Positions 1 to 64,000 of a stretch of 64,000 bases of DNA are shown piece after piece. The stretch is taken from contig CANAJP010000004.1 in NCBI GenBank assembly GCA_947361615.1, positions 8,216-72,215 of the forward strand, given 5' to 3'. Made by a program: the position numbers and the translations under genes. This DNA comes from an uncultured Candidatus Melainabacteria bacterium. GTDB taxonomy: Bacteria > Cyanobacteriota > Vampirovibrionia > Gastranaerophilales > Gastranaerophilaceae. The notes below the pieces were generated by a model. It did not search any database. It was not told where the DNA came from and saw only the letters and a program-made list of their open reading frames with translations. The first letter of the stretch is position 1; each line of letters begins with the position of its first letter.

Positions 1-1
1 A

Positions 2-148
2 AGCGATATTCACAAAAAAGGTATTACGCCTGACGTTGTGGTTGAATTAACTGAGGATAATGTTAAGAATAAGGACGATGTTCAATTGAAAAAAGCGATT
101 GAAGTCCTTGGAAATATGATAAAAGAGCAAGCTGTAGCAGTCAGATAG
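2..148 (+). CDS. 3' end of a C-terminal processing (S41/Ctp-like) peptidase gene, cut by the window edge
   Basis: Frame is open from the window start to TAG at 146-148. The tail ...KGITPDVVVEL... resembles the GI-x-PD segment of S41 peptidases. Only 48 codons are visible. Confidence 0.4.
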   Translation, partial: SDIHKKGITPDVVVELTEDNVKNKDDVQLKKAIEVLGNMIKEQAVAVR

Positions 149-149
149 T

Positions 150-2513
150 ATGAAATACAAAGAGTGGATTTATAATAAAAATGCAAAAGAAGAAGCCGCT
201 TTGGTTAAGAGGCTTCTTCTTTCACGTGGCTTGACAGAACCTGATGAGGTAGAGGATTTTTTAAACCCTCTGGAGATGAAATTAACCTCGCCTTACGATT
301 TTACGGATATGCAAAAGGCTGTTGATAGAATAATCAAGGCCATTGTTAATCGCGAAAAAATTATTATTTACGGTGATTTTGATGCTGACGGTGTGACGTC
401 GACTTCTCTTTTGATGAAAACATTGAACCATCTTGAAGCGAATGTGGATTATTTTATTCCACACCGTGAAAAAGAAGGCCACGGGCTTGATTCTGCGGCG
501 CTTGTGAGAATTATTACCGCGAAGAAACCTAAGCTTATAATAACTGTTGACAACGGAATCAGCAATGTTAAAGAAGTCGCATTTTTGAAAAGTTTCGGGG
601 TCGATACTATTATCACTGACCACCACGAAGCAAAAGATGAAGTTCCTGCGGCTTTTGCAATTATTAACCCGAAAGCGTCTAATGCTCTATCTGAAACACT
701 TTCTGCAAGAAAAATTAAAGAGTTAACATATCTTGCAGGTGTAGGGGTTGCGTTTAAACTTGCGCAGGCACTTCTTGAGAAATTTGATAAAGTTGAATTT
801 GCCCTGAAAATCCTTCCGCTCGTTGCTGTCGGAACCGTTGCGGATTTGGTTCCGCTGATTGGTGAGAACAGATGTTTTGTTAAGCGCGGTTTGGAACTCG
901 TTATGAACCACACAGGCCTTAGAGAACTTCTTGCAAGTGCGGGGTATTCGCTTGAAAAACCTGTTACGTCAGAAATAGTTGCATTTGGTATCGCACCGCG
1001 CCTTAATGCTTCCGGCCGTCTTGAGAGCGTAGATAGTGCAATGAAACTCCTTTTGAGTGACAATCCGGCTGAAATTCAATTTGCTGTCCAAACACTCAAT
1101 GAGTTTAATTCCATTCGCCAAACTCTTTGTGCCGATATATTTGCACAGGCTGATGAAATGTGGCAAAAAGAGGGCGCAAAAAATCCGGCTGTTGTTCTTT
1201 TCCACCCTGAATGGCATATCGGAATTATCGGAATTGTTGCATCAAAATTTGTGGAAAAATACCACAAACCGGCTTTTCTTATGACATATTCTGAAGAAAC
1301 CCAGCAGTATCGTTGTTCTGCGCGAGGGGTTAAAGGCTTGAATATCTTCGATATCCTAAACGAAAGCGCAGAAGTTTTTGATGGCTTTGGCGGTCACGAA
1401 CTTGCAGGAGGTTGTTCGTTCTCTAAAGAAAGAATCTCCTTTGAGGCTGTAAAATCAGCGATTAACAAAACTGTAAAAACAATGTTGAACGGTGAAGAAT
1501 TAAAACCATTTGTAGAAGTTGATTTAAAACTTACGCCGTCAGATATTACGGAAGAACTCATTGACCAGCTTGAAATATTTGAACCATTCGGCGCATCTAA
1601 CCCTAACCCTGTTTTTGCTGTCGAAAACCTCATCGTTAAAGAAAAAAAACTTATGGGACAGGATAAAAACCACCTTAAACTCATTTGTGAAGCAGGCGGG
1701 CATGAGTTAACCTGTATATGGTGGCAAAAAGGTGACGTTACGCTTGATACAGGCGATAAATTAGATGTGCTTTTCCACCCTAATCTAAATGAATTTAATG
1801 GCAATAAGTATCTTCAATTAATCTTACAGGACGCGCATTCCGATGCGATAGAATACGAAAAAGACGCAGAACCTGCGCAGGAATTGAAAGTTTTTGACCA
1901 CCGCAGAAAAACAAATATTCTCCCGATGGTCGACGATTACGTTAAAAATTCTAAGTTGAATATAAGAGTTTTTGCCGAAAGCAAAAGCGTTGTGGATTCC
2001 CTGCGTCCATTTAATGCACTGACAGAACGTGTGTTCAATCGCAATAATATTGAAACTTGTGATTCTGTTATGTTTTTTGATTATCCTGCAGACAGGCATG
2101 CGCTTTGCGAAATCCTTGAGAAAACTTCCGTAACTTCAATCCATCTGATGAACTATGATGTTAAACATTTTTCGCAGGAAGAATTTTTGCAAACATCTTT
2201 TAAAATGCTCAAATATGCCGTGAATTATACAAATGGTGAGGTAGAAATTTATAAATTTGCAAGTTTTCTGGGAAAATCCAATGAGGTTCTCGGGCTTCTC
2301 TTCTCTATGTTTGAAGAGGTTGGACTTATAAAAATTCTTTCAAAAAACACACAAACAATAACGATTTCTCTTGATGAAACGGTTAGTCTTTCAAATGTTC
2401 TTCATACGGAAGCTTATTCTAGGCTTCAAGAAGCCGTCGCAGAATGTGAAGAGTTCCAAACATTATTGTTAACAGAAGATTTAGATAAAGTTCAGGAGTT
2501 GTTTACCCTTTAG
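150..2513 (+). CDS. recJ: single-stranded-DNA-specific exonuclease RecJ
   Basis: 787-aa ORF with DHH-family motifs: DFDADGVTS, ITVDNG, IITDHHE. Has the GGH motif (GFGGHELAGG) and a long C-terminal extension. Confidence 0.93.
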   Translation: MKYKEWIYNKNAKEEAALVKRLLLSRGLTEPDEVEDFLNPLEMKLTSPYDFTDMQKAVDRIIKAIVNREKIIIYGDFDADGVTSTSLLMKTLNHLEANVDYFIPHREKEGHGLDSAALVRIITAKKPKLIITVDNGISNVKEVAFLKSFGVDTIITDHHEAKDEVPAAFAIINPKASNALSETLSARKIKELTYLAGVGVAFKLAQALLEKFDKVEFALKILPLVAVGTVADLVPLIGENRCFVKRGLELVMNHTGLRELLASAGYSLEKPVTSEIVAFGIAPRLNASGRLESVDSAMKLLLSDNPAEIQFAVQTLNEFNSIRQTLCADIFAQADEMWQKEGAKNPAVVLFHPEWHIGIIGIVASKFVEKYHKPAFLMTYSEETQQYRCSARGVKGLNIFDILNESAEVFDGFGGHELAGGCSFSKERISFEAVKSAINKTVKTMLNGEELKPFVEVDLKLTPSDITEELIDQLEIFEPFGASNPNPVFAVENLIVKEKKLMGQDKNHLKLICEAGGHELTCIWWQKGDVTLDTGDKLDVLFHPNLNEFNGNKYLQLILQDAHSDAIEYEKDAEPAQELKVFDHRRKTNILPMVDDYVKNSKLNIRVFAESKSVVDSLRPFNALTERVFNRNNIETCDSVMFFDYPADRHALCEILEKTSVTSIHLMNYDVKHFSQEEFLQTSFKMLKYAVNYTNGEVEIYKFASFLGKSNEVLGLLFSMFEEVGLIKILSKNTQTITISLDETVSLSNVLHTEAYSRLQEAVAECEEFQTLLLTEDLDKVQELFTL

Positions 2514-2716
2514 AGCGTTTATAGGTAAAAAGAAAGTCTCGTCAATAGACAAGACTTATAAATATACATTTACCCTAGACGAATAATAGCATGGACTAAG
2601 TTTTTTGTCAACAGGTTAACTTGTTGGGCGATAACTATTTGGTCGGTTTGTAACGAATTTGTAACAATGGCGAACTTTTTATGATATTATTCGTTATAGA
2701 AATGTGGGCAGATGAA

Positions 2717-2746
2717 TTGACATTACTGCCCGCAATGCGATATAAT
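2717..2746 (+). promoter_or_regulatory. sigma-70-type promoter for the 2777 gene
   Basis: TTGACA, an 18-nt spacer, then TATAAT, about 30 nt upstream of AAGGAG and the ATG at 2777. Confidence 0.6.
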
Positions 2747-2776
2747 TTAAACGTTAGTGAAATTAAGGAGAAAATT

Positions 2777-3178
2777 ATGAAGAAATTATTTGCACTTGTG
2801 GCATTACTTGCATTAACAACAGCAGGCGCATCTTACGCTGCAGGCACTTACACTGAATCTGTCGTTAATAAATATACTTCAGGCGTTGCTAAAAAAGAGC
2901 AACAAATGAAAAATGAAGCAGCAGCAAGACAACAGGCAAGAGAAGCTCAAAAAGCAGAATTCCAGAAAAAAGTAGAGGCGGATAAAGCTGCTCGCGAAGC
3001 TAGACAAGCTGAATTTAACAAAAAAATTCAAGACCAACAAGCTGCAAATGAAGCAAAAAGAGCAGAGTTTCAGAAAAAAGTAGAAGCTGATAAAAAAGCA
3101 CGTGAGGCTCGTCAGGCTGAAACTGATAAGAAAATTCAACAGAAAAAAGAAGCTTGGAACACTTTAATGGGTAAATAG
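2777..3178 (+). CDS. secreted Lys/Gln/Ala-rich coiled-coil repeat protein
   Basis: AAGGAG RBS sits 7 nt before the ATG at 2777. Signal peptide MKKLFALVALLALTTAGASYA. Internal repeats are AEFQKKVEADK(A/K)AREARQAE. The upstream part of the tracked ORF (2681-2776) has no RBS. Confidence 0.7.
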   Translation: MKKLFALVALLALTTAGASYAAGTYTESVVNKYTSGVAKKEQQMKNEAAARQQAREAQKAEFQKKVEADKAAREARQAEFNKKIQDQQAANEAKRAEFQKKVEADKKAREARQAETDKKIQQKKEAWNTLMGK

Positions 3179-3202
3179 CGATAAGCTTATTTTTAGATAA
3201 TT

Positions 3203-3226
3203 AAAGGCCGCATTTGCGGCCTTTTG
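3203..3226. terminator. bidirectional intrinsic terminator between convergent genes
   Basis: aaaGGCCGCatttGCGGCCtttt hairpin flanked by A and T runs. Confidence 0.75.
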
Positions 3227-3229
3227 TTA

Positions 3230-3889
3230 TTAATATAAAATTTTTTCAAGCAGAACATCCTCTAACTCTTTTATGTTTTTACACGCGGCAATATGTTCTA
3301 CCCTCGCCAAATCTTGAATGCAGCTAAAACCAAATCCGTGGGTTAGTGCGATGAAATCAATTCCCGCTTCATTCGCGCCTCTTGCGTCTGCATTGCTGTC
3401 GCCAACCATGACACAAGATTTTTTGTCAGCATTAAGTTTTTTAATACATTCATTAATTATATCTGTTTTGGTAAGTTTTCCTTCCAGATCGCTTCCCATT
3501 GCGTAATCGCAAAAATCCAGAATCCCGAATTCCTTCAAAACAGCCATCGCATTGTCATGACTTTTATAAGTCGCAACTGCAATTTGGCGCCCCTGTTTTT
3601 TTAATTCTGCAAGCATTTCCAGTACGTTAGGGTATAAGGCTGCACGAAACATGGAATATTTTTTGTAATTTGCGCGGAACATGTTTGCATAATTCATTGC
3701 CGTTTCTTTATCCATATTAAAGTGATGGGCGAAAGAATCTTGTATCGGCGGGCCAATAAAAGTTTTTAGAATTTCGTACGATGGTGTTTCAATGCCTATT
3801 TCTTTTAACGTGATTTTTACTGCATCAATGATGCCGATTGTTGAATCAATTAATGTACCATCTAAATCAAAAATAACTGTTTTATACAT
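3230..3889 (-). CDS. HAD-superfamily phosphatase (phosphoglycolate-phosphatase-like, subfamily IA)
   Basis: DLDGTLIDS motif I and a GDSNADARGA motif IV region. Last gene of the glycan operon; overlaps the upstream gene by 8 nt. Confidence 0.8.
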   Translation of the reverse strand: MYKTVIFDLDGTLIDSTIGIIDAVKITLKEIGIETPSYEILKTFIGPPIQDSFAHHFNMDKETAMNYANMFRANYKKYSMFRAALYPNVLEMLAELKKQGRQIAVATYKSHDNAMAVLKEFGILDFCDYAMGSDLEGKLTKTDIINECIKKLNADKKSCVMVGDSNADARGANEAGIDFIALTHGFGFSCIQDLARVEHIAACKNIKELEDVLLEKILY

Positions 3890-5498
3890 GCAAAATTTCT
3901 CCGGATTTCTGATAATTTGATTTCGTTAAAAATTCAATCTGTATGTACTTTTGGAATTCCGCAAGCTGTTTGACAATTTCATTTGTAACTTCAACAACGT
4001 TTTCCTGTTGTTGGAAGAATTGATAGTTTTTGTCATAATAATTCTGAGTATACTTTGAAAATCCATCAAATCCCGCTAAAATTACTTTATTAACTTTTAA
4101 TTTTATCAGTGTTTTCATTAATAAGTATAATGAAGATTCGCCCATGATTGTATCTTTTGAAATTAAATTATTCCAGTTGAGAACAAAATCGGTGTTGTTC
4201 TCTTTGTCGGCAATGTTGCTTGTTATTATAACCTTACCGGAATTTTTAGTTTTTGTATAATAGTCAGTAAACTGGTCATATCGTTTTGCATTGCTGATAA
4301 ATATGTAATCTGTTGGAAAATTCGTATTAATATGGTTAACAGAGAATATTATCGGGTTGTGTTCATTAATATAATCTTTGATTTTATTATATTGAGTTTT
4401 GACTGACTTTCCAGGGCCGAGTAGCAAAATTGTAGAGTTTGCAATTTTTTTGCTTAATTGATCATAAGCTTTTTTATCATCAATATTATTTTGTTGGTGC
4501 TTCTGGTAAAGTTCTTCAATATAATCTTTGTCGAATGTCAGTTTTTTGTCTTCCTGTATATTACTTAAAATTTCATTGATTTCTTTGACCGGAAGCATAT
4601 TTTTCTTCTCAAGGTATGAAACATAATTCGGATGGCAGTCATTCAACGCTGAAATGTAGTATGAGAATTGATATCCCCAGCTATATTCTTTTAAAAATTT
4701 CAAAATTTCAAGTTCAATAGTGTTGAGGATTTCAGGCATATCATAATTTTTTGAATGGTTTGTATTTAGATACATTGCAAGTAGTTCGGTATTGCAATTT
4801 CCTGCAGATTTTCCCATACCATATAATGAACTATCAAGAATAATGCTTCTGTTTGTTTTGATATTCAATAATTCTATGGCATTAGAATATGCAAGCTGGA
4901 AGTTATTATGCGAATGATATCCGATTTCAATGTTTTCATTTAGGTTATTGTCAAGAAGATAGAAGTATCTAAATAGTCTATCTTTATGTAACAGCCCGTA
5001 AGTGTCTACCAGTGACATCGCAATAGGGTTTAAGTCATTTACCAAATCAATTAAATCAAGCATTTCTCTGTCAGAGTATGTGGTAATTGAAACAGGGTTT
5101 GTATAAACTTCATATCCCTTTTCTTTAAGTTGATGGCAGAATTGTATTGCATTATGCATGTCTTTTTTCTTAAAAATTACACGAATGCCGTCAAGAAAAG
5201 AATCTTTTTGGAGCGAAATATTGTCTATAGAACATGTTCCATAATCAATCATACCAACAACAGTGGTATTACCTTTAGTTTGGTTTTCGAGAATTTTATC
5301 AAATGTCTTGGTATCAGGATTTATTGTTCGGTTCATATCAAGCGAGCGTGAATCATTAATAAATCCGACTTCAATAATGTCAACATTTGATTTAATTAAT
5401 CTTCTAAAAATACTGCGAATAGAATTATACCCGAAATTCCAGTCATTAAGGAAACCGCCGTCGCGTAAAGTGCAGTCTAAAAGTCTAATTTTTCTCAT
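3882..5498 (-). CDS. fusion protein: N-terminal DRE-TIM (HMGL-like / 4-hydroxy-2-oxovalerate-aldolase-like) domain plus C-terminal DUF115/GT42-like nucleotide-sugar-transferase-like domain
   Basis: N-terminal motifs: LLDCTLRDGG, GYHSHNNFQLAYSNA, LDSSLYGMGKSAGNCNTEL (metal and substrate motifs of DRE-TIM metallolyases). C-terminal motifs (aa ~355-538): LLLGPGKS, DYIFISNAKRY, GESSLYLLMKTLIKLKVNKVILAGFDGF. These resemble the GNGPSL / SG..M / GiDFY pattern of Cst-type (GT42) and Maf/DUF115 proteins. Confidence 0.6.
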   Translation of the reverse strand: MRKIRLLDCTLRDGGFLNDWNFGYNSIRSIFRRLIKSNVDIIEVGFINDSRSLDMNRTINPDTKTFDKILENQTKGNTTVVGMIDYGTCSIDNISLQKDSFLDGIRVIFKKKDMHNAIQFCHQLKEKGYEVYTNPVSITTYSDREMLDLIDLVNDLNPIAMSLVDTYGLLHKDRLFRYFYLLDNNLNENIEIGYHSHNNFQLAYSNAIELLNIKTNRSIILDSSLYGMGKSAGNCNTELLAMYLNTNHSKNYDMPEILNTIELEILKFLKEYSWGYQFSYYISALNDCHPNYVSYLEKKNMLPVKEINEILSNIQEDKKLTFDKDYIEELYQKHQQNNIDDKKAYDQLSKKIANSTILLLGPGKSVKTQYNKIKDYINEHNPIIFSVNHINTNFPTDYIFISNAKRYDQFTDYYTKTKNSGKVIITSNIADKENNTDFVLNWNNLISKDTIMGESSLYLLMKTLIKLKVNKVILAGFDGFSKYTQNYYDKNYQFFQQQENVVEVTNEIVKQLAEFQKYIQIEFLTKSNYQKSGEILHV

Positions 5499-6160
5499 TA
5501 CTTGCCCTCTTGTCTTAGCTTTTTATACATAAATTCTGCGAATTCAAAGTCAACCATATCATCAATATCTATGGCTTCAACTTTGTCTACCGGATATAAA
5601 TAAGGGTTTTTTCCTACATAATGGCTTAATTCGATTAATCTGTCACGTTTTATAATATTAATCGCGAAATTTAAAGCCATAATATTTGGTAAATCTTGAC
5701 TTTTAGGTGTTTTGCTTAATTCATAATTTATAGGCTTTCCGTCGAGCCATAAGAATTCTTTAATATAATGAGCGGTATTTACCGAATCGTACTGTTTACA
5801 GTTGGCGAAATAGAAATCAATACATTTTTCGATTGTTGAATCTTCAATCATCGGGCTGGTAACGTTTGTGTACATAATTATATCGCTGTCACAATTTTCA
5901 GCAATATTTTTGTACATTTCGTTGGTGACGTTATCGCCTGCATAATATTCATCTCTTTTTACTGCTTGTACCCCCAGACTTCTAGCGATATCAAGCATTT
6001 CATCATCGTTTGAGTTTACAACAATACCGTCAAGATTTTTTAGGCGTTGTAATTGTTTTATTTTTATTGTGAGTAAATTGCTGTCTGCAAACGGTCTAAT
6101 ATTTTTATTGGCGACTCTTTTAGAACCTGAACGTACTGGTATTAAAGCTTTAATTATCAT
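5498..6160 (-). CDS. acylneuraminate-cytidylyltransferase-family CMP-sugar synthetase
   Basis: N-terminus [20 protein letters not shown] matches the CTP_transf_3 signature. 220 aa. 1-nt and 4-nt overlaps with the neighbouring genes. Confidence 0.8.
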
Positions 6161-8601
6161 ATTATTTCCTCTTTCTTTTTATCAAAATATCCTTTTTTAC
6201 TTGCAAAATGCTCTATTTCTTTATTTTGTGATAATAAAGGTCGCTGGTTTACATAATTTTGACATTTTTCATACAATATTTTTTTTAATTCAGTTTTGGA
6301 GTAAAGTTTTGCATCTACAGATAATAATTCATTAATTGGTGTTGTATATTCTGTAACCATTTTTTTAAATAATAAGTCAAGCCAGCGAAGATCCAGAGTT
6401 TCATCGTGTATTCTTTCTAGTAGTGATAGCGAAAAACCAGGAGTTTTTCTAAAATACATTTGATGCAATGAGGCAGAAGAAGAAAGCGAAACAATTGCGT
6501 CAACGTCAATATCATAACATTCCATAGGTAGAGTTGTATTTTCCATTATCACAACAGCAGGATTATCAATATATTTTCTCGGATCTCTCGGGTGTGGTTT
6601 GAAATATATTTTGTAACCTAATTCAATTAACTGTTCAATTAAACAGTTTTGTAAGCAAATATATTCATCTCTTGGTAATCCTGAAATTTCCCACCAAGAG
6701 CCGCAGAAGATGATAGTCTTTTTATCTTTTGTGATTTCTATATTTAACGGACAAAGCTTTTCGCAATCTTTTGCGACGTCAAGAAAGATTGCCTTATTTA
6801 GCGGAATTATTTTATTGAAATAATTTTTATCAAGTCCGAAAAAATCGAGTTTATCTAAATAATTATGCATTATTATTTTATCGACTTTACTGTAATCCAG
6901 ATCTGCCAGGCGTGCCATTTTACTGCCTACACCCTCGTCTGTTAAAATCCATTTGGCATTAGGGTATAATTCTTCTGAAAGAAAAATAAACTGGTATTGA
7001 TTGGAAAAGAATATTTCATCAAAGTCGTATAATTTATTTTCAATAAAGAATCGTCTAAAATCAGTAATCTTACCGTATAATGTGTATATTTCTTTGAAGT
7101 CGTGCAGACTTGCAATTTTCTTGCAGGCAGTATCAAACATCGGATTTTTCATATTCGAATATATGAATAATACGTCTTCGCAATTTGGTGTATTCAATTG
7201 CTTAATAATTGCAAGGTCGTTTACCAGAGAAATATTTCCGGTGGTTAAAAATAGTCTGCGTGTAATGTTTTTATTTTTTCTGTTTAAGTATTCATTATTA
7301 GCTTTTACAAAATTTTTGACATGTCTTTTTATACTAATTTTGCATTTGATTTTGATTCCAAAAATTTTAATTAGTTTATATTTATTATTTCCCCTATATT
7401 CATTACCAATGTATAATATTTTTTTAGGAAGTTTTTTTAAAAATGATATGCAATCGCGTTTTCGAGATATTTTAATTTTCATTCCTAAAATACTAAATGT
7501 TTTGTGATTATTGTCTGAATTTTTAACAGAAAATATTTTTTGGTAATGCATTGATATTTTCAAGCCTAAAAGTCTTAAAACCATTTTTGGCTTTCGATTT
7601 CTATAGATTTTAAGGCCGAATATATTATTCCCAAATGCCTTAAACGGAATATCAAGCTGTAAAATTCTGTAATATTGTTGTTTTTTTATAAAATTAATTT
7701 CCTCCCCCCAGTCATAATTTGAAGGTAAGGTGTTTACAAAATCAGATAGAAGTTTTTTTATATCATCTGTTAATTTTTCATTATAGGACAAATCAAATAA
7801 TATTGTGTTGAATAGTCTGCGAAAGATTAGTTGGTTGAATTCTTCAAGTTGATTTTGTTCTTTATAAAAATTTAAAGCTGTAAGCGTAGAGTTTATATGG
7901 GTAGTTAATAAAAATTGAAAGTCCTTGTTCAGAAAGCTCATTGCAGAACTATTACGAATGTTGTAATTGTATAAACATTTATCAATGAAGTATAAATATT
8001 TTACTTTAATCATGTACATTAAATTGAATAATACATCTTCAGATATTTTATAATTTTCGAATTTTAGCTTGAGGCCTTGAATTATAGAGGCTTTATACAG
8101 AAATGCCCATGGAGGTAAAAACATACGGGTTATTAGTTTAACGGATTTTTGTTGTAACCCTTTTGTAAATTTTGAATGCCAATTTTTTATTCTTATGTAA
8201 TCACGTTCCGGTAAGTTTTCATTAATATTATTGGGGAAAAAACATACCAGGTCGGTTTTTGGATTTGAAAAGTACGCGTCCACAGCCAATTCATAGCATT
8301 CAGGTTCAAGCCAGTCATCAGAGTCGACAAATGCAATATATTCACCTGTTGCTATGTCAAGTCCGTGGTTTCTTGCAGCTGAAACACCTGCATTCTCTTG
8401 ATTTATTACTATAATTCGTTCATCTTTTTTTGCATATTCTTCTAATATCGTGTGTGAATTATCTGGAGAACCATCATTAATACAAATTATTTCAAGGTTT
8501 TTATATGTTTGATTAATAACACTATCCAAACATTTTTCTAAATATTTTTCGACATTATATACTGGTATAATTACTGATATTTTGGGATTTAAATTTGTCA
8601 T
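6157..8601 (-). CDS. bifunctional glycosyltransferase: N-terminal GT2 domain, basic repeat linker, C-terminal sialyltransferase-motif (GT38/GT52-like) domain
   Basis: aa 8-100 carry [14 protein letters not shown]...INDGSPDNS...FVDSDD (GT2). The C-terminal half carries LTDEGVGS (aa 552-559), [12 protein letters not shown] (aa 665-676) and VSLSSSASL. By eye it is colinear with E. coli NeuS (LIEEGTGTY, IFIKPHPKEPKK, IGLTSSSL). Confidence 0.65.
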
Positions 8602-8613
8602 TTTTACCTCTTG

Positions 8614-9627
8614 CTATCTTAAAAAATTTTTTGCTTCCCTTATTTTTTCTTTACAAGCTGCTTTTTTATTTTTATAATGTTCTTTCTTTTTGCCTTGAGA
8701 TATTAAATATAGAAATTTATAACGCCAATATTTCAAAATATTTTCACGATATTTGAAAGTTATTTTTATTATTTCTGTATCATTCGGTGTTTTATTCAAT
8801 GGTAAATTTAGCACATCAGTGAATATTTTTTCATAAAATGGTGTTAATTTTGCATAATACCAAAAATATTCTCCATAACGTGAATTAAATGTTGTCCAGG
8901 GTTTTATTTTGTGGATGTAGTGCAAAATTTTATGGTTTGAAACCATTTGTTCCTTTTCTGCTTCATCTAAGACATTAAACCATTTTTCATAAACACAAGT
9001 TGCAGCATTCCAGCACCAATCAAGATATAAAACTTTATCTTTAAAAATAGCATTAAATAAATCCTGATCCGGGAATTTTAATTCCATTGTTGGTGCTAAT
9101 TCGATAGCTCTTTGTTCAAAGTTTATCTCTCTCCATTTATTGAGATTTGCATAAAACATTCCTGTATTGAAATATGGGTTTGTTTCAGGTGTACGGTGGC
9201 ATTTATACCATGCATCTTTTGCTGCAGCAATACAATAGTTGTCTATATTTATGCTCCAAAGCTCTGATAAATCACCGGTAACAATCATATCACCCTCTAG
9301 AATAATTGCGCGTTCTAGATTAGGAAAGAGCGACGAAATCATTAATTTCGCATAAACAATTTTAGAATCAATGTGAGTATTTACGCAGTAAGGAAGTTCA
9401 AAACTTAAACCTGCATTCAAGTATTTATATTCAATATCAAAATCGTAATGCCTTTTTAACATTTCTACTTTGTTAATTGTTTCTTGCCGAATATCTTCTG
9501 TCAAAATATGAAAGAATAGTTTATAATTTTTGTTAATATTTTCAAGCGCAGAAACGAGTAATACCGATACATACGGCATATATTTGTCAGAACTTGGAAT
9601 TATTATATCAATTATTTGCTGCTGCAT
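8614..9627 (-). CDS. GT8-family glycosyltransferase
   Basis: ILEGDMIVTGD (DxD region), NTGMFYANL and HYIHKIKPW motifs. Start set at the internal MQQQ, because the longer tracked ORF runs further into the upstream gene. Confidence 0.75.
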   Translation of the reverse strand: MQQQIIDIIIPSSDKYMPYVSVLLVSALENINKNYKLFFHILTEDIRQETINKVEMLKRHYDFDIEYKYLNAGLSFELPYCVNTHIDSKIVYAKLMISSLFPNLERAIILEGDMIVTGDLSELWSINIDNYCIAAAKDAWYKCHRTPETNPYFNTGMFYANLNKWREINFEQRAIELAPTMELKFPDQDLFNAIFKDKVLYLDWCWNAATCVYEKWFNVLDEAEKEQMVSNHKILHYIHKIKPWTTFNSRYGEYFWYYAKLTPFYEKIFTDVLNLPLNKTPNDTEIIKITFKYRENILKYWRYKFLYLISQGKKKEHYKNKKAACKEKIREAKNFLR

Positions 9628-10903
9628 ATTTTCCCTCTTTTTCAGCTGTATTTTTACCGTCCGCGAACGCCTGGTGAGTCCAAAAATATTCCCATTTCCC
9701 AAACCGTCCTATACTTTCTATTCCTATTGAGTTAAGATAATCAAGAATTATTTGACGGTTTTCATAGATATTGTGGTCAAAAATTATATTGGCATATTTT
9801 TCAAAACGAATATCTTTAATAATGATATCTTTTTCTTCACAAACGCCCATGTTAATTAGTTTTTCGATGGTATTTTTTATAACCTCATCGGCTGGTGGAA
9901 TTTTTGCCTTATTGGAAAAGAAAATTTCTGCTTGTAGAGAACTACATCCTTGAGGCACATTATCTGATGATTTTAGACTTGGAGAATAAACTCTGCTTGA
10001 CAAAATATCTTCATCATAGATATAAAACCAGAGATATTTTGCAATATCAGGTTTGTTAAACCCTAAGGAAACCATGTAACCGGAGGTATACATAAGATTT
10101 GCTGCCGCGGTTTTGATATTACTAGGAACATTGTCGAGCATTTTAATTATTTCAGGCAATGGCAAAGTAGAAATCAATCTTTCATATTTTGTTTCGCTTC
10201 CATCCTTGAAAAATACTTTACGGGAAGAGGTATCTATTTTAACAGCTTCTTTATTAAATTCTATATTTAACCCTTTGCGACATTTGTTTAAAATACTTCT
10301 AAATCCACCGGTTTTGGGGTATTTCATAACTTTTGAATAATAAAAACATTCGTCCTGAGTTTCAAATGCTCCGCGCAATACCTGTTTGATATCAGGGGTG
10401 TACATTCTTTGTCCGACCCATTTCGTTTCAAGTTCGCGTGCTTCTACTCCCCAGTATTTACGTGTATATTTAAACGGGAAATTCTCAGCAAAATAGTCAC
10501 CGTACTGCACTCTTAGCCATTCTTCATAGTTTTCGATTTCATCAATAGGTTTCATTTTTTTATTGATAAATCCGTCTATGATGTTAACTTTTTCTTCTAT
10601 AGAAAGTGGCGCAAGGTTATTCTGTGCGGGATGTCTTAGCCAGATGCCTTTGTAATAATTTGAAGGGAATGGAATGTGTTCCAACATTTCAGATGATTGC
10701 TTGAATAAGTTAACCGTATATTCATCCGGAGCAAAAGAAAAGTGGACAAATTTGTCAAAGCGAAAACCGTTTATTGTAAAATTTCCGCATAAACCACCCC
10801 AATCATTGTTTTTTTCATATATTATGACGGGTTCTTTTTCCAGATTTAAGTGATAGCCTGCTGATATACCTGCAATACCGCTTCCTAGAATTACTGTTCC
10901 CAT
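9608..10903 (-). CDS. FAD/NAD(P)-binding oxidoreductase (amine-oxidase / UDP-galactopyranose-mutase superfamily)
   Basis: N-terminal Rossmann motif VILGSGIAGISAGYHL...EKNNDWGGL. Lies inside the glycan operon. Confidence 0.65.
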   Translation of the reverse strand: MGTVILGSGIAGISAGYHLNLEKEPVIIYEKNNDWGGLCGNFTINGFRFDKFVHFSFAPDEYTVNLFKQSSEMLEHIPFPSNYYKGIWLRHPAQNNLAPLSIEEKVNIIDGFINKKMKPIDEIENYEEWLRVQYGDYFAENFPFKYTRKYWGVEARELETKWVGQRMYTPDIKQVLRGAFETQDECFYYSKVMKYPKTGGFRSILNKCRKGLNIEFNKEAVKIDTSSRKVFFKDGSETKYERLISTLPLPEIIKMLDNVPSNIKTAAANLMYTSGYMVSLGFNKPDIAKYLWFYIYDEDILSSRVYSPSLKSSDNVPQGCSSLQAEIFFSNKAKIPPADEVIKNTIEKLINMGVCEEKDIIIKDIRFEKYANIIFDHNIYENRQIILDYLNSIGIESIGRFGKWEYFWTHQAFADGKNTAEKEGKYAAANN

Positions 10904-11985
10904 AGGTACCCCTTATCTGTATGAGCTTTGATTTGTTTTTTGCAATATTCAAACATATCGTCTGAATTCAAAGCTTCTTTGTACCAATCAACGGTGAATT
11001 CGATTGCTTCGTGTAAATTCAGCATTGCTTTCCATTGCAACATTCTATAGGCTTTTGTCACGTCAAGGCTTAGAAGCGTATTTTCGTGAACCATTTCTGC
11101 TCCTGAAACGTCAACAACTTTACCTTTTCCGTAGTATTTAACAAGATATTCAACAACTTCCCAAACGGTTTTGTTGCACTCGATTGGTGGGCCGAAGTTA
11201 AAACCTTGAGCGTATTCCGTCGGGTTCTCCATTAATTTTTGTCCAACGCGCAGATAACCGCTCAATGGTTCAAGTACGTGTTCCCAAGGGCGAGTTGCTT
11301 TTGGTGAACGGATTTCAATATCTTTTCCTTCTTCGATAAATCTAATGCAATCAGGGATAAGTCTGTTATCAGACCAGTCGCCGCCACCGATTACGTTTCC
11401 GGCACGGACTGAGGCTATTGCTTTGCCGTGTTTAGCGTAATCTTTTGGGTTGAAATATGAATTTCTGTATGATGAAATCATTAATTCCGCACAGCCTTTT
11501 GATGAAGAATATGGGTCATAGCCGCCCATTCTGTCTGTTTCTTTGTATCCCCAGATTTGTTCTACGTTTTCATAGCATTTGTCAGATGTTATCATTACAA
11601 CTGTTTTTATGCAATCAAATTTTCTAACCGCTTCCAAAATATTCAATGAACCCATTACGTTGGTTTCATAAGTATATTTAGGGTTGTTGTATGCAGTTCT
11701 TACAAGAGCTTGTGCTGCAAGGTGGAAAATAATTTCAGGCTGATATTTTGCGATAGTTTCTTCTAATTTTGCGCTATCTCTAACGTCACCTTTAACATCA
11801 GCAAATAAATGTTTTTCAAGGTGTGAGGCTTTGTAGTTCCCGCGTTCAGAATATGGTTCAAGTGCATATCCGACAACTTTTGCGCCTAACATTGTAAGCC
11901 AGATTGAAAGCCAGCTTCCTTTGAAACCGGTATGTCCGGTTACTAGAACTGTTTTTCCGGCATAAACGTTATTGAAGTTTGACAT
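10891..11985 (-). CDS. rfbG: CDP-glucose 4,6-dehydratase
   Basis: GKTVLVTGHTGFKGSWLSIWL, YSSSK and other RfbG/DdhB hallmarks. Start set at MSNFNN. Confidence 0.88.
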   Translation of the reverse strand: MSNFNNVYAGKTVLVTGHTGFKGSWLSIWLTMLGAKVVGYALEPYSERGNYKASHLEKHLFADVKGDVRDSAKLEETIAKYQPEIIFHLAAQALVRTAYNNPKYTYETNVMGSLNILEAVRKFDCIKTVVMITSDKCYENVEQIWGYKETDRMGGYDPYSSSKGCAELMISSYRNSYFNPKDYAKHGKAIASVRAGNVIGGGDWSDNRLIPDCIRFIEEGKDIEIRSPKATRPWEHVLEPLSGYLRVGQKLMENPTEYAQGFNFGPPIECNKTVWEVVEYLVKYYGKGKVVDVSGAEMVHENTLLSLDVTKAYRMLQWKAMLNLHEAIEFTVDWYKEALNSDDMFEYCKKQIKAHTDKGYLWEQ

Positions 11986-12874
11986 TAGTCTTTTCCTTTC
12001 CTTGTGCAATTATTTCTTCTAAAGCTTGTTCTATTGTATATTTTTGTTGCCAGCCTATTTCATTCACAATACGCGAATTATTGCCAACTACAAATTTATA
12101 TTGGTTACTGACTTGTTCATTAAATATAACAAGATGTTCTTTATTCATTAGGCGTGCAATTGTTAGTACATAATCTGTAATGCTTGTTGCTTTGCCTGTT
12201 GAAATATTAAAAATTCCATTTTTATCTGAATCAAGAATCTCCACGAAAGCATTTGCGACATCTTTTGAATAGATATAATCTCTGATAAGACTTCCGCTAC
12301 GAATTTCTACAGGTTTATCGTTTTGTAGTGAATTCATAACATCACCTGTCAAGCGTCTTAAATCTTTTTCTAAGCCGAAAGCCGAGAAAATTCTACCCCA
12401 AGCAAAATCCATTTCATTATTCAAACAGAATAATTCAGCAATTTCCCTTAAAGTATTTTTGCATTTGCCGTAAATATGCTGTGGCTCAAGCGGGCTTGTA
12501 TATTCCTTAAGCAAGGCATTGTTTTCTGCATATTCAATATATGTACCTGCCATAACAACTTTTTTACCGCCATGTTGTTTGAACGATTTCAGTAATTCAA
12601 TTGAGGCTATTAAGAAATCAAAATTTATATTGTCATTAAACATACCAGTAGTCTGCCACGCCAGATGTAGTAAATGCGTAGGTTTTATTTCCGCTAGAAT
12701 GCTGTTTATTGCTTTGTGATCAAACAAGTTTCCCTGAATCCAGTGGATTTGAGTAGATGAGGGTAGATTTCCGGTAGTAAGTGCATAAACTTCATATCCT
12801 TTACTTAATAACGGTTGTAAAGTTTCTTTGCCTATAAGTCCTTTTGCACCGGTTACAAAAACTTTTTTAGTCAT
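11969..12874 (-). CDS. NAD-dependent sugar epimerase/reductase (extended SDR)
   Basis: VFVTGAKGLIGK Rossmann motif and a YGKCK catalytic YxxxK. Confidence 0.8.
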   Translation of the reverse strand: MTKKVFVTGAKGLIGKETLQPLLSKGYEVYALTTGNLPSSTQIHWIQGNLFDHKAINSILAEIKPTHLLHLAWQTTGMFNDNINFDFLIASIELLKSFKQHGGKKVVMAGTYIEYAENNALLKEYTSPLEPQHIYGKCKNTLREIAELFCLNNEMDFAWGRIFSAFGLEKDLRRLTGDVMNSLQNDKPVEIRSGSLIRDYIYSKDVANAFVEILDSDKNGIFNISTGKATSITDYVLTIARLMNKEHLVIFNEQVSNQYKFVVGNNSRIVNEIGWQQKYTIEQALEEIIAQGKEKTNVKLQ

Positions 12875-13775
12875 TAATATGCTCCTTCCACCAGTTTACG
12901 CACTGCGATAAACCTTCTTCAAGAGAGTATTTTGGTTTCCAGTGTAATTCATTTAAAAGTTTTGTATTGGAACCGATAGCTACAGGTTCTTCAAATGCAC
13001 TCGGGATAGCTCCGTACAAAATTTCGCCTTTAAAATCAGTAAGTTCTTTTATCTTTTCGACGATGTTTTTTAACTTTACAGGTTCGCCTGAACAAATATT
13101 TACTGCACCATTTATATCACTTTCAAAAAGTTTAATGATTGCATCTGAAACATCTTCAACGTGAAGATAATCTTGAAATTTTGTACAGGTGGAAACTTTT
13201 ACGTCTTCATTTTTAAGCATTGAAGTTATGACATACGGCATTAGACGTTGCGGTCTTTCATATTGGCCGTAAAGATTGAAAATCCTTGCCCATTTAAAGT
13301 CTATTCCGTTTTGTTCACAGTAGCTTTGTGCCAAATTAAACAATGCGGCTTTTGATTTGCCATACAAGGATTTATTATTCAATGGTGTCAAATCTTCTTT
13401 GAAATAACCATATTCAAAATCGTATTCCGAGATACTTCCTGCTATTAACACTTTTTTCCCACCGTTTTCGTGAAAACATTTAAGTATATTTAAGGAGGCT
13501 GCAACCCAATCAATGTTGATATTGTGTGTATGGCATTTTGCATCACCATACCAGGCGAGATGAATTAAGTCTTCAAATTTGTTTTTATCGAATAATTTCT
13601 TAACTTGATTAACGTCCAACAAATCGAGAGTTATGGTGGTAAGGTTTTTGTGTTTGAAATCAATTTCATTTTGATATTTAATCCCTACAACTTCATAACC
13701 TCTTTCAATTAAGTCTTTAACCGTTTGTTTACCTATAAATCCTGAAGCTCCTGTGATTAGGACTTTTTTGTTCAT
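12867..13775 (-). CDS. NAD-dependent sugar epimerase/reductase (extended SDR), paralog of the previous gene
   Basis: VLITGASGFIGK and YGKSK motifs. Confidence 0.8.
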   Translation of the reverse strand: MNKKVLITGASGFIGKQTVKDLIERGYEVVGIKYQNEIDFKHKNLTTITLDLLDVNQVKKLFDKNKFEDLIHLAWYGDAKCHTHNINIDWVAASLNILKCFHENGGKKVLIAGSISEYDFEYGYFKEDLTPLNNKSLYGKSKAALFNLAQSYCEQNGIDFKWARIFNLYGQYERPQRLMPYVITSMLKNEDVKVSTCTKFQDYLHVEDVSDAIIKLFESDINGAVNICSGEPVKLKNIVEKIKELTDFKGEILYGAIPSAFEEPVAIGSNTKLLNELHWKPKYSLEEGLSQCVNWWKEHIND

Positions 13776-13776
13776 C

Positions 13777-14595
13777 TTAGACCTTTCCCATTAGACTTAC
13801 AAAATTATTTTGTTTATCCCAGACTTTCCAAGGGGCGTTATCATTTGCCCACATTTCGTCAAGTTCTATTTTATCGCGCAAAGTATCCATCGGGCGCCAG
13901 AAGCCATCGTGCTTATATGCAACTAATTCCCCGGCGTTTGCAATGCTTTCAAGTGGTTTTCTTTCGAATATTTCGTTCGGGTTATTGGCTTCAATGAAGT
14001 TGAAAACTTCCGGTTCACAGACGAAAAATCCACCGTTAATCCAGTTACCATCACCTTTTGGCTTTTCTCTGAATGACGTAATCATATTATCAGGTGTTAT
14101 GTTTAATGCTCCAAATCTTCCTGATGGTTGCACTGAAGTCATTGTCATTAGTTTGCCTGATTTTTTGTGGAAATCAACAAGTTCTGAAATATTGACATCA
14201 GATACTCCGTCGCCGTAAGTCAACAAGAAAGGTTCGTTACCTACGTAATCCTGTGCTTTTTTTATGCGTCCGCCAGTCATTGTATCCTGACCTGTGTAAA
14301 GCATTGTCACGCGCCACGGTTCGGTACGCATTTTGTGGAGTTCAACACTATTAGTTCTCATATCCACAGTTATGTCTGAATATCTTTGATAATAGTGCAC
14401 AAAGTAATCCTTGATGATATGAGATTTGTAACCTGTGAGGATTACAAAATCATTGAAGCCGTAATGAGAATAGATTTTCATTATGTGCCAAATTATCGGG
14501 TAGCCACCAATTTCCACCATTGGTTTTGGTTTCGAAACGGTTTCTTCGCCTAATCTTGTTCCGAGACCACCCGCAAGAATCAAAACTTTCATCAA
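13777..14595 (-). CDS. rfbF: glucose-1-phosphate cytidylyltransferase
   Basis: MKVLILAGGLGTRLGEETVSKPKPMVEIGGYPIIWHIMKIY is near-canonical RfbF/DdhA. First gene of the operon. Confidence 0.92.
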   Translation of the reverse strand: MMKVLILAGGLGTRLGEETVSKPKPMVEIGGYPIIWHIMKIYSHYGFNDFVILTGYKSHIIKDYFVHYYQRYSDITVDMRTNSVELHKMRTEPWRVTMLYTGQDTMTGGRIKKAQDYVGNEPFLLTYGDGVSDVNISELVDFHKKSGKLMTMTSVQPSGRFGALNITPDNMITSFREKPKGDGNWINGGFFVCEPEVFNFIEANNPNEIFERKPLESIANAGELVAYKHDGFWRPMDTLRDKIELDEMWANDNAPWKVWDKQNNFVSLMGKV

Positions 14596-14696
14596 ATGCT
14601 CCTTATATCTGAACTCTTCTTTTTTAATATACCATAAAAAAGATTTTATTACTTATTTATGAATAATTATTAAAAAGTCTTAGAAGAGCTGTTTTA

Positions 14697-15239
14697 CTAT
14701 AAAATGAAGTTCATATAACTTTCGTCTATTTTATCCTGTTCAATACCAATGTAACGCAGTGTTATTGATGTTGAGGAGTGGTTAAGGATTTTTTGTAAAA
14801 GTGCTATATCGTTGAACTTTATATAATGATGATATCCGAAGGTTTTTCTTAAAGAGTGTGTTCCTACTTTGTATTCAATGCCAAGTTCTGCGCAGACGTT
14901 ATTTATAATTCTGTAGGCCTGGTGTCGATCGAGTCGGTTGTCGTAAACTGTTTTAAACAATGGTTCTTTATTTTTACGGTTTTTGGTGTGAATTTCTATA
15001 AGTTTTTGAAGCTTTTCGTTTATTGGGAATTTTTTGTATTTTTTGGTTTTTTTCTCAATAATTGTTATATGGGTTTTATCTTTGACGTCACCGACATTAA
15101 GATTGAGAATGTCTGAGATTCTGAGGCCGCTGTTTGTGCCCATTACAAAAAATAATAAATCTCTTAAACTTTGATTGGCGAGTGCAGTTTCGATTTTTTT
15201 TAAATCATCTTTGTTTCTGATTGGTTCTACGATGTTCAT
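14697..15239 (-). CDS. small (180 aa) catalytic-domain-only tyrosine recombinase, FimB/FimE-sized
   Basis: GLRISDIL (Arg I), HSLRKTFGYHHY (H-x-x-R) and LNHSSTSITLRYI (His...Tyr nucleophile). Confidence 0.85.
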   Translation of the reverse strand: MNIVEPIRNKDDLKKIETALANQSLRDLLFFVMGTNSGLRISDILNLNVGDVKDKTHITIIEKKTKKYKKFPINEKLQKLIEIHTKNRKNKEPLFKTVYDNRLDRHQAYRIINNVCAELGIEYKVGTHSLRKTFGYHHYIKFNDIALLQKILNHSSTSITLRYIGIEQDKIDESYMNFIL

Positions 15240-15348
15240 AAGTCCTCCTTTATTATTGGCTTATGTTAAATTGTAGATGTAAAATGGGTTCTGGTTAATA
15301 TTTAGGGAAGATTTAAGTTGTAAGTGCTTGAATAGAAAGGAGGTTATT

Positions 15349-15900
15349 ATGGTGAGAAAATATGTGGCTCAACCAATTAAAGACAAAAAGGATATTCAAA
15401 CTGTAGAACAATATCTGAAAGAACGTAATTATAGGGATTATGTTATTTGGGTGCTGGGCCTGAATTCAGGATTGCGTGTGTCAGATATCATCGGGTTAAA
15501 TGTTTCTGATGTTACAAATAAAACACATATTTCAATTATAGAAAAAAAGACATCTAAACAGAAAAATTTTTATATCAATGATAAATTAAAAAGAGTTCTG
15601 GAAGATTTTACCAGAGGAAGAGTGCTTGAAGAACCGCTATTTATTGGAAAACAAGGCCGTCGATTAGATCGTTCTCAGGTCTATCGTTTTATTAAAAAAG
15701 CTTGTGATGATAATGGAATAAAAACTCATGTTTCAACACATACGATGCGAAAATCTTTTGGTTATCATCATTATCAAAAGTTTAAAGATTCAATAATCCT
15801 GCAAAAAATTTTTAATCACAGTAGCCAGAGAATAACTCTAATGTATATAGGTATAGAACAAGATGAAATTGATTTGAGCTATAAAAATTTTGAATTATAG
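15349..15900 (+). CDS. small (183 aa) tyrosine recombinase, paralog of 14697-15239, divergently transcribed
   Basis: AGGAGG RBS before the ATG at 15349. Motifs GLRVSDII, HTMRKSFGYHHY and FNHSSQRITLMYI. Confidence 0.85.
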   Translation: MVRKYVAQPIKDKKDIQTVEQYLKERNYRDYVIWVLGLNSGLRVSDIIGLNVSDVTNKTHISIIEKKTSKQKNFYINDKLKRVLEDFTRGRVLEEPLFIGKQGRRLDRSQVYRFIKKACDDNGIKTHVSTHTMRKSFGYHHYQKFKDSIILQKIFNHSSQRITLMYIGIEQDEIDLSYKNFEL

Positions 15901-15919
15901 ATAAGTCGTTGCTCCACTT

Positions 15920-16099
15920 TGTATCATTTTGTATCATTTTGATACACGAAGCAATATATCAACGAATATATGTTAAAAAAAGGCTATTGTCAATTTGAAT
16001 AGCCTGCATTTTGTAACAAATTTAAGAATTTTCCCATCTATTCTTCTGTCAAAACTCTTTTGTATCAATTGTTTTCAACGTTTGCCCCAAAATGATACA
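15920..16099. promoter_or_regulatory. candidate invertible DNA switch carrying an outward-facing promoter
   Basis: The 12-bp motif TGTATCATTTTG is present twice in tandem (15920-15931, 15930-15941). It is present once inverted as CAAAATGATACA (16088-16099). Between the copies, on the minus strand, lies TTGACA (15993-15988), 17 nt, then TATATT (15970-15965). Confidence 0.5.
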
Positions 16100-16133
16100 G
16101 AATGGGGCAAAGTGAAGTAGAGGATTTGAATTT

Positions 16134-17096
16134 ATGCCAGAAGTTAGTAATGAAGTTAATATCGCAATGATATTAGACGATGCTTATTTGATGTGTTCAC
16201 TTTGTACTATTTATTCCTTGAAAAAGAACAAGAAGAAAAACTCGGTTTATAATTTATTCCTTTTTCTCAATGATGTTAGTCTGTCTGCTAAAAGATTGTT
16301 GAATAAACTGAGTTCATATAATTTCAATGTTATGATGATTGATGCAAGCGTAGAAAGATTCAAAAATGTTTCCCGTATTGTTCATATAACCCAGACTGCA
16401 CTTATTAAATTTAATTTGTCAGGTTTGTTGTCGAATTTAGATAAAGTTTTATATATAGATGGGGATATTATTGTTCAGAAAGATTTAACTGATTTGTATA
16501 ATATGGATGTTTCGGATTATTATTTGGCGGGTGTAAGGGAATTGCGAGCTGAGAAAAAGTACAAGTTTCATAAATTAGTGGGGCAGAAATATTATATAAA
16601 TTCCGGTGTTATGTTGATGAATCTTGATTTGTTAAGAAAAGACAACCTTGAACAAGTTTTTATTGACACCAAGCTAAATCAGCCCAAAGAGTGGAAATGT
16701 ATGGATCAAGATGTATTTAATTATGTTTGTGGCGCAAAAATAAAGTATCTGGGAGTTGAGTATAATAATCCCTGTATAATATTTGTTGATTCTGGAACAA
16801 CCATAGATGAAATAAATAGTTTTTATAATACAAAATATAAAACAATAAAGGATTTATGTAAGAATTCTTATATATTGCACTATGCTGGCCCGCCGAAGCC
16901 GTGGTTATATGAAATACCTTACCATTCGAAATTATATTCTCGTTATTTGTTAAATTGTAAAGTTCCTTTGTATGAGAAACCGCCTTGGTTTACCAAAATT
17001 TTTTCTGTTTCGAACTTAGAGAGTAAAACTCATACTGTTATAAAAATATTAGATATCAGAATAAAAATAAGGAGAAGAAATAGTGTCAAAGGTTAG
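16134..17096 (+). CDS. GT8-family glycosyltransferase
   Basis: YIDGDIIVQKD (DxD), NSGVMLMNL and HYAGPPKPW motifs. C-terminal basic motif KIFSVSNLESKTHTVIKILDIRIKIRRR. Confidence 0.8.
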   Translation: MPEVSNEVNIAMILDDAYLMCSLCTIYSLKKNKKKNSVYNLFLFLNDVSLSAKRLLNKLSSYNFNVMMIDASVERFKNVSRIVHITQTALIKFNLSGLLSNLDKVLYIDGDIIVQKDLTDLYNMDVSDYYLAGVRELRAEKKYKFHKLVGQKYYINSGVMLMNLDLLRKDNLEQVFIDTKLNQPKEWKCMDQDVFNYVCGAKIKYLGVEYNNPCIIFVDSGTTIDEINSFYNTKYKTIKDLCKNSYILHYAGPPKPWLYEIPYHSKLYSRYLLNCKVPLYEKPPWFTKIFSVSNLESKTHTVIKILDIRIKIRRRNSVKG

Positions 17097-18282
17097 TGTA
17101 ATTATACCTGTTTATAATGCTGAAAGATATTTGAGAGAATGTCTGGACAGTTTAATTAATCAAACATTATCTGATATAGAAATTATATGTGTTAATGATG
17201 GTTCTACAGATAATTCATTAAGTATTTTAAATGATTATTCTCAGAAAGATGACAGAATAAAAATTCTTAACCAGGAAAATCAGGGGCCTGCTGTTGCTAG
17301 AAATAATGCATTAAAGATATCTAGCAGTGAATTTATTATGTTTTGTGATAGTGATGATTTTTATTCTCCTGATATGTGTGAGGTAATGTATAAAACTATT
17401 ACTCAGCAAGATTTAGATATTGTGCAAGTCGCATCAAATGTTATTTCAGGTTATGATGAGCATATTCGCAATGTTGAAAATTTTAAAAAATATTTATCTT
17501 TTAATAAACGTGAAAATATTGATTTGAATAAGACTCAAAATAAGTTATATTTTACGAATGAAATTTGGAACAAAATTTTCAGAAATGATTTGATTGAGAA
17601 ATATAATATAACTTTTCCTTTGCAAAAATGTGGCGAAGATAGATGTTTTATAATGCAATACATTGCGATAAGTAGCAGAGGTTCTATTATTGATAAAAAG
17701 TTACATAATTATAGATTATTTGCAGGAACTTTGAGTGAGCAATTTGAGCATGATTATTCTTTATGTTTTTCATCTCCTAAAGGGTTAAATATTGTTTTGA
17801 AATTTTATAAAGAGAATAATATCTTTGAAAATAATGAGGAATATTTTGTAAATAAAGTTTGTTTTTCGTTGAAAAAATATTATGGAAAAATTCCTTTTGA
17901 ATTGCAAAAATTATATATTAGAGAACATATACGATTGTTTGAAAACCTCGAAATAAAAAAAGAGGTTTTGAATAGGTATAAATTAGCAAAATATTTATGG
18001 CGTTGTGATGTTCGAAACGTTAAAAATATATTGAATAATAAAATGGTATACACGTATCAAGAGAGAATTTTTTCGATCAAAAATGCCAGTATTCACAAGG
18101 TGGTGACAATTTTAGGGTTAAAGTTTAAATTTAGATCAGGAAAGCTTGTTGAACGTGAAAGATTTAGAAGCCTTGAAAATAAATTAAATTACGCAAATCG
18201 ATTATTGCTTGAACAAAAAAATATTCTTATGCAACACGAAGAATTATTGAACGAACTTGTCTGGCAAAATGGAAAAACTTAA
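17083..18282 (+). CDS. GT2-family glycosyltransferase
   Basis: [25 protein letters not shown]...VNDGSTDNS...FCDSDD motifs. C-terminal motif ERIFSIKNASIHKVVTILGLKFKF followed by a coiled-coil tail. GTG start overlapping the upstream gene. Confidence 0.85.
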   Translation: MSKVSVIIPVYNAERYLRECLDSLINQTLSDIEIICVNDGSTDNSLSILNDYSQKDDRIKILNQENQGPAVARNNALKISSSEFIMFCDSDDFYSPDMCEVMYKTITQQDLDIVQVASNVISGYDEHIRNVENFKKYLSFNKRENIDLNKTQNKLYFTNEIWNKIFRNDLIEKYNITFPLQKCGEDRCFIMQYIAISSRGSIIDKKLHNYRLFAGTLSEQFEHDYSLCFSSPKGLNIVLKFYKENNIFENNEEYFVNKVCFSLKKYYGKIPFELQKLYIREHIRLFENLEIKKEVLNRYKLAKYLWRCDVRNVKNILNNKMVYTYQERIFSIKNASIHKVVTILGLKFKFRSGKLVERERFRSLENKLNYANRLLLEQKNILMQHEELLNELVWQNGKT

Positions 18283-18293
18283 AGGGGGCGCAG

Positions 18294-19610
18294 GTGAACA
18301 TAACGGTAATAGGCACAGGGTATGTTGGTTTGGTTGCAGGGGCTTGCCTTGCAGATATGGGAAATAACGTTATATGTATTGACAATAATCTCGACAAACT
18401 TAGACAACTTGAAAACGGTATAATCCCTATTTATGAACCGGGGTTGGAAGAGCTTGTTAAATCTAATGTTCTGGAAGAAAGATTGAAATTTTCTTTTGAT
18501 ATTGATTCTGCTGTAAAAGCTTCAGAAGTCTGTTTTATTGCTGTCGGAACTCCACAGGGGGAAGACGGGTCGGCGGATTTACAATATGTATTTGAGGTCG
18601 CAAAATCTATTGCTAAAGCGATGAACGGATACAAAGTTATTGTTGATAAATCGACGGTTCCCGTCGGTACTGCTGAAAAAGTTGCTGAAATTATTGCGAA
18701 AAATACGAGTATGCCTTTTGACGTTGTTTCTAACCCTGAGTTTCTCAAACAAGGGAATGCCGTTGATGATTTCTTGCATCCTGATAGGGTTGTGATAGGT
18801 TCAAATTCAAACAGGGCAACTATGATTATGCAAGAGATTTATTCGCCGTTCTTTAGGACTGGGAATCGTGTTATTGTTATGGATGTTAAATCCGCAGAAA
18901 TGACAAAGTATGCTGCGAATTCGTTTCTTGCTACTAAAATTTCGTTTATGAATGAGATTGCGAATTTGTGCGAAAAACTTGGCGCAGACGCTGAAATGGT
19001 TCGGGTTGGTATGTCAACAGATAGTCGTATCGGTAACAAATTTTTATTCCCCGGGCTTGGATATGGTGGAAGCTGTTTTCCTAAAGATGTTAAAGCTTTA
19101 ATAAAAACGGGGCTTGAAAATGGTTGTGATATGTCTATAATTAAGTCTGCGGATAATGTAAATGAATTTCAAAGGGAAAGATTTATAAATAAAATTATTG
19201 ACAGATTTGAGGGAGATTTGTGTGGTAAGACATTTGCAGTTTGGGGCTTGGCGTTTAAGCCTAAGACGAATGATATGCGTGAAGCGCCGGCGATTACGAT
19301 AATTGATGCATTGTTGGAACGTGGGGCAAAGGTGCAGGCTTATGACCCTAAAGCGTTTGATTGCGCGCGGATTTATTTTAAAGATAGAATTACTTATTCT
19401 CAATCGGCGTATTCTGCATTAGAGAATGCTAATGCGTTGCTTCTTCTGACAGAATGGAACGAGTTCAGACGTCCTGATTTTGATAGGATTAAAACATTGT
19501 TAAAAACGCCTGTGATTTTTGATGGGCGTAACCAATACGACGCTAAAAGACTTATAGATAAAGGGTTTGAATATTATCAGATAGGATGGTGTCAGGCTAT
19601 TTGTCGGTAA
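18294..19610 (+). CDS. ugd: UDP-glucose 6-dehydrogenase
   Basis: ITVIGTGYVGLVAGACLADMGN and GGSCFPKD (catalytic Cys). 438 aa. Confidence 0.92.
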   Translation: MNITVIGTGYVGLVAGACLADMGNNVICIDNNLDKLRQLENGIIPIYEPGLEELVKSNVLEERLKFSFDIDSAVKASEVCFIAVGTPQGEDGSADLQYVFEVAKSIAKAMNGYKVIVDKSTVPVGTAEKVAEIIAKNTSMPFDVVSNPEFLKQGNAVDDFLHPDRVVIGSNSNRATMIMQEIYSPFFRTGNRVIVMDVKSAEMTKYAANSFLATKISFMNEIANLCEKLGADAEMVRVGMSTDSRIGNKFLFPGLGYGGSCFPKDVKALIKTGLENGCDMSIIKSADNVNEFQRERFINKIIDRFEGDLCGKTFAVWGLAFKPKTNDMREAPAITIIDALLERGAKVQAYDPKAFDCARIYFKDRITYSQSAYSALENANALLLLTEWNEFRRPDFDRIKTLLKTPVIFDGRNQYDAKRLIDKGFEYYQIGWCQAICR

Positions 19611-20295
19611 GAATGTTTATTTTTTGTTGCTTTAATTGCTTGAAGCGTTTTTGGAAACTAAAGATTTCATCCAGAGTTTCGAATGATTTCATTATATTGC
19701 CCTTGCCGTCAATTATGCATCTTATAGAATCTTCGCAAGGTGAATCTGGTTTTACATATACATAACTATTCCCTTTGTTTTGCATAATAACTTCAATAGT
19801 GCGTTTCTTTTGTTCATCCCTTATGCGCGTAGCTTCTGCGGTCGAATTAATTTGGGGCGCTTCAATATTTAGCCTTAACGCATTAGAAATTTTTTCAACT
19901 TCCTTTTGGGCTTTAGGAGTTTTAGATTTTTTGCGAGGGCTTTTTTGTTGTGCGGCAGTGGTGCATATTTCTTTTATATCGGTTATGACTTTTGTTGCTT
20001 TGTCGTGGATTAATTTTATTAAATCTTCAGGTTTTTCGCTGTCTAAGCCGGATTTCGTGTTGATTTGTGGGAAATATTCGATACCGGAAACATTGTTTTC
20101 TTCGATATATTTACCGATTCTTTTGTCATAATTATTTCTAATGACAATAACTTGGTCGCCTTTTTCTAAGATGTCATTGAAAACTTGTTTGCCTTGGGTA
20201 AATAGGGTCGGGATTTCGTTTTTAGCCTTGATTTCGTTGGGTTTTATTCTGAATGCACCTTCAAAATTAGGGCTTGGTATATTTGATATCAACAT
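19597..20295 (-). CDS. hypothetical protein (232 aa)
   Basis: Long ORF convergent with ugd. I recognise no motif. Confidence 0.5.
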   Translation of the reverse strand: MLISNIPSPNFEGAFRIKPNEIKAKNEIPTLFTQGKQVFNDILEKGDQVIVIRNNYDKRIGKYIEENNVSGIEYFPQINTKSGLDSEKPEDLIKLIHDKATKVITDIKEICTTAAQQKSPRKKSKTPKAQKEVEKISNALRLNIEAPQINSTAEATRIRDEQKKRTIEVIMQNKGNSYVYVKPDSPCEDSIRCIIDGKGNIMKSFETLDEIFSFQKRFKQLKQQKINILTDK

Positions 20296-20392
20296 TTTAT
20301 TCTCCTTAGTTGTAGTAAAACTTGTGAAAATTTTTTTTGCTAACTAAAAAAGAGTAAAATGCATCTTTTAAGGAGTCATACGGATTGAGTAT

Positions 20393-20557
20393 TTATGAAA
20401 AATTATATTGAGTTGTTATTTCGCCATTAGGTAATTCAAAAATTATTTTCCCATTTATACAATAAACATTTGGAATACCATTTTTATGGTTATTCTCTTG
20501 AGCTTTTTTAATAGCTCTATTACCTAGTTTTAATAATTTTTCAGATAATTTTGTCAT
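20393..20557 (-). CDS. 54-aa protein translationally coupled to the zeta-like ATPase gene (possible antitoxin)
   Basis: Not in the ORF track (<60 aa). Hand translation: MTKLSEKLLKLGNRAIKKAQENNHKNGIPNVYCINGKIIFELPNGEITTQYNFS. Its ATG shares one base with the upstream TAA (TAATG). Confidence 0.55.
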   Translation of the reverse strand: MTKLSEKLLKLGNRAIKKAQENNHKNGIPNVYCINGKIIFELPNGEITTQYNFS

Positions 20558-21126
20558 TATTCAAAATCCTTTATAAATTTATTATACAAATTTTCACTAA
20601 ATATTTCAATCTCACTGTTAGCAAATTGAGCAACTAAAATATATTCAGTAGTACCGTTATAAAATAAATTCCATTCATCAACTATGTTTTTATACAAGTA
20701 CCAAAAATTATCCTTACTTCTATGAAAACGTCTAATAATATCTTCTCTAGGAATATTATGTCCACCGTTTAAGACTCTAATTTTAATTCTATTTTCGCAC
20801 AAAATAGGACTATCTAAGTAAGAATAAATTAAAACTACTTGATAACCTAAATTTTTGGCTTTTTGAATAGTTTTTATATGGTTTTTACCTGATAATGTAG
20901 TTTCAATGGCAAAGGATTTCCCTGAATTAAGTAAATTTTCAAGTTTTTTTATGACAATCTTACCAGCTTTTATTTTTACGCTTTCAATATTATTAGGACA
21001 TATTTCTTTTGCTACATCATCAGCATTTAGGAATGCCAAATTTTCTGATGGCAAGAGTTCGCTTGCTAATGTGCTTTTACCACTACCATTTGCGCCTGCT
21101 ATGATATATAGAATTTTATCTTGCAT
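20557..21126 (-). CDS. zeta-toxin-like P-loop kinase/ATPase (COG4185-like)
   Basis: Walker A IIAGANGSGKST at the N-terminus. 189 aa. The ETTLSG segment is typical of zeta/AAA_33-type kinases. Confidence 0.7.
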   Translation of the reverse strand: MQDKILYIIAGANGSGKSTLASELLPSENLAFLNADDVAKEICPNNIESVKIKAGKIVIKKLENLLNSGKSFAIETTLSGKNHIKTIQKAKNLGYQVVLIYSYLDSPILCENRIKIRVLNGGHNIPREDIIRRFHRSKDNFWYLYKNIVDEWNLFYNGTTEYILVAQFANSEIEIFSENLYNKFIKDFE

Positions 21127-21218
21127 AAGATTATATTAGCACAAATAAATGTCCTAGCAAGACAAGCTGGTGGCGGAGAACCTGAGGCTTGCTGTTGTTC
21201 TCATCTCACCCGCAGAAT

Positions 21219-21254
21219 AAAACAGGAAATAACAAAAGTCATTTCCTGTTTTAT
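21219..21254 (-). terminator. intrinsic terminator after the 97-aa ORF
   Basis: Perfect 10-bp stem aacaggaaat/atttcctgtt, followed on the minus strand by TTTTATT. Confidence 0.7.
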
Positions 21255-21265
21255 AAGTTTAATAT

Positions 21266-21559
21266 TTACACATTAATATGGAATTTTGCATGCGAAAGTT
21301 CTTCTGGTTTACGAGCTGAAAAGCTGCATGGAAGATAGCCCTTAAAAAGAAAAGGCTTAGTTTTTTTAGCTGGTTTTGCCCCCATTATCATCATTTCAGT
21401 TTCAGCCATTATTGTTGGCAAACCGCCTAATTTAGTTCCATTTACCGTACTATTTGTCATTGAAGCATTTGTTAATACGTTTTTTAAACCTTTTGCATTG
21501 GGACGGCAAGTTAATCCCCTATAATTTAATTTAGAAACACAATCTGCAAATTGCGGCAT
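21266..21559 (-). CDS. hypothetical protein (97 aa)
   Basis: AAGGAG RBS 7 nt upstream of the ATG and a terminator downstream. No recognisable motif. Confidence 0.45.
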   Translation of the reverse strand: MPQFADCVSKLNYRGLTCRPNAKGLKNVLTNASMTNSTVNGTKLGGLPTIMAETEMMIMGAKPAKKTKPFLFKGYLPCSFSARKPEELSHAKFHINV

Positions 21560-21680
21560 ATTTAACTCCTTATATTTTACTACACATGTGTGTAATGTAG
21601 GAACACTATCAAATTTGCGATTTTAACAAAACAAAGCTTAATAATAGTTTACAATGAGATTGAAATACGTGTTCAAAGCA

Positions 21681-21707
21681 AAAAAGAGTCCCGAAAGACT
21701 CTTTTTT
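21681..21707 (-). terminator. terminator of the tRNA operon
   Basis: aaaaaGAGTCccgaaaGACTCtttttt hairpin directly 3' of tRNA-Tyr. Confidence 0.7.
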
Positions 21708-21711
21708 AGTT

Positions 21712-21794
21712 TGGGCAGGGGTGGATTCGAACCACCGTAGGCTCGCACCGACAGATTTACAGTCTGTTCCCTTTAGCCACTCGGGCACCTACCC
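21712..21794 (-). tRNA. tRNA-Tyr (GTA)
   Basis: Reverse complement is GGGTAGGTGCCCGAGTGG...GACTGTAAATCTGTC...GGTTCGAATCCACCCCTGCCCA. Long variable arm. CCA is not encoded. Confidence 0.88.
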
Positions 21795-21992
21795 ATATTT
21801 AATTGTTGATTTTAGACTCTCTTGTTTAATGTGTTCCGCCAGTGTCCGTAACCTGCCTAGTGCTATTTTCGGCTAATTACTTGTTTTATTGTTTCCTGTG
21901 CTATTCATATTCCATTGGTTGCGGACCGGCCACACACATTTTTGAGTTTATATCAGATTGGTATCTCTGACTTAGTTCGAGATAACGCAATA

Positions 21993-22064
21993 TGCCCTTG
22001 ACGAGATTTGAACTCGTGGCCTCTCCCTTACCAAGGGAGTGCGCTACCCCTGCGCCACAAGGGC
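21993..22064 (-). tRNA. tRNA-Thr (GGT)
   Basis: Reverse complement is GCCCTTGTGGCGCAGGGGTAGCGCACTCCCTTGGTAAGGGAGAGGCCACGAGTTCAAATCTCGTCAAGGGCA. Confidence 0.88.
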
Positions 22065-22180
22065 TTGCCCTTTGGAGTGCTTCACTTTACGGTTTTAGGT
22101 GACCAAGGGAGTGCTGCTACCCTCCTCTACTCAAACGATACTCAATCGTTTTCGCGGAGTCCTTGCCACAAGGGCTTGTT
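22065..22180 (-). pseudogene. tRNA-Thr(GGT)-derived remnant / tRNA-like element
   Basis: Minus-strand sequence GCCCTTGTGGCAAGG-[38 nt insert]-GGGTAGCAGCACTCCCTTGGTCACC...AAAGGGCA. It copies the acceptor 5' half, D arm and anticodon-arm 5' half of the adjacent tRNA-Thr. It has no T arm. Confidence 0.55.
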
Positions 22181-22189
22181 TTCCAAAAA

Positions 22190-22264
22190 TGGAGCCGGCA
22201 ATAGGAATCGAACCTACAACCTACGGTTTACAAAACCGTTGCTCTACCGTTGAGCTATGCCGGC
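22190..22264 (-). tRNA. tRNA-Thr (TGT), CCA encoded
   Basis: Reverse complement is GCCGGCATAGCTCAACGGTAGAGCAACGGTTTTGTAAACCGTAGGTTGTAGGTTCGATTCCTATTGCCGGCTCCA. Confidence 0.9.
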
Positions 22265-22274
22265 GCGTGAGAAA

Positions 22275-22303
22275 ATTATATAATGGACAAAATTGAATGT
22301 CAA
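22275..22303 (-). promoter_or_regulatory. consensus sigma-70 promoter of the tRNA operon
   Basis: On the minus strand: TTGACA, 17 nt, TATAAT. It ends about 10 nt before the 5' end of tRNA-Thr(TGT). Confidence 0.75.
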
Positions 22304-22325
22304 GTGTTTTTTATACCATTATTTA

Positions 22326-23303
22326 TTAATTACTTAACAATTTGTTTTCGCCGAATACAAATGCCCGAAACTCCTGTTTTATAGGCTTGTAGAATTCTTT
22401 TACAAGTACGTGTTGGGTTTGAATACAGCTGTAATTGCGGGCATGAAGATAGGTTTCATAATCCTGCGCAAATTTTAAATATTTATTTTGTTTTAAATAC
22501 GCTTTAAATTCACTATTACGTTTTGTCGCAATGCTTTTCAGCGCAAAAGAAATTATTGCATCGTAGTTAAGCTGGTAGCCGTTGTTTTTTGTGAGAGTTA
22601 TTATAAAATTGTAGTTGTCGTTTGTTTGCACGGTTAGAAACGCGATTGCCGTATCGTTGTTGAATAATACGTAATTGCTTTCAGATTTGTTGTCAAAAAG
22701 TTTCAATAATGGCGTTTTAAACTCGTTTTCCGTGCGTGTGAGTGCGGGTTGATAGTGTGTAATTATTTCGCCGTTGATAAGCTCTGAAATTTGTCGGGCA
22801 TGCCCGTCGTTTGATGCTATAAACTCCAGAGGTTCGACAGCGTTAAAATAATCAAAGTCATGCGAAATATCCCAGAGGTTTTCGTATGAACAGCACCTGA
22901 ACCCGCAGCCGTCTATGAAAAGCTGTTCTAAATCTTTTTGTTTGTTGTCGACAATAACTTTGAAGTTTTTGGCGCCTTTTTCACCGTAGTGGCGAATAAT
23001 AAATTTAATAAGTTTTTTGCCTGTGAGGTAGTCGTTATTTTCAAAAAGCAGGCGTTTGATGTTAATTTGTTCGTGATTGCCGTGCGTTGTTGAAACACAA
23101 ATAAGCCCCTTTATTATCCCGTTTTCTGATAGAACATAGGATTCGGGCATAAATTTGAAGTGCAAAGGCAGAATTCCTTGCAGGGGACTTGCGCATTCTT
23201 TCAGAAGATTATATTTAAAATAGTCTTCGTTAAAACCGGTAATACCTGCGATTTTTTTGAGGCGTGATTTATCGAAAATATTTAGTCTTCTGATGTTGCT
23301 CAT
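22326..23303 (-). CDS. GNAT-fold acetyltransferase-like protein (325 aa)
   Basis: The segment GKKLIKFIIRHYGEKGAKNFKVIVDNKQKDLEQLFIDGCGF has the GNAT motif A/B pattern. The function is unknown. Confidence 0.5.
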   Translation of the reverse strand: MSNIRRLNIFDKSRLKKIAGITGFNEDYFKYNLLKECASPLQGILPLHFKFMPESYVLSENGIIKGLICVSTTHGNHEQINIKRLLFENNDYLTGKKLIKFIIRHYGEKGAKNFKVIVDNKQKDLEQLFIDGCGFRCCSYENLWDISHDFDYFNAVEPLEFIASNDGHARQISELINGEIITHYQPALTRTENEFKTPLLKLFDNKSESNYVLFNNDTAIAFLTVQTNDNYNFIITLTKNNGYQLNYDAIISFALKSIATKRNSEFKAYLKQNKYLKFAQDYETYLHARNYSCIQTQHVLVKEFYKPIKQEFRAFVFGENKLLSN

Positions 23304-23376
23304 AGAATTATTATAACGTTTTTATTGTAAATCGACAAGGTGCCGGAACGCAATGCGTTCCGGCGTATCTTGAATA

Positions 23377-23916
23377 TTAGTTAAAGTATCTTTTCAAAAG
23401 ACCGTCGAAACCTCTGCCGTGGCGGGCTTCGTCTTTAGCCATTTCGTGAACTGTGTCGTGAATAGCGTCATAGCCGAGTTCTTTGGCGCGTTTGGCAAGC
23501 ATAAGTTTGCCTTCGCAAGCGCCTTGTTCAGCGGCTGCTCTGAGTTCAAGGTTTTTCTTTGTTGAATTAGTTACAACATCACCGAGAAGCTCAGCGAATT
23601 TAGCTGCGTGTTCAGCTTCTTCAAATGCGTATCTTTTGTAAGCTTCTGCGATTTCAGGGAAGCCTTCGCGCTCAGCCTGTCTGCTCATAGCGAGGTACAT
23701 ACCAACTTCGCAGCATTCGCCGTTGAAGTTAGCAAGTAAACCTTCCATAACTTCTTTATCTTCAACTTTACCGTCACCTACTTTGTGTTCGCAAGCGTAA
23801 ACTTTTTCGCCGCCAGCTTCTTGTGAAGTGAAAGTTGTAGCGCCGCAAATAGGGCATTTTGCAGGTTGAACATCAGCTTCTGTAGTCCATCCGCATACTG
23901 TACAAATGTATTTCAT
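23377..23916 (-). CDS. rbr: reverse rubrerythrin (N-terminal rubredoxin-like domain plus ferritin-like diiron domain)
   Basis: CTVCGW...CPICG at the N-terminus, followed by the EEAEHAAKF and EARH diiron motifs. Confidence 0.85.
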
Positions 23917-24011
23917 AAATTCTCTCCTTTATTAAATAACCAATCATATTTTATTATATAAGTACTTAAATGTAAATAGAACTAGCAATTTTTTTGATTC
24001 AGTTGTTTTAT

Positions 24012-25406
24012 ATGGGTATGACAGTAGGAAAAATTAGTGCGAATGTAGTTTCAAATATGGTTTCGGGAAGTTCCGCGGAGAATAAAACGCCTGAAACATC
24101 TTATGCGACTGAGCCGAAAAAAGATAATAAAAAAGTTTTGATGTGGGCGCTTGGCGGTCTGGCGTTAGCCGGTGCGGCGGGAGTTCTGATTTATAATGCT
24201 AGAAAAGGCAGGAGTGCGGGTGCAGGCGCTGCTGCTGGAGCAGGCTTTTCGTTCGGAACGTTCGCTAAGAAGTTTGCTGATGAATCTATTTTTGCAAAAA
24301 CGATAGAAAATGTTCAAAATAAAGTTGATGGAATTAATTTCCGTCAGGAAAAAGGTCACTGGGAAATGAGCAATATCCCTGAACAATTTGGCTGTCGCTT
24401 GTTAAAACCTGAACAGGCTGACGCCAATGGATTTGTTTCCTGTTTTGATTTTTCTTCCCGTGAAATGGCGTTTCAAGTGTTAAACCACAAAGACGGTAAA
24501 ACTATATTTAATGTTGGTGAGGGGTTAGCCGTCACAGTAGATTCTGCCAGTGGTAAAGTATCCGAAGTGTTTAGCGAGTTAGATGGAATTGGCGCCGAAC
24601 ATTGTCAGAAGTTCGTAGATGATTTAGACTTGAAAAAACTTATTGATGACTCTGATTACCGAAAGAATTATTGTAAATCTATTCGCGATGTTGTCGGAGA
24701 GATTGTGGAAAAAGAAAGTTTGTCTGCAATTGCAGACAAAACGGGCAAGACATTTGATGAAATCAAAGGTATTCAGGATTCTGCGGAGTTTCAGGATTAC
24801 TGGCGTTCTATGGCGCAGCTGGGAGAAGACATCCACGGCGTAAATAATGGTTTGAATCGTTTCCACGGATTATTTAACGTGCCTGAAAGCGTTAATATTC
24901 AAAAGATTTTCGGGTTTGTAGAGGGCAAGGATAAATTTTATTTCCTTGAAGATTTTGTGACTGGAAACAAAGGTTTTGAATATCGTGTTAATATGATTGA
25001 GGATGGCTCAGGCTTGATACCTCGGCAAACTGTTGCGGAAATTCGTGATCTTTCAGTTCCTGATGAACGCTTGAAAATTGGCGATGGGTCTAACGGTGAA
25101 TTCTTTGCGTATGAAAGATATAATGAGGATATGACCGGGTTTGTGAACATTAGGTATTATAATCCTGCGGAATTTAAGGACGGAAATGCGCGAGTTACAA
25201 TGATTTCTACAAAAGACTTGTCACTTAATATGGAAGAAACGGCTGATGGGGTTCAACATCTGACAGTAAGACGTGGTGATGAAGTGATTTCTGAAGCGCA
25301 GTGCGAAACATTGATGAATGTTTTGAAAGATGAATCAATGCGCGCAACTTTTATAAAAGATTTTGTGACCCGCGGTACAGAAATGCTGCAGAGTTATTTA
25401 GGATAA
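24012..25406 (+). CDS. membrane-anchored hypothetical protein
   Basis: Single TM helix (VLMWALGGLALAGAAGVLIY) followed by a Gly/Ala-rich linker and a ~370-aa domain with no recognised motif. The start is uncertain (TTG 23994, ATG 24012 or 24018). Confidence 0.55.
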   Translation: MGMTVGKISANVVSNMVSGSSAENKTPETSYATEPKKDNKKVLMWALGGLALAGAAGVLIYNARKGRSAGAGAAAGAGFSFGTFAKKFADESIFAKTIENVQNKVDGINFRQEKGHWEMSNIPEQFGCRLLKPEQADANGFVSCFDFSSREMAFQVLNHKDGKTIFNVGEGLAVTVDSASGKVSEVFSELDGIGAEHCQKFVDDLDLKKLIDDSDYRKNYCKSIRDVVGEIVEKESLSAIADKTGKTFDEIKGIQDSAEFQDYWRSMAQLGEDIHGVNNGLNRFHGLFNVPESVNIQKIFGFVEGKDKFYFLEDFVTGNKGFEYRVNMIEDGSGLIPRQTVAEIRDLSVPDERLKIGDGSNGEFFAYERYNEDMTGFVNIRYYNPAEFKDGNARVTMISTKDLSLNMEETADGVQHLTVRRGDEVISEAQCETLMNVLKDESMRATFIKDFVTRGTEMLQSYLG

Positions 25407-25407
25407 T

Positions 25408-25638
25408 CTAATCATCATCGTCGGGTTCTATTTCCGGCAGAAGTGTGTAAAACTCTTTGCACACTGAAATTAATCTTTCGTGGATAAGTGTTGCGAGAGC
25501 TTCCAGGTGAACTGGTTTTAATGGGCTGTCCATCATGCTTTCTGCCAATATGTATGAAACATTTTTCAGGTTTTCAAGTGCGCAGGAAATTTTATCGATT
25601 TGATTGTAAATTTCATCTGTGACAATTTTGTGTTTCAT
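25408..25638 (-). CDS. 76-aa acidic helical protein, head-to-head with an XRE regulator
   Basis: ORF ending ...PEIEPDDDD. Weak colinear similarity to the 79-aa ORF at 39844-40083. Confidence 0.55.
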   Translation of the reverse strand: MKHKIVTDEIYNQIDKISCALENLKNVSYILAESMMDSPLKPVHLEALATLIHERLISVCKEFYTLLPEIEPDDDD

Positions 25639-25734
25639 TTGACCTCCGGTGTATGCTGTAGACTATTTTTTATATACTGTAGCATATTGTCTGTAGTATG
25701 TCAATAATATACTATAGAATACAAAGGATAGGCT

Positions 25735-25962
25735 ATGATAACTGAACGAATTAAAAAAATAGGTTTAAAGGTAAAATTAGAAAGAGTTAAAAGAGGATTG
25801 TCACGCGAAAAACTTGCGGAAATGGCTGATTTGCATACTGGTACGATAGGTACAATTGAAAGAGGTGAAAAAGAACCTTCAATCACCACGCTTGAACAAA
25901 TCGCTGCGGCTTTAAATATTGAATTTGAAGACCTCATTAATGTTTCAAATGTTGAGTTGTAA
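25735..25962 (+). CDS. XRE-family helix-turn-helix transcriptional regulator
   Basis: LSREKLAEMADLHTGTIGTIERGEKEPSITTLEQIAAAL is a classic Cro/CI HTH. Confidence 0.85.
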   Translation: MITERIKKIGLKVKLERVKRGLSREKLAEMADLHTGTIGTIERGEKEPSITTLEQIAAALNIEFEDLINVSNVEL

Positions 25963-25968
25963 AATTTT

Positions 25969-26050
25969 CTGTCATCCTGAAACAAGTTCGGGATGACAAG
26001 GAACAGAGCGTTTTGCTTGGCAAAGTCGCAAATCCGCAAATTCAGCATGA
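25969..26050. repeat. palindromic MITE-like repeat copy (GTCATCC[CT]GAA..TTCGGGATGAC family)
   Basis: gtcatcctgaaacaagttcgggatgac (25971-25997), plus a second half-site ttcagcatgacaaagg about 40 nt downstream. Confidence 0.7.
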
Positions 26051-26065
26051 CAAAGGTGCTAAAAA

Positions 26066-26095
26066 ACGGCCCCTTGCGGAGCCGTTTTTTTTTTG
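26066..26095. terminator. bidirectional terminator (XRE gene / groEL)
   Basis: aaaaaACGGCcccttgcggaGCCGTttttttttt. Confidence 0.7.
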
Positions 26096-26113
26096 AGAAT
26101 GTTTAGAGTTTGA

Positions 26114-27766
<1,653 letters not shown>

Positions 27767-28051
27767 CTACTCAATTACTGCTAATGCGTCTTTTATTGAT
27801 AAAATTTTATAATTTGTGTCGTCTAATTTTACGTCTGTTCCTGAATATTTTGCGTAAAGAACGATATCACCAACTTTAACATCAAGAGGTTCTCTTTCGC
27901 CTTTGTCGTTCATTTTGCCAAGACCTACCGCAACAACTTCACCTTTTTGTGGTTTTTCTTTTGCGCTATCAGGAATAAAAATTCCGCCTGAAGTTTGCTC
28001 TGTATCTTCAATAACCTTAATTACAATTCTTTCTCCTAACGGTTTTAACAT
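27767..28051 (-). CDS. groES: co-chaperonin GroES
   Basis: 94 aa: MLKPLGERIVIKV...GGIFIPDSAKEKPQKGEVVAVG. Confidence 0.95.
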   Translation of the reverse strand: MLKPLGERIVIKVIEDTEQTSGGIFIPDSAKEKPQKGEVVAVGLGKMNDKGEREPLDVKVGDIVLYAKYSGTDVKLDDTNYKILSIKDALAVIE

Positions 28052-28164
28052 ATCGTTCTCCTTTTCTTATTTCTATACAAACTATATAATATACCGAAAA
28101 TGAGAAAATATATATAACCTTAATGAAAAATTAAGGTTTCGGGTGGGTTAGTCGAGGTGAACTA

Positions 28165-29622
28165 TTATGATAAAATTTCGAGCTTGCTGCTCATTTCTGC
28201 GATTAAATCGAGGTCGCTGGTTTGGTTCGCAAAGTGAAGCCCTTTGGTTAAAAGACTTTTGGCTTTATTAATATTGTGGTATTCCATCATTAGGTCAGCT
28301 GCGGAGTTGTAGTTTTGGGCAACTTTTTGAGGCGACTCGGCGTCGGTGTAATGTTTTACCGCTTCTGAGTATTCATGTAACGCTTCTTGTGGTTCGCCGA
28401 ATTTATTCAATCCGTCTGCGCGGTTTGAAGCGATGTAGCCCTTAACTTTTGAATTGTCGGTTTGGGCCGCTAAATCTTTGGCTGTTGAGTAGTATTCTAG
28501 TGATTCTTGTTCGTACATGTCGGCGTAAATGTTGCCCATTTTTGTCAGTGATACGGATTGTGCGACAAGGTTGTCCTCTTCGCCCGCATAGGCCACCGTT
28601 GTATAATAGTGGTCGAGCGCAGGTGAAATTTGGTTTACGTTGTCGTAAATCTGTGCCATTGAGTAGTGGGCTTTAATTTTGACAGTGTTTTCTGTCGCGC
28701 TTTCAAGTGATTTATGGTAGCTTGTGAGTGCTTGCGGCAGGTAATTGTAGTCGTTGTAAATGTCGCCGACTTCAAGGTAAATTTTTGATTTCACAGACTC
28801 TTCGCCCAGTTCGTCTGCGCGGGTAAGTGCTTTTTGAAAGCTTAAAAGTGCCGCTTTAGGGTTGTTTTCACGTGCCAGTTGTTTGGAGTATTTGAACATG
28901 TTTTTAAGTTCTTCATCCACTTTCGGCACTGCAGGTTGAGGGGTAGGTTGTTCCGCAGCCGGTGTTTCCTGTTCTTTGTTCAATGTTTTTTCAGGGAATT
29001 TTACCAGAAACTGCGGGTTGATATCGTTTTCGTTATATTTGAAATCTATTTGTTGGAGGAAAATCGCGTCAACCCAGTTTTCGACGACTTTTGATTCCTT
29101 GTTGAGGGTTTCTGAAATGTAAGCGTCGAGTAGTGATGAAGCATTTTTCAGGTTTGATTTAATAAGTTTTGTGTTCGGATTGTCTTTTGTTACCTGAGAA
29201 TTAATCAGGTTTAAGTAGCCGTCAACTTCCTCTTGAAGTTCCGGCGGGGTTCCGATTGCAAGCGCTGTGTTGCGGAAATCTTTTAAAACTTGTGCAATGT
29301 TGATATTTGCGGATACATTTTGGTGCTCAAAAGTGTCAACAGGTGCAGAGTTTTGTGGTGCAATGTAGCGTGACTGTGCCTGAATTTGACTTTTTGCAGC
29401 CTGCCAGCCCTGTTGTTGAACCTGTGCAGTGTAATTCGGGACAAAAGGTTTTGGTTTGTCTTCAACAAGTGAAAGTCCTTTACTTCTGGCGTGTTCGTTC
29501 TGGCCGTTTTCATTTTCGGCCTGACGGGCGGATTTTTCCTGTTCCTCTTTGGAATTTACAGGCTTCTTCCCGTCTTTGACGATATATGGATGTTGGTTTA
29601 CACTACTTAGGTTTAATCCCAT
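28165..29622 (-). CDS. TPR-repeat protein with a Gln/Pro-rich N-terminal region
   Basis: The C-terminal half contains several 34-aa A/Y-pattern repeats (ALxxYxxAL...). The hairpin aaccttaat/attaaggtt downstream is a likely terminator. Confidence 0.65.
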   Translation of the reverse strand: MGLNLSSVNQHPYIVKDGKKPVNSKEEQEKSARQAENENGQNEHARSKGLSLVEDKPKPFVPNYTAQVQQQGWQAAKSQIQAQSRYIAPQNSAPVDTFEHQNVSANINIAQVLKDFRNTALAIGTPPELQEEVDGYLNLINSQVTKDNPNTKLIKSNLKNASSLLDAYISETLNKESKVVENWVDAIFLQQIDFKYNENDINPQFLVKFPEKTLNKEQETPAAEQPTPQPAVPKVDEELKNMFKYSKQLARENNPKAALLSFQKALTRADELGEESVKSKIYLEVGDIYNDYNYLPQALTSYHKSLESATENTVKIKAHYSMAQIYDNVNQISPALDHYYTTVAYAGEEDNLVAQSVSLTKMGNIYADMYEQESLEYYSTAKDLAAQTDNSKVKGYIASNRADGLNKFGEPQEALHEYSEAVKHYTDAESPQKVAQNYNSAADLMMEYHNINKAKSLLTKGLHFANQTSDLDLIAEMSSKLEILS

Positions 29623-29827
29623 AATCTTTGAACTACCTCACTCACGTTACTACTATACACAAAATTTAGTGTTTAGGCTCTCAATCCTTAGCATGATTTA
29701 TTTAATATTTTTTTGCGAATAGTCAATCTTTGGATTGATTAGTTTTTCTTAACAATTTTGTGAATAAAAAGCAATTTTTGGGTATATATTTATTTTATAT
29801 ATGTGTTATATAAAAAGAGAGTATATT

Positions 29828-30289
29828 ATGGGTAATCCATTTGATTTTAATCCAAAATTTAATACAAGTTTCAGCCAGCTTCCCGGAGTGAATGTAAGCG
29901 GTAATGCTTTGAAAGGGAAGGGTTCGGTCGGATATTCTCTTGATAAGAATAATAGTTTGGATACAGAGGTAAACTTGTTTAAAGGAAGAGCTGCCGCAAA
30001 ATATACAACAACGTCCCTGCTTCCCGGAGGAAAAACTACATTTCAGGCAAGCACTTCGGGAAAAATAGGAGTCGATACAAGCTTTGAAGCAGGTACTCAT
30101 GGCAATGTTTACGGGTATGTGAATGCAAGCATGTCTAATGGTTCTGTTACTGCCGGAGTTGGTTATAAGAATGATAATTTTTCGGCAAAAGCTTTTTATA
30201 ACAGTAATGCCTCTATGCAAAATATGTTAAAAGATATTAATGAATCTGCGATGCAAGCAGGTGTTACTGTTTCTTATACATTAAAATAA
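29828..30289 (+). CDS. hypothetical Gly/Ser/Thr/Asn-rich beta-type protein (153 aa)
   Basis: ATG at 29828. The antisense ORF 29795-30220 is Cys/Ile-rich and looks spurious. Confidence 0.45.
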   Translation: MGNPFDFNPKFNTSFSQLPGVNVSGNALKGKGSVGYSLDKNNSLDTEVNLFKGRAAAKYTTTSLLPGGKTTFQASTSGKIGVDTSFEAGTHGNVYGYVNASMSNGSVTAGVGYKNDNFSAKAFYNSNASMQNMLKDINESAMQAGVTVSYTLK

Positions 30290-30315
30290 TTATAAATTTA
30301 CGCTATAATGTTTTT

Positions 30316-31491
30316 ATGGAAAAGATTATTGCGCTGGTAGATTGTGACTCTTTTTTTGTGTCTTGCGAGCAGTCCGTTAATCCTGACTTGAAAGACAAGC
30401 CGGTTTGCGTGCTTTCAAATCGTGACGGGTGTGTTATTGCGCGTTCACGTGAGGCAAAAAGAATGGGGATTAGAATGGGCCTGCCATATTTTATGGCAAG
30501 ACAGGATTTCCCTAATGCAATTTATATTTCCGGTCATCACGATTTGTATAAACAGGTTTCAGCTAAAGTTATGAATTTATTACGCGAATATTCGCCGACC
30601 GTTGAGGTTTATTCAATTGACGAGGCGTTTATTGATTTGACGGGATTTGAGCGGCTTTACAAGATGAATTCTGTTGATATCGCAAAGTTTCTCCGTCGTG
30701 AAATCCGAGAAAAAATAGATATTCCTGTGTCAATCGGCTTGAGTTCAAGCAAGACTCTGGCAAAACTGGCGTCTGACAAGGCGAAGCACACTTTCGACGG
30801 GGTTTATTATATCGGTGTCGGCAATCTTGATGACGAACTCAGGCACACTCCTGTTCAGGATATCTGGGGGATTGGGCGCAGGCATTCTCTCACAATGCAG
30901 AAAAATGGGATTTTAAACGCTTATGAACTGGTTCAAAAAAGCGACAGGTTCCTTGATAATCTTATTGGAATTCGCGGACTTGAAATGAAACACGAGCTTT
31001 TGGGCGAAATCGTATCTCATGTTACAAATGAAGTTAAGCCGCCAAAATCTATTCAGCGGACTTCTCAACTGGCAAAGTTTACATCTGACAAAGAATATTT
31101 GAAAAATTCTATTAATTTTCATATTCACCGCGCGTGTGCGAATCTGCGCAAACTCGGTGCCAAAACTTTAGAAATTGGTATCCTTCTGCGTACAAAAGAT
31201 TTTAAAGTCTTTGTCGAAAAAGAAACACTAAATAAGGCGTTAGATTTTGAACTCGAAATTTCAAAAGTGGTTTTTCGCCTATTCGATAAAATTTATAGCC
31301 CTAATACAACTTATAGAAGCACAGGCGTGTTTTTTGATAAACTCGTATATAACGACGCAAGCCAGATGTTTTTGTTCACAGATGATGAGGATGATGAGCG
31401 CAAAACAAAACTCAGCCAGTGTTTTGACAGGCTTGAAGCAAAGTTTGGTAAAGATATCGTGCAAACCGGTTTCGTTAAAAAAGATGTTTGA
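30316..31491 (+). CDS. Y-family DNA polymerase, UmuC-like
   Basis: LVDCDSFFVSCEQ...KPVCVLSNRDGCVIARSREAKRMGI closely parallels the UmuC N-terminus. SIDEAFIDLT motif present. Confidence 0.85.
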   Translation: MEKIIALVDCDSFFVSCEQSVNPDLKDKPVCVLSNRDGCVIARSREAKRMGIRMGLPYFMARQDFPNAIYISGHHDLYKQVSAKVMNLLREYSPTVEVYSIDEAFIDLTGFERLYKMNSVDIAKFLRREIREKIDIPVSIGLSSSKTLAKLASDKAKHTFDGVYYIGVGNLDDELRHTPVQDIWGIGRRHSLTMQKNGILNAYELVQKSDRFLDNLIGIRGLEMKHELLGEIVSHVTNEVKPPKSIQRTSQLAKFTSDKEYLKNSINFHIHRACANLRKLGAKTLEIGILLRTKDFKVFVEKETLNKALDFELEISKVVFRLFDKIYSPNTTYRSTGVFFDKLVYNDASQMFLFTDDEDDERKTKLSQCFDRLEAKFGKDIVQTGFVKKDV

Positions 31492-31522
31492 TTTTTTATC
31501 GGAAAAGTTATATAATAATTGT

Positions 31523-32242
31523 ATGTTTAAAAAGATTGTTTATTTGGTTGTATTAATTGTTTTATCTCTGTGCGTTATTGAAAATGTCAGGGTAACAATA
31601 TTGAATAAATGCGTTTTCCCGTCAATGTACATGACTGCACAGAAAAAACAAGACTATAAATCTTTGGTTCGTTGCGGGCAAATTAAGTTTATGGCAAGAG
31701 AATATGACACAGCACAGACTATTTTTCTGTCTGTGTTAAGAAATGCCTCTACTTCAGAGCATAAGAAAGAAAAACAAGACGCATTTTATCATCTTGCAAA
31801 TACTTATTATGAAACAGAAGATTATGATAATGCACTTAAAGCTTATGCTGTTGTCTTGAAAAATGAACCCGGTAACAGAAAAGCTCTGAGAAAATTCGCG
31901 CGTATAAAAATGGCTAAAGGTGATTATGTTTCGCTCTATCCGTTCATTGCAGCTTATATTAAGACAAAGCCAAACGATTCTTTTGGCTACACTGAAGGTT
32001 GTGCTTTGTTAACGCGTTTGGATAAATTCCCTCAGGCCAGAAAATTTTGTGAACAAGCAATTCAAATTCGACGCGGGAATGCAAGGGCACACTATGATTA
32101 TGCAATTTTGTTAGAAAAACAAGGGTTTAAAGAGTTAGCTGCTGAGCAATATAAAGAGGCTAAAGCTCAACAATCTAAGATTAAGTCTAGAGAAGAACTT
32201 GAAGCAATGTTAAATGTAAATAAGGAAAATGTTGAGGATTAA
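31523..32242 (+). CDS. membrane-anchored TPR-repeat protein
   Basis: The start MFKKIVYLVVLIVLSLCVI follows the stop of the polymerase gene. TPR-like repeats present (YYETEDYDNALKAYAVVLKNEPGN...). The tracked ORF start at 31247 lies inside the polymerase gene. Confidence 0.7.
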   Translation: MFKKIVYLVVLIVLSLCVIENVRVTILNKCVFPSMYMTAQKKQDYKSLVRCGQIKFMAREYDTAQTIFLSVLRNASTSEHKKEKQDAFYHLANTYYETEDYDNALKAYAVVLKNEPGNRKALRKFARIKMAKGDYVSLYPFIAAYIKTKPNDSFGYTEGCALLTRLDKFPQARKFCEQAIQIRRGNARAHYDYAILLEKQGFKELAAEQYKEAKAQQSKIKSREELEAMLNVNKENVED

Positions 32243-32254
32243 AAAGCATAACAA

Positions 32255-32414
32255 CTGTCATCCCGAACTTGTTTCGGGATCTGTCAAACGATACTTTTTA
32301 AGTTTAAACAAAAGAATAAATTTTGATTTCAACGTGGAATTAATTGTTGAATTTTTTACTTAATTTTTTTCTTACGGAACACTGGACAGATCCCGAAACA
32401 AGTTCGGGATGACA
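32255..32414. repeat. MITE-like element with 32-bp terminal inverted repeats
   Basis: ctgtcatcccgaacttgtttcgggatctgtca (32255-32286) has its reverse complement at 32383-32414. They flank about 96 bp of AT-rich DNA. Confidence 0.75.
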
Positions 32415-32436
32415 GAAATGTGTTATAACCCGTCGA

Positions 32437-32967
32437 TTAGTATTTCAACATTGAAACTATGTTATCTGTTGCGAGTTTTTCCCGGCCTTTGAGCGCTTCT
32501 AATTCAATCAGGAACGCAATGCCAACAAGGTTTCCGCCCGTTTGTTTGATGAGTTTGCAAGCTGCTTCTGCTGTTCCGCCTGTTGCAAGTAAATCGTCTA
32601 CGATTAAAACATTTGCGCCGGCAGGGATTGCGTCTTTGTGGATTTCAATTGTATCTGTACCATATTCTAAATCATAGCTCTGGCTTAATGTTTCTGCAGG
32701 AAGCTTTTTAGGTTTTCTGATAGGCACAAAGCCTGCGTTCAATTTGTAAGCTATAGGCATACCAAAGATAAAGCCGCGGCTTTCTATACCCGCAACGTAA
32801 TCAATTTTTTGCCCCTCAAATTTTTCGCACATATAATCTATCATGATTTTCAATGTTTCAGCGTCTTTCAAGGCAGTTGTGATATCTCTGAAAACAATTC
32901 CCTCTTTTGGAAAGTTTTCTACTGCACGAATTTTGTCTTTTACTGATGCTATTAATGTTTCAGTCAT
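32437..32967 (-). CDS. apt: adenine phosphoribosyltransferase
   Basis: [20 protein letters not shown]-binding motif. 176 aa. Confidence 0.92.
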
Positions 32968-32983
32968 TTTAGTGTTTTCTCCA

Positions 32984-34306
32984 TTATGCTTTTACGTGTT
33001 GTTGTTCTTCTTCCATAACCAAACCGTGGGCGGTTTTGCCCCAGTTCATGTCTTTTTTCATAAATAAAATTTTAAAACTTATAAATATTACAAGCGGGAA
33101 CCATATTAACAGGAAGTAAATACTTGTTTGTATTGCCTGTATGCAGGCGTTCCATCTTGAAAGGTTGTCATATCTTCTCAGAGCATATCTTATTGTCACA
33201 AAAAATCCGAACCCGATTACAGCTCCGATGATTACCGATGAATACAAAATATGCGGTGAAGCGTCTTTTGCAAGGCATTTGAACGTTCTGATGAATAATT
33301 CCAGCAGGAACCAGCCCGGCATGATGAATTGTGAAATGTAAATGGTCATATCAAGACTTGCCCGAAGCGACATTTCTTTAGATGTCAAAACATCCTGACA
33401 GTATTCGAGGTATCTTCTGATAGTACCTTCAAGCCATCTTCTGCGCTGACGGTAAAGCGGCCAGATGTATGCAATACCTTCTTCGTAAACAATTGCGTCC
33501 ATGCAGAAACGAATATCCCAGCCTTTAATATGAAGTCTTGTTGACATATCAAGGTCATCGGTAATTGTGTAATTGTTCCAGCCGCCGATATCTTCAAGTG
33601 CTTCACGTTTAATAAGTTCGCCGTTTCCGCGAAGTTCAACGGCACCTTTTACTGAGTCACGTGAGATTTGTAATTGCGCGTCCATTGTATATTCGTTGTT
33701 CTGGCATCTGGTCAAAAGATTGAAGTCTTTATTTCTAATAACTTTTCTAGCCTGAACAGCACCTACATCTTCCGGCTCAAGCATTGGTATAAGCTTGTTC
33801 AAAAAGTCCGGCTCAACTGTAGCGTCGGCGTCAAATACAAGAATTGCTTCGCCTTTTGCGAATGCCATTGCGTCGTTTAAAACAGCAGATTTCCCCGGGA
33901 ATGCATCTTGCGGACGGATGAATGCTTTCAGGTTTGAATATTTTTTTTCTAAATCTTTTATTACAGAAGCTGTGTTATCAGAACTTCTGTCGTCGATTAC
34001 GATAATTTCAAAATTAGGATAATCGATACGTTCTATGTTGGCGATTGTATCAGAAATCACGCTTTCTTCATTATGTGCCGGAACCATTATGGTTACAAAC
34101 GGTTTGTAGTTTTCGTTAATCGGCTCGGGGTGAAATTTTAAAACACGTTTTTTAACTTTATATGCGAGGTTAGTTGTAACCCCATAAATGAACATTCCAA
34201 GGCAAATTAGTGCCAGTCCCCAAACCGTATTGAAATAACTCTGATAGATATAAATCGATACAGTTAAACCCAAAATAATAAAGAATAATAAAATCCGTTC
34301 TTTCAT
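32984..34306 (-). CDS. membrane-integrated processive GT2 polysaccharide synthase (PgaC/IcaA/cellulose-synthase-like)
   Basis: N-terminal and C-terminal TM helices. Motifs [23 protein letters not shown] and QRRRWLEG (QxxRW). Confidence 0.85.
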
Positions 34307-34446
34307 AGCTTTATCTTAAATCCTATAATGTCCGAGAAAGTTTCGCTAGCGAAACTTTGGAGTGGCGTGTTAGACAGCGCAGCCACGGGTTGACCTGCGG
34401 GAGCGGGGCAAGCAAGTGGCGGAGAACTGCTTTTAAATTGATTATA
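34307..34446 (-). promoter_or_regulatory. GC-rich structured 5' leader of the GT2 synthase gene, with putative promoter
   Basis: On the minus strand: TTCAAC, 17 nt, then TATAAT (34446-34441). About 125 nt follows that is markedly more GC-rich than its surroundings. It includes the perfect 22-nt palindrome aaagtttcgctagcgaaacttt (34337-34358) and CGCAG/CUGCG and GUGGC/GCCAC pairings. Confidence 0.45.
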
Positions 34447-34485
34447 TCAAAAAAACACAGAAAGTTGAAACGAGCGTAAAAAACG

Positions 34486-34833
34486 TTACACATTTAACAT
34501 TTTTAAAAAGCTTTTCAATTTTCCTTTGAAGTCATTTCCCTGTGGAATATTTGCGGATTTATAAAATTCTTTATATGAGTTTATGATATTGAATGGCAAA
34601 TCTTCGTCGTTATCGAGGATTTCGGCAATCATCATTAAATAACTGTCCTGCTCTTCTTTATATAAAAGGTCGCGTTTGCGCAAATCTTCATCGGCTTCGA
34701 AATACACTAATGCATGGTAAGAAGCCTGAATGCTTTCGTCCTCAATATCATGCGGGAATTGATTAATCGCTTCGCGCACGCAAATTTTGCCGATTAGAAC
34801 TTCTCTAATTAATTGCGCAACTTTTTTTCTCAT
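34486..34833 (-). CDS. 115-aa acidic soluble protein co-transcribed with the BlaI-family repressor
   Basis: ATGA overlap with the upstream gene. No TM segment and no recognised motif. Confidence 0.55.
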   Translation of the reverse strand: MRKKVAQLIREVLIGKICVREAINQFPHDIEDESIQASYHALVYFEADEDLRKRDLLYKEEQDSYLMMIAEILDNDEDLPFNIINSYKEFYKSANIPQGNDFKGKLKSFLKMLNV

Positions 34834-35171
34834 TTTACTAATAAGTCATATTTAGCTTCAACAAAACGGATAAGATTTGAAGAATTTCCTTCAAAGAAGT
34901 TGTTAATGACTTCGTTTACAGCTTCAAGAGCCATTTCTTCTCTCTGCATAGTTGCTTTGTAGAAGAATTTTTTACCAACTCTGTATCTAACGAGAATGCT
35001 TTTTACGGTTAATCTGTCCATAACCGTCTTTATAGTTGTGTATGCACGCTCTACCCCTTTGCTTGACAGGTAATCAACAACGTCCTGAATTGAAATATCA
35101 TTATCTTCGCCGTTGTTTGTTAAATCCCAAATCGAGTTTAAAATGTCAATTTCTAAAGTTCCGCATGTCAT
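34830..35171 (-). CDS. BlaI/MecI/CopY-family winged-helix repressor
   Basis: LEIDILNSIWDL...ISIQDVVDYL...AYTTIKTVMDRLTVKSILVRYRVGKKFFYKA matches the penicillinase-repressor fold pattern. Confidence 0.8.
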   Translation of the reverse strand: MTCGTLEIDILNSIWDLTNNGEDNDISIQDVVDYLSSKGVERAYTTIKTVMDRLTVKSILVRYRVGKKFFYKATMQREEMALEAVNEVINNFFEGNSSNLIRFVEAKYDLLVK

Positions 35172-35246
35172 AAGTTCTTCCTTCTTCCTATTATAATAAA
35201 GTGTATTACGATTGTAACATATTGGTTTTATTTTTGCAATAGCTGA

Positions 35247-36395
35247 TTAGAACATTTCCAATAGATTTTCTTCTTTTGTTACAAAACTTTTTTTTCTTCT
35301 GGCTTTCTCGTTTTTCTTCTTTGTTTTGTTGGAAACTTTTTTGTAGGCATTATCTATAGAAATTTTAGTTAATGGTGTGCCTTTTTTCTTGTCGAAGAAA
35401 ACGAGCCAGAAATTTCTGTTAATGTTATCAACGGCAAATGAAATGTTTCCAACGATTTTTTCACCGGGTTTAATTTGTTTGAACATGATTTTTGTATCGC
35501 CAAAGATTGATGGTCTGAAAGTTGCGTTGTAGTCGTTGATAAGCGCCATGTCGAGGCCTGAAAGATTTTTGTCAGAATGGTTGGTAATCATGACTGTGAG
35601 TGTGATGGTGTTTGCGACATCAAACGGGTCTTTTTCGTGTTTTATGTTGCTGATAAAAATATCTAAACCCGGATAGAAAAGTTCGTGCTGCATAAGAGCT
35701 TCTTCGCGATAGACCGGAAGTTCCACGTCTGATTTGATTTTGACTTTAATTTCATCTCCAGGGGCGATTAAGACATTGTGCCCTTTTCTAACCAGCGCCA
35801 TGCCTAAACCGTAAGCACCTCCAACGGCAGCGCCTGCTGCGAGAGTGTAGCCTTGAGATGCAATAGCGGCTTCAATTCCTAACAGGTTAAGCGCGACAAA
35901 CCCTCCGACAACGCCGCCTGCGGCAGTGTAGCCGACATCCTGTGCAACGATTTTAGCTGTTTCTACAACGGGATGAAGCTTTGTACTCATGTGGCCCTCG
36001 ATTGGGATTTCACGGCCATCAGGTGTAATCAGATAGTCAAAATCCATTTCAATCCACGCGGAACGTCCTAGGCTTTTAGCTTCACCTGATTCAATAATTG
36101 AGCCGTGCGCGATAGTTCCTTTCGGGATGATAACGCCTTTGTCACCGACAACATCGGTCGTGACTTCGGCGAAAAATTCATCACCCTCAATCGTAAGGTT
36201 TCCGTCGAGTACCTGTGAAACAGTCATGTTGATAACATCTTTGCGCTCTAATTTTTCGACTTCTCCAGTGAAAATTTCTTCTTGACGCGGAATGAAGTTT
36301 TCATTGTATTCAACAGACGCGTCGAATGTTTGCGCCATAACAAGCGGCTGAGCCAATAAAACGGATGAAATGACTATGCCCAAAATCTTCTTCAT
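35247..36395 (-). CDS. secreted protein with a TrbI/VirB10-like beta segment, a glycine-zipper region and a C-terminal Ig-like segment
   Basis: Start set at MKKILGIVISSVLLAQPLVMAQ (signal peptide). VIIPKGTIAHGSIIESG...AWIEMDFDYLITPDGREIPIEG resembles TrbI-family motifs. Gly-zipper AAGGVVGGFVALNLLG...AAGAAVGGAYGLGMA. Confidence 0.5.
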   Translation of the reverse strand: MKKILGIVISSVLLAQPLVMAQTFDASVEYNENFIPRQEEIFTGEVEKLERKDVINMTVSQVLDGNLTIEGDEFFAEVTTDVVGDKGVIIPKGTIAHGSIIESGEAKSLGRSAWIEMDFDYLITPDGREIPIEGHMSTKLHPVVETAKIVAQDVGYTAAGGVVGGFVALNLLGIEAAIASQGYTLAAGAAVGGAYGLGMALVRKGHNVLIAPGDEIKVKIKSDVELPVYREEALMQHELFYPGLDIFISNIKHEKDPFDVANTITLTVMITNHSDKNLSGLDMALINDYNATFRPSIFGDTKIMFKQIKPGEKIVGNISFAVDNINRNFWLVFFDKKKGTPLTKISIDNAYKKVSNKTKKKNEKARRKKSFVTKEENLLEMF

Positions 36396-36467
36396 AATGA
36401 AATTATACAACAAGCGCGGTGTATAATCAAATAAATTTCGGCAAATTTTTCTTTTACTGTTTTTATT

Positions 36468-38423
36468 ATGAATATGCAAGTGAAATCGAATATTTCTCAA
36501 ATAGGTTTTAAAGCAATTACCCTCAACAAAGAAGAGGAACGGAGAACGACGGTTTTGTTGAATTCGTTAGGGGAAAATACCGGAAAAGATGAGCTTATTA
36601 AAAGCCAACTTTTTGATGTTTTTGACAAGCATATCCAGAAAGAAGCTGGACTAAAAGTTAAGAGTTGTCATTCACTGCCGGATTTTTTGCAGAAAATCTA
36701 TTTGGCTTTTTTAGAAAAATTAGAAGCAGGAAAAACTGAAAAATTGACATCTACTGCACTTGTTGAATATTTAAACATTATTAAACCGGCTAAGGATGAA
36801 ATTCTGCCAGATTTCGCGTTTGATACAAAGTCTATTCATTCAAAAATCTCAAACAATATGGACTTTACGCTTGAAACTCTTCTCACCGAAGGCGATTTAC
36901 CTGTATATGCAAGTTCGGCAAATCAAGAAGAACGTTTGCCATACCAACAACATTTAAAGAATGTTATAGAAACAAGCAGCTTGAAAGACAAAGAAAAAGA
37001 AGTTTTATTAGAATCCGGAAGCGGGAAAACGTATCGAGAATTGGCAGAAGAATATTTAACCAGTGTTTGTTCAATAAGAGAGAAAATATTTTGTTCTCTT
37101 ATAAAATTGAAATATTCACTGGGCCTCTTGCCGGGAAAATATAAAGAAAATATTGAAACTTCCAGTAAACTTTTGAATATCGACAAGGATGTTTTTGAGC
37201 AAACCGCTTTTAAAAAGCCTCAACTATTCTATCTAACCCCTGAGTTTCTTGTGCAGAACGTCGAAACTACCGCTAAACTTTTGAAACAGAAAAAAGAAGT
37301 TTATATCCAATCTGCGTTAAAACAGCCAACATTATTCTACTTAAAACCAGAACGAATTAATCAAAATGTTGAAGCAACAAGCAAGCTTTTAAACCTTAAA
37401 AAGGATGATTTTATCAAAGCAGCAGTCAAATATCCGTCGTTATTTTATCACAAGCCACAAACAATCAACCATAATGTTGAAACAACGAGTAAACTTTTAA
37501 ACCTTAAAAAAGAAATTTTAGTCAAAGCCGCAGTTAACCAACCGCCATTATTTTACCAAAAACCTGAAACCATTAACCAAAATATAGAAACAACAGGTGA
37601 GATTTTGAACGTTGAAAAAGATGTTTTGGTTCGTGCCGCTCTTAATCGGCCAACTTTATTTTGCCAGAAACCGGAAACTATTAATCAAAACATTGAAAGC
37701 ACGGCGCAACTTCTGAATATCGATAAAGATGTATTTATAAAAGCGGCAATAAAACGCCCTGCCTTATTTGGCCGTAGCCCTGAAACCCTTAATCAAAACA
37801 TAGAAGTCGCAAGCAAACTTTTGAATTTAGAAAAAGAAGTTTTTGTTCAAGCGGCGATTAAGCAACCTACTCTATTTTGTCAGAAGCCTGATACGCTAAA
37901 TCAGAACGTAGAAACAATTAGTAAATTGTTAAATGTTGAAAAGTCTGTATTTGTTCAGGCCGCTCTAAAACAACCTACATTATTCTACCGCGCTCCCGAA
38001 TCTATTAACAGTAATATAGAAACCACAAGTCAGCTTTTGAATACTAAAAAGGATGCTTTTGTTAAATCCGCTCTGATAAAACCGCAGTTGTTTATTTTAA
38101 AGCCTGAAACTATCGTGAAAAAGGTGAAAATTATGCAATATTACGATGAAATACTGGGAAATAAAAATAATAGAAAAAGTGTTCTTCTGTATTCCGACGA
38201 AAAATTATATCATAGAATACTGGATTACCTAGTTACTTCTCAACACAAATTAAAATCATCTATGAGTGAGTTGGCATTAGTATCACTGTTAGAAAAGCAT
38301 GATGGCGCATATAAATTTGAAATCCCTCAAAATTCATTGACACAAGAATTTATAGAATATGCACAAAATTTTTCTCTAAAACATCTCCATAAACAGATAT
38401 TTAACTTTAAAATTAAAATTTAA
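36468..38423 (+). CDS. sigma-70 region-4/LuxR-type HTH protein with nine tandem 36-aa mTERF-like repeats
   Basis: aa 172-216: LKDKEKEVLLESGSGKTYRELAEEYLTSVCSIREKIFCSLIKLK. aa 225-548: 9 repeats of INQN(I/V)ETTSKLLN(L/I)-K(D/E)VF(V/I)KAA(I/L)KQPTLFYQKPET. Confidence 0.7.
   Translation: MNMQVKSNISQIGFKAITLNKEEERRTTVLLNSLGENTGKDELIKSQLFDVFDKHIQKEAGLKVKSCHSLPDFLQKIYLAFLEKLEAGKTEKLTSTALVEYLNIIKPAKDEILPDFAFDTKSIHSKISNNMDFTLETLLTEGDLPVYASSANQEERLPYQQHLKNVIETSSLKDKEKEVLLESGSGKTYRELAEEYLTSVCSIREKIFCSLIKLKYSLGLLPGKYKENIETSSKLLNIDKDVFEQTAFKKPQLFYLTPEFLVQNVETTAKLLKQKKEVYIQSALKQPTLFYLKPERINQNVEATSKLLNLKKDDFIKAAVKYPSLFYHKPQTINHNVETTSKLLNLKKEILVKAAVNQPPLFYQKPETINQNIETTGEILNVEKDVLVRAALNRPTLFCQKPETINQNIESTAQLLNIDKDVFIKAAIKRPALFGRSPETLNQNIEVASKLLNLEKEVFVQAAIKQPTLFCQKPDTLNQNVETISKLLNVEKSVFVQAALKQPTLFYRAPESINSNIETTSQLLNTKKDAFVKSALIKPQLFILKPETIVKKVKIMQYYDEILGNKNNRKSVLLYSDEKLYHRILDYLVTSQHKLKSSMSELALVSLLEKHDGAYKFEIPQNSLTQEFIEYAQNFSLKHLHKQIFNFKIKI
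37140..38114 (+). repeat. 108-bp tandem coding repeats (9 units) inside 36468-38423
   Basis: Period-36-aa protein repeats are visible directly in the translation. Confidence 0.85.
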
Positions 38424-38668
38424 GTATTCTTTTTCGGTATTAATGCCCATAAACCGGCGCCGGTTGCAAGAATTCCGTTTATTAAAATTGAATTTTTTGT
38501 CGGAGATTTGAATACCTGACATTTTCTTCCAGCATAATCGAGTCCTACGCCGAATGCAAACCAGCCTCCTGCTGTTGTTGCTGCATTTTGTAAATTTTGT
38601 CGTTTGTTTATGCGTGGAGTTGTTTTAGGATAAGTTGTATTTATTTTTCCATCAAAAGTTACGGGCAT
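38420..38668 (-). CDS. small membrane protein (82 aa from MPVTF)
   Basis: Two hydrophobic Gly-rich segments. The longer tracked ORF would run through the tRNA-Ser terminator hairpin. Confidence 0.45.
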   Translation of the reverse strand: MPVTFDGKINTTYPKTTPRINKRQNLQNAATTAGGWFAFGVGLDYAGRKCQVFKSPTKNSILINGILATGAGLWALIPKKNT

Positions 38669-38704
38669 TGTGTAAATCCTTGTTTGCTTAGAAGCGCGTT
38701 TTAT

Positions 38705-38731
38705 CAAAAAAGCCACCTTGTTAGGTGGCTT
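38705..38731 (-). terminator. terminator after tRNA-Ser
   Basis: aaaGCCACCtaacaaGGTGGCtttttt on the minus strand. Confidence 0.7.
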
Positions 38732-38735
38732 TAAA

Positions 38736-38825
38736 TGGAGGAGGAGGTGGGATTCGAACCCACGGAACGCGTGAACGTTCGACAGTTTTCAAGACTGCTC
38801 CAATCAACCGCTCTGGCACTCCTCC
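38736..38825 (-). tRNA. tRNA-Ser (TGA), CCA encoded
   Basis: Reverse complement is GGAGGAGTGCCAGAGCGGTTGATTGGAGCAGTCTTGAAAACTGTC...GTGGGTTCGAATCCCACCTCCTCCTCCA. Long variable arm. Confidence 0.88.
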
Positions 38826-38888
38826 AAGGAGTTTGGATACCTATTATTTTATATGCTGAATTTTTATTGTCAATATTTGATTAATAAT

Positions 38889-39530
38889 TTAATTTTTGCA
38901 AATGAAATCTTGGAAATTTTTACGTTGCAACTCGAATACATCATATAATTGTGCGGATTGTTCAAAACCAAGTCTTTTGTAAAATTCTTTTTTATGTTCA
39001 AATGGTTTTAATTCGATTGCTTCTGCTTCAGAATTGTTCACTACGCGGACTAAACCCAGCATTAATTTGCGGCCGATGTTTTTAAATTTCTCTTTGTAGG
39101 GAATTTCAATACCTAAAAGTTCCAGGTTTTTCTTATGATGCACAGCTAAAGGATTATTGGCTGATTGGGTTTCTAGGTTTTGCAAGTAAAATATAGGTTT
39201 GTCGTTGCGGTGTAATATTCGTCCATCGCAAATGCCAAGAATTTCTTCAGGGTTAAGTTCGTCAAAATCTGTTTTTTGTATTGTAATAGCAAACGCACGT
39301 GTATGTTCATCTGCACGCAGGTCAAAAATGCAATCTGTCGTAAGCGCTGATTTCGGGTGAGAGCTAGCGTATTTCGTAAGTGCAGGAAGATCATATCTTC
39401 TGTCGAGTTGCACCAGTGTTGCTTGCGCGTTTGTATAGAATGGCGTAAACGGAATATTGCGTTTAATAACTGTTCTGCATATAGGGTTTGCGTTGAAGCT
39501 CTGTGCCGTCTTGTTATTTTGGATTCTCAT
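38889..39530 (-). CDS. hypothetical protein with a C-terminal GNAT-like segment (213 aa)
   Basis: NIGRKLMLGLVRVV...EFYKRLGFE pattern. Weak call. Confidence 0.45.
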   Translation of the reverse strand: MRIQNNKTAQSFNANPICRTVIKRNIPFTPFYTNAQATLVQLDRRYDLPALTKYASSHPKSALTTDCIFDLRADEHTRAFAITIQKTDFDELNPEEILGICDGRILHRNDKPIFYLQNLETQSANNPLAVHHKKNLELLGIEIPYKEKFKNIGRKLMLGLVRVVNNSEAEAIELKPFEHKKEFYKRLGFEQSAQLYDVFELQRKNFQDFICKN

Positions 39531-39566
39531 GCTTGTTGTAACACTCGTGAATATTTTTTTTGCTAG

Positions 39567-39725
39567 TTAAAGAGTTTCTTTATTCTTTTCCACGTATTCT
39601 GTGAGAATTTTCGATGCTAAGTTACTCGCTGAGCGATTCTCCTGCGCTGCTAATTTTTTAAATAATTCAAATATTTTTTTCTCTATGATGACGACAAATC
39701 TTTGTTTGTTTATTTTAATAGTCAT
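39567..39725 (-). CDS. ribbon-helix-helix (CopG/Arc-like) DNA-binding protein
   Basis: MTIKINKQRFVVIIEKKIFELFKKLAAQENRSASNLASKILTEYV has the beta-strand then two-helix RHH pattern. Start set at the internal ATG. Confidence 0.7.
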   Translation of the reverse strand: MTIKINKQRFVVIIEKKIFELFKKLAAQENRSASNLASKILTEYVEKNKETL

Positions 39726-39740
39726 GTTAAACCCTTTTTC

Positions 39741-39835
39741 ATAAGTTTGCAAACTTATGTTAATATATCACACAAAGGTGTTGCAATCAAGTAAAATTGG
39801 TGTACAATTAGTTTGTAAACTATTTGTAAACAATG
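39741..39835. promoter_or_regulatory. divergent promoter/operator region with TTTG(C/T)AAAC repeats
   Basis: Perfect 18-bp palindrome ataagtttgcaaacttat (39741-39758). On the plus strand TTGCAA, 16 nt, TACAAT (39781-39808). This is followed by gtttgtaaac and tttgtaaaca. Confidence 0.55.
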
Positions 39836-39843
39836 AGGTGTTT

Positions 39844-40083
39844 ATGCAAAATTTGTACTATGAATTTGACAAGATGGTTGGACAGGTGATGGAGGTTAAA
39901 GACCTGAGTTTTACTCTTACAAGTGCGATGAAAGGATGTATCGCAGACTCGGCAGAAGCTTATTCGCTTCTTCCGGCTATGGAAATACTTAGCAATAAAA
40001 CTAATACTCTTTATGAAAAAGCAGAAGAATTTTCAACTAAAATGCTACAACAAGATTTGTGTGCCGACCATGATTCTATGTGA
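39844..40083 (+). CDS. 79-aa acidic helical protein, head-to-head with the RHH regulator
   Basis: GAGGTG RBS before the ATG at 39844. Its 3' end overlaps the convergent porin gene by 39 nt. Confidence 0.5.
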   Translation: MQNLYYEFDKMVGQVMEVKDLSFTLTSAMKGCIADSAEAYSLLPAMEILSNKTNTLYEKAEEFSTKMLQQDLCADHDSM

Positions 40084-41244
40084 GTCGTCGCGGCCCTGAT
40101 TCTGGCAGAAAATGTAGTTCAGGATAAGTTTTAAGCCCTGACCTTTGATAAAATAGTTGATACCTGCAGTGTATTCGCGGCGCAGGTTATGGGAAACATT
40201 TCTATCAGGATCAAATTGGTCAAACCTTGCTACAAGTTGGAGTTTTGGTGTGATTTTGTAGCCGACAGTTGTATAAAAACCGGATGATTGTCTATTGGTA
40301 TAGCCTGCGACACCGTTAGAGCCGTCTGCCTGTGCCCATTCAAAGTTCGCAAAAAATCTTTTGTATTCATAACCTGCGTAGGCGCCGGCTACGAAAAAAT
40401 CACCGCTTCCGTACTGACCGCCGTTGATACCGCCGCCAAGTTTTAATTTACCGTATCTGCCGTCGGTTTTGCCCAGTGGTTTTAGGTTCACCCAGCCTGT
40501 GAATTCAACGCCAGGCATGAATTTTCTGAAATATGTGTCAGAGCTGTAGCCGCCGAAGTCGTATTCTACTAAGTCGTAGTTTCCCTGAACCCTTAAACCG
40601 AATTTACGTACTGTACCGTAGGTTCGTGAAATTTGTGAACGGTTAACGAATGGGAGAGTGTAAGGGCTTTGACCGCCTTCCATACCAATAGGGGGACGGG
40701 AGTTCCCGAACATTACGCGGTGGTGTGGAATTCTGTTGGTCGCTACGTATAAATCCGCAGGAAGATTTTGCCAGAAGGTTCTGTTATGTACAGGGTTGAA
40801 GTTAAACATAAGGCGAAAATCTTCTTTGCCGCCGCGAAATTTACCGTCAATACCGACATTAAAGTGGCCCTCTGAGTAATCGACGGTTGTAGGTTGGTTG
40901 TGCCCCATAGAAACACCAACTTGTGGCAAGATTGAACCCCACAGATGAACGCTTTCAACGGGGCCTTTTTTTATCTTGAAAGTTGTCATTTCTGAAAGCA
41001 GATGATATGGAGTGTCTGTTTGGACGACTTCGGCTTTCAGTATATCGTGAACTTTTTCGGAAAATGTTTTTTCGTGCGGTATCTGGATATCTTCAACGCG
41101 AGGTGCTATTTCCTGAACCTGTTCGACTTCGCTTTCTAAGATTATGTCTTTAAGTTCAACAGGGGCAATTTCTGTTTCTTCGATTGCCTGTGCGGGTATA
41201 AATGATAATAAAATTAGTGTAAATATTAAAAAAATCTTTTTCAC
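40045..41244 (-). CDS. outer-membrane beta-barrel porin-like protein (phosphate-selective porin O/P-like)
   Basis: Signal peptide MKKIFLIFTLILLSFIPAQA. Alternating beta-strand pattern and an ARFDQFDPD segment. Confidence 0.5.
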   Translation of the reverse strand: MKKIFLIFTLILLSFIPAQAIEETEIAPVELKDIILESEVEQVQEIAPRVEDIQIPHEKTFSEKVHDILKAEVVQTDTPYHLLSEMTTFKIKKGPVESVHLWGSILPQVGVSMGHNQPTTVDYSEGHFNVGIDGKFRGGKEDFRLMFNFNPVHNRTFWQNLPADLYVATNRIPHHRVMFGNSRPPIGMEGGQSPYTLPFVNRSQISRTYGTVRKFGLRVQGNYDLVEYDFGGYSSDTYFRKFMPGVEFTGWVNLKPLGKTDGRYGKLKLGGGINGGQYGSGDFFVAGAYAGYEYKRFFANFEWAQADGSNGVAGYTNRQSSGFYTTVGYKITPKLQLVARFDQFDPDRNVSHNLRREYTAGINYFIKGQGLKLILNYIFCQNQGRDDSHRIMVGTQILL

Positions 41245-41268
41245 GGCTAGTTATAACCTTTTAATAAT

Positions 41269-41292
41269 ATTCGCCCCTGAAACGGGGCGAAT
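41269..41292 (-). terminator. terminator after the Hyf-like operon
   Basis: ATTCGCCCC-tgaaac-GGGGCGAAT, a 9-bp stem. Confidence 0.65.
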
Positions 41293-41308
41293 TCTAATCT
41301 AAATTATA

Positions 41309-42040
41309 TTACTTGACACCTAAATAATCAAGTATTCCATTGATTATTGTCAATGGGTGTGCAGGACAGCCCGGAATATATAAATCTACGGGATGTCTTT
41401 CAAAGAATGTTCTGTCGAGTTCTTCAGAGTCTTGAAAAACTCCGCCGGAAATTGCGCACGCACCTACTGCTATTACGATTCTTGGTTCTGGTGTTGAAAG
41501 GAATGTATCTTCCAGAGCTTTTGCCATATTTTTAGTAACAGGGCCTGTGATTACAACGCCATCAGCGTGGCGAGGGGAAGCTACAAAGTCAATACCGTAT
41601 CTGCCGATATCAAAGTTCGCGTTAGAGCAAGCGTTCAATTCCATTTCGCAGGAGTTGCAGCCGCCGGCTGAAACTTGGCGTAATTTCAATGATTGACCGA
41701 AAACTTTTGTAATTTCTTCTTTTGCGACAATCGGGTTGATTTCACCGTTAACGATTAAATCTTTGCGTTTTGTAGCGCTGTATTTGTGGTTACGGGTGAA
41801 TGTGATTGCACCGTTTGAAACACGCGCGCATTCGCCGCAGAAAGTACATTTGCCAAGGTCAATTTTTTTATCATTGGTAATTGCGCAGGTTGGGCAAGCC
41901 TTTTGACATTCTTCAAGGTTTGTTAGTTTTGCCTCGTCGATTTCCGGAATTCCGCGAAATCTTGGTTTAATCTCGCGGCCTCGTATGTCTTTTATTATTT
42001 GATTTTTTTGTAAGTGTACTGTTTTTAATGTTTTAAACAT
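41309..42040 (-). CDS. group-4 hydrogenase small-subunit/NuoB-like protein with a fused N-terminal ferredoxin-like segment
   Basis: N-terminal CQKACPTC...CTFCGEC. C-terminal GGCNSCEMEL, VASPRHADGVVITGPV, GACAISGG and IPGCPAHP. Confidence 0.8.
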   Translation of the reverse strand: MFKTLKTVHLQKNQIIKDIRGREIKPRFRGIPEIDEAKLTNLEECQKACPTCAITNDKKIDLGKCTFCGECARVSNGAITFTRNHKYSATKRKDLIVNGEINPIVAKEEITKVFGQSLKLRQVSAGGCNSCEMELNACSNANFDIGRYGIDFVASPRHADGVVITGPVTKNMAKALEDTFLSTPEPRIVIAVGACAISGGVFQDSEELDRTFFERHPVDLYIPGCPAHPLTIINGILDYLGVK

Positions 42041-42055
42041 GGTTGTTTCCTTTTA

Positions 42056-43489
42056 TTATAAGTCAAATCCACAATATGAAAGGTCAAAACTTTTGTTGCA
42101 GACAGGGAAGTCTGAAATCTGGTTGTTTCTGACAGCCAGCGCTAGGCCGAACCAGTTGTGGAATGATGGGTCTTTAATTTTGTATTGTTCGATAGCACCG
42201 GATTTATCGGTTGTGATTACGTGTTGAATTTCGCCTCTCCAGCCCTCTGTTAATGTAATACACATACTGTTTGGTGCGTATTCTTTTTTGATTTCAGGGG
42301 TTTCAAGGGTGCCGTCGAGTTCGTCAAGCATTTCAAGAATCAAGTCTTTTGATTGTTTGATTTCCAAAACTCTTTGATATGCTCTTGCCCAAACGTCACC
42401 ATTTTTTGCCGATACAGGTGTAAAATCTTTGTAGTCGTTATAAATACGGCTGTCAACGATTACGCCTGAAGCTCTTGCTGCAGGGCCGACCATACCGATT
42501 TCTTCTGCTTTTTTAGTAGAAACCATACCGGTATTTTCAAGTCTTGAGAGAACTGAAGCGTTTGCAAACATTGCGTCGCACATTTCTGTAACGCGGTTGT
42601 CAACTTCTTCTAACATTGAAACGACCTTGCCTTTGAGTTCTTCGTCAATATCAAAGTTTACGCCGCCTATTCTCATTAAACCTTTACCAAAACGGCTGCC
42701 TGAGATTTCAAGGAGTGTGTTAATAACTAAAGTTCTTGTAACACCCAGAACGTTTGCGGCCATAAGGTATGCAATATCGCCTGCAATTGCGCCGATGTCA
42801 CCGATATGAATTGCCATTCTTTCCATTTCGAGGGCAATTTTACGGATTGTTTGTGCACGGTTGCAAACTTTCATTCCGGAAAGCGCTTCCAGACCGCGGG
42901 CAAAAGTCATTGAGTGACCGATTGTTGTATCGCCGCAGAGTGATTCTGCAAGCCAGATATTCGGGTTCTTTTTAAGCATTTTTTCAACGCCTCGGTGCTG
43001 CCAGCCAAGTTGGATTTCAAGGTGCATTACGCGTTCGCCCTGACATAAAAATCTGAAGTGACCAGGTTCGATAATACCTGCGTGAACAGGTCCTACTGCA
43101 ACTTCGTGAGATTGTAAATCGTCTGATTTTAAGAATTCATAACCATCATTTACTCTAACAGGTTTCAAGAACGGGTGGCCTGCAGGGCGAATTCCGTAAT
43201 TTTCGTAAATTTCACGTTCAAACATGTGAACTGACGGACGTCTGAGGGTCAATGAAGGATATTCGTTTCCGACGATTGTTCCTACTATATGCAATTCTGC
43301 GTTTTTGTCGTCCGCTATAACTGCATATAAATTATTTCTATATTCTTCTTCCTTGTTGATGAACAAATTTGCTACGCGGTAGTGTGTGTCGCTGACCATA
43401 AGCATGAATTCGTTGAATTCAACAACAGGGATGTCTGATTTTTTTATTACTTCGTTATTTTTAAATTTTAGTGTCTTTGTCATTACCAT
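42056..43489 (-). CDS. group-4 [NiFe]-hydrogenase large-subunit homolog (NuoC-NuoD fusion type) lacking the Ni-Fe cysteine ligands
   Basis: GPVHAGIIEPGHFRF and LGWQHRGVEK motifs. The L1 motif reads ESLCGDTTIGHS (canonical R-x-C-G-x-C-x-x-x-H). The C-terminus reads SFDLSYCGFDL (canonical D-P-C-x-x-C). Confidence 0.8.
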   Translation of the reverse strand: MVMTKTLKFKNNEVIKKSDIPVVEFNEFMLMVSDTHYRVANLFINKEEEYRNNLYAVIADDKNAELHIVGTIVGNEYPSLTLRRPSVHMFEREIYENYGIRPAGHPFLKPVRVNDGYEFLKSDDLQSHEVAVGPVHAGIIEPGHFRFLCQGERVMHLEIQLGWQHRGVEKMLKKNPNIWLAESLCGDTTIGHSMTFARGLEALSGMKVCNRAQTIRKIALEMERMAIHIGDIGAIAGDIAYLMAANVLGVTRTLVINTLLEISGSRFGKGLMRIGGVNFDIDEELKGKVVSMLEEVDNRVTEMCDAMFANASVLSRLENTGMVSTKKAEEIGMVGPAARASGVIVDSRIYNDYKDFTPVSAKNGDVWARAYQRVLEIKQSKDLILEMLDELDGTLETPEIKKEYAPNSMCITLTEGWRGEIQHVITTDKSGAIEQYKIKDPSFHNWFGLALAVRNNQISDFPVCNKSFDLSYCGFDL

Positions 43490-44739
43490 ATTATACCACC
43501 TGCGTTTTTAATTAATTCAAATAAGCCGTTTGGCATATAAATACCAAGTACGATTGCCGTTACAATCAGGAATATTTGAGGTAAATAGTTGTTAAACGGT
43601 AATTTTACCGGCTGTGTTTCGGTGTTAGCGTCCTTGCTGTAGTCCATTTTTAAAACTGTACTCATAATACCGAAGAGAACAATTGTTAATAGAAGGACAA
43701 ATACGATGCACAAAATGTATTGCTGGTTGAGTAAGAATTGTTTAATGATTAAAAATTCTGACAGGAACAGCGGTGATGGCGGAATCGCAAGGATTAACAT
43801 TGCGCCCAGTAACCATAACCATGATGTGCATTTGTTTTTGTTTACAAGGTCTTTAACTTCTGCAACTTCTTTTGTGTTGTAAAGGTGCAGGATGTTGCCG
43901 GAGGTCAAGAATAATGAACTCTTAATCAATGAGTGAGAAAGCAGGTGAATTAATGCCCCGATTGTACCAAGGCTTCCGAGCGCAATACCTATTGCGATGA
44001 TACCCATATTTTCTACTGATGAATAAGCGAGCATTCTTTTGTAGTTCTTAATTTTGTATACATAAACTGCAGTGATGAAGATTGAAAGAAGTCCCATCGT
44101 AAGCATTAAAACTTGAACAGTGTGGCCTAAACCTGCAAGGCTCATAAGTTTTACGAGTCTTAGGATAACGAGAACCGCAGAGTTTAATAATGTTGCTGAT
44201 AACATTGCTGAAACCGGTGACGGAGCTTCTGCGTGCGCGTCAGGCAGCCAGCTGTGAACAGGTGCAAAACCCGCTTTTGTACCGAAACCGATTAAAATAA
44301 ATATAAATGATAATTTTAACCAGAATGGATTGATTGCTGTTGCGTTTGCGTACAAATCGTTGTAGAAAAGTGAATTTACGCTTCCTGAACCGATAAGTAA
44401 CAGGATTATACCTACAAACGCAAGTGAAATACCGATTGAGCAGAGGAATGTGTATTTCCAGGTCGCTTCAAGTGAGTTTTTAGACTTGTGAAGCATAATC
44501 AAATATGCACTTGTCAATGTAGTGGCTTCGACAAATACCCAGGTTAGACCTAAGTGGTTACTGAGTAGTGCGCCGACCATTGAAAGGAAAAACAGGAAGA
44601 ATATTGAATAATATCTCAAATTTTCCTTTGCACTTTTGCAGTAGTTGAACCCTTGATAAATCATTACGCAAACGGTTACAACCACGAGTGCAATTAAAAA
44701 TAATAAATTTAAACTGTCTAATATAAAATAATTATTCAT
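43483..44739 (-). CDS. antiporter-like membrane subunit (HyfF/NuoN-like)
   Basis: WLPDAHAEAPSPVSAMLSA motif; polytopic. Confidence 0.8.
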   Translation of the reverse strand: MNNYFILDSLNLLFLIALVVVTVCVMIYQGFNYCKSAKENLRYYSIFFLFFLSMVGALLSNHLGLTWVFVEATTLTSAYLIMLHKSKNSLEATWKYTFLCSIGISLAFVGIILLLIGSGSVNSLFYNDLYANATAINPFWLKLSFIFILIGFGTKAGFAPVHSWLPDAHAEAPSPVSAMLSATLLNSAVLVILRLVKLMSLAGLGHTVQVLMLTMGLLSIFITAVYVYKIKNYKRMLAYSSVENMGIIAIGIALGSLGTIGALIHLLSHSLIKSSLFLTSGNILHLYNTKEVAEVKDLVNKNKCTSWLWLLGAMLILAIPPSPLFLSEFLIIKQFLLNQQYILCIVFVLLLTIVLFGIMSTVLKMDYSKDANTETQPVKLPFNNYLPQIFLIVTAIVLGIYMPNGLFELIKNAGGIIW

Positions 44740-45442
44740 CTTTTGCCATCTCGCTATCTTTTAAATTACAAAGTTGTGAAACATCAGGGTTGCCGTAGAT
44801 ATGGCCGATTTCGCCAATCAACAGCCCCAGAATGAATACTGCAATAAATACGTCAAGTAATACCCCGAGGTTTACAATCAACGGCATTTCTTTTGCGATT
44901 GAAAGTGAAAGCAGGAATATACCGTTTTCCAACATCGCAAAACCGATTATGTGTGTTAAGAGTTTCTTTTTAATAGCGATGAATACAAACGCTGTTATGA
45001 TTGTTGAAACTGAAACGCCGAAGTATAGGCTTGAGATGTTTTGTAAAATATCAGCCTGACTGCTTGCGATGATGAAACCTGCAAACAGGATAATTGTTGA
45101 TATTACAAGTGTATAAAAGTTAGGGAATTGCGGGTTGTTATCCCTTTTGATGTTGTTTTTTTCAGCAACTCTATCCAAAACGTTAGGTATAATAAGCGCT
45201 TTGACAACGAAAGTTTCCAGAATTAGGAAAGTTGCGCCGACGAGTGCATCCACGTGTGTGAACAATGAGGTTATCGCTGCCCAGATGCTTGAGGTATCAA
45301 GTTCGTTGATGTGTGCAAATATTGTTATGATACAAAGGATTATACCTTGAAGTCTTAACATATTTGTCTGTGCTGCGATACGGCTTGAGGTTGCCATATA
45401 TAACATCGAAATCCCGAATATAACAATTAATAAGTTAATCAT
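44732..45442 (-). CDS. HyfE-like small membrane subunit
   Basis: 236-aa polytopic protein in the HyfE position of a hyf-type operon. Confidence 0.6.
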   Translation of the reverse strand: MINLLIVIFGISMLYMATSSRIAAQTNMLRLQGIILCIITIFAHINELDTSSIWAAITSLFTHVDALVGATFLILETFVVKALIIPNVLDRVAEKNNIKRDNNPQFPNFYTLVISTIILFAGFIIASSQADILQNISSLYFGVSVSTIITAFVFIAIKKKLLTHIIGFAMLENGIFLLSLSIAKEMPLIVNLGVLLDVFIAVFILGLLIGEIGHIYGNPDVSQLCNLKDSEMAKDE

Positions 45443-45443
45443 A

Positions 45444-46349
45444 TTACAAATGTCCTCCGTGCATAATTAATAGAACAAGTGCCATTACAATTAACGCTGC
45501 AACTATTAATGTAAAAGTATATTCTATTATGTGAGTTAATCTGATTCTAGCGCATAAAGATTCGATTATGCCGATAAGAACCGCGATAGCGAGAGCTACA
45601 AGTACAGAGCCGATGAAGCTTAACGGAGCGATTGTCATTGTGATGATTGTTGTGAACAACATCATTTTCAACGCTGAACCGTATTGGATAAACGCTAAAT
45701 CAACACCTGAGTTGTCAAGAACCATAACTTCGTGAATCATTGTTAACTCGAGGTGAGTTTTAGGGTCGTCAATCGGAACCCTTGAGCCTTCGATTAAAAT
45801 TATGAGGAATAATGCGCCGACTGTTGCAAGCGCGATTAAAATCATAATGTCATTGTTTGACCAGAAAAGGTGCGCTAGTGATGCAAATGAGTAAACACCG
45901 TTCAGTGCGCAGATTGATGAAATTATGATGAAGAATGCCGGTTCGATTAGAGATGTGTAGCTTACTTCTCTAGAAGCGCCCATTCCCTCAAAGCTTGAAC
46001 CTGTATCCATAGCCGCAACGACTGATACGAATTTACCTAAAGCAAGCAGGTATGAGAAAAGAATAAAATCTCCCTCAAAGTGGATTACGGTAACAAGCAT
46101 TGCCGCAACGATAAGGCAGGCAAGGTTGATAACCGGCGCAACTCTGAAGATTCCTGTTGCTGTTTCACTGATAACTTCGCCCTTGTTCATAAGTCTGTTG
46201 AAGTCAAAGTAAGGCTGGAATATGCTTGCGCCTTGTTTTCCGGCGAATTTTGCTTTTACTTTATTAATTATACCAATGAATAAAAATGGTAGCGATAAAA
46301 GTAATATCATTTTTAATATTGGAAAAATAATCATTGCTAGAATTATCAT
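45444..46349 (-). CDS. HycD/HyfC/NuoH-like membrane subunit
   Basis: EGSRVPIDDPKTHLELTMIHEVMVLDNSG motif. Start set at MIILAMII (TAATG junction with the upstream gene). Confidence 0.8.
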   Translation of the reverse strand: MIILAMIIFPILKMILLLSLPFLFIGIINKVKAKFAGKQGASIFQPYFDFNRLMNKGEVISETATGIFRVAPVINLACLIVAAMLVTVIHFEGDFILFSYLLALGKFVSVVAAMDTGSSFEGMGASREVSYTSLIEPAFFIIISSICALNGVYSFASLAHLFWSNNDIMILIALATVGALFLIILIEGSRVPIDDPKTHLELTMIHEVMVLDNSGVDLAFIQYGSALKMMLFTTIITMTIAPLSFIGSVLVALAIAVLIGIIESLCARIRLTHIIEYTFTLIVAALIVMALVLLIMHGGHL

Positions 46350-48304
46350 TATATTTTCCCTCCTAAAACTAAGCATATTGCGATGATTAAAGCAATGACG
46401 CCGTACCATAAGTATCTTTGAGTGTTACCGCTTTGAATCCAGTAGAATTTAGACAGTAAGTTTTCGTCAAATTTTACGAGCGGATTAATGATGTAGTATT
46501 CAAAGATATCATATATTTTAGATTTGAAAGAAGTTTTTTCAGGGAACAAGTCCTTGATTGGCTTGAATTCCATAACTCTTACGTAGAATGGGTTTAGGAA
46601 GCCCAGAAACGGTCTTGTGAAAGAAGTTGAAGTATATTGAACCTTCGCCGTTCCTTTATCGTAACCGCAGCCCCATGTGTTTCTGACAGTAACGGTTTTT
46701 CCTGAAAGACAAATTTTTCTGACTAAAAGCAATACGCAAATTGTTATTACTAATGTAATGTTGAAGAATGAAATCACAGTAAGGATTTCGACAGGGTAAA
46801 TGAACGGTACGAGTTCAGAAGTTGCGCCGCCGATGAGCAGTATTGAATACTGCGGGAATAAACCGATTAATGATAAAATCACAACCAGCAATACCATCGG
46901 TGCAACCATTGAGAGCGGAACATCAGATTTAACGTGTTCAGCATATTCAGTTCTCGGAGAACCTAAGAAAATTGTGCTGTAAGCGCTTGTAAAAGCCACC
47001 ATCGCGGTTGCACCGACAAACGCTAAACCTGCCATCGCAAGAATCATTACAGGAATTAATAAATAATTAGGAGTGTTGAAAGAGTTCAAAAATCCGTAGT
47101 AGATTAAAAATTCACTGATGAAACCGTTGAACGGAGGTAACGCACAGAGCGCCATTGAACCGATAAGGAAACAGAATGCAGTTTTTGGCATAACTTTAGC
47201 CAATCCGCCAAGTCTTTCCATATCTTTTGTATGAGTTTTATTGTAAACCGCGCCTGCCGCAAAGAACATAAGCGGTTTGAAGATTGCGTGGTTAATAATA
47301 TGCATAAAGCAGCCAAGGAAGCCAAGAGTTTTGAGGCCTACGTTGTGGTACGCAACGCCTAAAATTCCAAGTCCTAAAGCGAGAGTTATGATACCAATGT
47401 TTTCGATTGAAGAATACGCGAGCATTTTTTTGAAATCTCTTTGACCTACCGCGTAAAGAATTCCGAGCAATGCACTGATAAGTCCGATGGCAAGTATTGC
47501 ATAACCTATTGTTGCAGAAGGTTTGCCAAGTAATTGTGTCATTCTGAGAATTCCGTAAATCCCTGTTTTAATCATAACGCCTGACATTAAAGCTGAAATG
47601 TGGCTTGGAGCAACAGGGTGAGCTTTTGGAAGCCATGTGTGAATCGGTACGAGGCCTGCTTTGATACCGAATCCGATAAACATTAAGGTATAAATTAATG
47701 GAGTAACCTGACCGTTGAAGTCAAAGAACCATATACTTCCGGTTTTGATGTTCAAAAGAACGAAACCTGTTATTAAAAATAAAACCCCGATGTGCATAGT
47801 TACCAAGTAACGCATCGCGGTTTTTCTAACTCCTTGTTCGTCTGCATCGAAAAGCATTAATAGGAAAGAGCTGAAACTCATAATTTCCCAGGCGATTAAG
47901 AATGCAAATACATTTTGTGATAATACGACTAAAATCATTGAAACGACGAAAATGTTAAAACAGAAGTAGTGAGAATTAACGCTTTTACCAGCTTCAATGT
48001 ATTTAGCGAGGTATCCTTTGGAGTAAATCATAGCGAGTAGTGAAACTACCGCAATAATAGTAATGAAGAACGCTGACAATCCGTCGAGTGATAAAACAAC
48101 ATTAACCAGAGTGTTGCCGAACTCGAACATAACGTCTTCGTTAAAGCCCTGGCTGGTGAAACCGCCCAGAGTTCCGCCGAGGGCTAAGAGTGTGGCAATA
48201 GAGTTCAAGAAAATCAAATAGTTAGCTTTTTGGTTTTCTTTGAATAGATATTGCGTTGCCGCACCGAATAAATAAATAATTAGGGCTAGTACAATTAGTT
48301 TCAT
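46349..48304 (-). CDS. antiporter-like membrane subunit (HyfB/NuoL-like)
   Basis: WLPKAHPVAPSHISALMSG motif. Start set at MKLIVLALIIYL. Confidence 0.8.
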   Translation of the reverse strand: MKLIVLALIIYLFGAATQYLFKENQKANYLIFLNSIATLLALGGTLGGFTSQGFNEDVMFEFGNTLVNVVLSLDGLSAFFITIIAVVSLLAMIYSKGYLAKYIEAGKSVNSHYFCFNIFVVSMILVVLSQNVFAFLIAWEIMSFSSFLLMLFDADEQGVRKTAMRYLVTMHIGVLFLITGFVLLNIKTGSIWFFDFNGQVTPLIYTLMFIGFGIKAGLVPIHTWLPKAHPVAPSHISALMSGVMIKTGIYGILRMTQLLGKPSATIGYAILAIGLISALLGILYAVGQRDFKKMLAYSSIENIGIITLALGLGILGVAYHNVGLKTLGFLGCFMHIINHAIFKPLMFFAAGAVYNKTHTKDMERLGGLAKVMPKTAFCFLIGSMALCALPPFNGFISEFLIYYGFLNSFNTPNYLLIPVMILAMAGLAFVGATAMVAFTSAYSTIFLGSPRTEYAEHVKSDVPLSMVAPMVLLVVILSLIGLFPQYSILLIGGATSELVPFIYPVEILTVISFFNITLVITICVLLLVRKICLSGKTVTVRNTWGCGYDKGTAKVQYTSTSFTRPFLGFLNPFYVRVMEFKPIKDLFPEKTSFKSKIYDIFEYYIINPLVKFDENLLSKFYWIQSGNTQRYLWYGVIALIIAICLVLGGKI

Positions 48305-48509
48305 ATTTTCTAATATTCCTATCTCTCTTGTTTCAACATCAAATAATACTCCGTAAAGTATAGATTTCAAGCGGAAATTAGAAAACGGGTTCATATTTTT
48401 AACAAAAGGCGAAATGCCTAGTGTAAGAATAGTTTCCGTTGGTTTTATGTGCGTTGCCATCCCGTACTTGGTCGACTGAGTCGACGGCTATAATTGAACC
48501 CACATTTTA

Positions 48510-48557
48510 TTATACGTCTTTAATTATTTCGTTAATATCAACATTGAATGCTTTTGC
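48510..48557 (-). pseudogene. 3' fragment of an XRE-family gene
   Basis: Minus-strand frame encodes AKAFNVDINEIIKDV-stop. Compare ARELGVNINELTKDV-stop at the end of 48816-49031. No N-terminal part is present. Confidence 0.5.
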
Positions 48558-48787
48558 TATTCAAAAAGTTCTTTTATATTAATATTAAGTGCTTTTGCTA
48601 ATCTTTTAGCTGTTGAGATAGTTGTATCTGTTACGCCGCGTTCAATAGCACTCAAATAACTGGGAGATATATTTACCTTAAAGGCAAGTTCGTCTTGGGT
48701 AAGGTTTGCGTTTTTTCGCAAAAAGACGATTTTTTGGCCAAATTTTTTTGTTAATATTTTATCATATTTAAATGCTCGTTTGCCCAT
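48557..48787 (-). CDS. XRE-family HTH regulator (76 aa)
   Basis: LTQDELAFKVNISPSYLSAIERG HTH. Confidence 0.85.
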   Translation of the reverse strand: MGKRAFKYDKILTKKFGQKIVFLRKNANLTQDELAFKVNISPSYLSAIERGVTDTTISTAKRLAKALNINIKELFE

Positions 48788-48815
48788 TATGTCTTTAATG
48801 TACTTTCATTATAAG

Positions 48816-49031
48816 TTATACGTCTTTGGTCAATTCGTTAATATTTACACCTAGTTCACGAGCAATATCAATGATAGTCAGAACATATGTTTCTGTTTTA
48901 CCTGTTTCTATATTGCTGATAGTATCACAAGAAACATTTACCATTTCTGCAAGCTTTTCTTGTGATAAATCTTTTTTCATTCTAGCAAATTTTATGTTTA
49001 ATCCAAGGTTTTTTAATCGTGTATTTTTCAT
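48816..49031 (-). CDS. XRE-family HTH regulator (71 aa)
   Basis: LSQEKLAEMVNVSCDTISNIETG HTH. Confidence 0.85.
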   Translation of the reverse strand: MKNTRLKNLGLNIKFARMKKDLSQEKLAEMVNVSCDTISNIETGKTETYVLTIIDIARELGVNINELTKDV

Positions 49032-49165
49032 TGCTCAATTTTAATATCTTGACAAAAGTCTTACCATGGTATATGCTCAGTTTATCCGGAATGCGTTTCG
49101 GATAATAAGTATATTTTCCATAAATTTTTAAAGTATTCGGCAAGGATGGTGTGATTATGTAAGAT

Positions 49166-49372
49166 TTATTTATCCGGCCAGTATTTAAAAATATCGTTTG
49201 TGTCGCATTCTAGCGCATAACAAAGTTTTTCTAGAGTGTTTAATTCTATACGCGTGATTTTATCGTCATAAATCTTCTTGACCGTGTGGTTATCTAAACC
49301 CGTAATCTTTACGATATCTCTTCTGTCTAATCTCTTCTCGCCCAAGAGTTTTGAAAATCTATTTTCTAACAT
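49166..49372 (-). CDS. XRE-family HTH regulator (68 aa)
   Basis: From the internal ATG: MLENRFSKLLGEKRLDRRDIVKITGLDNHTVKKIYDD. The upstream part of the tracked ORF looks non-coding. Confidence 0.7.
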   Translation of the reverse strand: MLENRFSKLLGEKRLDRRDIVKITGLDNHTVKKIYDDKITRIELNTLEKLCYALECDTNDIFKYWPDK

Positions 49373-49593
49373 ATTAATATAATAACGTATAGGTAAAAAT
49401 AAATCCTTGCTGGTAGTTATAATAACCAGTTGGAGAATTGACATACCAGCAAAAGTAATATATCGTAATTCATGTAAGGAGTTGCGAATGGAAGTACAAA
49501 AATTTAGCATAACAAACACACGAATTTTTACCCCCATTTACCCTTTTTATGTTATACTTTTTTCATAATTTATATTATAAGAGGGAATTTGAT

Positions 49594-51162
49594 ATGGAAA
49601 AATATTATTTGACTACAGCTATTGATTACGTTAACGGTAAGCCACACATCGGACACGCTTATGAAAAGATTTTGACTGACGTTATTGCTCGTCATTATTC
49701 TCAGCGTTGCGATGATGTTTACTTCCTAACAGGTACCGATGAACACGGCGTTAAAATCCAAAAAACCGCAGCCGCTCAAGGTATTACTCCAAAAGAACTT
49801 TGCGATATGAACGCACAATCTTTCAAGGATGCGTGGAAAGCGCTTGATGTTGATTACACTAAGTTCATTAGAACTACTGACGATTATCACGAAGCTGTTG
49901 TTCAAAAAATATTCAAAAAACTTGTTGAGCAAGGCGATATCTACAAACATTCTTACGAGGGCTGGTATTGCTCAGGCTGCGAATGCTTCCTTAACCCGAA
50001 AGATTTGACAGAAGACGGACTTTGCCCTGACCACTTGAAAAAACCGGAAATCGTCAGCGAAGAAAACTACTTCTTTAAGCTTACTAAATATAAAGACGCT
50101 ATTATCAAGCATATCAAAGAAAACCCGACTTTCATCGTGCCTGCGTTCAGAGCAAATGAAGTTTTGAACCAGCTGGAAGATATTCAGGATATTTCGGTTT
50201 CACGTTCTAAATCAAACGTAAGCTGGGGTGTTGATGTTCTTGATGATCCCGAACAGGTTATTTATGTTTGGATTGACGCGCTGTCTAACTACATTACAGC
50301 TATCGGATACGATGTTGACAACGAATCTGATGAGTTCAAAAAATATTGGCCGGTTGATGTTCACGTAATCGGTAAAGATATTTTGAAATTCCACAGCATT
50401 TACTGGATCGGAATTTTGATGGCGCTTGGTTTGCCGCTTCCAAAACATATTTTTGCGCACGGATGGATTACTATTGACGAATCAAAAATGTCAAAATCTT
50501 TGGGCAACGTGATTTCACCGACAAGCGTTATAGAAAATTATAATCTGGAAACTCCTGATGCGTTCAGATATTATATGGCGACTTCTGCGGCTTGCGGACG
50601 TGATGGAAACTATTCCGACGACGACTTCAAAGAAAAAGTTAATGCTCACCTTGCAAACAGCATGGGCAATTTGCTTAACAGAACGCTTTCAATGCTGGTT
50701 AAATACTTTGACGGCGAAATCAAAGAAGAATTTGTTGTGAACCCAGAGTTGAAAAAGCTTGCAGCAAACACTGTTTCATTTGTCAAAACCCACTTTGACA
50801 ATTTTGAAATCGCGGAAGCTGCGCATGAAATTATGACGCTCGTTGACGCTACAAATAAATATGTTACTGACAATGCGCCTTGGACTCTTGCAAAAGAAGA
50901 AAAAATGACAGAATGCGGTTCTGTGCTCAGAACAGTTCTTGAGATTATGTGTACGGTTTCGTCATTAATCTATCCGTTCTGTCCAAATATAGCCCGAGCG
51001 ATGAGTACCCAGTTAGGCTATAATTTGTCGGTTCCTCTTGATGAAGTTGCTAATATAGAGTATAATGCCCTGAAAATTGGTAAACTTATTGAAAAAGAAG
51101 ATATTAAGCCGGTATTTTTGCGCGTAGATAGTGAATTCGCCGACAAATCTTCTAAAAAATAA
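49594..51162 (+). CDS. metG: methionyl-tRNA synthetase
   Basis: PHIGHAYE (HIGH) and KMSKS motifs. Start set at MEKYYLTTAIDY. Confidence 0.95.
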   Translation: MEKYYLTTAIDYVNGKPHIGHAYEKILTDVIARHYSQRCDDVYFLTGTDEHGVKIQKTAAAQGITPKELCDMNAQSFKDAWKALDVDYTKFIRTTDDYHEAVVQKIFKKLVEQGDIYKHSYEGWYCSGCECFLNPKDLTEDGLCPDHLKKPEIVSEENYFFKLTKYKDAIIKHIKENPTFIVPAFRANEVLNQLEDIQDISVSRSKSNVSWGVDVLDDPEQVIYVWIDALSNYITAIGYDVDNESDEFKKYWPVDVHVIGKDILKFHSIYWIGILMALGLPLPKHIFAHGWITIDESKMSKSLGNVISPTSVIENYNLETPDAFRYYMATSAACGRDGNYSDDDFKEKVNAHLANSMGNLLNRTLSMLVKYFDGEIKEEFVVNPELKKLAANTVSFVKTHFDNFEIAEAAHEIMTLVDATNKYVTDNAPWTLAKEEKMTECGSVLRTVLEIMCTVSSLIYPFCPNIARAMSTQLGYNLSVPLDEVANIEYNALKIGKLIEKEDIKPVFLRVDSEFADKSSKK

Positions 51163-51178
51163 CGGAGAGAGAAGTAAA

Positions 51179-51688
51179 ATGAAAAACAATATTACCTTAA
51201 CGGGCATGATGGGCGCCGGCAAATCAATGCTTGCGGAAAGGCTTAGTCGCCATTTGAGCGGGGTTGTAGCAGTCGATACAGATATTTTGATAGAATATCA
51301 TTATAATCAATTTATATCTGATATGTTTGCGCAGAAAGGTGAGAAGTTTTTCAGAGATGCTGAATCAAAAATTCTCAATCTGGTTTATAGTAAGGATAAC
51401 TTGATAGTTGCGCTGGGCGGCGGGGCCTTTGAAAGACCTGAAAACCGCGAACTTATTCAAAAGAACAGCAGGGTTGTATATCTCAAAGCAAGACCCGAAA
51501 CACTTTTCGAGCGTATCGCAAATTGTACTTCACGGCCAATGTTAAAAGAGGGTTTTGGCGTGAAAGAGGTTGAGGAGATTCTCCAACAGCGCGAGGAAAA
51601 TTATAATCAGGCGGATTTCGTCGTTGAAACTGACGGAAAAACGCCTGACGAAATTGTAAAAGAAATTCTAGGATTATTAAATGACTGA
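51179..51688 (+). CDS. aroK: shikimate kinase
   Basis: LTGMMGAGKS Walker A and a LGGGAF motif. Confidence 0.88.
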   Translation: MKNNITLTGMMGAGKSMLAERLSRHLSGVVAVDTDILIEYHYNQFISDMFAQKGEKFFRDAESKILNLVYSKDNLIVALGGGAFERPENRELIQKNSRVVYLKARPETLFERIANCTSRPMLKEGFGVKEVEEILQQREENYNQADFVVETDGKTPDEIVKEILGLLND

Positions 51689-52763
51689 TTTATCACTGAA
51701 CTTAAAATCGCAGGAAAAACAATATAATATATATATAGATAATTATTCGCTTGCGGATTTTAAGTCCAAAATCGTTGAAAATATCGGCGGTAAAAAAGTT
51801 TTGGCCGTGATTTCAAAGAAAGTTGAAAAACTTTATGGTGATAAAATTTTTCCTCTCTGTGATGACGAAAAATTCACTGTATATAAATATATATTGCCAG
51901 ATGGTGAGAAGCACAAAAATTTCAAGAATTATCAACGAATTTTAAATTTTGCACTGAAAAACGGTTTTACGCGCAAAGATTGTGTTTTAGCAATCGGCGG
52001 TGGTGTCGTCGGGGATTTGGCGGGATTTGTTGCCGCGACTTATATGCGCGGGATAGATTTAATTCAGGTGCCGACAACTTTGCTAGCCTGCGTTGACAGT
52101 TCTGTTGGCGGGAAAACCGCTATTGATACAGATTTTGGCAAAAATCTTGTCGGCGCGTTTTATCAGCCAAAAACCGTTATTATTGACGTTAACTTTCTGA
52201 AAACTCTTGATGAAAAGCAGTTTAAGACGGGTCTTGGCGAAGTTGTCAAATATGCGTTTATTGAAAAATCCTGCGGAATGGTCGAATATGAAAATTTGAT
52301 AAACTTTTTGGGTGAGAATTTTGAAAAATTAATGCGAAAAGATGCCAAAATTCTAAAAAAAGTTGTTGAAATTTGCGTTGCCCTGAAAATTTCGGTCGTT
52401 GAAAAAGATGAAAAAGAAAGTGATTTACGTCGAATTTTGAATTTTGGCCACACTCTTGGCCACGCAATAGAAAAATATACAGCTTATAAAAAATATACGC
52501 ATGGTGAAGCGATTGTTCAAGGGATGATTTTTGCGTTTGAACAGGCGTATAAAGTTGGTTTGATTGACGAAAATTATAAATTCGCGGCGTTGAATTTGAT
52601 TTCAAAATTCAATTTTCGCAGTGTCAAAATGCCTAATATGAAAAAACTTGCGAACCTAATGCGTATGGACAAAAAAGCGACTTCCGACAGTATTGTTTTT
52701 GTGCTGCCTAAAGATTACGGACAGGTGCAAATCTGCAAGTTCACTACGGAAGAACTTTCTTAA
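51681..52763 (+). CDS. aroB: 3-dehydroquinate synthase
   Basis: GGGVVGDLAGFVAATYMRGI and NFGHTLGHAIE motifs. Confidence 0.92.
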   Translation: MTDLSLNLKSQEKQYNIYIDNYSLADFKSKIVENIGGKKVLAVISKKVEKLYGDKIFPLCDDEKFTVYKYILPDGEKHKNFKNYQRILNFALKNGFTRKDCVLAIGGGVVGDLAGFVAATYMRGIDLIQVPTTLLACVDSSVGGKTAIDTDFGKNLVGAFYQPKTVIIDVNFLKTLDEKQFKTGLGEVVKYAFIEKSCGMVEYENLINFLGENFEKLMRKDAKILKKVVEICVALKISVVEKDEKESDLRRILNFGHTLGHAIEKYTAYKKYTHGEAIVQGMIFAFEQAYKVGLIDENYKFAALNLISKFNFRSVKMPNMKKLANLMRMDKKATSDSIVFVLPKDYGQVQICKFTTEELS

Positions 52764-53118
52764 ACGTTTTTTTTATAAAGTTCCATGCATTGTTAAATTG
52801 TTTGTTAATCCATTTAACGGGCGCGAATTTTTTGAATTTTGTTACACCGAAAATCAGCGCTGCGCCGGCAATACCGGTAAATAAAACTTTTTTCCATGTC
52901 GGATTGCTGATTAATGGTTTTTCTGCTGGGCTGTAAGTATCTTCCTGTGGTTGTCCGCGCATAACCGCAGTGCTAGGCGGAAGCGGTTGCGGACGGGTTC
53001 TGAACGCAGGATTGCCGATATAGCGCGGCGCTGTGCCGTGCAAGTATGCAGCGCCGTCATAATCAAGAATGCCGTTCGCAGATAGCATATCTAAGCTATT
53101 AACCCAATTTTGTGACAT
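52744..53118 (-). CDS. hypothetical Pro-rich protein with one C-proximal TM helix
   Basis: WKKVLFTGIAGAALIFGV TM segment. Convergent 20-nt overlap with aroB. Confidence 0.45.
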   Translation of the reverse strand: MSQNWVNSLDMLSANGILDYDGAAYLHGTAPRYIGNPAFRTRPQPLPPSTAVMRGQPQEDTYSPAEKPLISNPTWKKVLFTGIAGAALIFGVTKFKKFAPVKWINKQFNNAWNFIKKTFKKVLP

Positions 53119-53226
53119 AAAACATTAACCCTTTACCTATATATAAAGTATTTTGCGTGTAAAAAATTGCTTGTTGCAAATAATTTTTCACGATATAGAA
53201 TATCCGTGAAAGGAGATTTACATAAA

Positions 53227-54114
53227 ATGAGTGAAGTAAGAAAAGAATACACAGCAAGCGACTGTGTTACCCCATCATCCGTTGCCGAAAATATTTGTAA
53301 TAACGTTATGCCCGCAAAAGCAAGCTATGGTAAAATAAAAACTTTAGTTTTAAGTATTGCTGCCGGTGCATTTATTGCATTCGGTGCGCAAGTATCATTA
53401 ACTGTTACAACAGGTTCCGCTGATGTTTTAGGTTTTGGTTTAACAAAACTTCTGGGAGGCCTTGTTTTCGCAGCAGGTTTGATTATGGTAGTTCTTTCAG
53501 GTGCAGAACTATTTACAGGTAACGTTATGATGGCGTTCTCTGTTATCGAAAAGAAAATCAGTTCCTGGCAATTGCTTAGAAACTGGGGTATTGTTTACTT
53601 TGGAAACCTTTTAGGTTCATTGCTTGTTGCTGGTTTGATTTATGCAACAGGATTATGCCACAACTCTCACGAAGAATTGGGCGCATTGGCTATCAATACA
53701 GCATATATGAAGTGTAACCTTACATTCGTTGAAGCGTTTGTAAGAGGTATTCTTTGTAACTGGTTAGTTTGTATGGCTATCTGGATGGCATTTTCAGCAA
53801 AAACTGTTATCGGTAAAATTTTTGCGATTGTGTTCCCTATCACAACATTCTGTGCATCAGGTTATGAACACAGTATTGCAAATATGTTCTTTATTACTAA
53901 CGGTTTGGTTGAAAAATCATCAGAAACTATTGCAGCGGCTTCAATGCTTTCAGCAGATCAGCTTGCAACATTGAACTTAAAATCATTCTTGCTTGGCAAC
54001 CTTGTTCCGGTAACCCTTGGTAATGTTGTCGGTGCGATTGTATTTATCGTGTTGTTATTCTGGACAGCTTACTTAAGACCTGACCACCATAATACAAAAG
54101 AAAATAACAATTAA
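53227..54114 (+). CDS. formate/nitrite transporter family channel (FocA/NirC-like)
   Basis: AGGAG RBS before the ATG at 53227. GAELFTGN, LCNWLVCMA and YEHSIANMF motifs. Confidence 0.88.
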   Translation: MSEVRKEYTASDCVTPSSVAENICNNVMPAKASYGKIKTLVLSIAAGAFIAFGAQVSLTVTTGSADVLGFGLTKLLGGLVFAAGLIMVVLSGAELFTGNVMMAFSVIEKKISSWQLLRNWGIVYFGNLLGSLLVAGLIYATGLCHNSHEELGALAINTAYMKCNLTFVEAFVRGILCNWLVCMAIWMAFSAKTVIGKIFAIVFPITTFCASGYEHSIANMFFITNGLVEKSSETIAAASMLSADQLATLNLKSFLLGNLVPVTLGNVVGAIVFIVLLFWTAYLRPDHHNTKENNN

Positions 54115-54193
54115 AATGAAGCCCTCGCTTGGCGGGGGCTTTACATTTGTAGAAAAATAGTTTAAACTAGGAGTATAAGAAAGGATGGAACTT

Positions 54194-54244
54194 ATGAAAA
54201 AACGTATTGTAAACATTTGCGCAGGGGGGGGGGGGGAGCCCTGA
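54194..54244 (+). CDS. 16-codon mini-ORF ending just after the poly-G tract (MKKRIVNICAGGGGEP)
   Basis: AAGGA lies 8 nt upstream of the ATG at 54194. With 13 G the frame stops at TGA 54242-54244. Confidence 0.3.
   Translation: MKKRIVNICAGGGGEP
54224..54236. repeat. homopolymeric G13 tract
   Basis: gca-GGGGGGGGGGGGG-agcc read directly. Unusual in this AT-rich sequence. Confidence 0.9.
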
Positions 54245-54281
54245 GCCGGTCTTAATTAAAGAATTAGGCGTTACTCCCTCA

Positions 54282-54397
54282 TGTCATGCTGAACTTGTTT
54301 CAGCATCTGTCCCATGTTGCGAACCATTGGGATTTAAAAACGTTGAATACAAAGAGGTACCGTTGGACAGATCCCGAAACGAGTTCGGGATGACAGT
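54282..54397. repeat. MITE-like repeat copy (two inverted half-elements flanking ~52 bp)
   Basis: tgtcatgctgaacttgtttcagcatctgtcc (54282-54312) and tggacagatcccgaaacgagttcgggatgacagtc (54364-54397). Confidence 0.7.
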
Positions 54398-55367
54398 CGC
54401 TGAGCGGCATCCATACACTGGCTTACGGTCAGCGTTTACGATGGCAGAAATTCTGTTATCCCTCACAATCATCGGCGTGGTCGCTGCGATAACGTTGCCA
54501 TCGCTAACCGGAAATATTAACGAGCGGACATGGAACACACAAAGAAAAGCGCTTTATGCAAGATTTTCACAGGCAATGGCACTAATGCCTGCTCTTAATG
54601 GTTATGGAACATTTGTCGCAGCAACAGGTAGTGCATCAGCAGTGGATAATTGTGCGGAAACTTTTGTTACAAGCGGGCTTTCAAAGGTTCTTAAAATTAA
54701 TAATATATGCGATAGCGAGCATTTGGCTGATTGTGGTATCCCTACAAAATTTACAAATTTAGCCGGTAGTCAGATTGGTAGTTTTCCAAAAAATATTGGT
54801 GAAATGAATAGCTTGTTTACAAGTCGAGGTATTGATGGAACAATTAATCCTCAAAAAGATATAGATACTAAAGCGGCAGCGTTTGAAACCCAAAATGGCG
54901 AGTCAATAGCCGTATATTATAATCCAAGCTGTGAAAGTGATATGCAGGAAGTAAATAATGTCTTTGTACAAACTAAAATGTGTGCCAATTTTGTTTACGA
55001 TTTGAACGGAAATAAAGGCCCTAACACTGTGGGCAAAGATATTGGTTTTATTTCGGTTCTTTATTCAAGTGATCCTATAGTTGTTTCCCCATTGCCACTT
55101 ACAAGTGATGTTTCCAATATAGGAACATCTACGAATACAAGTACTCTTTGTAAAACACAGGATGCGGAGAGTCGCGCTCCTAATCGTGATGAACTTTCTG
55201 CCATGTTTTTTAATAAGAAGTTTTTAGGTATAGAAAGAGGTTTGTACTGGTCAACTGCAGTAAAGTCTAGCTCTAATAATATGTGGCACCAAAGTTTTGA
55301 TACAGGACGACGTTATGTTGGAGCTCCTGGTAGTGCCGCATTCCTCAGATGTGTGAAACGAAATTAA
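54390..55367 (+). CDS. prepilin-type N-terminal cleavage/methylation-domain protein with a DUF1566-like C-terminal domain
   Basis: Leader MTVAERHPYTGLRSA, then FTMAEILLSLTIIGVVAAITLPSL. C-terminus ...RDELSAMFFNKKFLGI...YWSTAV...FLRCVKR. The start is uncertain (the tracked ORF uses TTG 54327). Confidence 0.7.
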   Translation: MTVAERHPYTGLRSAFTMAEILLSLTIIGVVAAITLPSLTGNINERTWNTQRKALYARFSQAMALMPALNGYGTFVAATGSASAVDNCAETFVTSGLSKVLKINNICDSEHLADCGIPTKFTNLAGSQIGSFPKNIGEMNSLFTSRGIDGTINPQKDIDTKAAAFETQNGESIAVYYNPSCESDMQEVNNVFVQTKMCANFVYDLNGNKGPNTVGKDIGFISVLYSSDPIVVSPLPLTSDVSNIGTSTNTSTLCKTQDAESRAPNRDELSAMFFNKKFLGIERGLYWSTAVKSSSNNMWHQSFDTGRRYVGAPGSAAFLRCVKRN

Positions 55368-55380
55368 GCAAAACTTTTGC

Positions 55381-55412
55381 AGGGCGGGGCTTTTAAGCCC
55401 CGCCCTCTTTTG
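55381..55412 (+). terminator. strong intrinsic terminator
   Basis: AGGGCGGGGC-ttttaa-GCCCCGCCCT followed by cttttg. Confidence 0.85.
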
Positions 55413-55480
55413 TGTTTGCAATTAAAACATGTTTTATGTAAAATATACCCATTGTAAAAGCTTTATAGAGGACATTTACT

Positions 55481-57010
55481 ATGACACAAAGAGTTCTATT
55501 ATGTATTATGGACGGATGGGGAATTTCTTCAGGCAGCAAAACTACTGATGCGACTATATTAGCGAACCCTGTTAACGTCGAAAGATTAGAAAAAGAAAAC
55601 AAATTTATCCAAATATACGCAGACGGTGAAAACGTAGGTCTGCCAAAAGGTCAGATGGGTAACAGTGAAGTCGGTCACTTGAATTTAGGTGCCGGCAGAA
55701 TTGTTTATCAAGATTTATCAAGAATTAATAACGCGATTAAAGATGGCTCTTTCTATTCTAACGAAAGACTTTTGGACGCTATCAACCATGCGAAAAAGAA
55801 TGATTCAGCGCTTCACATTTACGGACTTGTATCAACAGGCGGTGTTCACTCATCACTTGAACATGTTCTTGCGTTAATTAAACTTGCCGCTGATAACGGA
55901 TTGACGAAAGTTTATGTACACGCGTTTCTTGACGGCCGTGATACGCCGCCGCAAAGTGCTTGCACTTTCCTTGAAACCGTTGAAAACGAGTTGAAGAAAT
56001 ACAATCTTCCGCCTGTTGCAACTGTAATCGGAAGATACTGGATTATGGACCGTGACAACCGTTGGGAACGTGTTGAAAAAGGTTATAACGCGCTTCTGTT
56101 GGGTGAAGGTGAAAAAGCCGCAACTGCAGTTGATGGTGTAAAAGCTTCTTATGAACGCGGCGACAACGATGAATTTGTCCTTCCAACTGTAATCGGCGGC
56201 GAAGAATCAAGAATTCACGATAATGACGCAATTATTTTCTTCAACTACAGACCTGACCGCGCAAGAGAAATTTCTAAGGCTATGATGTTTGAAAACTTTG
56301 ATGGTTTTGCGCGCAAGGCTGTTCGTAAAAATCTTCATTACACAACAATGACACCTTATGATGAAACTTTCACATTCCCTGTTGCGTTCCCGAAAGAAAG
56401 ACTTGTAAACATTTTGGGCGATGTTCTGGAAGCAAATGGTGTTAAACAATTTAGAACTGCAGAAACCGAAAAGTATGCGCACGTAACATTCTTCTTTAAC
56501 GGTGGTGTTGAAGAACCTCAAGCGCACGAAACACGTGTTCTTGTTCCATCTCCGAAAGTCGCAACTTATGACTTGCAGCCTGAAATGAGCGCTCCTGAAG
56601 TTTGTGAAAAAGTTTTGGGTGCAATTGAAAACCCTGAATACGGATTTATCCTTGTAAACTTTGCCAACCCTGATATGGTTGGCCATACAGGTGTTCTTGA
56701 AGCGGCAGTTAAAGCTTGCCACGTTGTTGACGAATGTGTTGGAAAAATCGCTGACGCTTGCGAAAAGAACGGAATTGTAATGCTTTTAACCGCAGACCAC
56801 GGAAACTCAGAAGTTATGGTTAACGAAGAAACAGGCAAACCGCAAACCGCGCACACTACAAACCCTGTTCCGTTTGTTTTAATCAACGCTCCTAAAGACG
56901 TTGAACTCAAAGAAACAGGCGCATTATGTAATATCGCGCCGACCGTTTTAGATATTATGGGTATCGAAAAACCGGCTGAAATGACCTGTGATTCACTGAT
57001 TAAGAAATAA
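55481..57010 (+). CDS. gpmI: 2,3-bisphosphoglycerate-independent phosphoglycerate mutase
   Basis: LCIMDGWG, GNSEVGHLNLGAGR and TADHGN motifs. Confidence 0.95.
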   Translation: MTQRVLLCIMDGWGISSGSKTTDATILANPVNVERLEKENKFIQIYADGENVGLPKGQMGNSEVGHLNLGAGRIVYQDLSRINNAIKDGSFYSNERLLDAINHAKKNDSALHIYGLVSTGGVHSSLEHVLALIKLAADNGLTKVYVHAFLDGRDTPPQSACTFLETVENELKKYNLPPVATVIGRYWIMDRDNRWERVEKGYNALLLGEGEKAATAVDGVKASYERGDNDEFVLPTVIGGEESRIHDNDAIIFFNYRPDRAREISKAMMFENFDGFARKAVRKNLHYTTMTPYDETFTFPVAFPKERLVNILGDVLEANGVKQFRTAETEKYAHVTFFFNGGVEEPQAHETRVLVPSPKVATYDLQPEMSAPEVCEKVLGAIENPEYGFILVNFANPDMVGHTGVLEAAVKACHVVDECVGKIADACEKNGIVMLLTADHGNSEVMVNEETGKPQTAHTTNPVPFVLINAPKDVELKETGALCNIAPTVLDIMGIEKPAEMTCDSLIKK

Positions 57011-57024
57011 AAATAGTAGGAAAT

Positions 57025-59994
57025 ATGACAGATATAGACAAATTTGATATAGATTTTTCATTTAAAAAGAACGATGTTGATGAACTTTTCTTCAACCTGA
57101 GCGAAAACCCGAACGGTTTTAAAAACAAGGATTTCCGCTATACGTTGAGTTTGGTTTATCAGATTATAGAAGAGGAATTTGAGGGCGTATTTTTAAGCCC
57201 GAACCCTCCGGCTAGAAACACAGATTTCTATTTGGTGAATAATTCAGGCAAATTGTCTTTCTTTGTTACTCCTACAAACAATTTTGATTATTACTTAAAA
57301 TCAAAAGGTTCATTGTTCCGCCTTCGTTCGTCTGTAATGGGCAACAAAGTCGGCTATGCAATGGATTTTGATATGGTAATGGATTATTTCGGCGGGTTCG
57401 GAAACATCGTCGGAATGGAAGCTATGACCGAAACTTTCACCTATTTGAACAAATTAACTTATTTTGTTCTTAAACTTGTTGAAAAGTTGTACTTCATTCC
57501 GACCGTTAAAACCCGCGGAAGTATGTTCAGAATTGTTTATGAACCAATTATCGCAAACCAAACTCTTGCGCGCATAATTAACCAGTTTGAAGAAAATCTT
57601 CCTGAAAATTTATTTATTTCAGGCGAAAAACCTGAAAACTTTGTTCGTGACTTTATTTATAACTATTTGAACTACGTTATTTATAAATTTTTAGGAATTA
57701 AAGCATACAAGTTTAAGGATATCAAGTCCGGAACTTATATGATTAAAGACCTTGAACAACGCATAATGATGCGCAGTCATGATTTGGCCGAAAGCTTTAA
57801 CCAATGGTTTGATGAGCTTTATCTTGGTAAATACGACATTATTCCGTTCTTTAAGGTTACAAAACTTGAAGACGAGCTTTTCCAACTTAAAGTTCATATC
57901 AAAGACCGTAAGACTGGTGAAACGGTTCTTATAGATAAACTTTATACGGATGATGAAGTTTTTGGTGCGGCGTCTTCAGATATTGCAAAAATCGTTGAAA
58001 AACAGCTTAATTACGCAATTCGTTATATGCCGGAACTCGAAAATCTTTTTGAAGATGAGGAAAAACTTGCGCTGGATTTGAATTTGACAGAAGTCTATAA
58101 AATTATTACGCAGACGGCATATTACTTACAAAAGGCGCAAATCGAGGTTGTTCTGCCTGATGAACTCGTGAATGTTGTAATTCCGCGCGCTTCAATTAAC
58201 GCAAAGGTTAAAGCCCAACGCTCTCAAGACCTTGCGGATATCTTCAATACTCCGTCATCTTCAAAAATCTCGCTTGACGATATTCTTGATTTTTCATACG
58301 AAATCGCGCTCGGTAACGAGAAAATTTCTCTTGAAGAGTTCGCTGAGTTAACCAAAAATTCGAACGGATTGATTAAGTATAAGAATAAATATATTCTTAT
58401 CGACAAAGAAGAAACCTCAAAAATCTTTGAACAGGTCGCTAAATCCGACATTAAAACAATGTCTAGAATGGAACTTATCCACGCATCTGTTTCCGGTCAA
58501 TTGAAACAATACGACTTCGACTATGACGAGGCCTTTGCAAACGTAATCAAAGACTTTAACAAACCTGTTGATGTTACTCCTCCTGCTGAACTTCAAGGTA
58601 CATTAAGACCTTATCAGGAAACAGGTTTGAAATGGTTGTGGACGAATATTTCCAAAGGTTTCGGGGTTTGTATGGCCGACGATATGGGGCTTGGTAAAAC
58701 TATCCAAATTATCAGCTTAATTCTTAAAATGAAAGAGGAAAAGAAACTTGATAAACCAGTTCTTGTTATCTGTCCGACAACCCTTATCGGTAACTGGATG
58801 AAAGAAATTAAGATGTTTGCGCCTTCTCTTGACGCCGTAATTTACCACGGGGCAGAAAGACAACTCGACGTTAAACACGATATTATTCTTACAACTTACG
58901 CGATTATGAGAATTGACGTTGAAGAGTTTAAGAAAAATCAGTGGGGTATGATTATTGTCGATGAAGCACAAAACATCAAAAACCCTGATACCGCACAAAC
59001 TCTTGCAATTAAACTTCTCAAATCCGATATAAAAGTTGCTATGACCGGTACCCCTGTTGAAAACAGATTGATTGAATTGTGGAGTATCTTCGATTTTATC
59101 AACCCGGGATATCTCGGAACTCTACGTGAATTCCAAAAAAGTTATGCAATTCCTATCGAACGCTTTAAAGAAACTTCGCGTGCAACTAAACTTAAGCTTT
59201 CAGTTTCGCCGTTTGTTCTAAGACGTCTGAAAACTGATAAGAAAGTTATTTCTGACCTTCCGGATAAGATTGTCTTGAACGATTATTGTTATCTCAACAA
59301 ATCTCAAGCGGTGCTTTATGAAAAAACTCTTGACGAAATGATGGCGAAAATCAGCGAGTTTTCAGGCATTAATCGTCGTGGTAATATCTTCAAACTTATC
59401 ACTGCGCTTAAACAGATTTGTAACCACCCTTATCAGTTCTTGAAAAGTGGTGAAATGAGCCGCGAAATGTCAGGAAAACTTGATAAGTGTATGTCCTTAA
59501 TCGAAACGATTATTGAACGTGGTGAAAAAACACTTATTTTTACACAATATCGTGAGATGGGTGACATTTTGTATAAAGTTATAGAAGACGAATTTAATAT
59601 GACACCGCTATTTTTCCATGGTTCATTGACAGTTGGACAGCGTGAGGAAATTATTAAACGCTTCCAGGAAAACGATGACGATAAGATTATGATTTTGTCC
59701 CTGAAAGCGGGCGGAACAGGTTTGAACCTAACGAGTGCCACGAACGTAATCCATTACGATTTATGGTGGAACCCTGCGGTAGAAGATCAGGCGACCGACC
59801 GTACTTACCGTATCGGTCAGGATAAAAACGTAATGGTTCACCGGCTTATTACCTTGGGAACTTTTGAAGAAAAAATCGATGAAATGTTGAAAAGTAAGAA
59901 AGAACTTGCGGATTTGGCTGTATTCGAAGGCGAAAAAATTATTACAGAACTTTCGGATTCAGAAATCTACGAAATCTTTTCACTTACGGTGTAG
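57025..59994 (+). CDS. SNF2-family helicase with a ~500-aa N-terminal accessory region (YwqA-like architecture)
   Basis: DDMGLGKT (motif I), DEAQNIKN (II), TGTPVENR, and the helicase-C motifs LKAGGTGLNLT...QATDRTYRIGQ. Confidence 0.88.
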   Translation: MTDIDKFDIDFSFKKNDVDELFFNLSENPNGFKNKDFRYTLSLVYQIIEEEFEGVFLSPNPPARNTDFYLVNNSGKLSFFVTPTNNFDYYLKSKGSLFRLRSSVMGNKVGYAMDFDMVMDYFGGFGNIVGMEAMTETFTYLNKLTYFVLKLVEKLYFIPTVKTRGSMFRIVYEPIIANQTLARIINQFEENLPENLFISGEKPENFVRDFIYNYLNYVIYKFLGIKAYKFKDIKSGTYMIKDLEQRIMMRSHDLAESFNQWFDELYLGKYDIIPFFKVTKLEDELFQLKVHIKDRKTGETVLIDKLYTDDEVFGAASSDIAKIVEKQLNYAIRYMPELENLFEDEEKLALDLNLTEVYKIITQTAYYLQKAQIEVVLPDELVNVVIPRASINAKVKAQRSQDLADIFNTPSSSKISLDDILDFSYEIALGNEKISLEEFAELTKNSNGLIKYKNKYILIDKEETSKIFEQVAKSDIKTMSRMELIHASVSGQLKQYDFDYDEAFANVIKDFNKPVDVTPPAELQGTLRPYQETGLKWLWTNISKGFGVCMADDMGLGKTIQIISLILKMKEEKKLDKPVLVICPTTLIGNWMKEIKMFAPSLDAVIYHGAERQLDVKHDIILTTYAIMRIDVEEFKKNQWGMIIVDEAQNIKNPDTAQTLAIKLLKSDIKVAMTGTPVENRLIELWSIFDFINPGYLGTLREFQKSYAIPIERFKETSRATKLKLSVSPFVLRRLKTDKKVISDLPDKIVLNDYCYLNKSQAVLYEKTLDEMMAKISEFSGINRRGNIFKLITALKQICNHPYQFLKSGEMSREMSGKLDKCMSLIETIIERGEKTLIFTQYREMGDILYKVIEDEFNMTPLFFHGSLTVGQREEIIKRFQENDDDKIMILSLKAGGTGLNLTSATNVIHYDLWWNPAVEDQATDRTYRIGQDKNVMVHRLITLGTFEEKIDEMLKSKKELADLAVFEGEKIITELSDSEIYEIFSLTV

Positions 59995-60022
59995 AAAAAG
60001 CTCCCAATCGGGAGCTTTTTTT
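59995..60022 (+). terminator. intrinsic terminator
   Basis: aaaaaGCTCCCaatcGGGAGCttttttt. Confidence 0.85.
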
Positions 60023-60103
60023 ATCGTTTAACACACCATACTTTTATACTATGTCAACTATTCAAACATGTTACAAAATCTTTATAATTCTTTAAACTAA
60101 GAG

Positions 60104-60132
60104 TTGACACGGTTTTTTGTTTATTTTACTAT
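60104..60132 (+). promoter_or_regulatory. sigma-70-type promoter upstream of rpsJ
   Basis: TTGACA, 17 nt, then TACTAT. Confidence 0.6.
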
Positions 60133-60253
60133 TGGTACACTGGCGTAGAATATCCGAAATATGATTATTTTAGAATAGCAGCGTCGGTGTATGAAATCCA
60201 CTGGTAACAATGGTTTTCATAGTAGTGGTAGTAAACATAAAAAGGAATGTCAA

Positions 60254-60574
60254 ATGGCAACAAGTAACAAAAAACAACGCATTAGAGTTTGTTTAAAAGC
60301 ATACGATCACAAATTGATTGACGTATCATCAGAAAAAATCGTAGAAACAGCAAAAAGAACAGACGCTAAAGTTCTTGGTCCTATTCCTTTACCTACAAAA
60401 AGACGTGTATATTGCGTATTGCGTTCACCTCACGTAGATAAAAAATCTCGTGAACACTTCGAAATGAGAACTCACAAACGCATTATCGATATATACGAAC
60501 CAACTCAACAGACAACTGAAGAGTTAAGCAGATTAGATTTACCTGCTGGTGTAGATATTGAAGTAAAATTATAA
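60254..60574 (+). CDS. rpsJ: 30S ribosomal protein S10
   Basis: [27 protein letters not shown]...[39 protein letters not shown]. Start set at MATSNKK. Confidence 0.95.
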
Positions 60575-60588
60575 TATCAAAACCGAAA

Positions 60589-60779
60589 TTGAAAATTTAA
60601 TAAGCATTATGCATATAATGTGAACTGCGACCGGTCGGGGTGAAAGCTTAAAAATCCGAACGGAGAGGTAAGCCCTCATAGGTAAAGTACGTAGCGCTCG
60701 CAAGAGAAAATGCAATCCGGCACGGGATGGGAAACTTATGGTTTTACGGGTGTGTTGCGATTGCAAGAAAGGTAAAATT
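60589..60779 (+). promoter_or_regulatory. putative internal promoter plus ~150-nt GC-rich leader before rplC
   Basis: TTGAAA, 19 nt, TATAAT (60589-60619), followed by a GC-rich stretch (gcgaccggtcgggg..., gcgctcgcaag..., ccggcacggg...). Confidence 0.4.
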
Positions 60780-61415
60780 ATGACACTAGGTGTAATAGGT
60801 AAAAAATTAGGAATGACACAAATCTTTGACGAACAAGGTTTGGCTATCCCTGTAACCGTTATTAAAGTTGATGAAACAGTTGTAACTCAAGTTAAAACTG
60901 TTGAAACAGACGGATACAACGCAATTCAAGTAGGTACAGTTCCTGCTAAAGAAAAACACTTGACTAAAGCTCAATTAGGTCACTTCAAGAAAAATAACTT
61001 GAGCAACTACAGACACTTACAAGAGTTCCGTGTTGAAAACCCTCAAGATTATAAAGTTGGTGACAAAATTGAATTGTCAGTTTTGGAAAACGTTGAAAAA
61101 GTAGACGTTACAGGCAAATCAATCGGTAAAGGTTTCCAAGGTACAGTAAAAAGATGGAACTTCGGCCGCGGACCTATGGCTCACGGTTCTAAAAACCACA
61201 GAGAACCAGGTTCAATCGGTGCAGGTACAACTCCTAGCCGCGTTATCAAAGGTAAAAGAATGGCTGGCAACATGGGTAACGAAAGAGTTACTATTACTAA
61301 ATTGAAAGTTGTTAAAGTTGATTCAGCAAACAACTTAGTATTAGTAAAAGGTTCAGTACCTGGCTGCGAAGGCAGATTGGTAACGTTGGTTCCAACCAGA
61401 ACAAAATGGAATTAA
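60780..61415 (+). CDS. rplC: 50S ribosomal protein L3
   Basis: MTLGVIGKKLGMTQIF... and GKGFQGTVKRWNFGRGPMAHGSKNHREPGSIG. Confidence 0.95.
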   Translation: MTLGVIGKKLGMTQIFDEQGLAIPVTVIKVDETVVTQVKTVETDGYNAIQVGTVPAKEKHLTKAQLGHFKKNNLSNYRHLQEFRVENPQDYKVGDKIELSVLENVEKVDVTGKSIGKGFQGTVKRWNFGRGPMAHGSKNHREPGSIGAGTTPSRVIKGKRMAGNMGNERVTITKLKVVKVDSANNLVLVKGSVPGCEGRLVTLVPTRTKWN

Positions 61416-61503
61416 TCCAACAAGACACAAAAGTATTACAGCCGCTCTTGCCATATAAAGCGGAAGTCGCAAGGGGTAAGCGGAAAGCAAAAGGAAAATT
61501 AAA

Positions 61504-62130
61504 ATGTCAAAAGAAATTTTAAGTATAAACGGAGAAAAATTAGGCGAAATCTCTTTAGCACAAGAAGTATTCGCTGTTGAGCCAAACTTGCACGTAATGC
61601 ACTTGGCATTGAGAAGACAATTGAACAACGCACGTCAAGGTTCTGCTTGCGCTAAAACAAGAGCAGAAGTTGCAGGCGGCGGAAGAAAACCTTGGAAACA
61701 AAAAGGTACTGGCCGCGCTCGTGCTGGTTCTTTAAGATCACCTCTCTTTGCTGGTGGTGGTGTTGTATTCGGACCAAAACCAAGAAGCTATGAAATTTCT
61801 ATGCCGCAAAAAGCTAGAAAATTAGCTCTTAAATCTGCATTGTCTGCAAGACAAGAACAATTGGTTGTAGTAAAAGATTTCTCACAAATTGCTCAACCTA
61901 AAACAAAATTAATGGTTAGCGCTCTTAAAGCGTTAAACGTTTCAGGTAAGGTTTTAATCATCGCTGATACTAAAGCTGCTGAAAACGCAAACTTAGAATT
62001 AGCTGCTAGAAATATCCCTAGCGTAAAAATGATTTTACCGTCTAACTTGAATGTGAAAGATTTGTTGGAAGCTGATTTCGTTGTAATCACAGAATCTGCA
62101 GTCAACGTAATTACTGAAAGGTTGCAATAA
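61504..62130 (+). CDS. rplD: 50S ribosomal protein L4
   Basis: GGGRKPWKQKGTGRARAGSLRSPLFAGGGVVFGPKPR. Confidence 0.95.
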   Translation: MSKEILSINGEKLGEISLAQEVFAVEPNLHVMHLALRRQLNNARQGSACAKTRAEVAGGGRKPWKQKGTGRARAGSLRSPLFAGGGVVFGPKPRSYEISMPQKARKLALKSALSARQEQLVVVKDFSQIAQPKTKLMVSALKALNVSGKVLIIADTKAAENANLELAARNIPSVKMILPSNLNVKDLLEADFVVITESAVNVITERLQ

Positions 62131-62435
62131 TGAGTAAGAATACTAACATCGAAAAATTATACGGAATCATCAAAAAACCGTTAATCACAGAAAAATCTAT
62201 GATGGCAACATCATTAGGACAATATACATTCGAAGTGCAAAAAGATGCAACTAAAATCGAAATTGCACAAGCAGTAGAATTAGCTTTTCCAGGAAGAAAA
62301 GTTAAAAAAGTAAGAACAGTTTACATGCCATCTCACGCAAAAAGAATGGGCTTGAAACAAGGCAGAACTGATTCAAGCAAAAAAGCAATCGTAACCATCG
62401 AAGGTGATCCGATTGAAGAAATCGTTGGTGTGTAG
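62130..62435 (+). CDS. rplW: 50S ribosomal protein L23
   Basis: IIKKPLITEKS...YTFEV motifs. ATGA-type overlap with rplD. Confidence 0.93.
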   Translation: MSKNTNIEKLYGIIKKPLITEKSMMATSLGQYTFEVQKDATKIEIAQAVELAFPGRKVKKVRTVYMPSHAKRMGLKQGRTDSSKKAIVTIEGDPIEEIVGV

Positions 62436-62639
62436 CGGATTTTGCGTAGTGCGCCGTGTGAGTGCGTAGCACGAACCCAGCACGAAGTAGCGAAGACAAC
62501 GCGAATGGCAGCGATAGCGAAATGAGCGACTTGTCTGAGTGAAGCAATAATCCAAGACCGATTATTCAACCAACAAAATAATGGGGCGCAACCGATAAAT
62601 GCGCGATTAAGTAAAAGCCAAAACAAAGGAGAAAACAAA

Positions 62640-63467
62640 ATGGCAATTCGTACAATAAATCCAACTTCACCGGGTCAAAGAGGCATGACAAGAAGTGATT
62701 TTGCAGAAGTAACAACTTCAACTCCTGAAAAATCATTATTGTCTAAACTTAAAAAGACTTCAGGTAGAAATAATACAGGTAGAATTACTTGCCGTCATAA
62801 AGGTGGCGGTGTAAAAAAAGCATACCGTATCATTGATTTCAAACGTGACAAATTTGGCGTACCTGGAACAGTTAAAACTGTTGAATACGATCCAAACAGA
62901 AACGTAAGAATTTCACTTGTGTTCTACGCAGATGGTGAAAAAAGATATATCTTAACACCGGAAGGTTTAAACGTAGGCGATGTAATCGTTAGCGGTCCTG
63001 AAGCTCCTGTTCAAACAGGTAACGCTTTACCGCTTGAATTAATCCCACTTGGTTCTGTTGTTCACAACATCGAACTTAAAGCTGGCCGTGGCGGTATCTT
63101 GGTAAGAGCTGCAGGTAACTCAGCACAAGTTATGGCTAAAGAAGGCGACTACGTAACAGTTAAATTACCTTCAGGCGAAATGAGAATGGTAAGAAAAGAA
63201 TGTATGGCAACTATCGGTGTGTTAGGAAACCACGAATTTAAAAACTTATCATTAGGTAAAGCAGGTAGAAAACGCTACATGGGCATCCGTCCAACTGTAC
63301 GTGGTGTTACAATGAACCCTTGCGATCACCCTCACGGTGGTGGTGAAGGTAAAACCGGTCCTGGTGGACACCCTAAAACACCTTGGGGTAAACCTGCTCT
63401 TGGTTACAAAACCCGTAAAAAAGGTAAAGCTTCTGACAAACTTATCGTAAGAAGACGTAAGAAGTAA
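62640..63467 (+). CDS. rplB: 50S ribosomal protein L2
   Basis: [36 protein letters not shown] and [14 protein letters not shown]. Confidence 0.97.
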
Positions 63468-63473
63468 TTGTAG

Positions 63474-63507
63474 TGGGCTTTTTGCTCACGCATAAAGCCC
63501 ATTTTTT
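63474..63507 (+). terminator. terminator-like hairpin plus T6 inside the r-protein operon (possible attenuator)
   Basis: TGGGCTTT, a 12-nt loop, AAAGCCCA, then tttttt. Lies between rplB and rpsS. Confidence 0.5.
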
Positions 63508-63543
63508 AAACATTAATCAAACAAAATTATAAAGGAGAAATTA

Positions 63544-63822
63544 ATGGCACGTTCATTAAAAAAAGGTCCATACGTAGAAGAAGCTCTACAAAAAAGAATC
63601 GAAAAAATGAATGCAAATTCAGAACATAAAGTGATTAAAACATGGTCAAGAGCATCAATGATTATTCCTGATATGTTAGGTCACACAATCGCTGTACACA
63701 ACGGTAAAACTCATGTTCCGGTTTACGTAACAGAGCAAATGATTGGACACAAATTAGGTGAATTCGCACCTACCAGATTGTACAAAGGTCACGCAGGCGC
63801 TGATAAAGCGAAACGTAAGTAG
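63544..63822 (+). CDS. rpsS: 30S ribosomal protein S19
   Basis: [11 protein letters not shown]... and [33 protein letters not shown]. Confidence 0.96.
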
Positions 63823-63942
63823 CCGACTGGAGCGGTTTTATATTTGGATGGTCGCTAAAGATTTAACGAAAATTCAAATATGAAAGGCGGTTGACCCCGC
63901 CTAAAACGAATTACAGTAGTGAAAAACTAAAAGGAAAGAAAA

Positions 63943-64000
63943 ATGGAAGCTAAAGCAAGACAAACAGATATAAAAATGACAGCTAGAAAACTTCGTCGCG
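63943..64000 (+). CDS. rplV: 5' end of 50S ribosomal protein L22 gene (cut by the window edge)
   Basis: MEAKARQTDIKMTARKLRR matches the L22 N-terminal pattern and the expected gene order. Confidence 0.8.
   Translation, partial: MEAKARQTDIKMTARKLRR

Follow-up and report, generated by a model that had tools for sequence, protein, structure and literature searches.

A six-gene operon of a Gastranaerophilus-type melainabacterium predicted to encode an Ehr-type, non-hydrogenase relative of group-4 membrane hydrogenases

The operon described here almost certainly encodes an Ehr-type non-hydrogenase, whose six subunits are related to those of the group-4 membrane hydrogenases Hyf, Hyc and Mbh. The complex most likely functions as a ferredoxin-linked, ion-translocating oxidoreductase. 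The operon lies in a window of 64,000 nucleotides (the whole stretch of DNA that was analysed) belonging to the 95.6% complete genome of a Gastranaerophilus-type gut melainabacterium. A first-pass annotation of the window had proposed the Ehr reading, and this is supported by the group-4 subunit order, the loss of the [NiFe] ligands, the retained proximal cysteines of the small subunit and the lack of maturation genes in the genome. The assignment is based on the subunit set, the ligand loss and the retention of clusters, while the likeness to the Geobacter cluster is taken from its published description.

The Ehr (energy-converting or Ech-hydrogenase-related) complexes take their name from the Geobacter sulfurreducens cluster GSU0739-0745 (EhrA-1, C, L, S and others), attributed to Coppi and co-workers (PMC7894505), and have been surveyed by Marreiros et al. 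2013 (BBA 1827:198). A six-subunit, motif-less “NiFe hydrogenase” reported in gut Melainabacteria by Di Rienzi et al. 2013 (PMC3787301) corresponds to the operon type seen here, and Matheus Carnevali et al. 2019 (PMC6349859) termed such complexes Ehr and placed Melainabacteria sequences in the Ehr clade. The family is thus known and already reported in gut Melainabacteria, and the find as such is ordinary; the substrates of the class are unknown, as the first-pass annotation stated. When homologues were searched for a second time, every hit was unnamed or had a generic name only. The operon shares with other Ehr systems the set of antiporter-like, NuoH-like, HyfE-like, NuoD-type large and NuoB-type small subunits, the absence of [NiFe]-ligating cysteines and of maturation genes, and the proximal [4Fe-4S] ligands of the small subunit. 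It differs from the seven-gene Geobacter cluster (PMC7894505) in having one antiporter-like gene of each type. Moreover, Geobacter, Nitrospira and Riflemargulisbacteria own other hydrogenases, whereas the host genus is without any, and FdhA/NuoEF genes, which accompany the FDH-Ehr proposed for Margulisbacteria and Saganbacteria, are missing from the surroundings of this operon.

The six translationally coupled genes occupy the minus strand from 48304 to 41309 (Table 1) and follow, from 5' to 3', the order HyfB-like, HycD/NuoH-like, HyfE-like, HyfF-like, NuoC+D-type large and small subunit. This Hyf/Hyc-like content and order had been noted before, and is borne out by the open reading frames, Pfam and NCBIfam profiles and tblastn against E. 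coli. EhrA probably starts at the ATG at 48304, which gives a protein of 651 residues (32.5% identity to E. coli HyfB, E=5e-102, tblastn), and the true start of EhrB is likely the ATG at 46349, with a 1-nt overlap with the upstream stop codon. EhrC keeps its position across related loci. The promoter-like site is a pattern match only, such sites being no commoner in the region than in shuffled sequence, and the terminator-like hairpin has a weak T tail and was not called by the consensus scan, so read-through into the porin gene may occur. All six genes are under purifying selection (dN/dS 0.03-0.08). The predicted ion-channel residues of the membrane arm are conserved as well: E140, K215, K246, K343, K370 and E398 of EhrA are common to HyfB, E148, E156, E207, E221 and E227 of EhrB are common to HyfC/HycD, and E71, K155, K234 and K273 are conserved in EhrD.

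Table 1. Features of the operon and its surroundings, in positions of the window.
Feature	Coordinates	Strand	Evidence and remarks
Porin O/P-like outer-membrane protein	40045..41244	-	Pfam Porin_O_P E=5.6e-10; neighbour, not part of the core
Terminator-like GC hairpin CGCCCC-gtttca-GGGGCG	41272..41289	-	Read from sequence; between small-subunit stop codon and porin gene
EhrS, small subunit, HyfH/HycF/NuoI-like + NuoB/HycG-like fusion	41309..42040	-	Pfam/NCBIfam, PDB, tblastn
EhrL, large subunit, NuoC-NuoD fusion, HycE-like fold, without [NiFe] site	42056..43489	-	Pfam, phmmer against PDB, alignment, AF2 model
EhrD, HyfF-like antiporter-type membrane subunit	43483..44739	-	NCBIfam HyfF E=1.4e-93; E. 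coli HyfF 35.6% identity, E=1.2e-74
EhrC, HyfE-like small membrane subunit	44732..45442	-	NCBIfam 'hydrogenase 4 membrane subunit' E=8.4e-15
EhrB, HycD-HyfC/NuoH-like membrane anchor	45444..46409	-	Pfam NADHdh E=9.8e-21; E. coli HyfC E=1.7e-26
EhrA, HyfB-like antiporter-type membrane subunit	46349..48304	-	NCBIfam HyfB E=6.5e-160, residues 53-697 of a longer ORF
Promoter-like site TTGAAA-16-TATTAT	48343..48370	-	Consensus scan and sequence; about 40 nt upstream of the first ATG
Three XRE genes	48557-49537		Found in window
FNT (formate/nitrite) channel	53167-54114		Found in window

Group 4 [NiFe] hydrogenases have four metal-binding cysteines, in the motifs L1 RxCGxCxxxH and L2 DPCxxCxx(H/R). 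At these sites EhrL reads ESLCGDTTIGHS and FDLSYCGFDL, within the longer stretches AESLCGDTTIGHS and NKSFDLSYCGFDL-stop, and the full set of four cysteines is not found. The HycE ligands C241, C244, C531 and C534 align to C185, T188, S471 and G474, both by phmmer against the PDB and in a MAFFT alignment with E. coli HycE, HyfG and NuoCD, which confirms by comparison with HycE and NuoD homologues the earlier hand alignment with three of the four cysteine positions substituted. A further cysteine, C473, sits one residue ahead of the fourth ligand position. Among 70 relatives position 185 is C, A, T, N or S and position 473 is C, S or A, and the leftover cysteines are dispensable because both positions vary. 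The protein ends at the L2-site motif and has no maturation tail.

The pocket has in other respects been kept. The large subunits of the relatives share GD[ST] and NKSFxLSYxGxDL without exception, together with H136, E141, H144 and C149 (in full, H136, E141, H144, C149, G186-D187-(S/T) and N465-K466-S467-F468...S471-Y472-x-G474-x-D476-L477), so that the proton-gate Glu of the hydrogenases (E141) and a polar pocket are invariant in the family. We propose these as signature motifs of the large subunit, which are an addition of the present analysis drawn from the alignments. EhrL has a dN/dS of 0.06-0.08. Its best sequence match in the PDB is MbhL (3e-44), followed by HycE (2e-37) and more weakly by MbsL (1.7e-17), and its AF2 model (pLDDT 88.5) has HycE 7z0s_E as best fold match (TMq 0.87, E=8.5e-29). 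The fold and the subunit architecture are accordingly those of the group 4 [NiFe] hydrogenases.

Architecture and fold matching the hydrogenase of formate hydrogenlyase, the retained gate Glu and the report of Soo et al. count in favour of a genuine hydrogenase that evolves H2 at an unorthodox metal site. We consider this extremely unlikely, since only one of the four ligand positions still has a cysteine, itself variable among the relatives, and HypA-E, HycI, HycH and HyfJ were not found in the 95.6% complete genome by profile searches and tblastn. HypF gave one partial match of 140 residues only (36 bits against a cut-off of 466), and HypD is absent from all 8 genomes of the genus and from all 151 sampled genomes of the order. 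The window had been noted to contain no hyp genes, endopeptidase, formate dehydrogenase or separate HycF/HyfH, and this holds for the whole genome, where no other molybdopterin oxidoreductase was found either. An Ehr-type complex without the capacity to bind Ni-Fe would therefore neither produce nor consume H2. PF00346 occurs at a single locus, and no [FeFe] hydrogenase, other [NiFe] hydrogenase or Rnf was found in the genome.

The presence of the complex is associated with the absence of [FeFe] hydrogenase. In the order sample 12 genomes have no [FeFe] hydrogenase, and 10 of these, from at least 4 genera, clearly carry an EhrL-type large subunit; of the remaining two, one is 66% complete and the other, which gave a fragmentary match only, 82%. 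Each adequately complete sampled relative without [FeFe] hydrogenase thus keeps the Ehr complex, an observation that the present analysis adds. Within the family the complex is present in all eight relatives without [FeFe] hydrogenase versus about a quarter of those that keep it, an association which involves few related lineages and is no statistical proof.

The small subunit contains the ligands for two predicted clusters. Its N-terminus is a truncated HyfH/HycF/NuoI-like domain with a single [4Fe-4S] motif (C49, C65, C68, C71), and its C-terminal part is NuoB/HycG-like with a CxxC...C...CP proximal-cluster motif (C128, C131, C195, C225). PDB matches are MbhJ (2e-29) and HycG (9e-26), with MbsN and HycF for the N-terminus, and tblastn against E. 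coli gave HyfH residues 1-113 (E=7e-8) and HyfI (E=8e-25). Of what had been described as a 6-Cys N-terminus the fused ferredoxin-like domain stands, but only four of the cysteines are family-invariant (67 of 67 small subunits), which gives one [4Fe-4S] and not two. The [4Fe-4S] cysteines of the proximal cluster are intact, as had been claimed. In the MbsN protein the medial cluster is bound by the fourth Cys of motif 1 and the first three Cys of motif 2 (PMC8165549), and from this ligand pattern the retained N-terminal cluster of EhrS is the counterpart of the medial cluster of MBS, a correspondence added by the present analysis.

The proximal ligands are present in 58 of the 67 small subunits, and neither these 58, set apart from nine loci labelled Bacteroidota, nor any Gastranaerophilales copy has lost one of the eight Fe-S cysteines. 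In the nine loci the proximal ligands read D-C-D/E-N, three of the four cysteines being lost, while the operon and the large-subunit signature are retained, and the conserved pocket may hence have a role independent of electrons. These nine relatives are in line with a Mrp-like, redox-independent cation transporter whose peripheral arm is a structural cap or redox sensor and not a catalytic module, as is the finding of no acceptor, quinone pathway or input module in searches of the genome and locus. We regard such a transporter as unlikely, given the full set of Fe-S cysteines elsewhere, selection on the large and small subunits equal in strength to that on the membrane subunits, the invariant E141 and polar pocket, and the retention of the complex where [FeFe] hydrogenase has been lost (in few related lineages).

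Compared with E. coli hydrogenase 4 (HyfABCDEFGHI) and hydrogenase 3 of formate hydrogenlyase (HycBCDEFG; 7Z0S), the order B-C-E-F-G-(H)I is the same, the subunits are 27-37% identical to their E. coli counterparts, the small subunit has a CxxC-type proximal cluster, and HycE shares with EhrL the EPGHFR motif that carries the gate Glu. The operon lacks, in contrast, HyfA/HycB, HyfD and HyfJ/HycH, its HyfH part is cut to one cluster and fused to the HyfI part, C244, C531 and C534 are replaced and the C-terminal maturation tail is missing, and the host is without Hyp proteins, HycI and formate dehydrogenase. The Pyrococcus furiosus complexes MBH (6CFW) and MBS/Mbx (6U8Y) have a core resembling NuoB/NuoD/NuoH and couple ferredoxin oxidation to ion pumping. 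MBH has a full Ni-Fe site, while MBS shows that a relative of the hydrogenases can lose this site, keep vestigial cysteines and still be a pump driven by redox chemistry. The proximal cluster of MBS, its proposed catalytic centre, has three Cys ligands, and MBS further has two conserved vestigial cysteines and 13 subunits including a Mrp module (PMC8165549); the present operon has six genes, a four-Cys proximal cluster and no conserved vestigial cysteines. Both Pyrococcus complexes further have a separate two-cluster NuoI-like subunit and a Mrp module, instead of one fused cluster.

The complex I/NDH-1 Q-module shares the fold (TMq 0.8-0.84 to E. coli NuoCD), the L-shaped core and the antiporter-like pumps. 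In complex I the quinone ligands of NuoD are H38 and Y87 (Nqo4 numbering), which are replaced here by I140 and G186 in the phmmer alignment. EhrS has GGCNSCE, a hydrogenase-type CxxC, instead of the tandem CC of cluster N2 in NuoB (PMC8165549), and neither the full set of 11-14 subunits nor a quinone pool is found; genes for NuoA, NuoJ, NuoK, NuoI, NuoE, NuoF and NuoG are missing, and the genome has no recognisable quinone pathway. A ferredoxin:quinone oxidoreductase, like cyanobacterial NDH-1 or complex I without its NADH module, is therefore very unlikely in spite of the homology and of one UbiA-family prenyltransferase with weak similarity to MenA (96.8 bits against a cut-off of 264). MenB, cytochrome bd and fumarate reductase were not found in the genome, where NadB is the sole full FAD_binding_2 protein, and gut Melainabacteria have been reported to lack quinones (PMC3787301).

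The porin-like gene, the three XRE genes and the FNT channel that had been listed as neighbours are all present, and their association with the operon is not conserved outside close relatives. Of 70 related loci, only 8 have the porin gene immediately after the operon in the same orientation, and another 2 have it nearby; like the porin, the XRE array differs from relative to relative. The FNT channel is better explained by the pyruvate formate-lyase of the genome than by a tie to the Ehr complex. The six-gene order itself matches in about 65 of the 70 loci, and across these, in several phyla, no further shared neighbour was found, and the likeliest partner is therefore a soluble carrier. No NAD- or flavin-binding module was found in or near the operon, nor NuoE/F in the genome (tblastn). 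Asking for electron-donor modules gave two 2-oxoacid:ferredoxin oxidoreductases (VorB/OFOR-type) in the genome.

In the mechanism that we propose, these two enzymes would supply reduced ferredoxin, which would dock onto the small subunit. The electrons would run from the medial [4Fe-4S] of the fused HyfH-like domain to the proximal NuoB-type [4Fe-4S] and arrive in the remodelled large-subunit pocket with its invariant residues, where an acceptor would be reduced, and this reduction would power the export of H+ or Na+ via the NuoH-like anchor and both antiporter-like subunits. From the combined data we infer that ferredoxin is the partner, which way the electrons flow, which ion is coupled and that a second substrate exists. 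The mechanism in this form has a slightly better than even chance of being right, and Ehr identity and mechanism together are the probable overall explanation, against which it counts that genome and locus searches gave no candidate for the acceptor.

The complex could also work in reverse, with an ion gradient powering the uphill reduction of ferredoxin for use by biosynthetic 2-oxoacid synthases, a proposal that Di Rienzi et al. 2013 (PMC3787301) made for Melainabacteria. The two VorB/OFOR-type enzymes could act reductively, the main pyruvate flux can go via pyruvate formate-lyase and not a pyruvate:ferredoxin enzyme, and there is no Rnf in the genome as a source of reduced ferredoxin. This direction is nonetheless improbable: it needs an electron donor, which is no better identified than the forward acceptor, and the retention of Ehr where [FeFe] hydrogenase, a consumer of ferredoxin, has been lost points more to a ferredoxin sink than to a source.

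For the forward direction, it is conceivable, though doubtful, that the Gastranaerophilus Ehr complex is the sole membrane re-oxidiser of ferredoxin and reduces an acceptor that is neither quinone nor proton by new chemistry in the remodelled pocket, thereby pumping ions. If so, the Gastranaerophilus Ehr would be a minimal, previously uncharacterised anaerobic respiratory enzyme.

The six head-to-tail open reading frames called on the minus strand from 48304 to 41309 (see table) encode the subunits of a Hyf-like complex, and the first-pass annotation, which had read them as a Hyf-like operon of the Ehr type (a group-4-hydrogenase-like membrane complex without the [NiFe] site) with lost [NiFe] ligands, was right on both counts. 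The stop and start of genes B and D overlap by 1 nt, provided that gene D starts at 46349, genes D and E abut, E and F overlap by 8 nt, F and L overlap by 7 nt, and L and S are separated by 15 nt; judging from these junctions, the six genes are tightly coupled. The start first proposed for gene B, 48304, is correct, since the HyfB profile matches the longest ORF from residue 53. The Pfam/NCBIfam assignments agree with tblastn searches using E. coli queries, in which HyfB gave 32.5% identity over residues 1-665, HyfF 35.6% to the gene F product, HyfG 27% to the large subunit and HyfI 37% to the small subunit, which was also matched over HyfH residues 1-113.

Genes of the Ehr operon and flanking signals
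Feature	Coordinates	Strand	Description
Promoter-like site	48370-48343	-	TTGAAA-16-TATTAT, upstream of first Ehr gene (pattern match)
Gene B	46349-48304	-	HyfB-like antiporter-type subunit, E=6.5e-160 (Pfam/NCBIfam)
Gene D	45444-46409	-	NuoH/HycD-like anchor, NADHdh 9.8e-21 (Pfam/NCBIfam)
Gene E	44732-45442	-	HyfE-like subunit, 8.4e-15 (Pfam/NCBIfam)
Gene F	43483-44739	-	HyfF-like antiporter-type subunit, 1.4e-93 (Pfam/NCBIfam)
Gene L	42056-43489	-	NuoC+NuoD-type large subunit, 477 aa
Gene S	41309-42040	-	Small subunit, 243 aa
GC hairpin	41289-41272	-	3' of last Ehr gene

The top phmmer matches of the large subunit in the PDB were MbhL of the Pyrococcus furiosus MBH complex (6CFW_L, 3e-44) and E. 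coli HycE (7Z0S_E, 2e-37). In a MAFFT alignment with HycE, HyfG and NuoCD, the HycE ligands C241, C244, C531 and C534 correspond to C185, T188, S471 and G474, respectively, which corroborates the ligand losses first seen in a hand alignment. C473 lies one residue ahead of the fourth ligand position, and the protein ends three residues past that position, whereas HycE runs on into the tail removed by HycI. An AlphaFold2 model built from 37 family members has high overall confidence (pLDDT 88.5, pTM 0.91); its low-confidence parts are confined to the beta1-beta2 loop (residues 135-142) and the five C-terminal residues. A fold search of the PDB with this model gave HycE first (TMq 0.87, E=8.5e-29), then E. 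coli NuoCD, with MbhL lower in the list.

The lack of hyp genes and an endopeptidase, noted initially for the window, extends to the whole genome (1.83 Mb assembly, 95.6% complete), where tblastn found none of HypA-E, HycI, HycH, HyfJ, HycB/HyfA or NuoE/F, and where HypD was not found and HypF gave only a partial match (36 bits, where the cut-off is 466). A second PF00346 locus was likewise not found in this genome. All eight genomes of the genus lack both HypD and an above-cut-off [NiFe] hydrogenase, and HypD was found in none of the 151 genomes sampled from the order. Together with the ligand alignment, these absences of maturation genes lead us to reject a true hydrogenase; the complex cannot be a [NiFe] hydrogenase, and this alternative is essentially excluded.

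A scan of the genome collection yielded 70 related loci, about 65 of them with the gene order B-D-E-F-L-S. Among the 70 large subunits the L1 region reads [A/S]ES[I/V/L]-x-GD[S/T], with Cys in 45, Ala in 10, Thr in 8, Asn in 4 and Ser in 3 at x, the position of C185, and the C-terminus reads NKSF[N/D]LSY-x-G[N/F/H]DL, with Cys in 43, Ser in 20 and Ala in 6 at x, the position of C473. This variability indicates that the leftover cysteines are dispensable; the polar motif around them is invariant across the family. A new metal site made of C185 and C473 was rejected, as neither is conserved. H136 and H144 are invariant, as is E141, the proton-gate Glu of hydrogenases, which matches E21 of MbhL. 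Two further cysteines are family-specific, C149 (70/70 sequences, in GHFRFxCxGE) and C464 (66/70, in DFPxCNKSF); MbhL/HycE carry L/V and A/I at these positions, and neither cysteine is a Ni-Fe ligand. The idea of an essential C149-C464 disulfide pair is weakened by three natural relatives with I or N in place of C464, C149 being invariant.

In the small subunit, a NuoB-type domain (Oxidored_q6, 4.8e-29) spans residues 128-238, preceded by a region (residues 1-100) with similarity to the first half of HyfH/HycF/NuoI. C49, C65, C68 and C71 are invariant in all 67 small subunits compared, while C45 and C52 are not, and the resulting pattern is the fourth Cys of ferredoxin motif 1 followed by the first three of motif 2. 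The same set ligates the medial cluster of MbsN, from the P. furiosus MBS complex (C71, C96, C99 and C102; PMC8165549). This suggests that the fused N-terminal domain retains the medial cluster and has lost the distal one. The hydrogenase-type proximal-cluster cysteines (CxxC...C...CP) are present in 58 of the 67 small subunits, including every Gastranaerophilales copy. In the other nine, from Bacteroidota-labelled loci, the ligands C-C-C-C are changed to D-C-D/E-N, and such relatives without this cluster speak for a rival reading in which the complex is a redox-independent transporter.

The D-C-D/E-N loci of our collection (L059, L061, L063, L066, L067, L068, L070, L071 and L074; labelled Draconibacterium, Prolixibacteraceae, Rikenellaceae and others) have the small-subunit gene at about 9500-10500 of each locus, retain both the large-subunit signature and the one-cluster motif at the N-terminus of the small subunit, and in most cases carry two HyfB-like genes. 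A second Ehr-like gene set, partial or complete, adjoins the first in two loci, in tandem in a Draconibacterium MAG (L071:10389-15392) and convergently in a Rhodoferax MAG (L072:2909-6729).

The most economical reading of the sequence data is that the complex would be a ferredoxin-linked, ion-pumping oxidoreductase with a putative second substrate. It keeps a predicted two-cluster electron wire, an invariant polar pocket in place of the former metal site, and a complete conserved ion-translocation arm, in which the Lys/Glu/His residues common to HyfB, HycC, HyfF and HyfC are present. All six genes have dN/dS of 0.03-0.08 against two congeners, with dS near saturation. A rival reading is reverse operation, producing reduced ferredoxin, as suggested by Di Rienzi et al. 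(PMC3787301), who cite Marreiros et al. 2013. The genome encodes two four-subunit 2-oxoacid:ferredoxin oxidoreductases. The evidence is against a quinone reductase, which we largely reject: the quinone-ligating His/Tyr are absent from the large subunit, and MenB, cytochrome bd and fumarate reductase were not found in the genome, where the sole full FAD_binding_2 protein is NadB and a UbiA-family gene resembles MenA weakly, far below the MenA cut-offs. This prenyltransferase gene stands alone beside fliR (C9:22000-22719 of the genome; L076:1330-2286). Neither [FeFe] hydrogenase nor Rnf was found in the genome.

The absence of formate dehydrogenase, first reported for the window, also holds genome-wide, since no molybdopterin oxidoreductase is encoded. 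A formate hydrogenlyase-like coupling and an FDH-Ehr coupling are both rejected for this genome on that ground and by the lack of NuoE/F; the FNT channel at 53167-54114 is accounted for by the pyruvate formate-lyase of the genome, without a link to the Ehr complex. No conserved adjoining partner gene is shared beyond close relatives among the 70 loci, and the porin and XRE genes are lineage-specific: the porin gene lies 3' of the operon in only 8/70 loci, and the upstream cluster of three small XRE-type regulators (48557-49537) varies within the genus. In relatives, the stretch from the operon to the divergently oriented methionyl-tRNA synthetase gene holds no XRE gene, a single xre2-like one or a single xre3-like one. 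The inverted repeat GTCGACTCAGTCGAC at 48465-48490, between the last XRE gene and the promoter-like site, could be a terminator or operator.

[FeFe] hydrogenase occurs in 139 of the 151 order genomes and is missing from the whole genus (all members searched). Ten of the 12 genomes without it, from at least four genera, clearly carry an Ehr large subunit of about 480-500 aa; the two exceptions have completeness values of 66% and 82%, the latter genome with a fragmentary match only. Within the family, the large subunit is present in all eight relatives lacking [FeFe] hydrogenase versus roughly a quarter of those keeping it. Lineages without [FeFe] hydrogenase keep Ehr, a pattern that is a lead and not a test because the relatives are non-independent. 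Other families of the order have true NuoD of the complex-I type, which this genus lacks.

Closest to the operon here are the loci of Candidatus Gastranaerophilus phascolarctosicola Zag_221 (89%) and of other Gastranaerophilales/Melainabacteria MAGs. Gastranaerophilales-type operons (49-97% identity) also occur in MAGs labelled Fusobacterium, Muribaculaceae, Clostridium and Gammaproteobacteria (L006, L012, L016, L019, L033, L034, L037 and L044), labels that are probably taxonomy or binning errors.

This kind of system is already known, also in this lineage: Di Rienzi et al. reported it in gut Melainabacteria, Matheus Carnevali et al. 2019 (PMC6349859) described Ehr complexes in four Melainabacteria, and Nitrospira and Geobacter papers call the function unknown. 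It is very widespread: at E<=1e-40, matches were obtained to over 8000 protein clusters. A homologue search with a distant family member returned no entries named Ehr. Public databases list these complexes either as 'NADH-quinone oxidoreductase subunit C', a misleading name at best, or as 'Ni,Fe-hydrogenase III large subunit', which is wrong. Our analysis adds a signature for the family, the assignment of the retained cluster as the medial one, the absence of maturation genes at genome, genus and order scale, and the retention pattern in lineages without [FeFe] hydrogenase. The unusually clean genomic background, lacking hydrogenase, Rnf, a quinone pathway and formate dehydrogenase and containing ferredoxin-producing enzymes, narrows the hypotheses, and a six-gene, Fe-S-only operon with no need of Hyp maturation is a practical candidate for heterologous expression. 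The 'NiFe hydrogenase' of koala-gut Gastranaerophilales in Soo et al. is most likely this Ehr non-hydrogenase, since the CGDT/DLSYCG motifs of the large subunit here recur in the Zag_221 copy and no other [NiFe] hydrogenase is encoded in the genus. If so, H2 production by the genus is unlikely, which would be a probable correction to the literature.

Follow-up and report, generated by a model that had tools for sequence, protein, structure and literature searches.

A G13 tract as a putative slipped-strand phase-variation switch in the translated leader of a prepilin-type adhesin gene of Candidatus Gastranaerophilus

In Neisseria gonorrhoeae and N. meningitidis, pilC1 and pilC2 reportedly carry a poly-G tract in the region coding for the signal peptide. 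The opa genes of Neisseria, ca. 11 paralogues coding for surface adhesins, contain CTCTT repeats in the region coding for the leader peptide. Campylobacter jejuni has roughly 30 poly-G/C contingency genes per genome, and Campylobacter is not known to have mismatch repair of the MutS/MutL type. The poly-G/C contingency genes of C. jejuni are a subject of PMC8437040. In Bifidobacterium breve UCC2003, G10/G11 tracts are found in bbr_0113 and bbr_1889, each the first gene of a sortase-dependent pilus operon (PMC9187656). The annotated state of both genes is OFF, one G above the in-frame length, and omission of a single base turns them ON (PMC9187656, Penno et al. 2022); in vivo, base omissions are more frequent than additions, and sequencing reads degrade into G runs past the tract (PMC9187656).

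The DNA analysed here, referred to as the window, is a 64-kb stretch of contig C4 of a Candidatus Gastranaerophilus metagenome-assembled genome (MAG; 1.83 Mb, 108 contigs, 95.6% complete). It comprises a G13 homopolymer upstream of a gene coding for a pilin-like protein. We consider it likely, from the sequence and its relatives, that this tract acts as a slipped-strand phase-variation switch placed in a disposable translated leader of a prepilin-type adhesin gene, and that the gene is currently in the OFF state.

The mechanism is already familiar from Neisseria pilC and opa and from G-tract genes of Campylobacter and Bifidobacterium. As in pilC, a G run (ca. 11–13 nt) lies in the region coding for the N-terminal peptide to be removed from the product of a pilus-associated gene, a change of one G would switch translation of the whole protein, and the mature protein would be free of poly-Gly. 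However, pilC occupies one or two loci per genome, against ca. 80–100 in Gastranaerophilus, its signal peptide is of the Sec type and has no long repeat-built spacer, while here a prepilin (class III) leader is combined with such a spacer, and the lineage is that of Proteobacteria, not of Melainabacteria. The resemblance to opa lies in a set of paralogous surface adhesins under separate promoters, every copy being gated by a repeat switch of its own in the leader region and most copies being OFF at any time, with combinatorial variation of the surface; opa differs in having a pentanucleotide repeat instead of a homopolymer, a ca. 10-fold smaller family, and products that are outer-membrane beta-barrels and not pilins. 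Like Campylobacter, the organism has a small AT-rich gut genome with many intragenic G/C tracts gating surface-structure genes, but its tracts are longer (12–15 vs. 8–11 nt), outnumber those of Campylobacter ca. threefold and are concentrated in a single paralogous family, and, unlike Campylobacter, it encodes both MutS and MutL. B. breve is likewise a gut commensal whose pilus genes rest one G above ON; it has, however, two loci per genome, the pili are Gram-positive and sortase-dependent, and the tract splits a structural gene instead of being placed in a cleaved leader. The evidence in B. breve is experimental (maximum-depth sequencing, electron microscopy), whereas that in Gastranaerophilus is comparative. 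What is new is the lineage, the scale (ca. 80–100 loci), the placement in a prepilin leader together with in-frame repeat modules, and the strong bias towards a tract one G longer than the ON length (ON+1). The literature searched contained no description of poly-G tracts or of pilin families for Melainabacteria or Gastranaerophilales.

The G13 tract and its translated leader

The features of the locus, all on the + strand, are as follows (positions are those of the window).

53227–54114, +: gene of a formate/nitrite transporter (FocA-like), the upstream neighbour (Pfam Form_Nir_trans, E 4.7e-75)
54121–54140, +: GC-rich hairpin gccctcgcttggcgggggc after focA, likely a terminator, read from the sequence
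54140–54168, +: predicted sigma-70-type promoter, TTTACA, 17 nt, TAAACT (consensus scan, 9/12 matches)
54180–54185, +: Shine-Dalgarno (SD) sequence AAAGGA, 8 nt 5' of ATG 54194
54194–54244, +: leader ORF in the G13 state, MKKRIVNICAGGGGEP and stop, 16 codons, read from the sequence
54224–54236, +: G13 homopolymer, the proposed switch, one G above the in-frame length
54237–54434, +: spacer of 198 nt, composed of dispersed repeat modules and free of stops in the pilin frame alone
54286–54306, +: hairpin module 1, ATGCTGAA-CTTGT-TTCAGCAT (sequence, folding, genome copies)
54371–54391, +: hairpin module 2, ATCCCGAA-ACGAG-TTCGGGAT (sequence, folding, genome copies)
54432–54437, +: predicted prepilin peptidase site, Ala(-1)/Phe(+1), in RSA/FTMAEILLSL (TIGR02532; motif from the translation; the slash marks the cut)
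54435–55367, +: mature pilin-like protein, 310 aa and stop: hydrophobic helix at the N-terminus, conserved body, and at the C-terminus a predicted lectin-like domain of the Lcl_C/DUF1566 type
55381–55406, +: intrinsic terminator of the pilin gene (stem of 11 bp, 9 of them GC, followed by a T tail)

The tract is the sole run of G or C longer than 6 nt in the window, whose G+C content is 36.8%; from composition only, ca. 4e-5 such runs would be expected per window (our own arithmetic), so the G13 run is far beyond chance. The leader frame starts at ATG 54194, preceded at 8 nt by AAGGA (54181–54185), passes through the tract and ends at TGA 54242–54244, 6 nt past it, while the frame of the pilin gene is open back through the tract, its upstream limit being TAA 54210–54212, 5' of the G run. 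The distance from ATG 54194 to the Phe codon of the pilin (54435) is 30 + 13 + 198 = 241 nt, and therefore G12 or G15 would bring the two in frame, while G13 and G14 do not. The initial annotation had given the same position of the tract, the same start, SD sequence and stop of the leader frame, an open pilin frame reaching upstream of the tract, fusion of the upstream ATG to the pilin ORF at G12 or G15, and internal starts at TTG 54327 and ATG 54390; a rereading of the sequence agreed on every one of these points. An additional in-frame ATG is present at 54185, which leaves the frame arithmetic unaffected.

The locus has the arrangement of a contingency locus: a mutable homopolymer is situated 30 nt after an SD-preceded ATG, that is, in a translated 5' region, and a change in the repeat length moves the pilin ORF in or out of frame with the start, which is presumably ATG 54194. 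The focA gene is not a part of the switch and served as the synteny anchor in congeners. The hairpin that follows it likely isolates the pilin unit as a terminator, to judge from the sequence, and has an equivalent at the corresponding position after focA in Zag_221; a simple terminator scan did not call the hairpin at 54121–54140. The GTTTAAACTA block of the predicted promoter is also conserved in the Zag_221 orthologue. The initial annotation had offered tuning of promoter spacing as an alternative role of the tract; this is not supported by the position of the G run, 56 nt past the predicted -10 box and beyond both the SD sequence and the ATG.

A broader version of this alternative, in which the tract would act on transcription or within an untranslated leader, through spacing or G-rich structure, with the pilin made from ATG 54390 or TTG 54327 at any tract length, draws on the existence of these two starts, both downstream of the tract, and on the leader RNA, which is predicted to be strongly structured (z = -3.82). 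In some paralogues, moreover, an ATGCA abutting the tract provides an ATG in the pilin frame at one surplus G, and gene callers use it. There is no ATGCA at the window locus, however, both internal starts are devoid of an SD sequence, and ATG 54390 is partly buried, the 3' arm of hairpin module 2 holding its first two bases. Both hairpin modules of the spacer are present in ca. 91–98 copies in the genome, and comparison of the leader with Rfam revealed no known riboswitch or leader RNA, all matches at permissive E-values being at the level of chance. The tract is also located downstream of the predicted promoter, the SD sequence and the ATG, and the openness of long spacers in one frame, described below, finds no explanation in an untranslated element, which we regard as very unlikely.

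A family of tract-bearing pilin genes

Pilin genes in the window's genome were found by anchoring on the N-terminus, which at the locus reads RSA/FTMAEILLSLTIIGVVA. There are 96 pilin-like genes, 90 of them sharing the 17 identical residues FTMAEILLSLTIIGVVA. An assembled tract lies at most 520 nt upstream in 55 of the 96, and a contig end truncates 33 of the 41 genes lacking an assembled tract. The MAG contains 81 internal G/C tracts of 9–16 nt, with the mode at G13 (n = 40). Conserved leaders precede 63 of the 81, belonging to class 1 in 48 cases and to class 2 in 15. The class 1 leader, GAAAGGATGGAA..ATG AAA AAc aaa nTT GTA AAC ATn Tnn nCA, codes for the peptide M-K-x-[KR]-x-V-x-I-x-x, and the longer class 2 leader for MKxLKPENPCHMALLS; an SD motif, GAAAGGATGGAA...ATGAAA, is conserved before most tract-bearing leaders. 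The window locus, with its G13, a 30-nt leader and one surplus G, is typical of the family and, by these sequence counts, is one of ca. 80–100 apparently independently gated paralogues per genome (ca. 45 per Mb). Two AlgX-like O-acetyltransferase genes in the same genome also bear tracts.

The closed 2.02-Mb chromosome of a congener, OZ007029.1, assembled by HiCanu from PacBio HiFi reads, was examined whole. Its G/C runs of 9 nt or longer number 91, of which 9 are 12 nt long, 39 are 13, 28 are 14 and 11 are 15, with only four of 9–11 nt and none of 16 or more. Out of its 98 pilin genes (ca. 300–330 aa), 79 have an upstream tract, and the 19 tract-less paralogues are preceded by short open stretches.

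In 51 of the 55 tract-bearing genes of the MAG and in 77 of the 79 of OZ007029.1, no stop interrupts the pilin frame between the tract and the pilin, the spacers ranging from 12 to over 600 nt. Among spacers of at least 60 nt, those free of stops in the pilin frame number 35 of 39 in the MAG (0/39 and 4/39 in the other two frames) and 71 of 73 in OZ007029.1 (0/73 and 0/73). Openness confined to one frame indicates that ribosomes arrive from upstream, from the conserved SD sequence and ATG through the G run. Orthologous spacers, moreover, differ by multiples of three, that of the window being 198 nt and that of Zag_221 72 nt long (a difference of 126 nt).

The tract and the pilin motif were found in five of seven other species of the genus, and the same design in the assemblies MOYE01 (Zag_221), CAMUPF, CALUQY, JAZUCM and JAMPIJ. 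Pilin relatives bear the labels Candidatus Gastranaerophilus, Gastranaerophilales or Melainabacteria; one comes from a MAG mislabelled as Fusobacterium. Within the same family, 25 of 26 sampled genomes are rich in runs of 10 or more G (typically 20–176 per genome), the number in the other nine families of the order being 0–6. The slipped-strand geometry that the initial annotation had recognized at one locus is thereby extended: it recurs throughout the genome and in at least six other assemblies, with spacers open in the pilin frame and with tract lengths that differ between species.

Such recurrence also bears on the possibility that the G13 length is wrong through a sequencing or assembly artefact, or that the gene is a decaying, broken pseudogene. 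MAG contig ends do carry poly-G artefacts, runs of 20–54 G, 55 of the 216 contig ends being within 120 nt of a run, and homopolymer lengths in databases are known to be unreliable (PMC9187656). These contig-end runs are a separate, artefactual phenomenon resembling the "G's end" effect of PMC9187656. The tract studied here, in contrast, is internal to a 72-kb contig, and the same tracts recur in the closed HiFi assembly as well as in six or more independent ones, with lengths confined to 12–15 nt and none of 16 nt or more in the HiFi genome. A uniform one-base miscall in both Illumina and HiFi chemistries is improbable, and the pilin ORFs (ca. 300–330 aa) are intact throughout. The initial concern about a poly-G artefact of two-colour chemistry is dispelled by the tracts in the PacBio HiFi chromosome, which is free of such artefacts. 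Artefact or decay is accordingly extremely unlikely.

Frame states and tract-length variation

The initial annotation had proposed comparing the tract length in relatives, and this comparison revealed that the tract is retained at the syntenic locus and that its length differs: directly after focA, the window carries G13 (OFF), Zag_221 carries G12 (ON) and the HiFi genome carries G14 behind a 32-nt leader (OFF), the respective spacers being 198, 72 and 183 nt. In two other congeners the contig with the focA-linked locus stops at the tract. At the pilin gene located upstream of focA in the species of the HiFi genome, G12 is found in ERZ21549420 and G13 in ERZ21549450, ERZ21549430 and OZ007029.1, and the flanks of the G12/G13 pair (550 + 1700 nt, 2,250 in all) show 0 mismatches and 0 gaps; the G12 allele of ERZ21549420 comes from an Illumina assembly, in which homopolymer length can be miscalled. 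As far as assemblies show, otherwise identical genomes can differ in tract length within the family.

Protein clusters at 90% identity likewise mix ON full-length forms (MKxxxVxIxxGGGG...) and OFF truncations from different samples. Full-length examples translated from the upstream ATG are MRKQSVTICTGGGG... and MKKRNVSILSGGGG..., and truncated calls start inside the spacer. In-frame proteins in public databases almost always read GGGG, which corresponds to G12 for 30- and 33-nt leaders, so the main toggle would be from 13 to 12 and back. Given the recurrence across independent strains, a purely technical origin of the length variation is unlikely, as far as assembled sequences can tell. Natural ON and OFF alleles are in this way seen elsewhere in the family, and the window locus may switch as well. 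A scan of metagenome contigs for the window locus with exact flanks and a variable gap gave 0 matches, and an exact protein look-up found no record of the window pilin product from either internal start. Logan contigs from other samples (DRR519815, DRR519818 and SRR31563893) that code for the identical iPGM or FocA all break at the tract or in the conserved pilin N-terminus, which is uninformative on heterogeneity because paralogous leaders have 31-mers in common. These searches thus yielded no second assembled copy of the window locus spanning the tract.

Frame states, computed relative to the SD-linked ATG, were distributed as follows.

Window's genome: one G too many 43; in frame 7; two too many or one too few 4
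HiFi genome: one G too many 54; in frame 5; two too many or one too few 19
Five other assemblies: one G too many 23; in frame 5; two too many or one too few 2
Pooled, ca. 162 loci: one G too many ca. 120; in frame 17; other 25

The in-frame share (17 of ca. 162, ca. 10%) is far below the one third expected by chance, ca. 74% of the loci being one G too long and ca. 15% in the other out-of-frame state. This skew could also mean that expression is normally reached with no change in DNA, as in programmed recoding, in which the tract with one surplus G would be the working state and either RNA polymerase would drop one G or ribosomes would shift +1 on the four GGG codons. Such recoding could result in constitutive low-level expression of many pilins, acting as a dimmer and not as an on/off switch, and could coexist with DNA slippage. 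The surplus-G state predominates in all sets (43/55 for the window's genome, 54/79 for the HiFi genome and 23/30 for the others), and in the HiFi genome the modal tract length follows the leader phase, with G13 for 30/33-nt, G14 for 29/32-nt and G12 for ca. 49-nt leaders. Both genomes are devoid of tRNA-Gly(CCC), GGG being the rarest Gly codon (12.5%), so that the G run has to be decoded by wobble and perfect re-pairing is possible after a shift; in addition, a run of 13 is longer than the RNA-DNA hybrid. It is plausible that some in-frame product arises from G13 by a ribosomal +1 shift or by transcriptional slippage.

As the main route, recoding nevertheless appears rather unlikely. Genuine in-frame DNA alleles exist in nature, and the ca. 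15% of loci that are out of frame in the other way would call for a correction in the opposite direction. Past the tract there is no conserved stimulator, be it a stop, a hairpin at a fixed distance or an internal SD sequence, and the first stop in the ATG frame lies from 5 to 92 nt past the tract in different loci. The link between length and phase, considered as independent evidence of selection on the frame, was partly discounted as in part trivial, since an A-to-G exchange at the edge of the tract turns a 30-nt leader with G13 into a 29-nt leader with G14, a longer run with the frame unchanged. Finally, the ON+1 resting state in B. breve was experimentally ascribed to replication slippage (PMC9187656).

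A combination of the two, given a similarly low probability, would be a two-tier control in which low-rate recoding keeps ca. 60–70 pilin genes per cell at a trickle and DNA slippage produces fully ON variants; if true, a dimmer and a switch would control a family of ca. 90 genes, into whose leaders dispersed palindromic repeats would also have been taken up as in-frame modules. For a slipped-strand switch by itself, the excess of ON+1 would fit a situation in which most copies are off in most cells, losses of bases from long tracts outnumber gains, and lineages are confined between the in-frame lengths. MutS and MutL are encoded in the window's genome, so slippage is not boosted by the loss of mismatch repair, and a high mutability would rest on the tract length.

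The putatively lectin-headed pilin-like product and the proposed switch

The N-terminus RSA/FTMAEILLSLTIIGVVAAITL shows the prepilin motif, Gly or Ala at the cut followed by F-x-x-x-E and then by a hydrophobic helix, with Ala at position -1 at the locus and Gly in many paralogues. The TIGR02532 score is 17.3 bits (cut-off 16.3), while Pfam N_methyl, at 14.4 against a cut-off of 21.2, is below the threshold. The AF2 model of the mature protein (pLDDT 86.2, pTM 0.84) has a globular body and helices at residues 3–19 and 25–50, residues 16–25 being of low confidence. The top Foldseek match in PDB is 8q4e_A, the C-terminal domain of the Legionella adhesin Lcl (probability 1.00, E = 1e-3; 101 columns superposed at an rmsd of 2.4 Å, target TM 0.59), and the next fold matches are C-type-lectin-like domains; Pfam Lcl_C (PF07603) scores 21.8 bits, below the cut-off of 34.9. 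An alignment of 56 sequences shows conservation of the 50 residues at the N-terminus and of a CANFxYDLNGxKGPNT block in the centre, with variable regions in between. On the basis of the model, the product is best described as a putative pilin-anchored, lectin-headed adhesin.

The leader translated from ATG 54194 at G12 would be 80 aa long, outside the 5–30 aa typical of a short basic leader, and to our knowledge far exceeds any characterised prepilin leader. A long N-terminal extension is topologically compatible with a class III signal, as it stays in the cytoplasm and is cut off. The initial annotation had raised the incompatibility of a long fusion N-terminus with prepilin processing as a possible objection; 80 aa is indeed atypical, but the objection is weakened, as leaders of ca. 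20 to 150 aa or more are usual in the family, are kept open, and occur in public full-length in-frame proteins; cleavage of the long leader may be supposed. Genes for ATPases of the T2SS/T4P type are present in the window's genome (four PF00437 matches over the cut-off, best E 1.7e-127). No match to the prepilin peptidase PilD (Peptidase_A24) was obtained in the 95.6%-complete MAG, and both PilD domains are present in seven of seven congeners, the closed genome included.

The slipped-strand switch would operate as follows. Transcription would begin at the pilin gene's own promoter, and ribosomes would initiate at the strong SD sequence and ATG 54194, translate ten leader codons and enter the G run. 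With G13 they would leave it one base out of register and meet the stop 6 nt further on, so that a 16-aa peptide and no pilin is made (OFF). Loss of one G during replication (G12) would bring the ATG into the frame shared by the 198-nt spacer and the pilin, the spacer becoming the distal part of the translated leader, and yield a precursor with an 80-aa cytoplasmic leader, which the prepilin peptidase would cut before Phe+1 of FTMAEILL; poly-Gly and the spacer would thus be absent from the mature protein. Most paralogues would rest one G above the in-frame length, a single deletion from ON, and the population would display an ever-changing small subset of lectin-headed pilins.

The tracts have practical effects, since they fragment short-read assemblies (55/216 contig ends in the MAG) and the genes are truncated or split by gene callers. 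The pattern of ON and OFF genes (the "phasotype") should be readable from PCR-free or HiFi metagenomes, so that selection on adhesins could be followed in hosts, and the ON+1 excess is a quantitative pattern testable by models of contingency loci. Gastranaerophilales are widespread uncultured gut relatives of cyanobacteria whose interaction with the host is essentially unknown, and the ca. 80–100 genes of lectin-headed pilins make up roughly 5% of a 2-Mb genome. If each of these genes is gated by its own hypermutable tract, this would represent a heavy investment by a commensal in stochastic variation of its surface adhesins, a presumably adaptive strategy otherwise known mainly in mucosal pathogens such as Neisseria and Campylobacter.

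The pilin cassette and its conserved 5′ end

In the closest relative (G001, with FocA 96% identical), the iPGM gene lies directly 3′ of focA (locus L190, G001:C6:35165-39088, compared with window 54115-55480). Since the two genes directly adjoin there, the comparison indicates that the promoter, leader, tract, and pilin gene, ca. 1.25 kb in total, form a cassette, present or absent between conserved housekeeping genes.

The pilin paralogues share an identical 17-aa N-terminus in 90 of 96 cases in the window's MAG (G000) and in 96 of 98 in its congener G041, and their first 50 residues are nearly invariant, whereas their overall identity is just ca. 55–63%. This disparity suggests either a very strong constraint on the 5′ end of the gene or its concerted evolution by gene conversion. 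A prepilin peptidase (Peptidase_A24 or A24_N_bact) was found in all seven congeners and was not found in G000, a MAG 95.6% complete; the gap probably corresponds to an unassembled region.

Start codons, glycine codons, and hairpin modules of the leader

In about one fifth of the loci the leader ends with tATGCA or aATGCA directly 5′ of the tract (e.g., L208:601-620, and C12:5842 and C67:3518 of G000), while the window's locus has TGCGCA at this position. When the tract of such leaders is one G longer than its in-frame length, the ATG falls in the pilin frame (MQGGGG...) and is the start chosen by gene callers; no Shine-Dalgarno sequence lies at the right distance from it. Every in-frame leader requires the decoding of four consecutive GGG codons. 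GGG is the least used glycine codon (12.5%) in G000 and G041, whose whole genomes contain only two tRNA-Gly genes, with the GCC and UCC anticodons, and none with CCC.

The spacer of the window's locus comprises two short palindromes:

Window 54286-54306, hairpin module 1, GTCATGCTGAA-CTTGT-TTCAGCAT
Window 54371-54391, hairpin module 2, ATCCCGAA-ACGAG-TTCGGGAT

Each module is present in ca. 91–98 copies in G000. BLAST places 72 matches in pilin leaders and 104 elsewhere. The modules have no match in Rfam and look like a dispersed MITE/REP-like repeat. Their insertions within leaders always keep the pilin frame open, and strong folding is predicted for the leader RNA as a whole (z = −3.82).

Tracts outside pilin genes and at contig ends

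In the closed PacBio HiFi chromosome of G041, tracts are also found at the 5′ ends of two adjacent genes:

G041:C1:1284953-1284967, gene on the minus strand, G15 tract
G041:C1:1287775-1287787, gene on the minus strand, G13 tract

Both genes code for AlgX/AlgJ-type SGNH O-acetyltransferase-like proteins of ca. 430 aa (Pfam ALGX, DHHW), which argues that the tract mechanism is not confined to pilins and also gates these probable polysaccharide-modifying genes. A G10 run is located at 181256 of the same chromosome, within a giant ORF of ca. 2,900 aa.

Many G000 contigs end in poly-G/C of 20–54 nt, often broken by a single T or C, for example:

C1:96924-96986, poly-G/C contig end
C4:1-48, poly-G/C contig end
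C15:1-54, poly-G/C contig end

Of the 216 contig ends, 55 lie no more than 120 nt from a G/C run of 8 or longer. The poly-G/C ends are probably read-through artefacts following real tracts, and they break up the assembly at pilin genes.

Replication orientation and distribution of the tracts

On the G041 chromosome, cumulative GC skew places the origin at ca. 1.78 Mb and the terminus at ca. 0.82 Mb. Of the 88 tracts that are 11 nt or longer, 78 have the G run on the leading strand, hence the pilin genes point in the direction of replication; this strand bias may be relevant to whether slippage favours loss or gain of bases. Among 61 genomes sampled across the order, runs of 10 or more G are abundant in 25 of the 26 belonging to the window's family. 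They occur in many of its genera, although one genus lacks them and others have fewer than 15; the other families of the order have 0–6 per genome. The abundance of such runs is a family-level trait.
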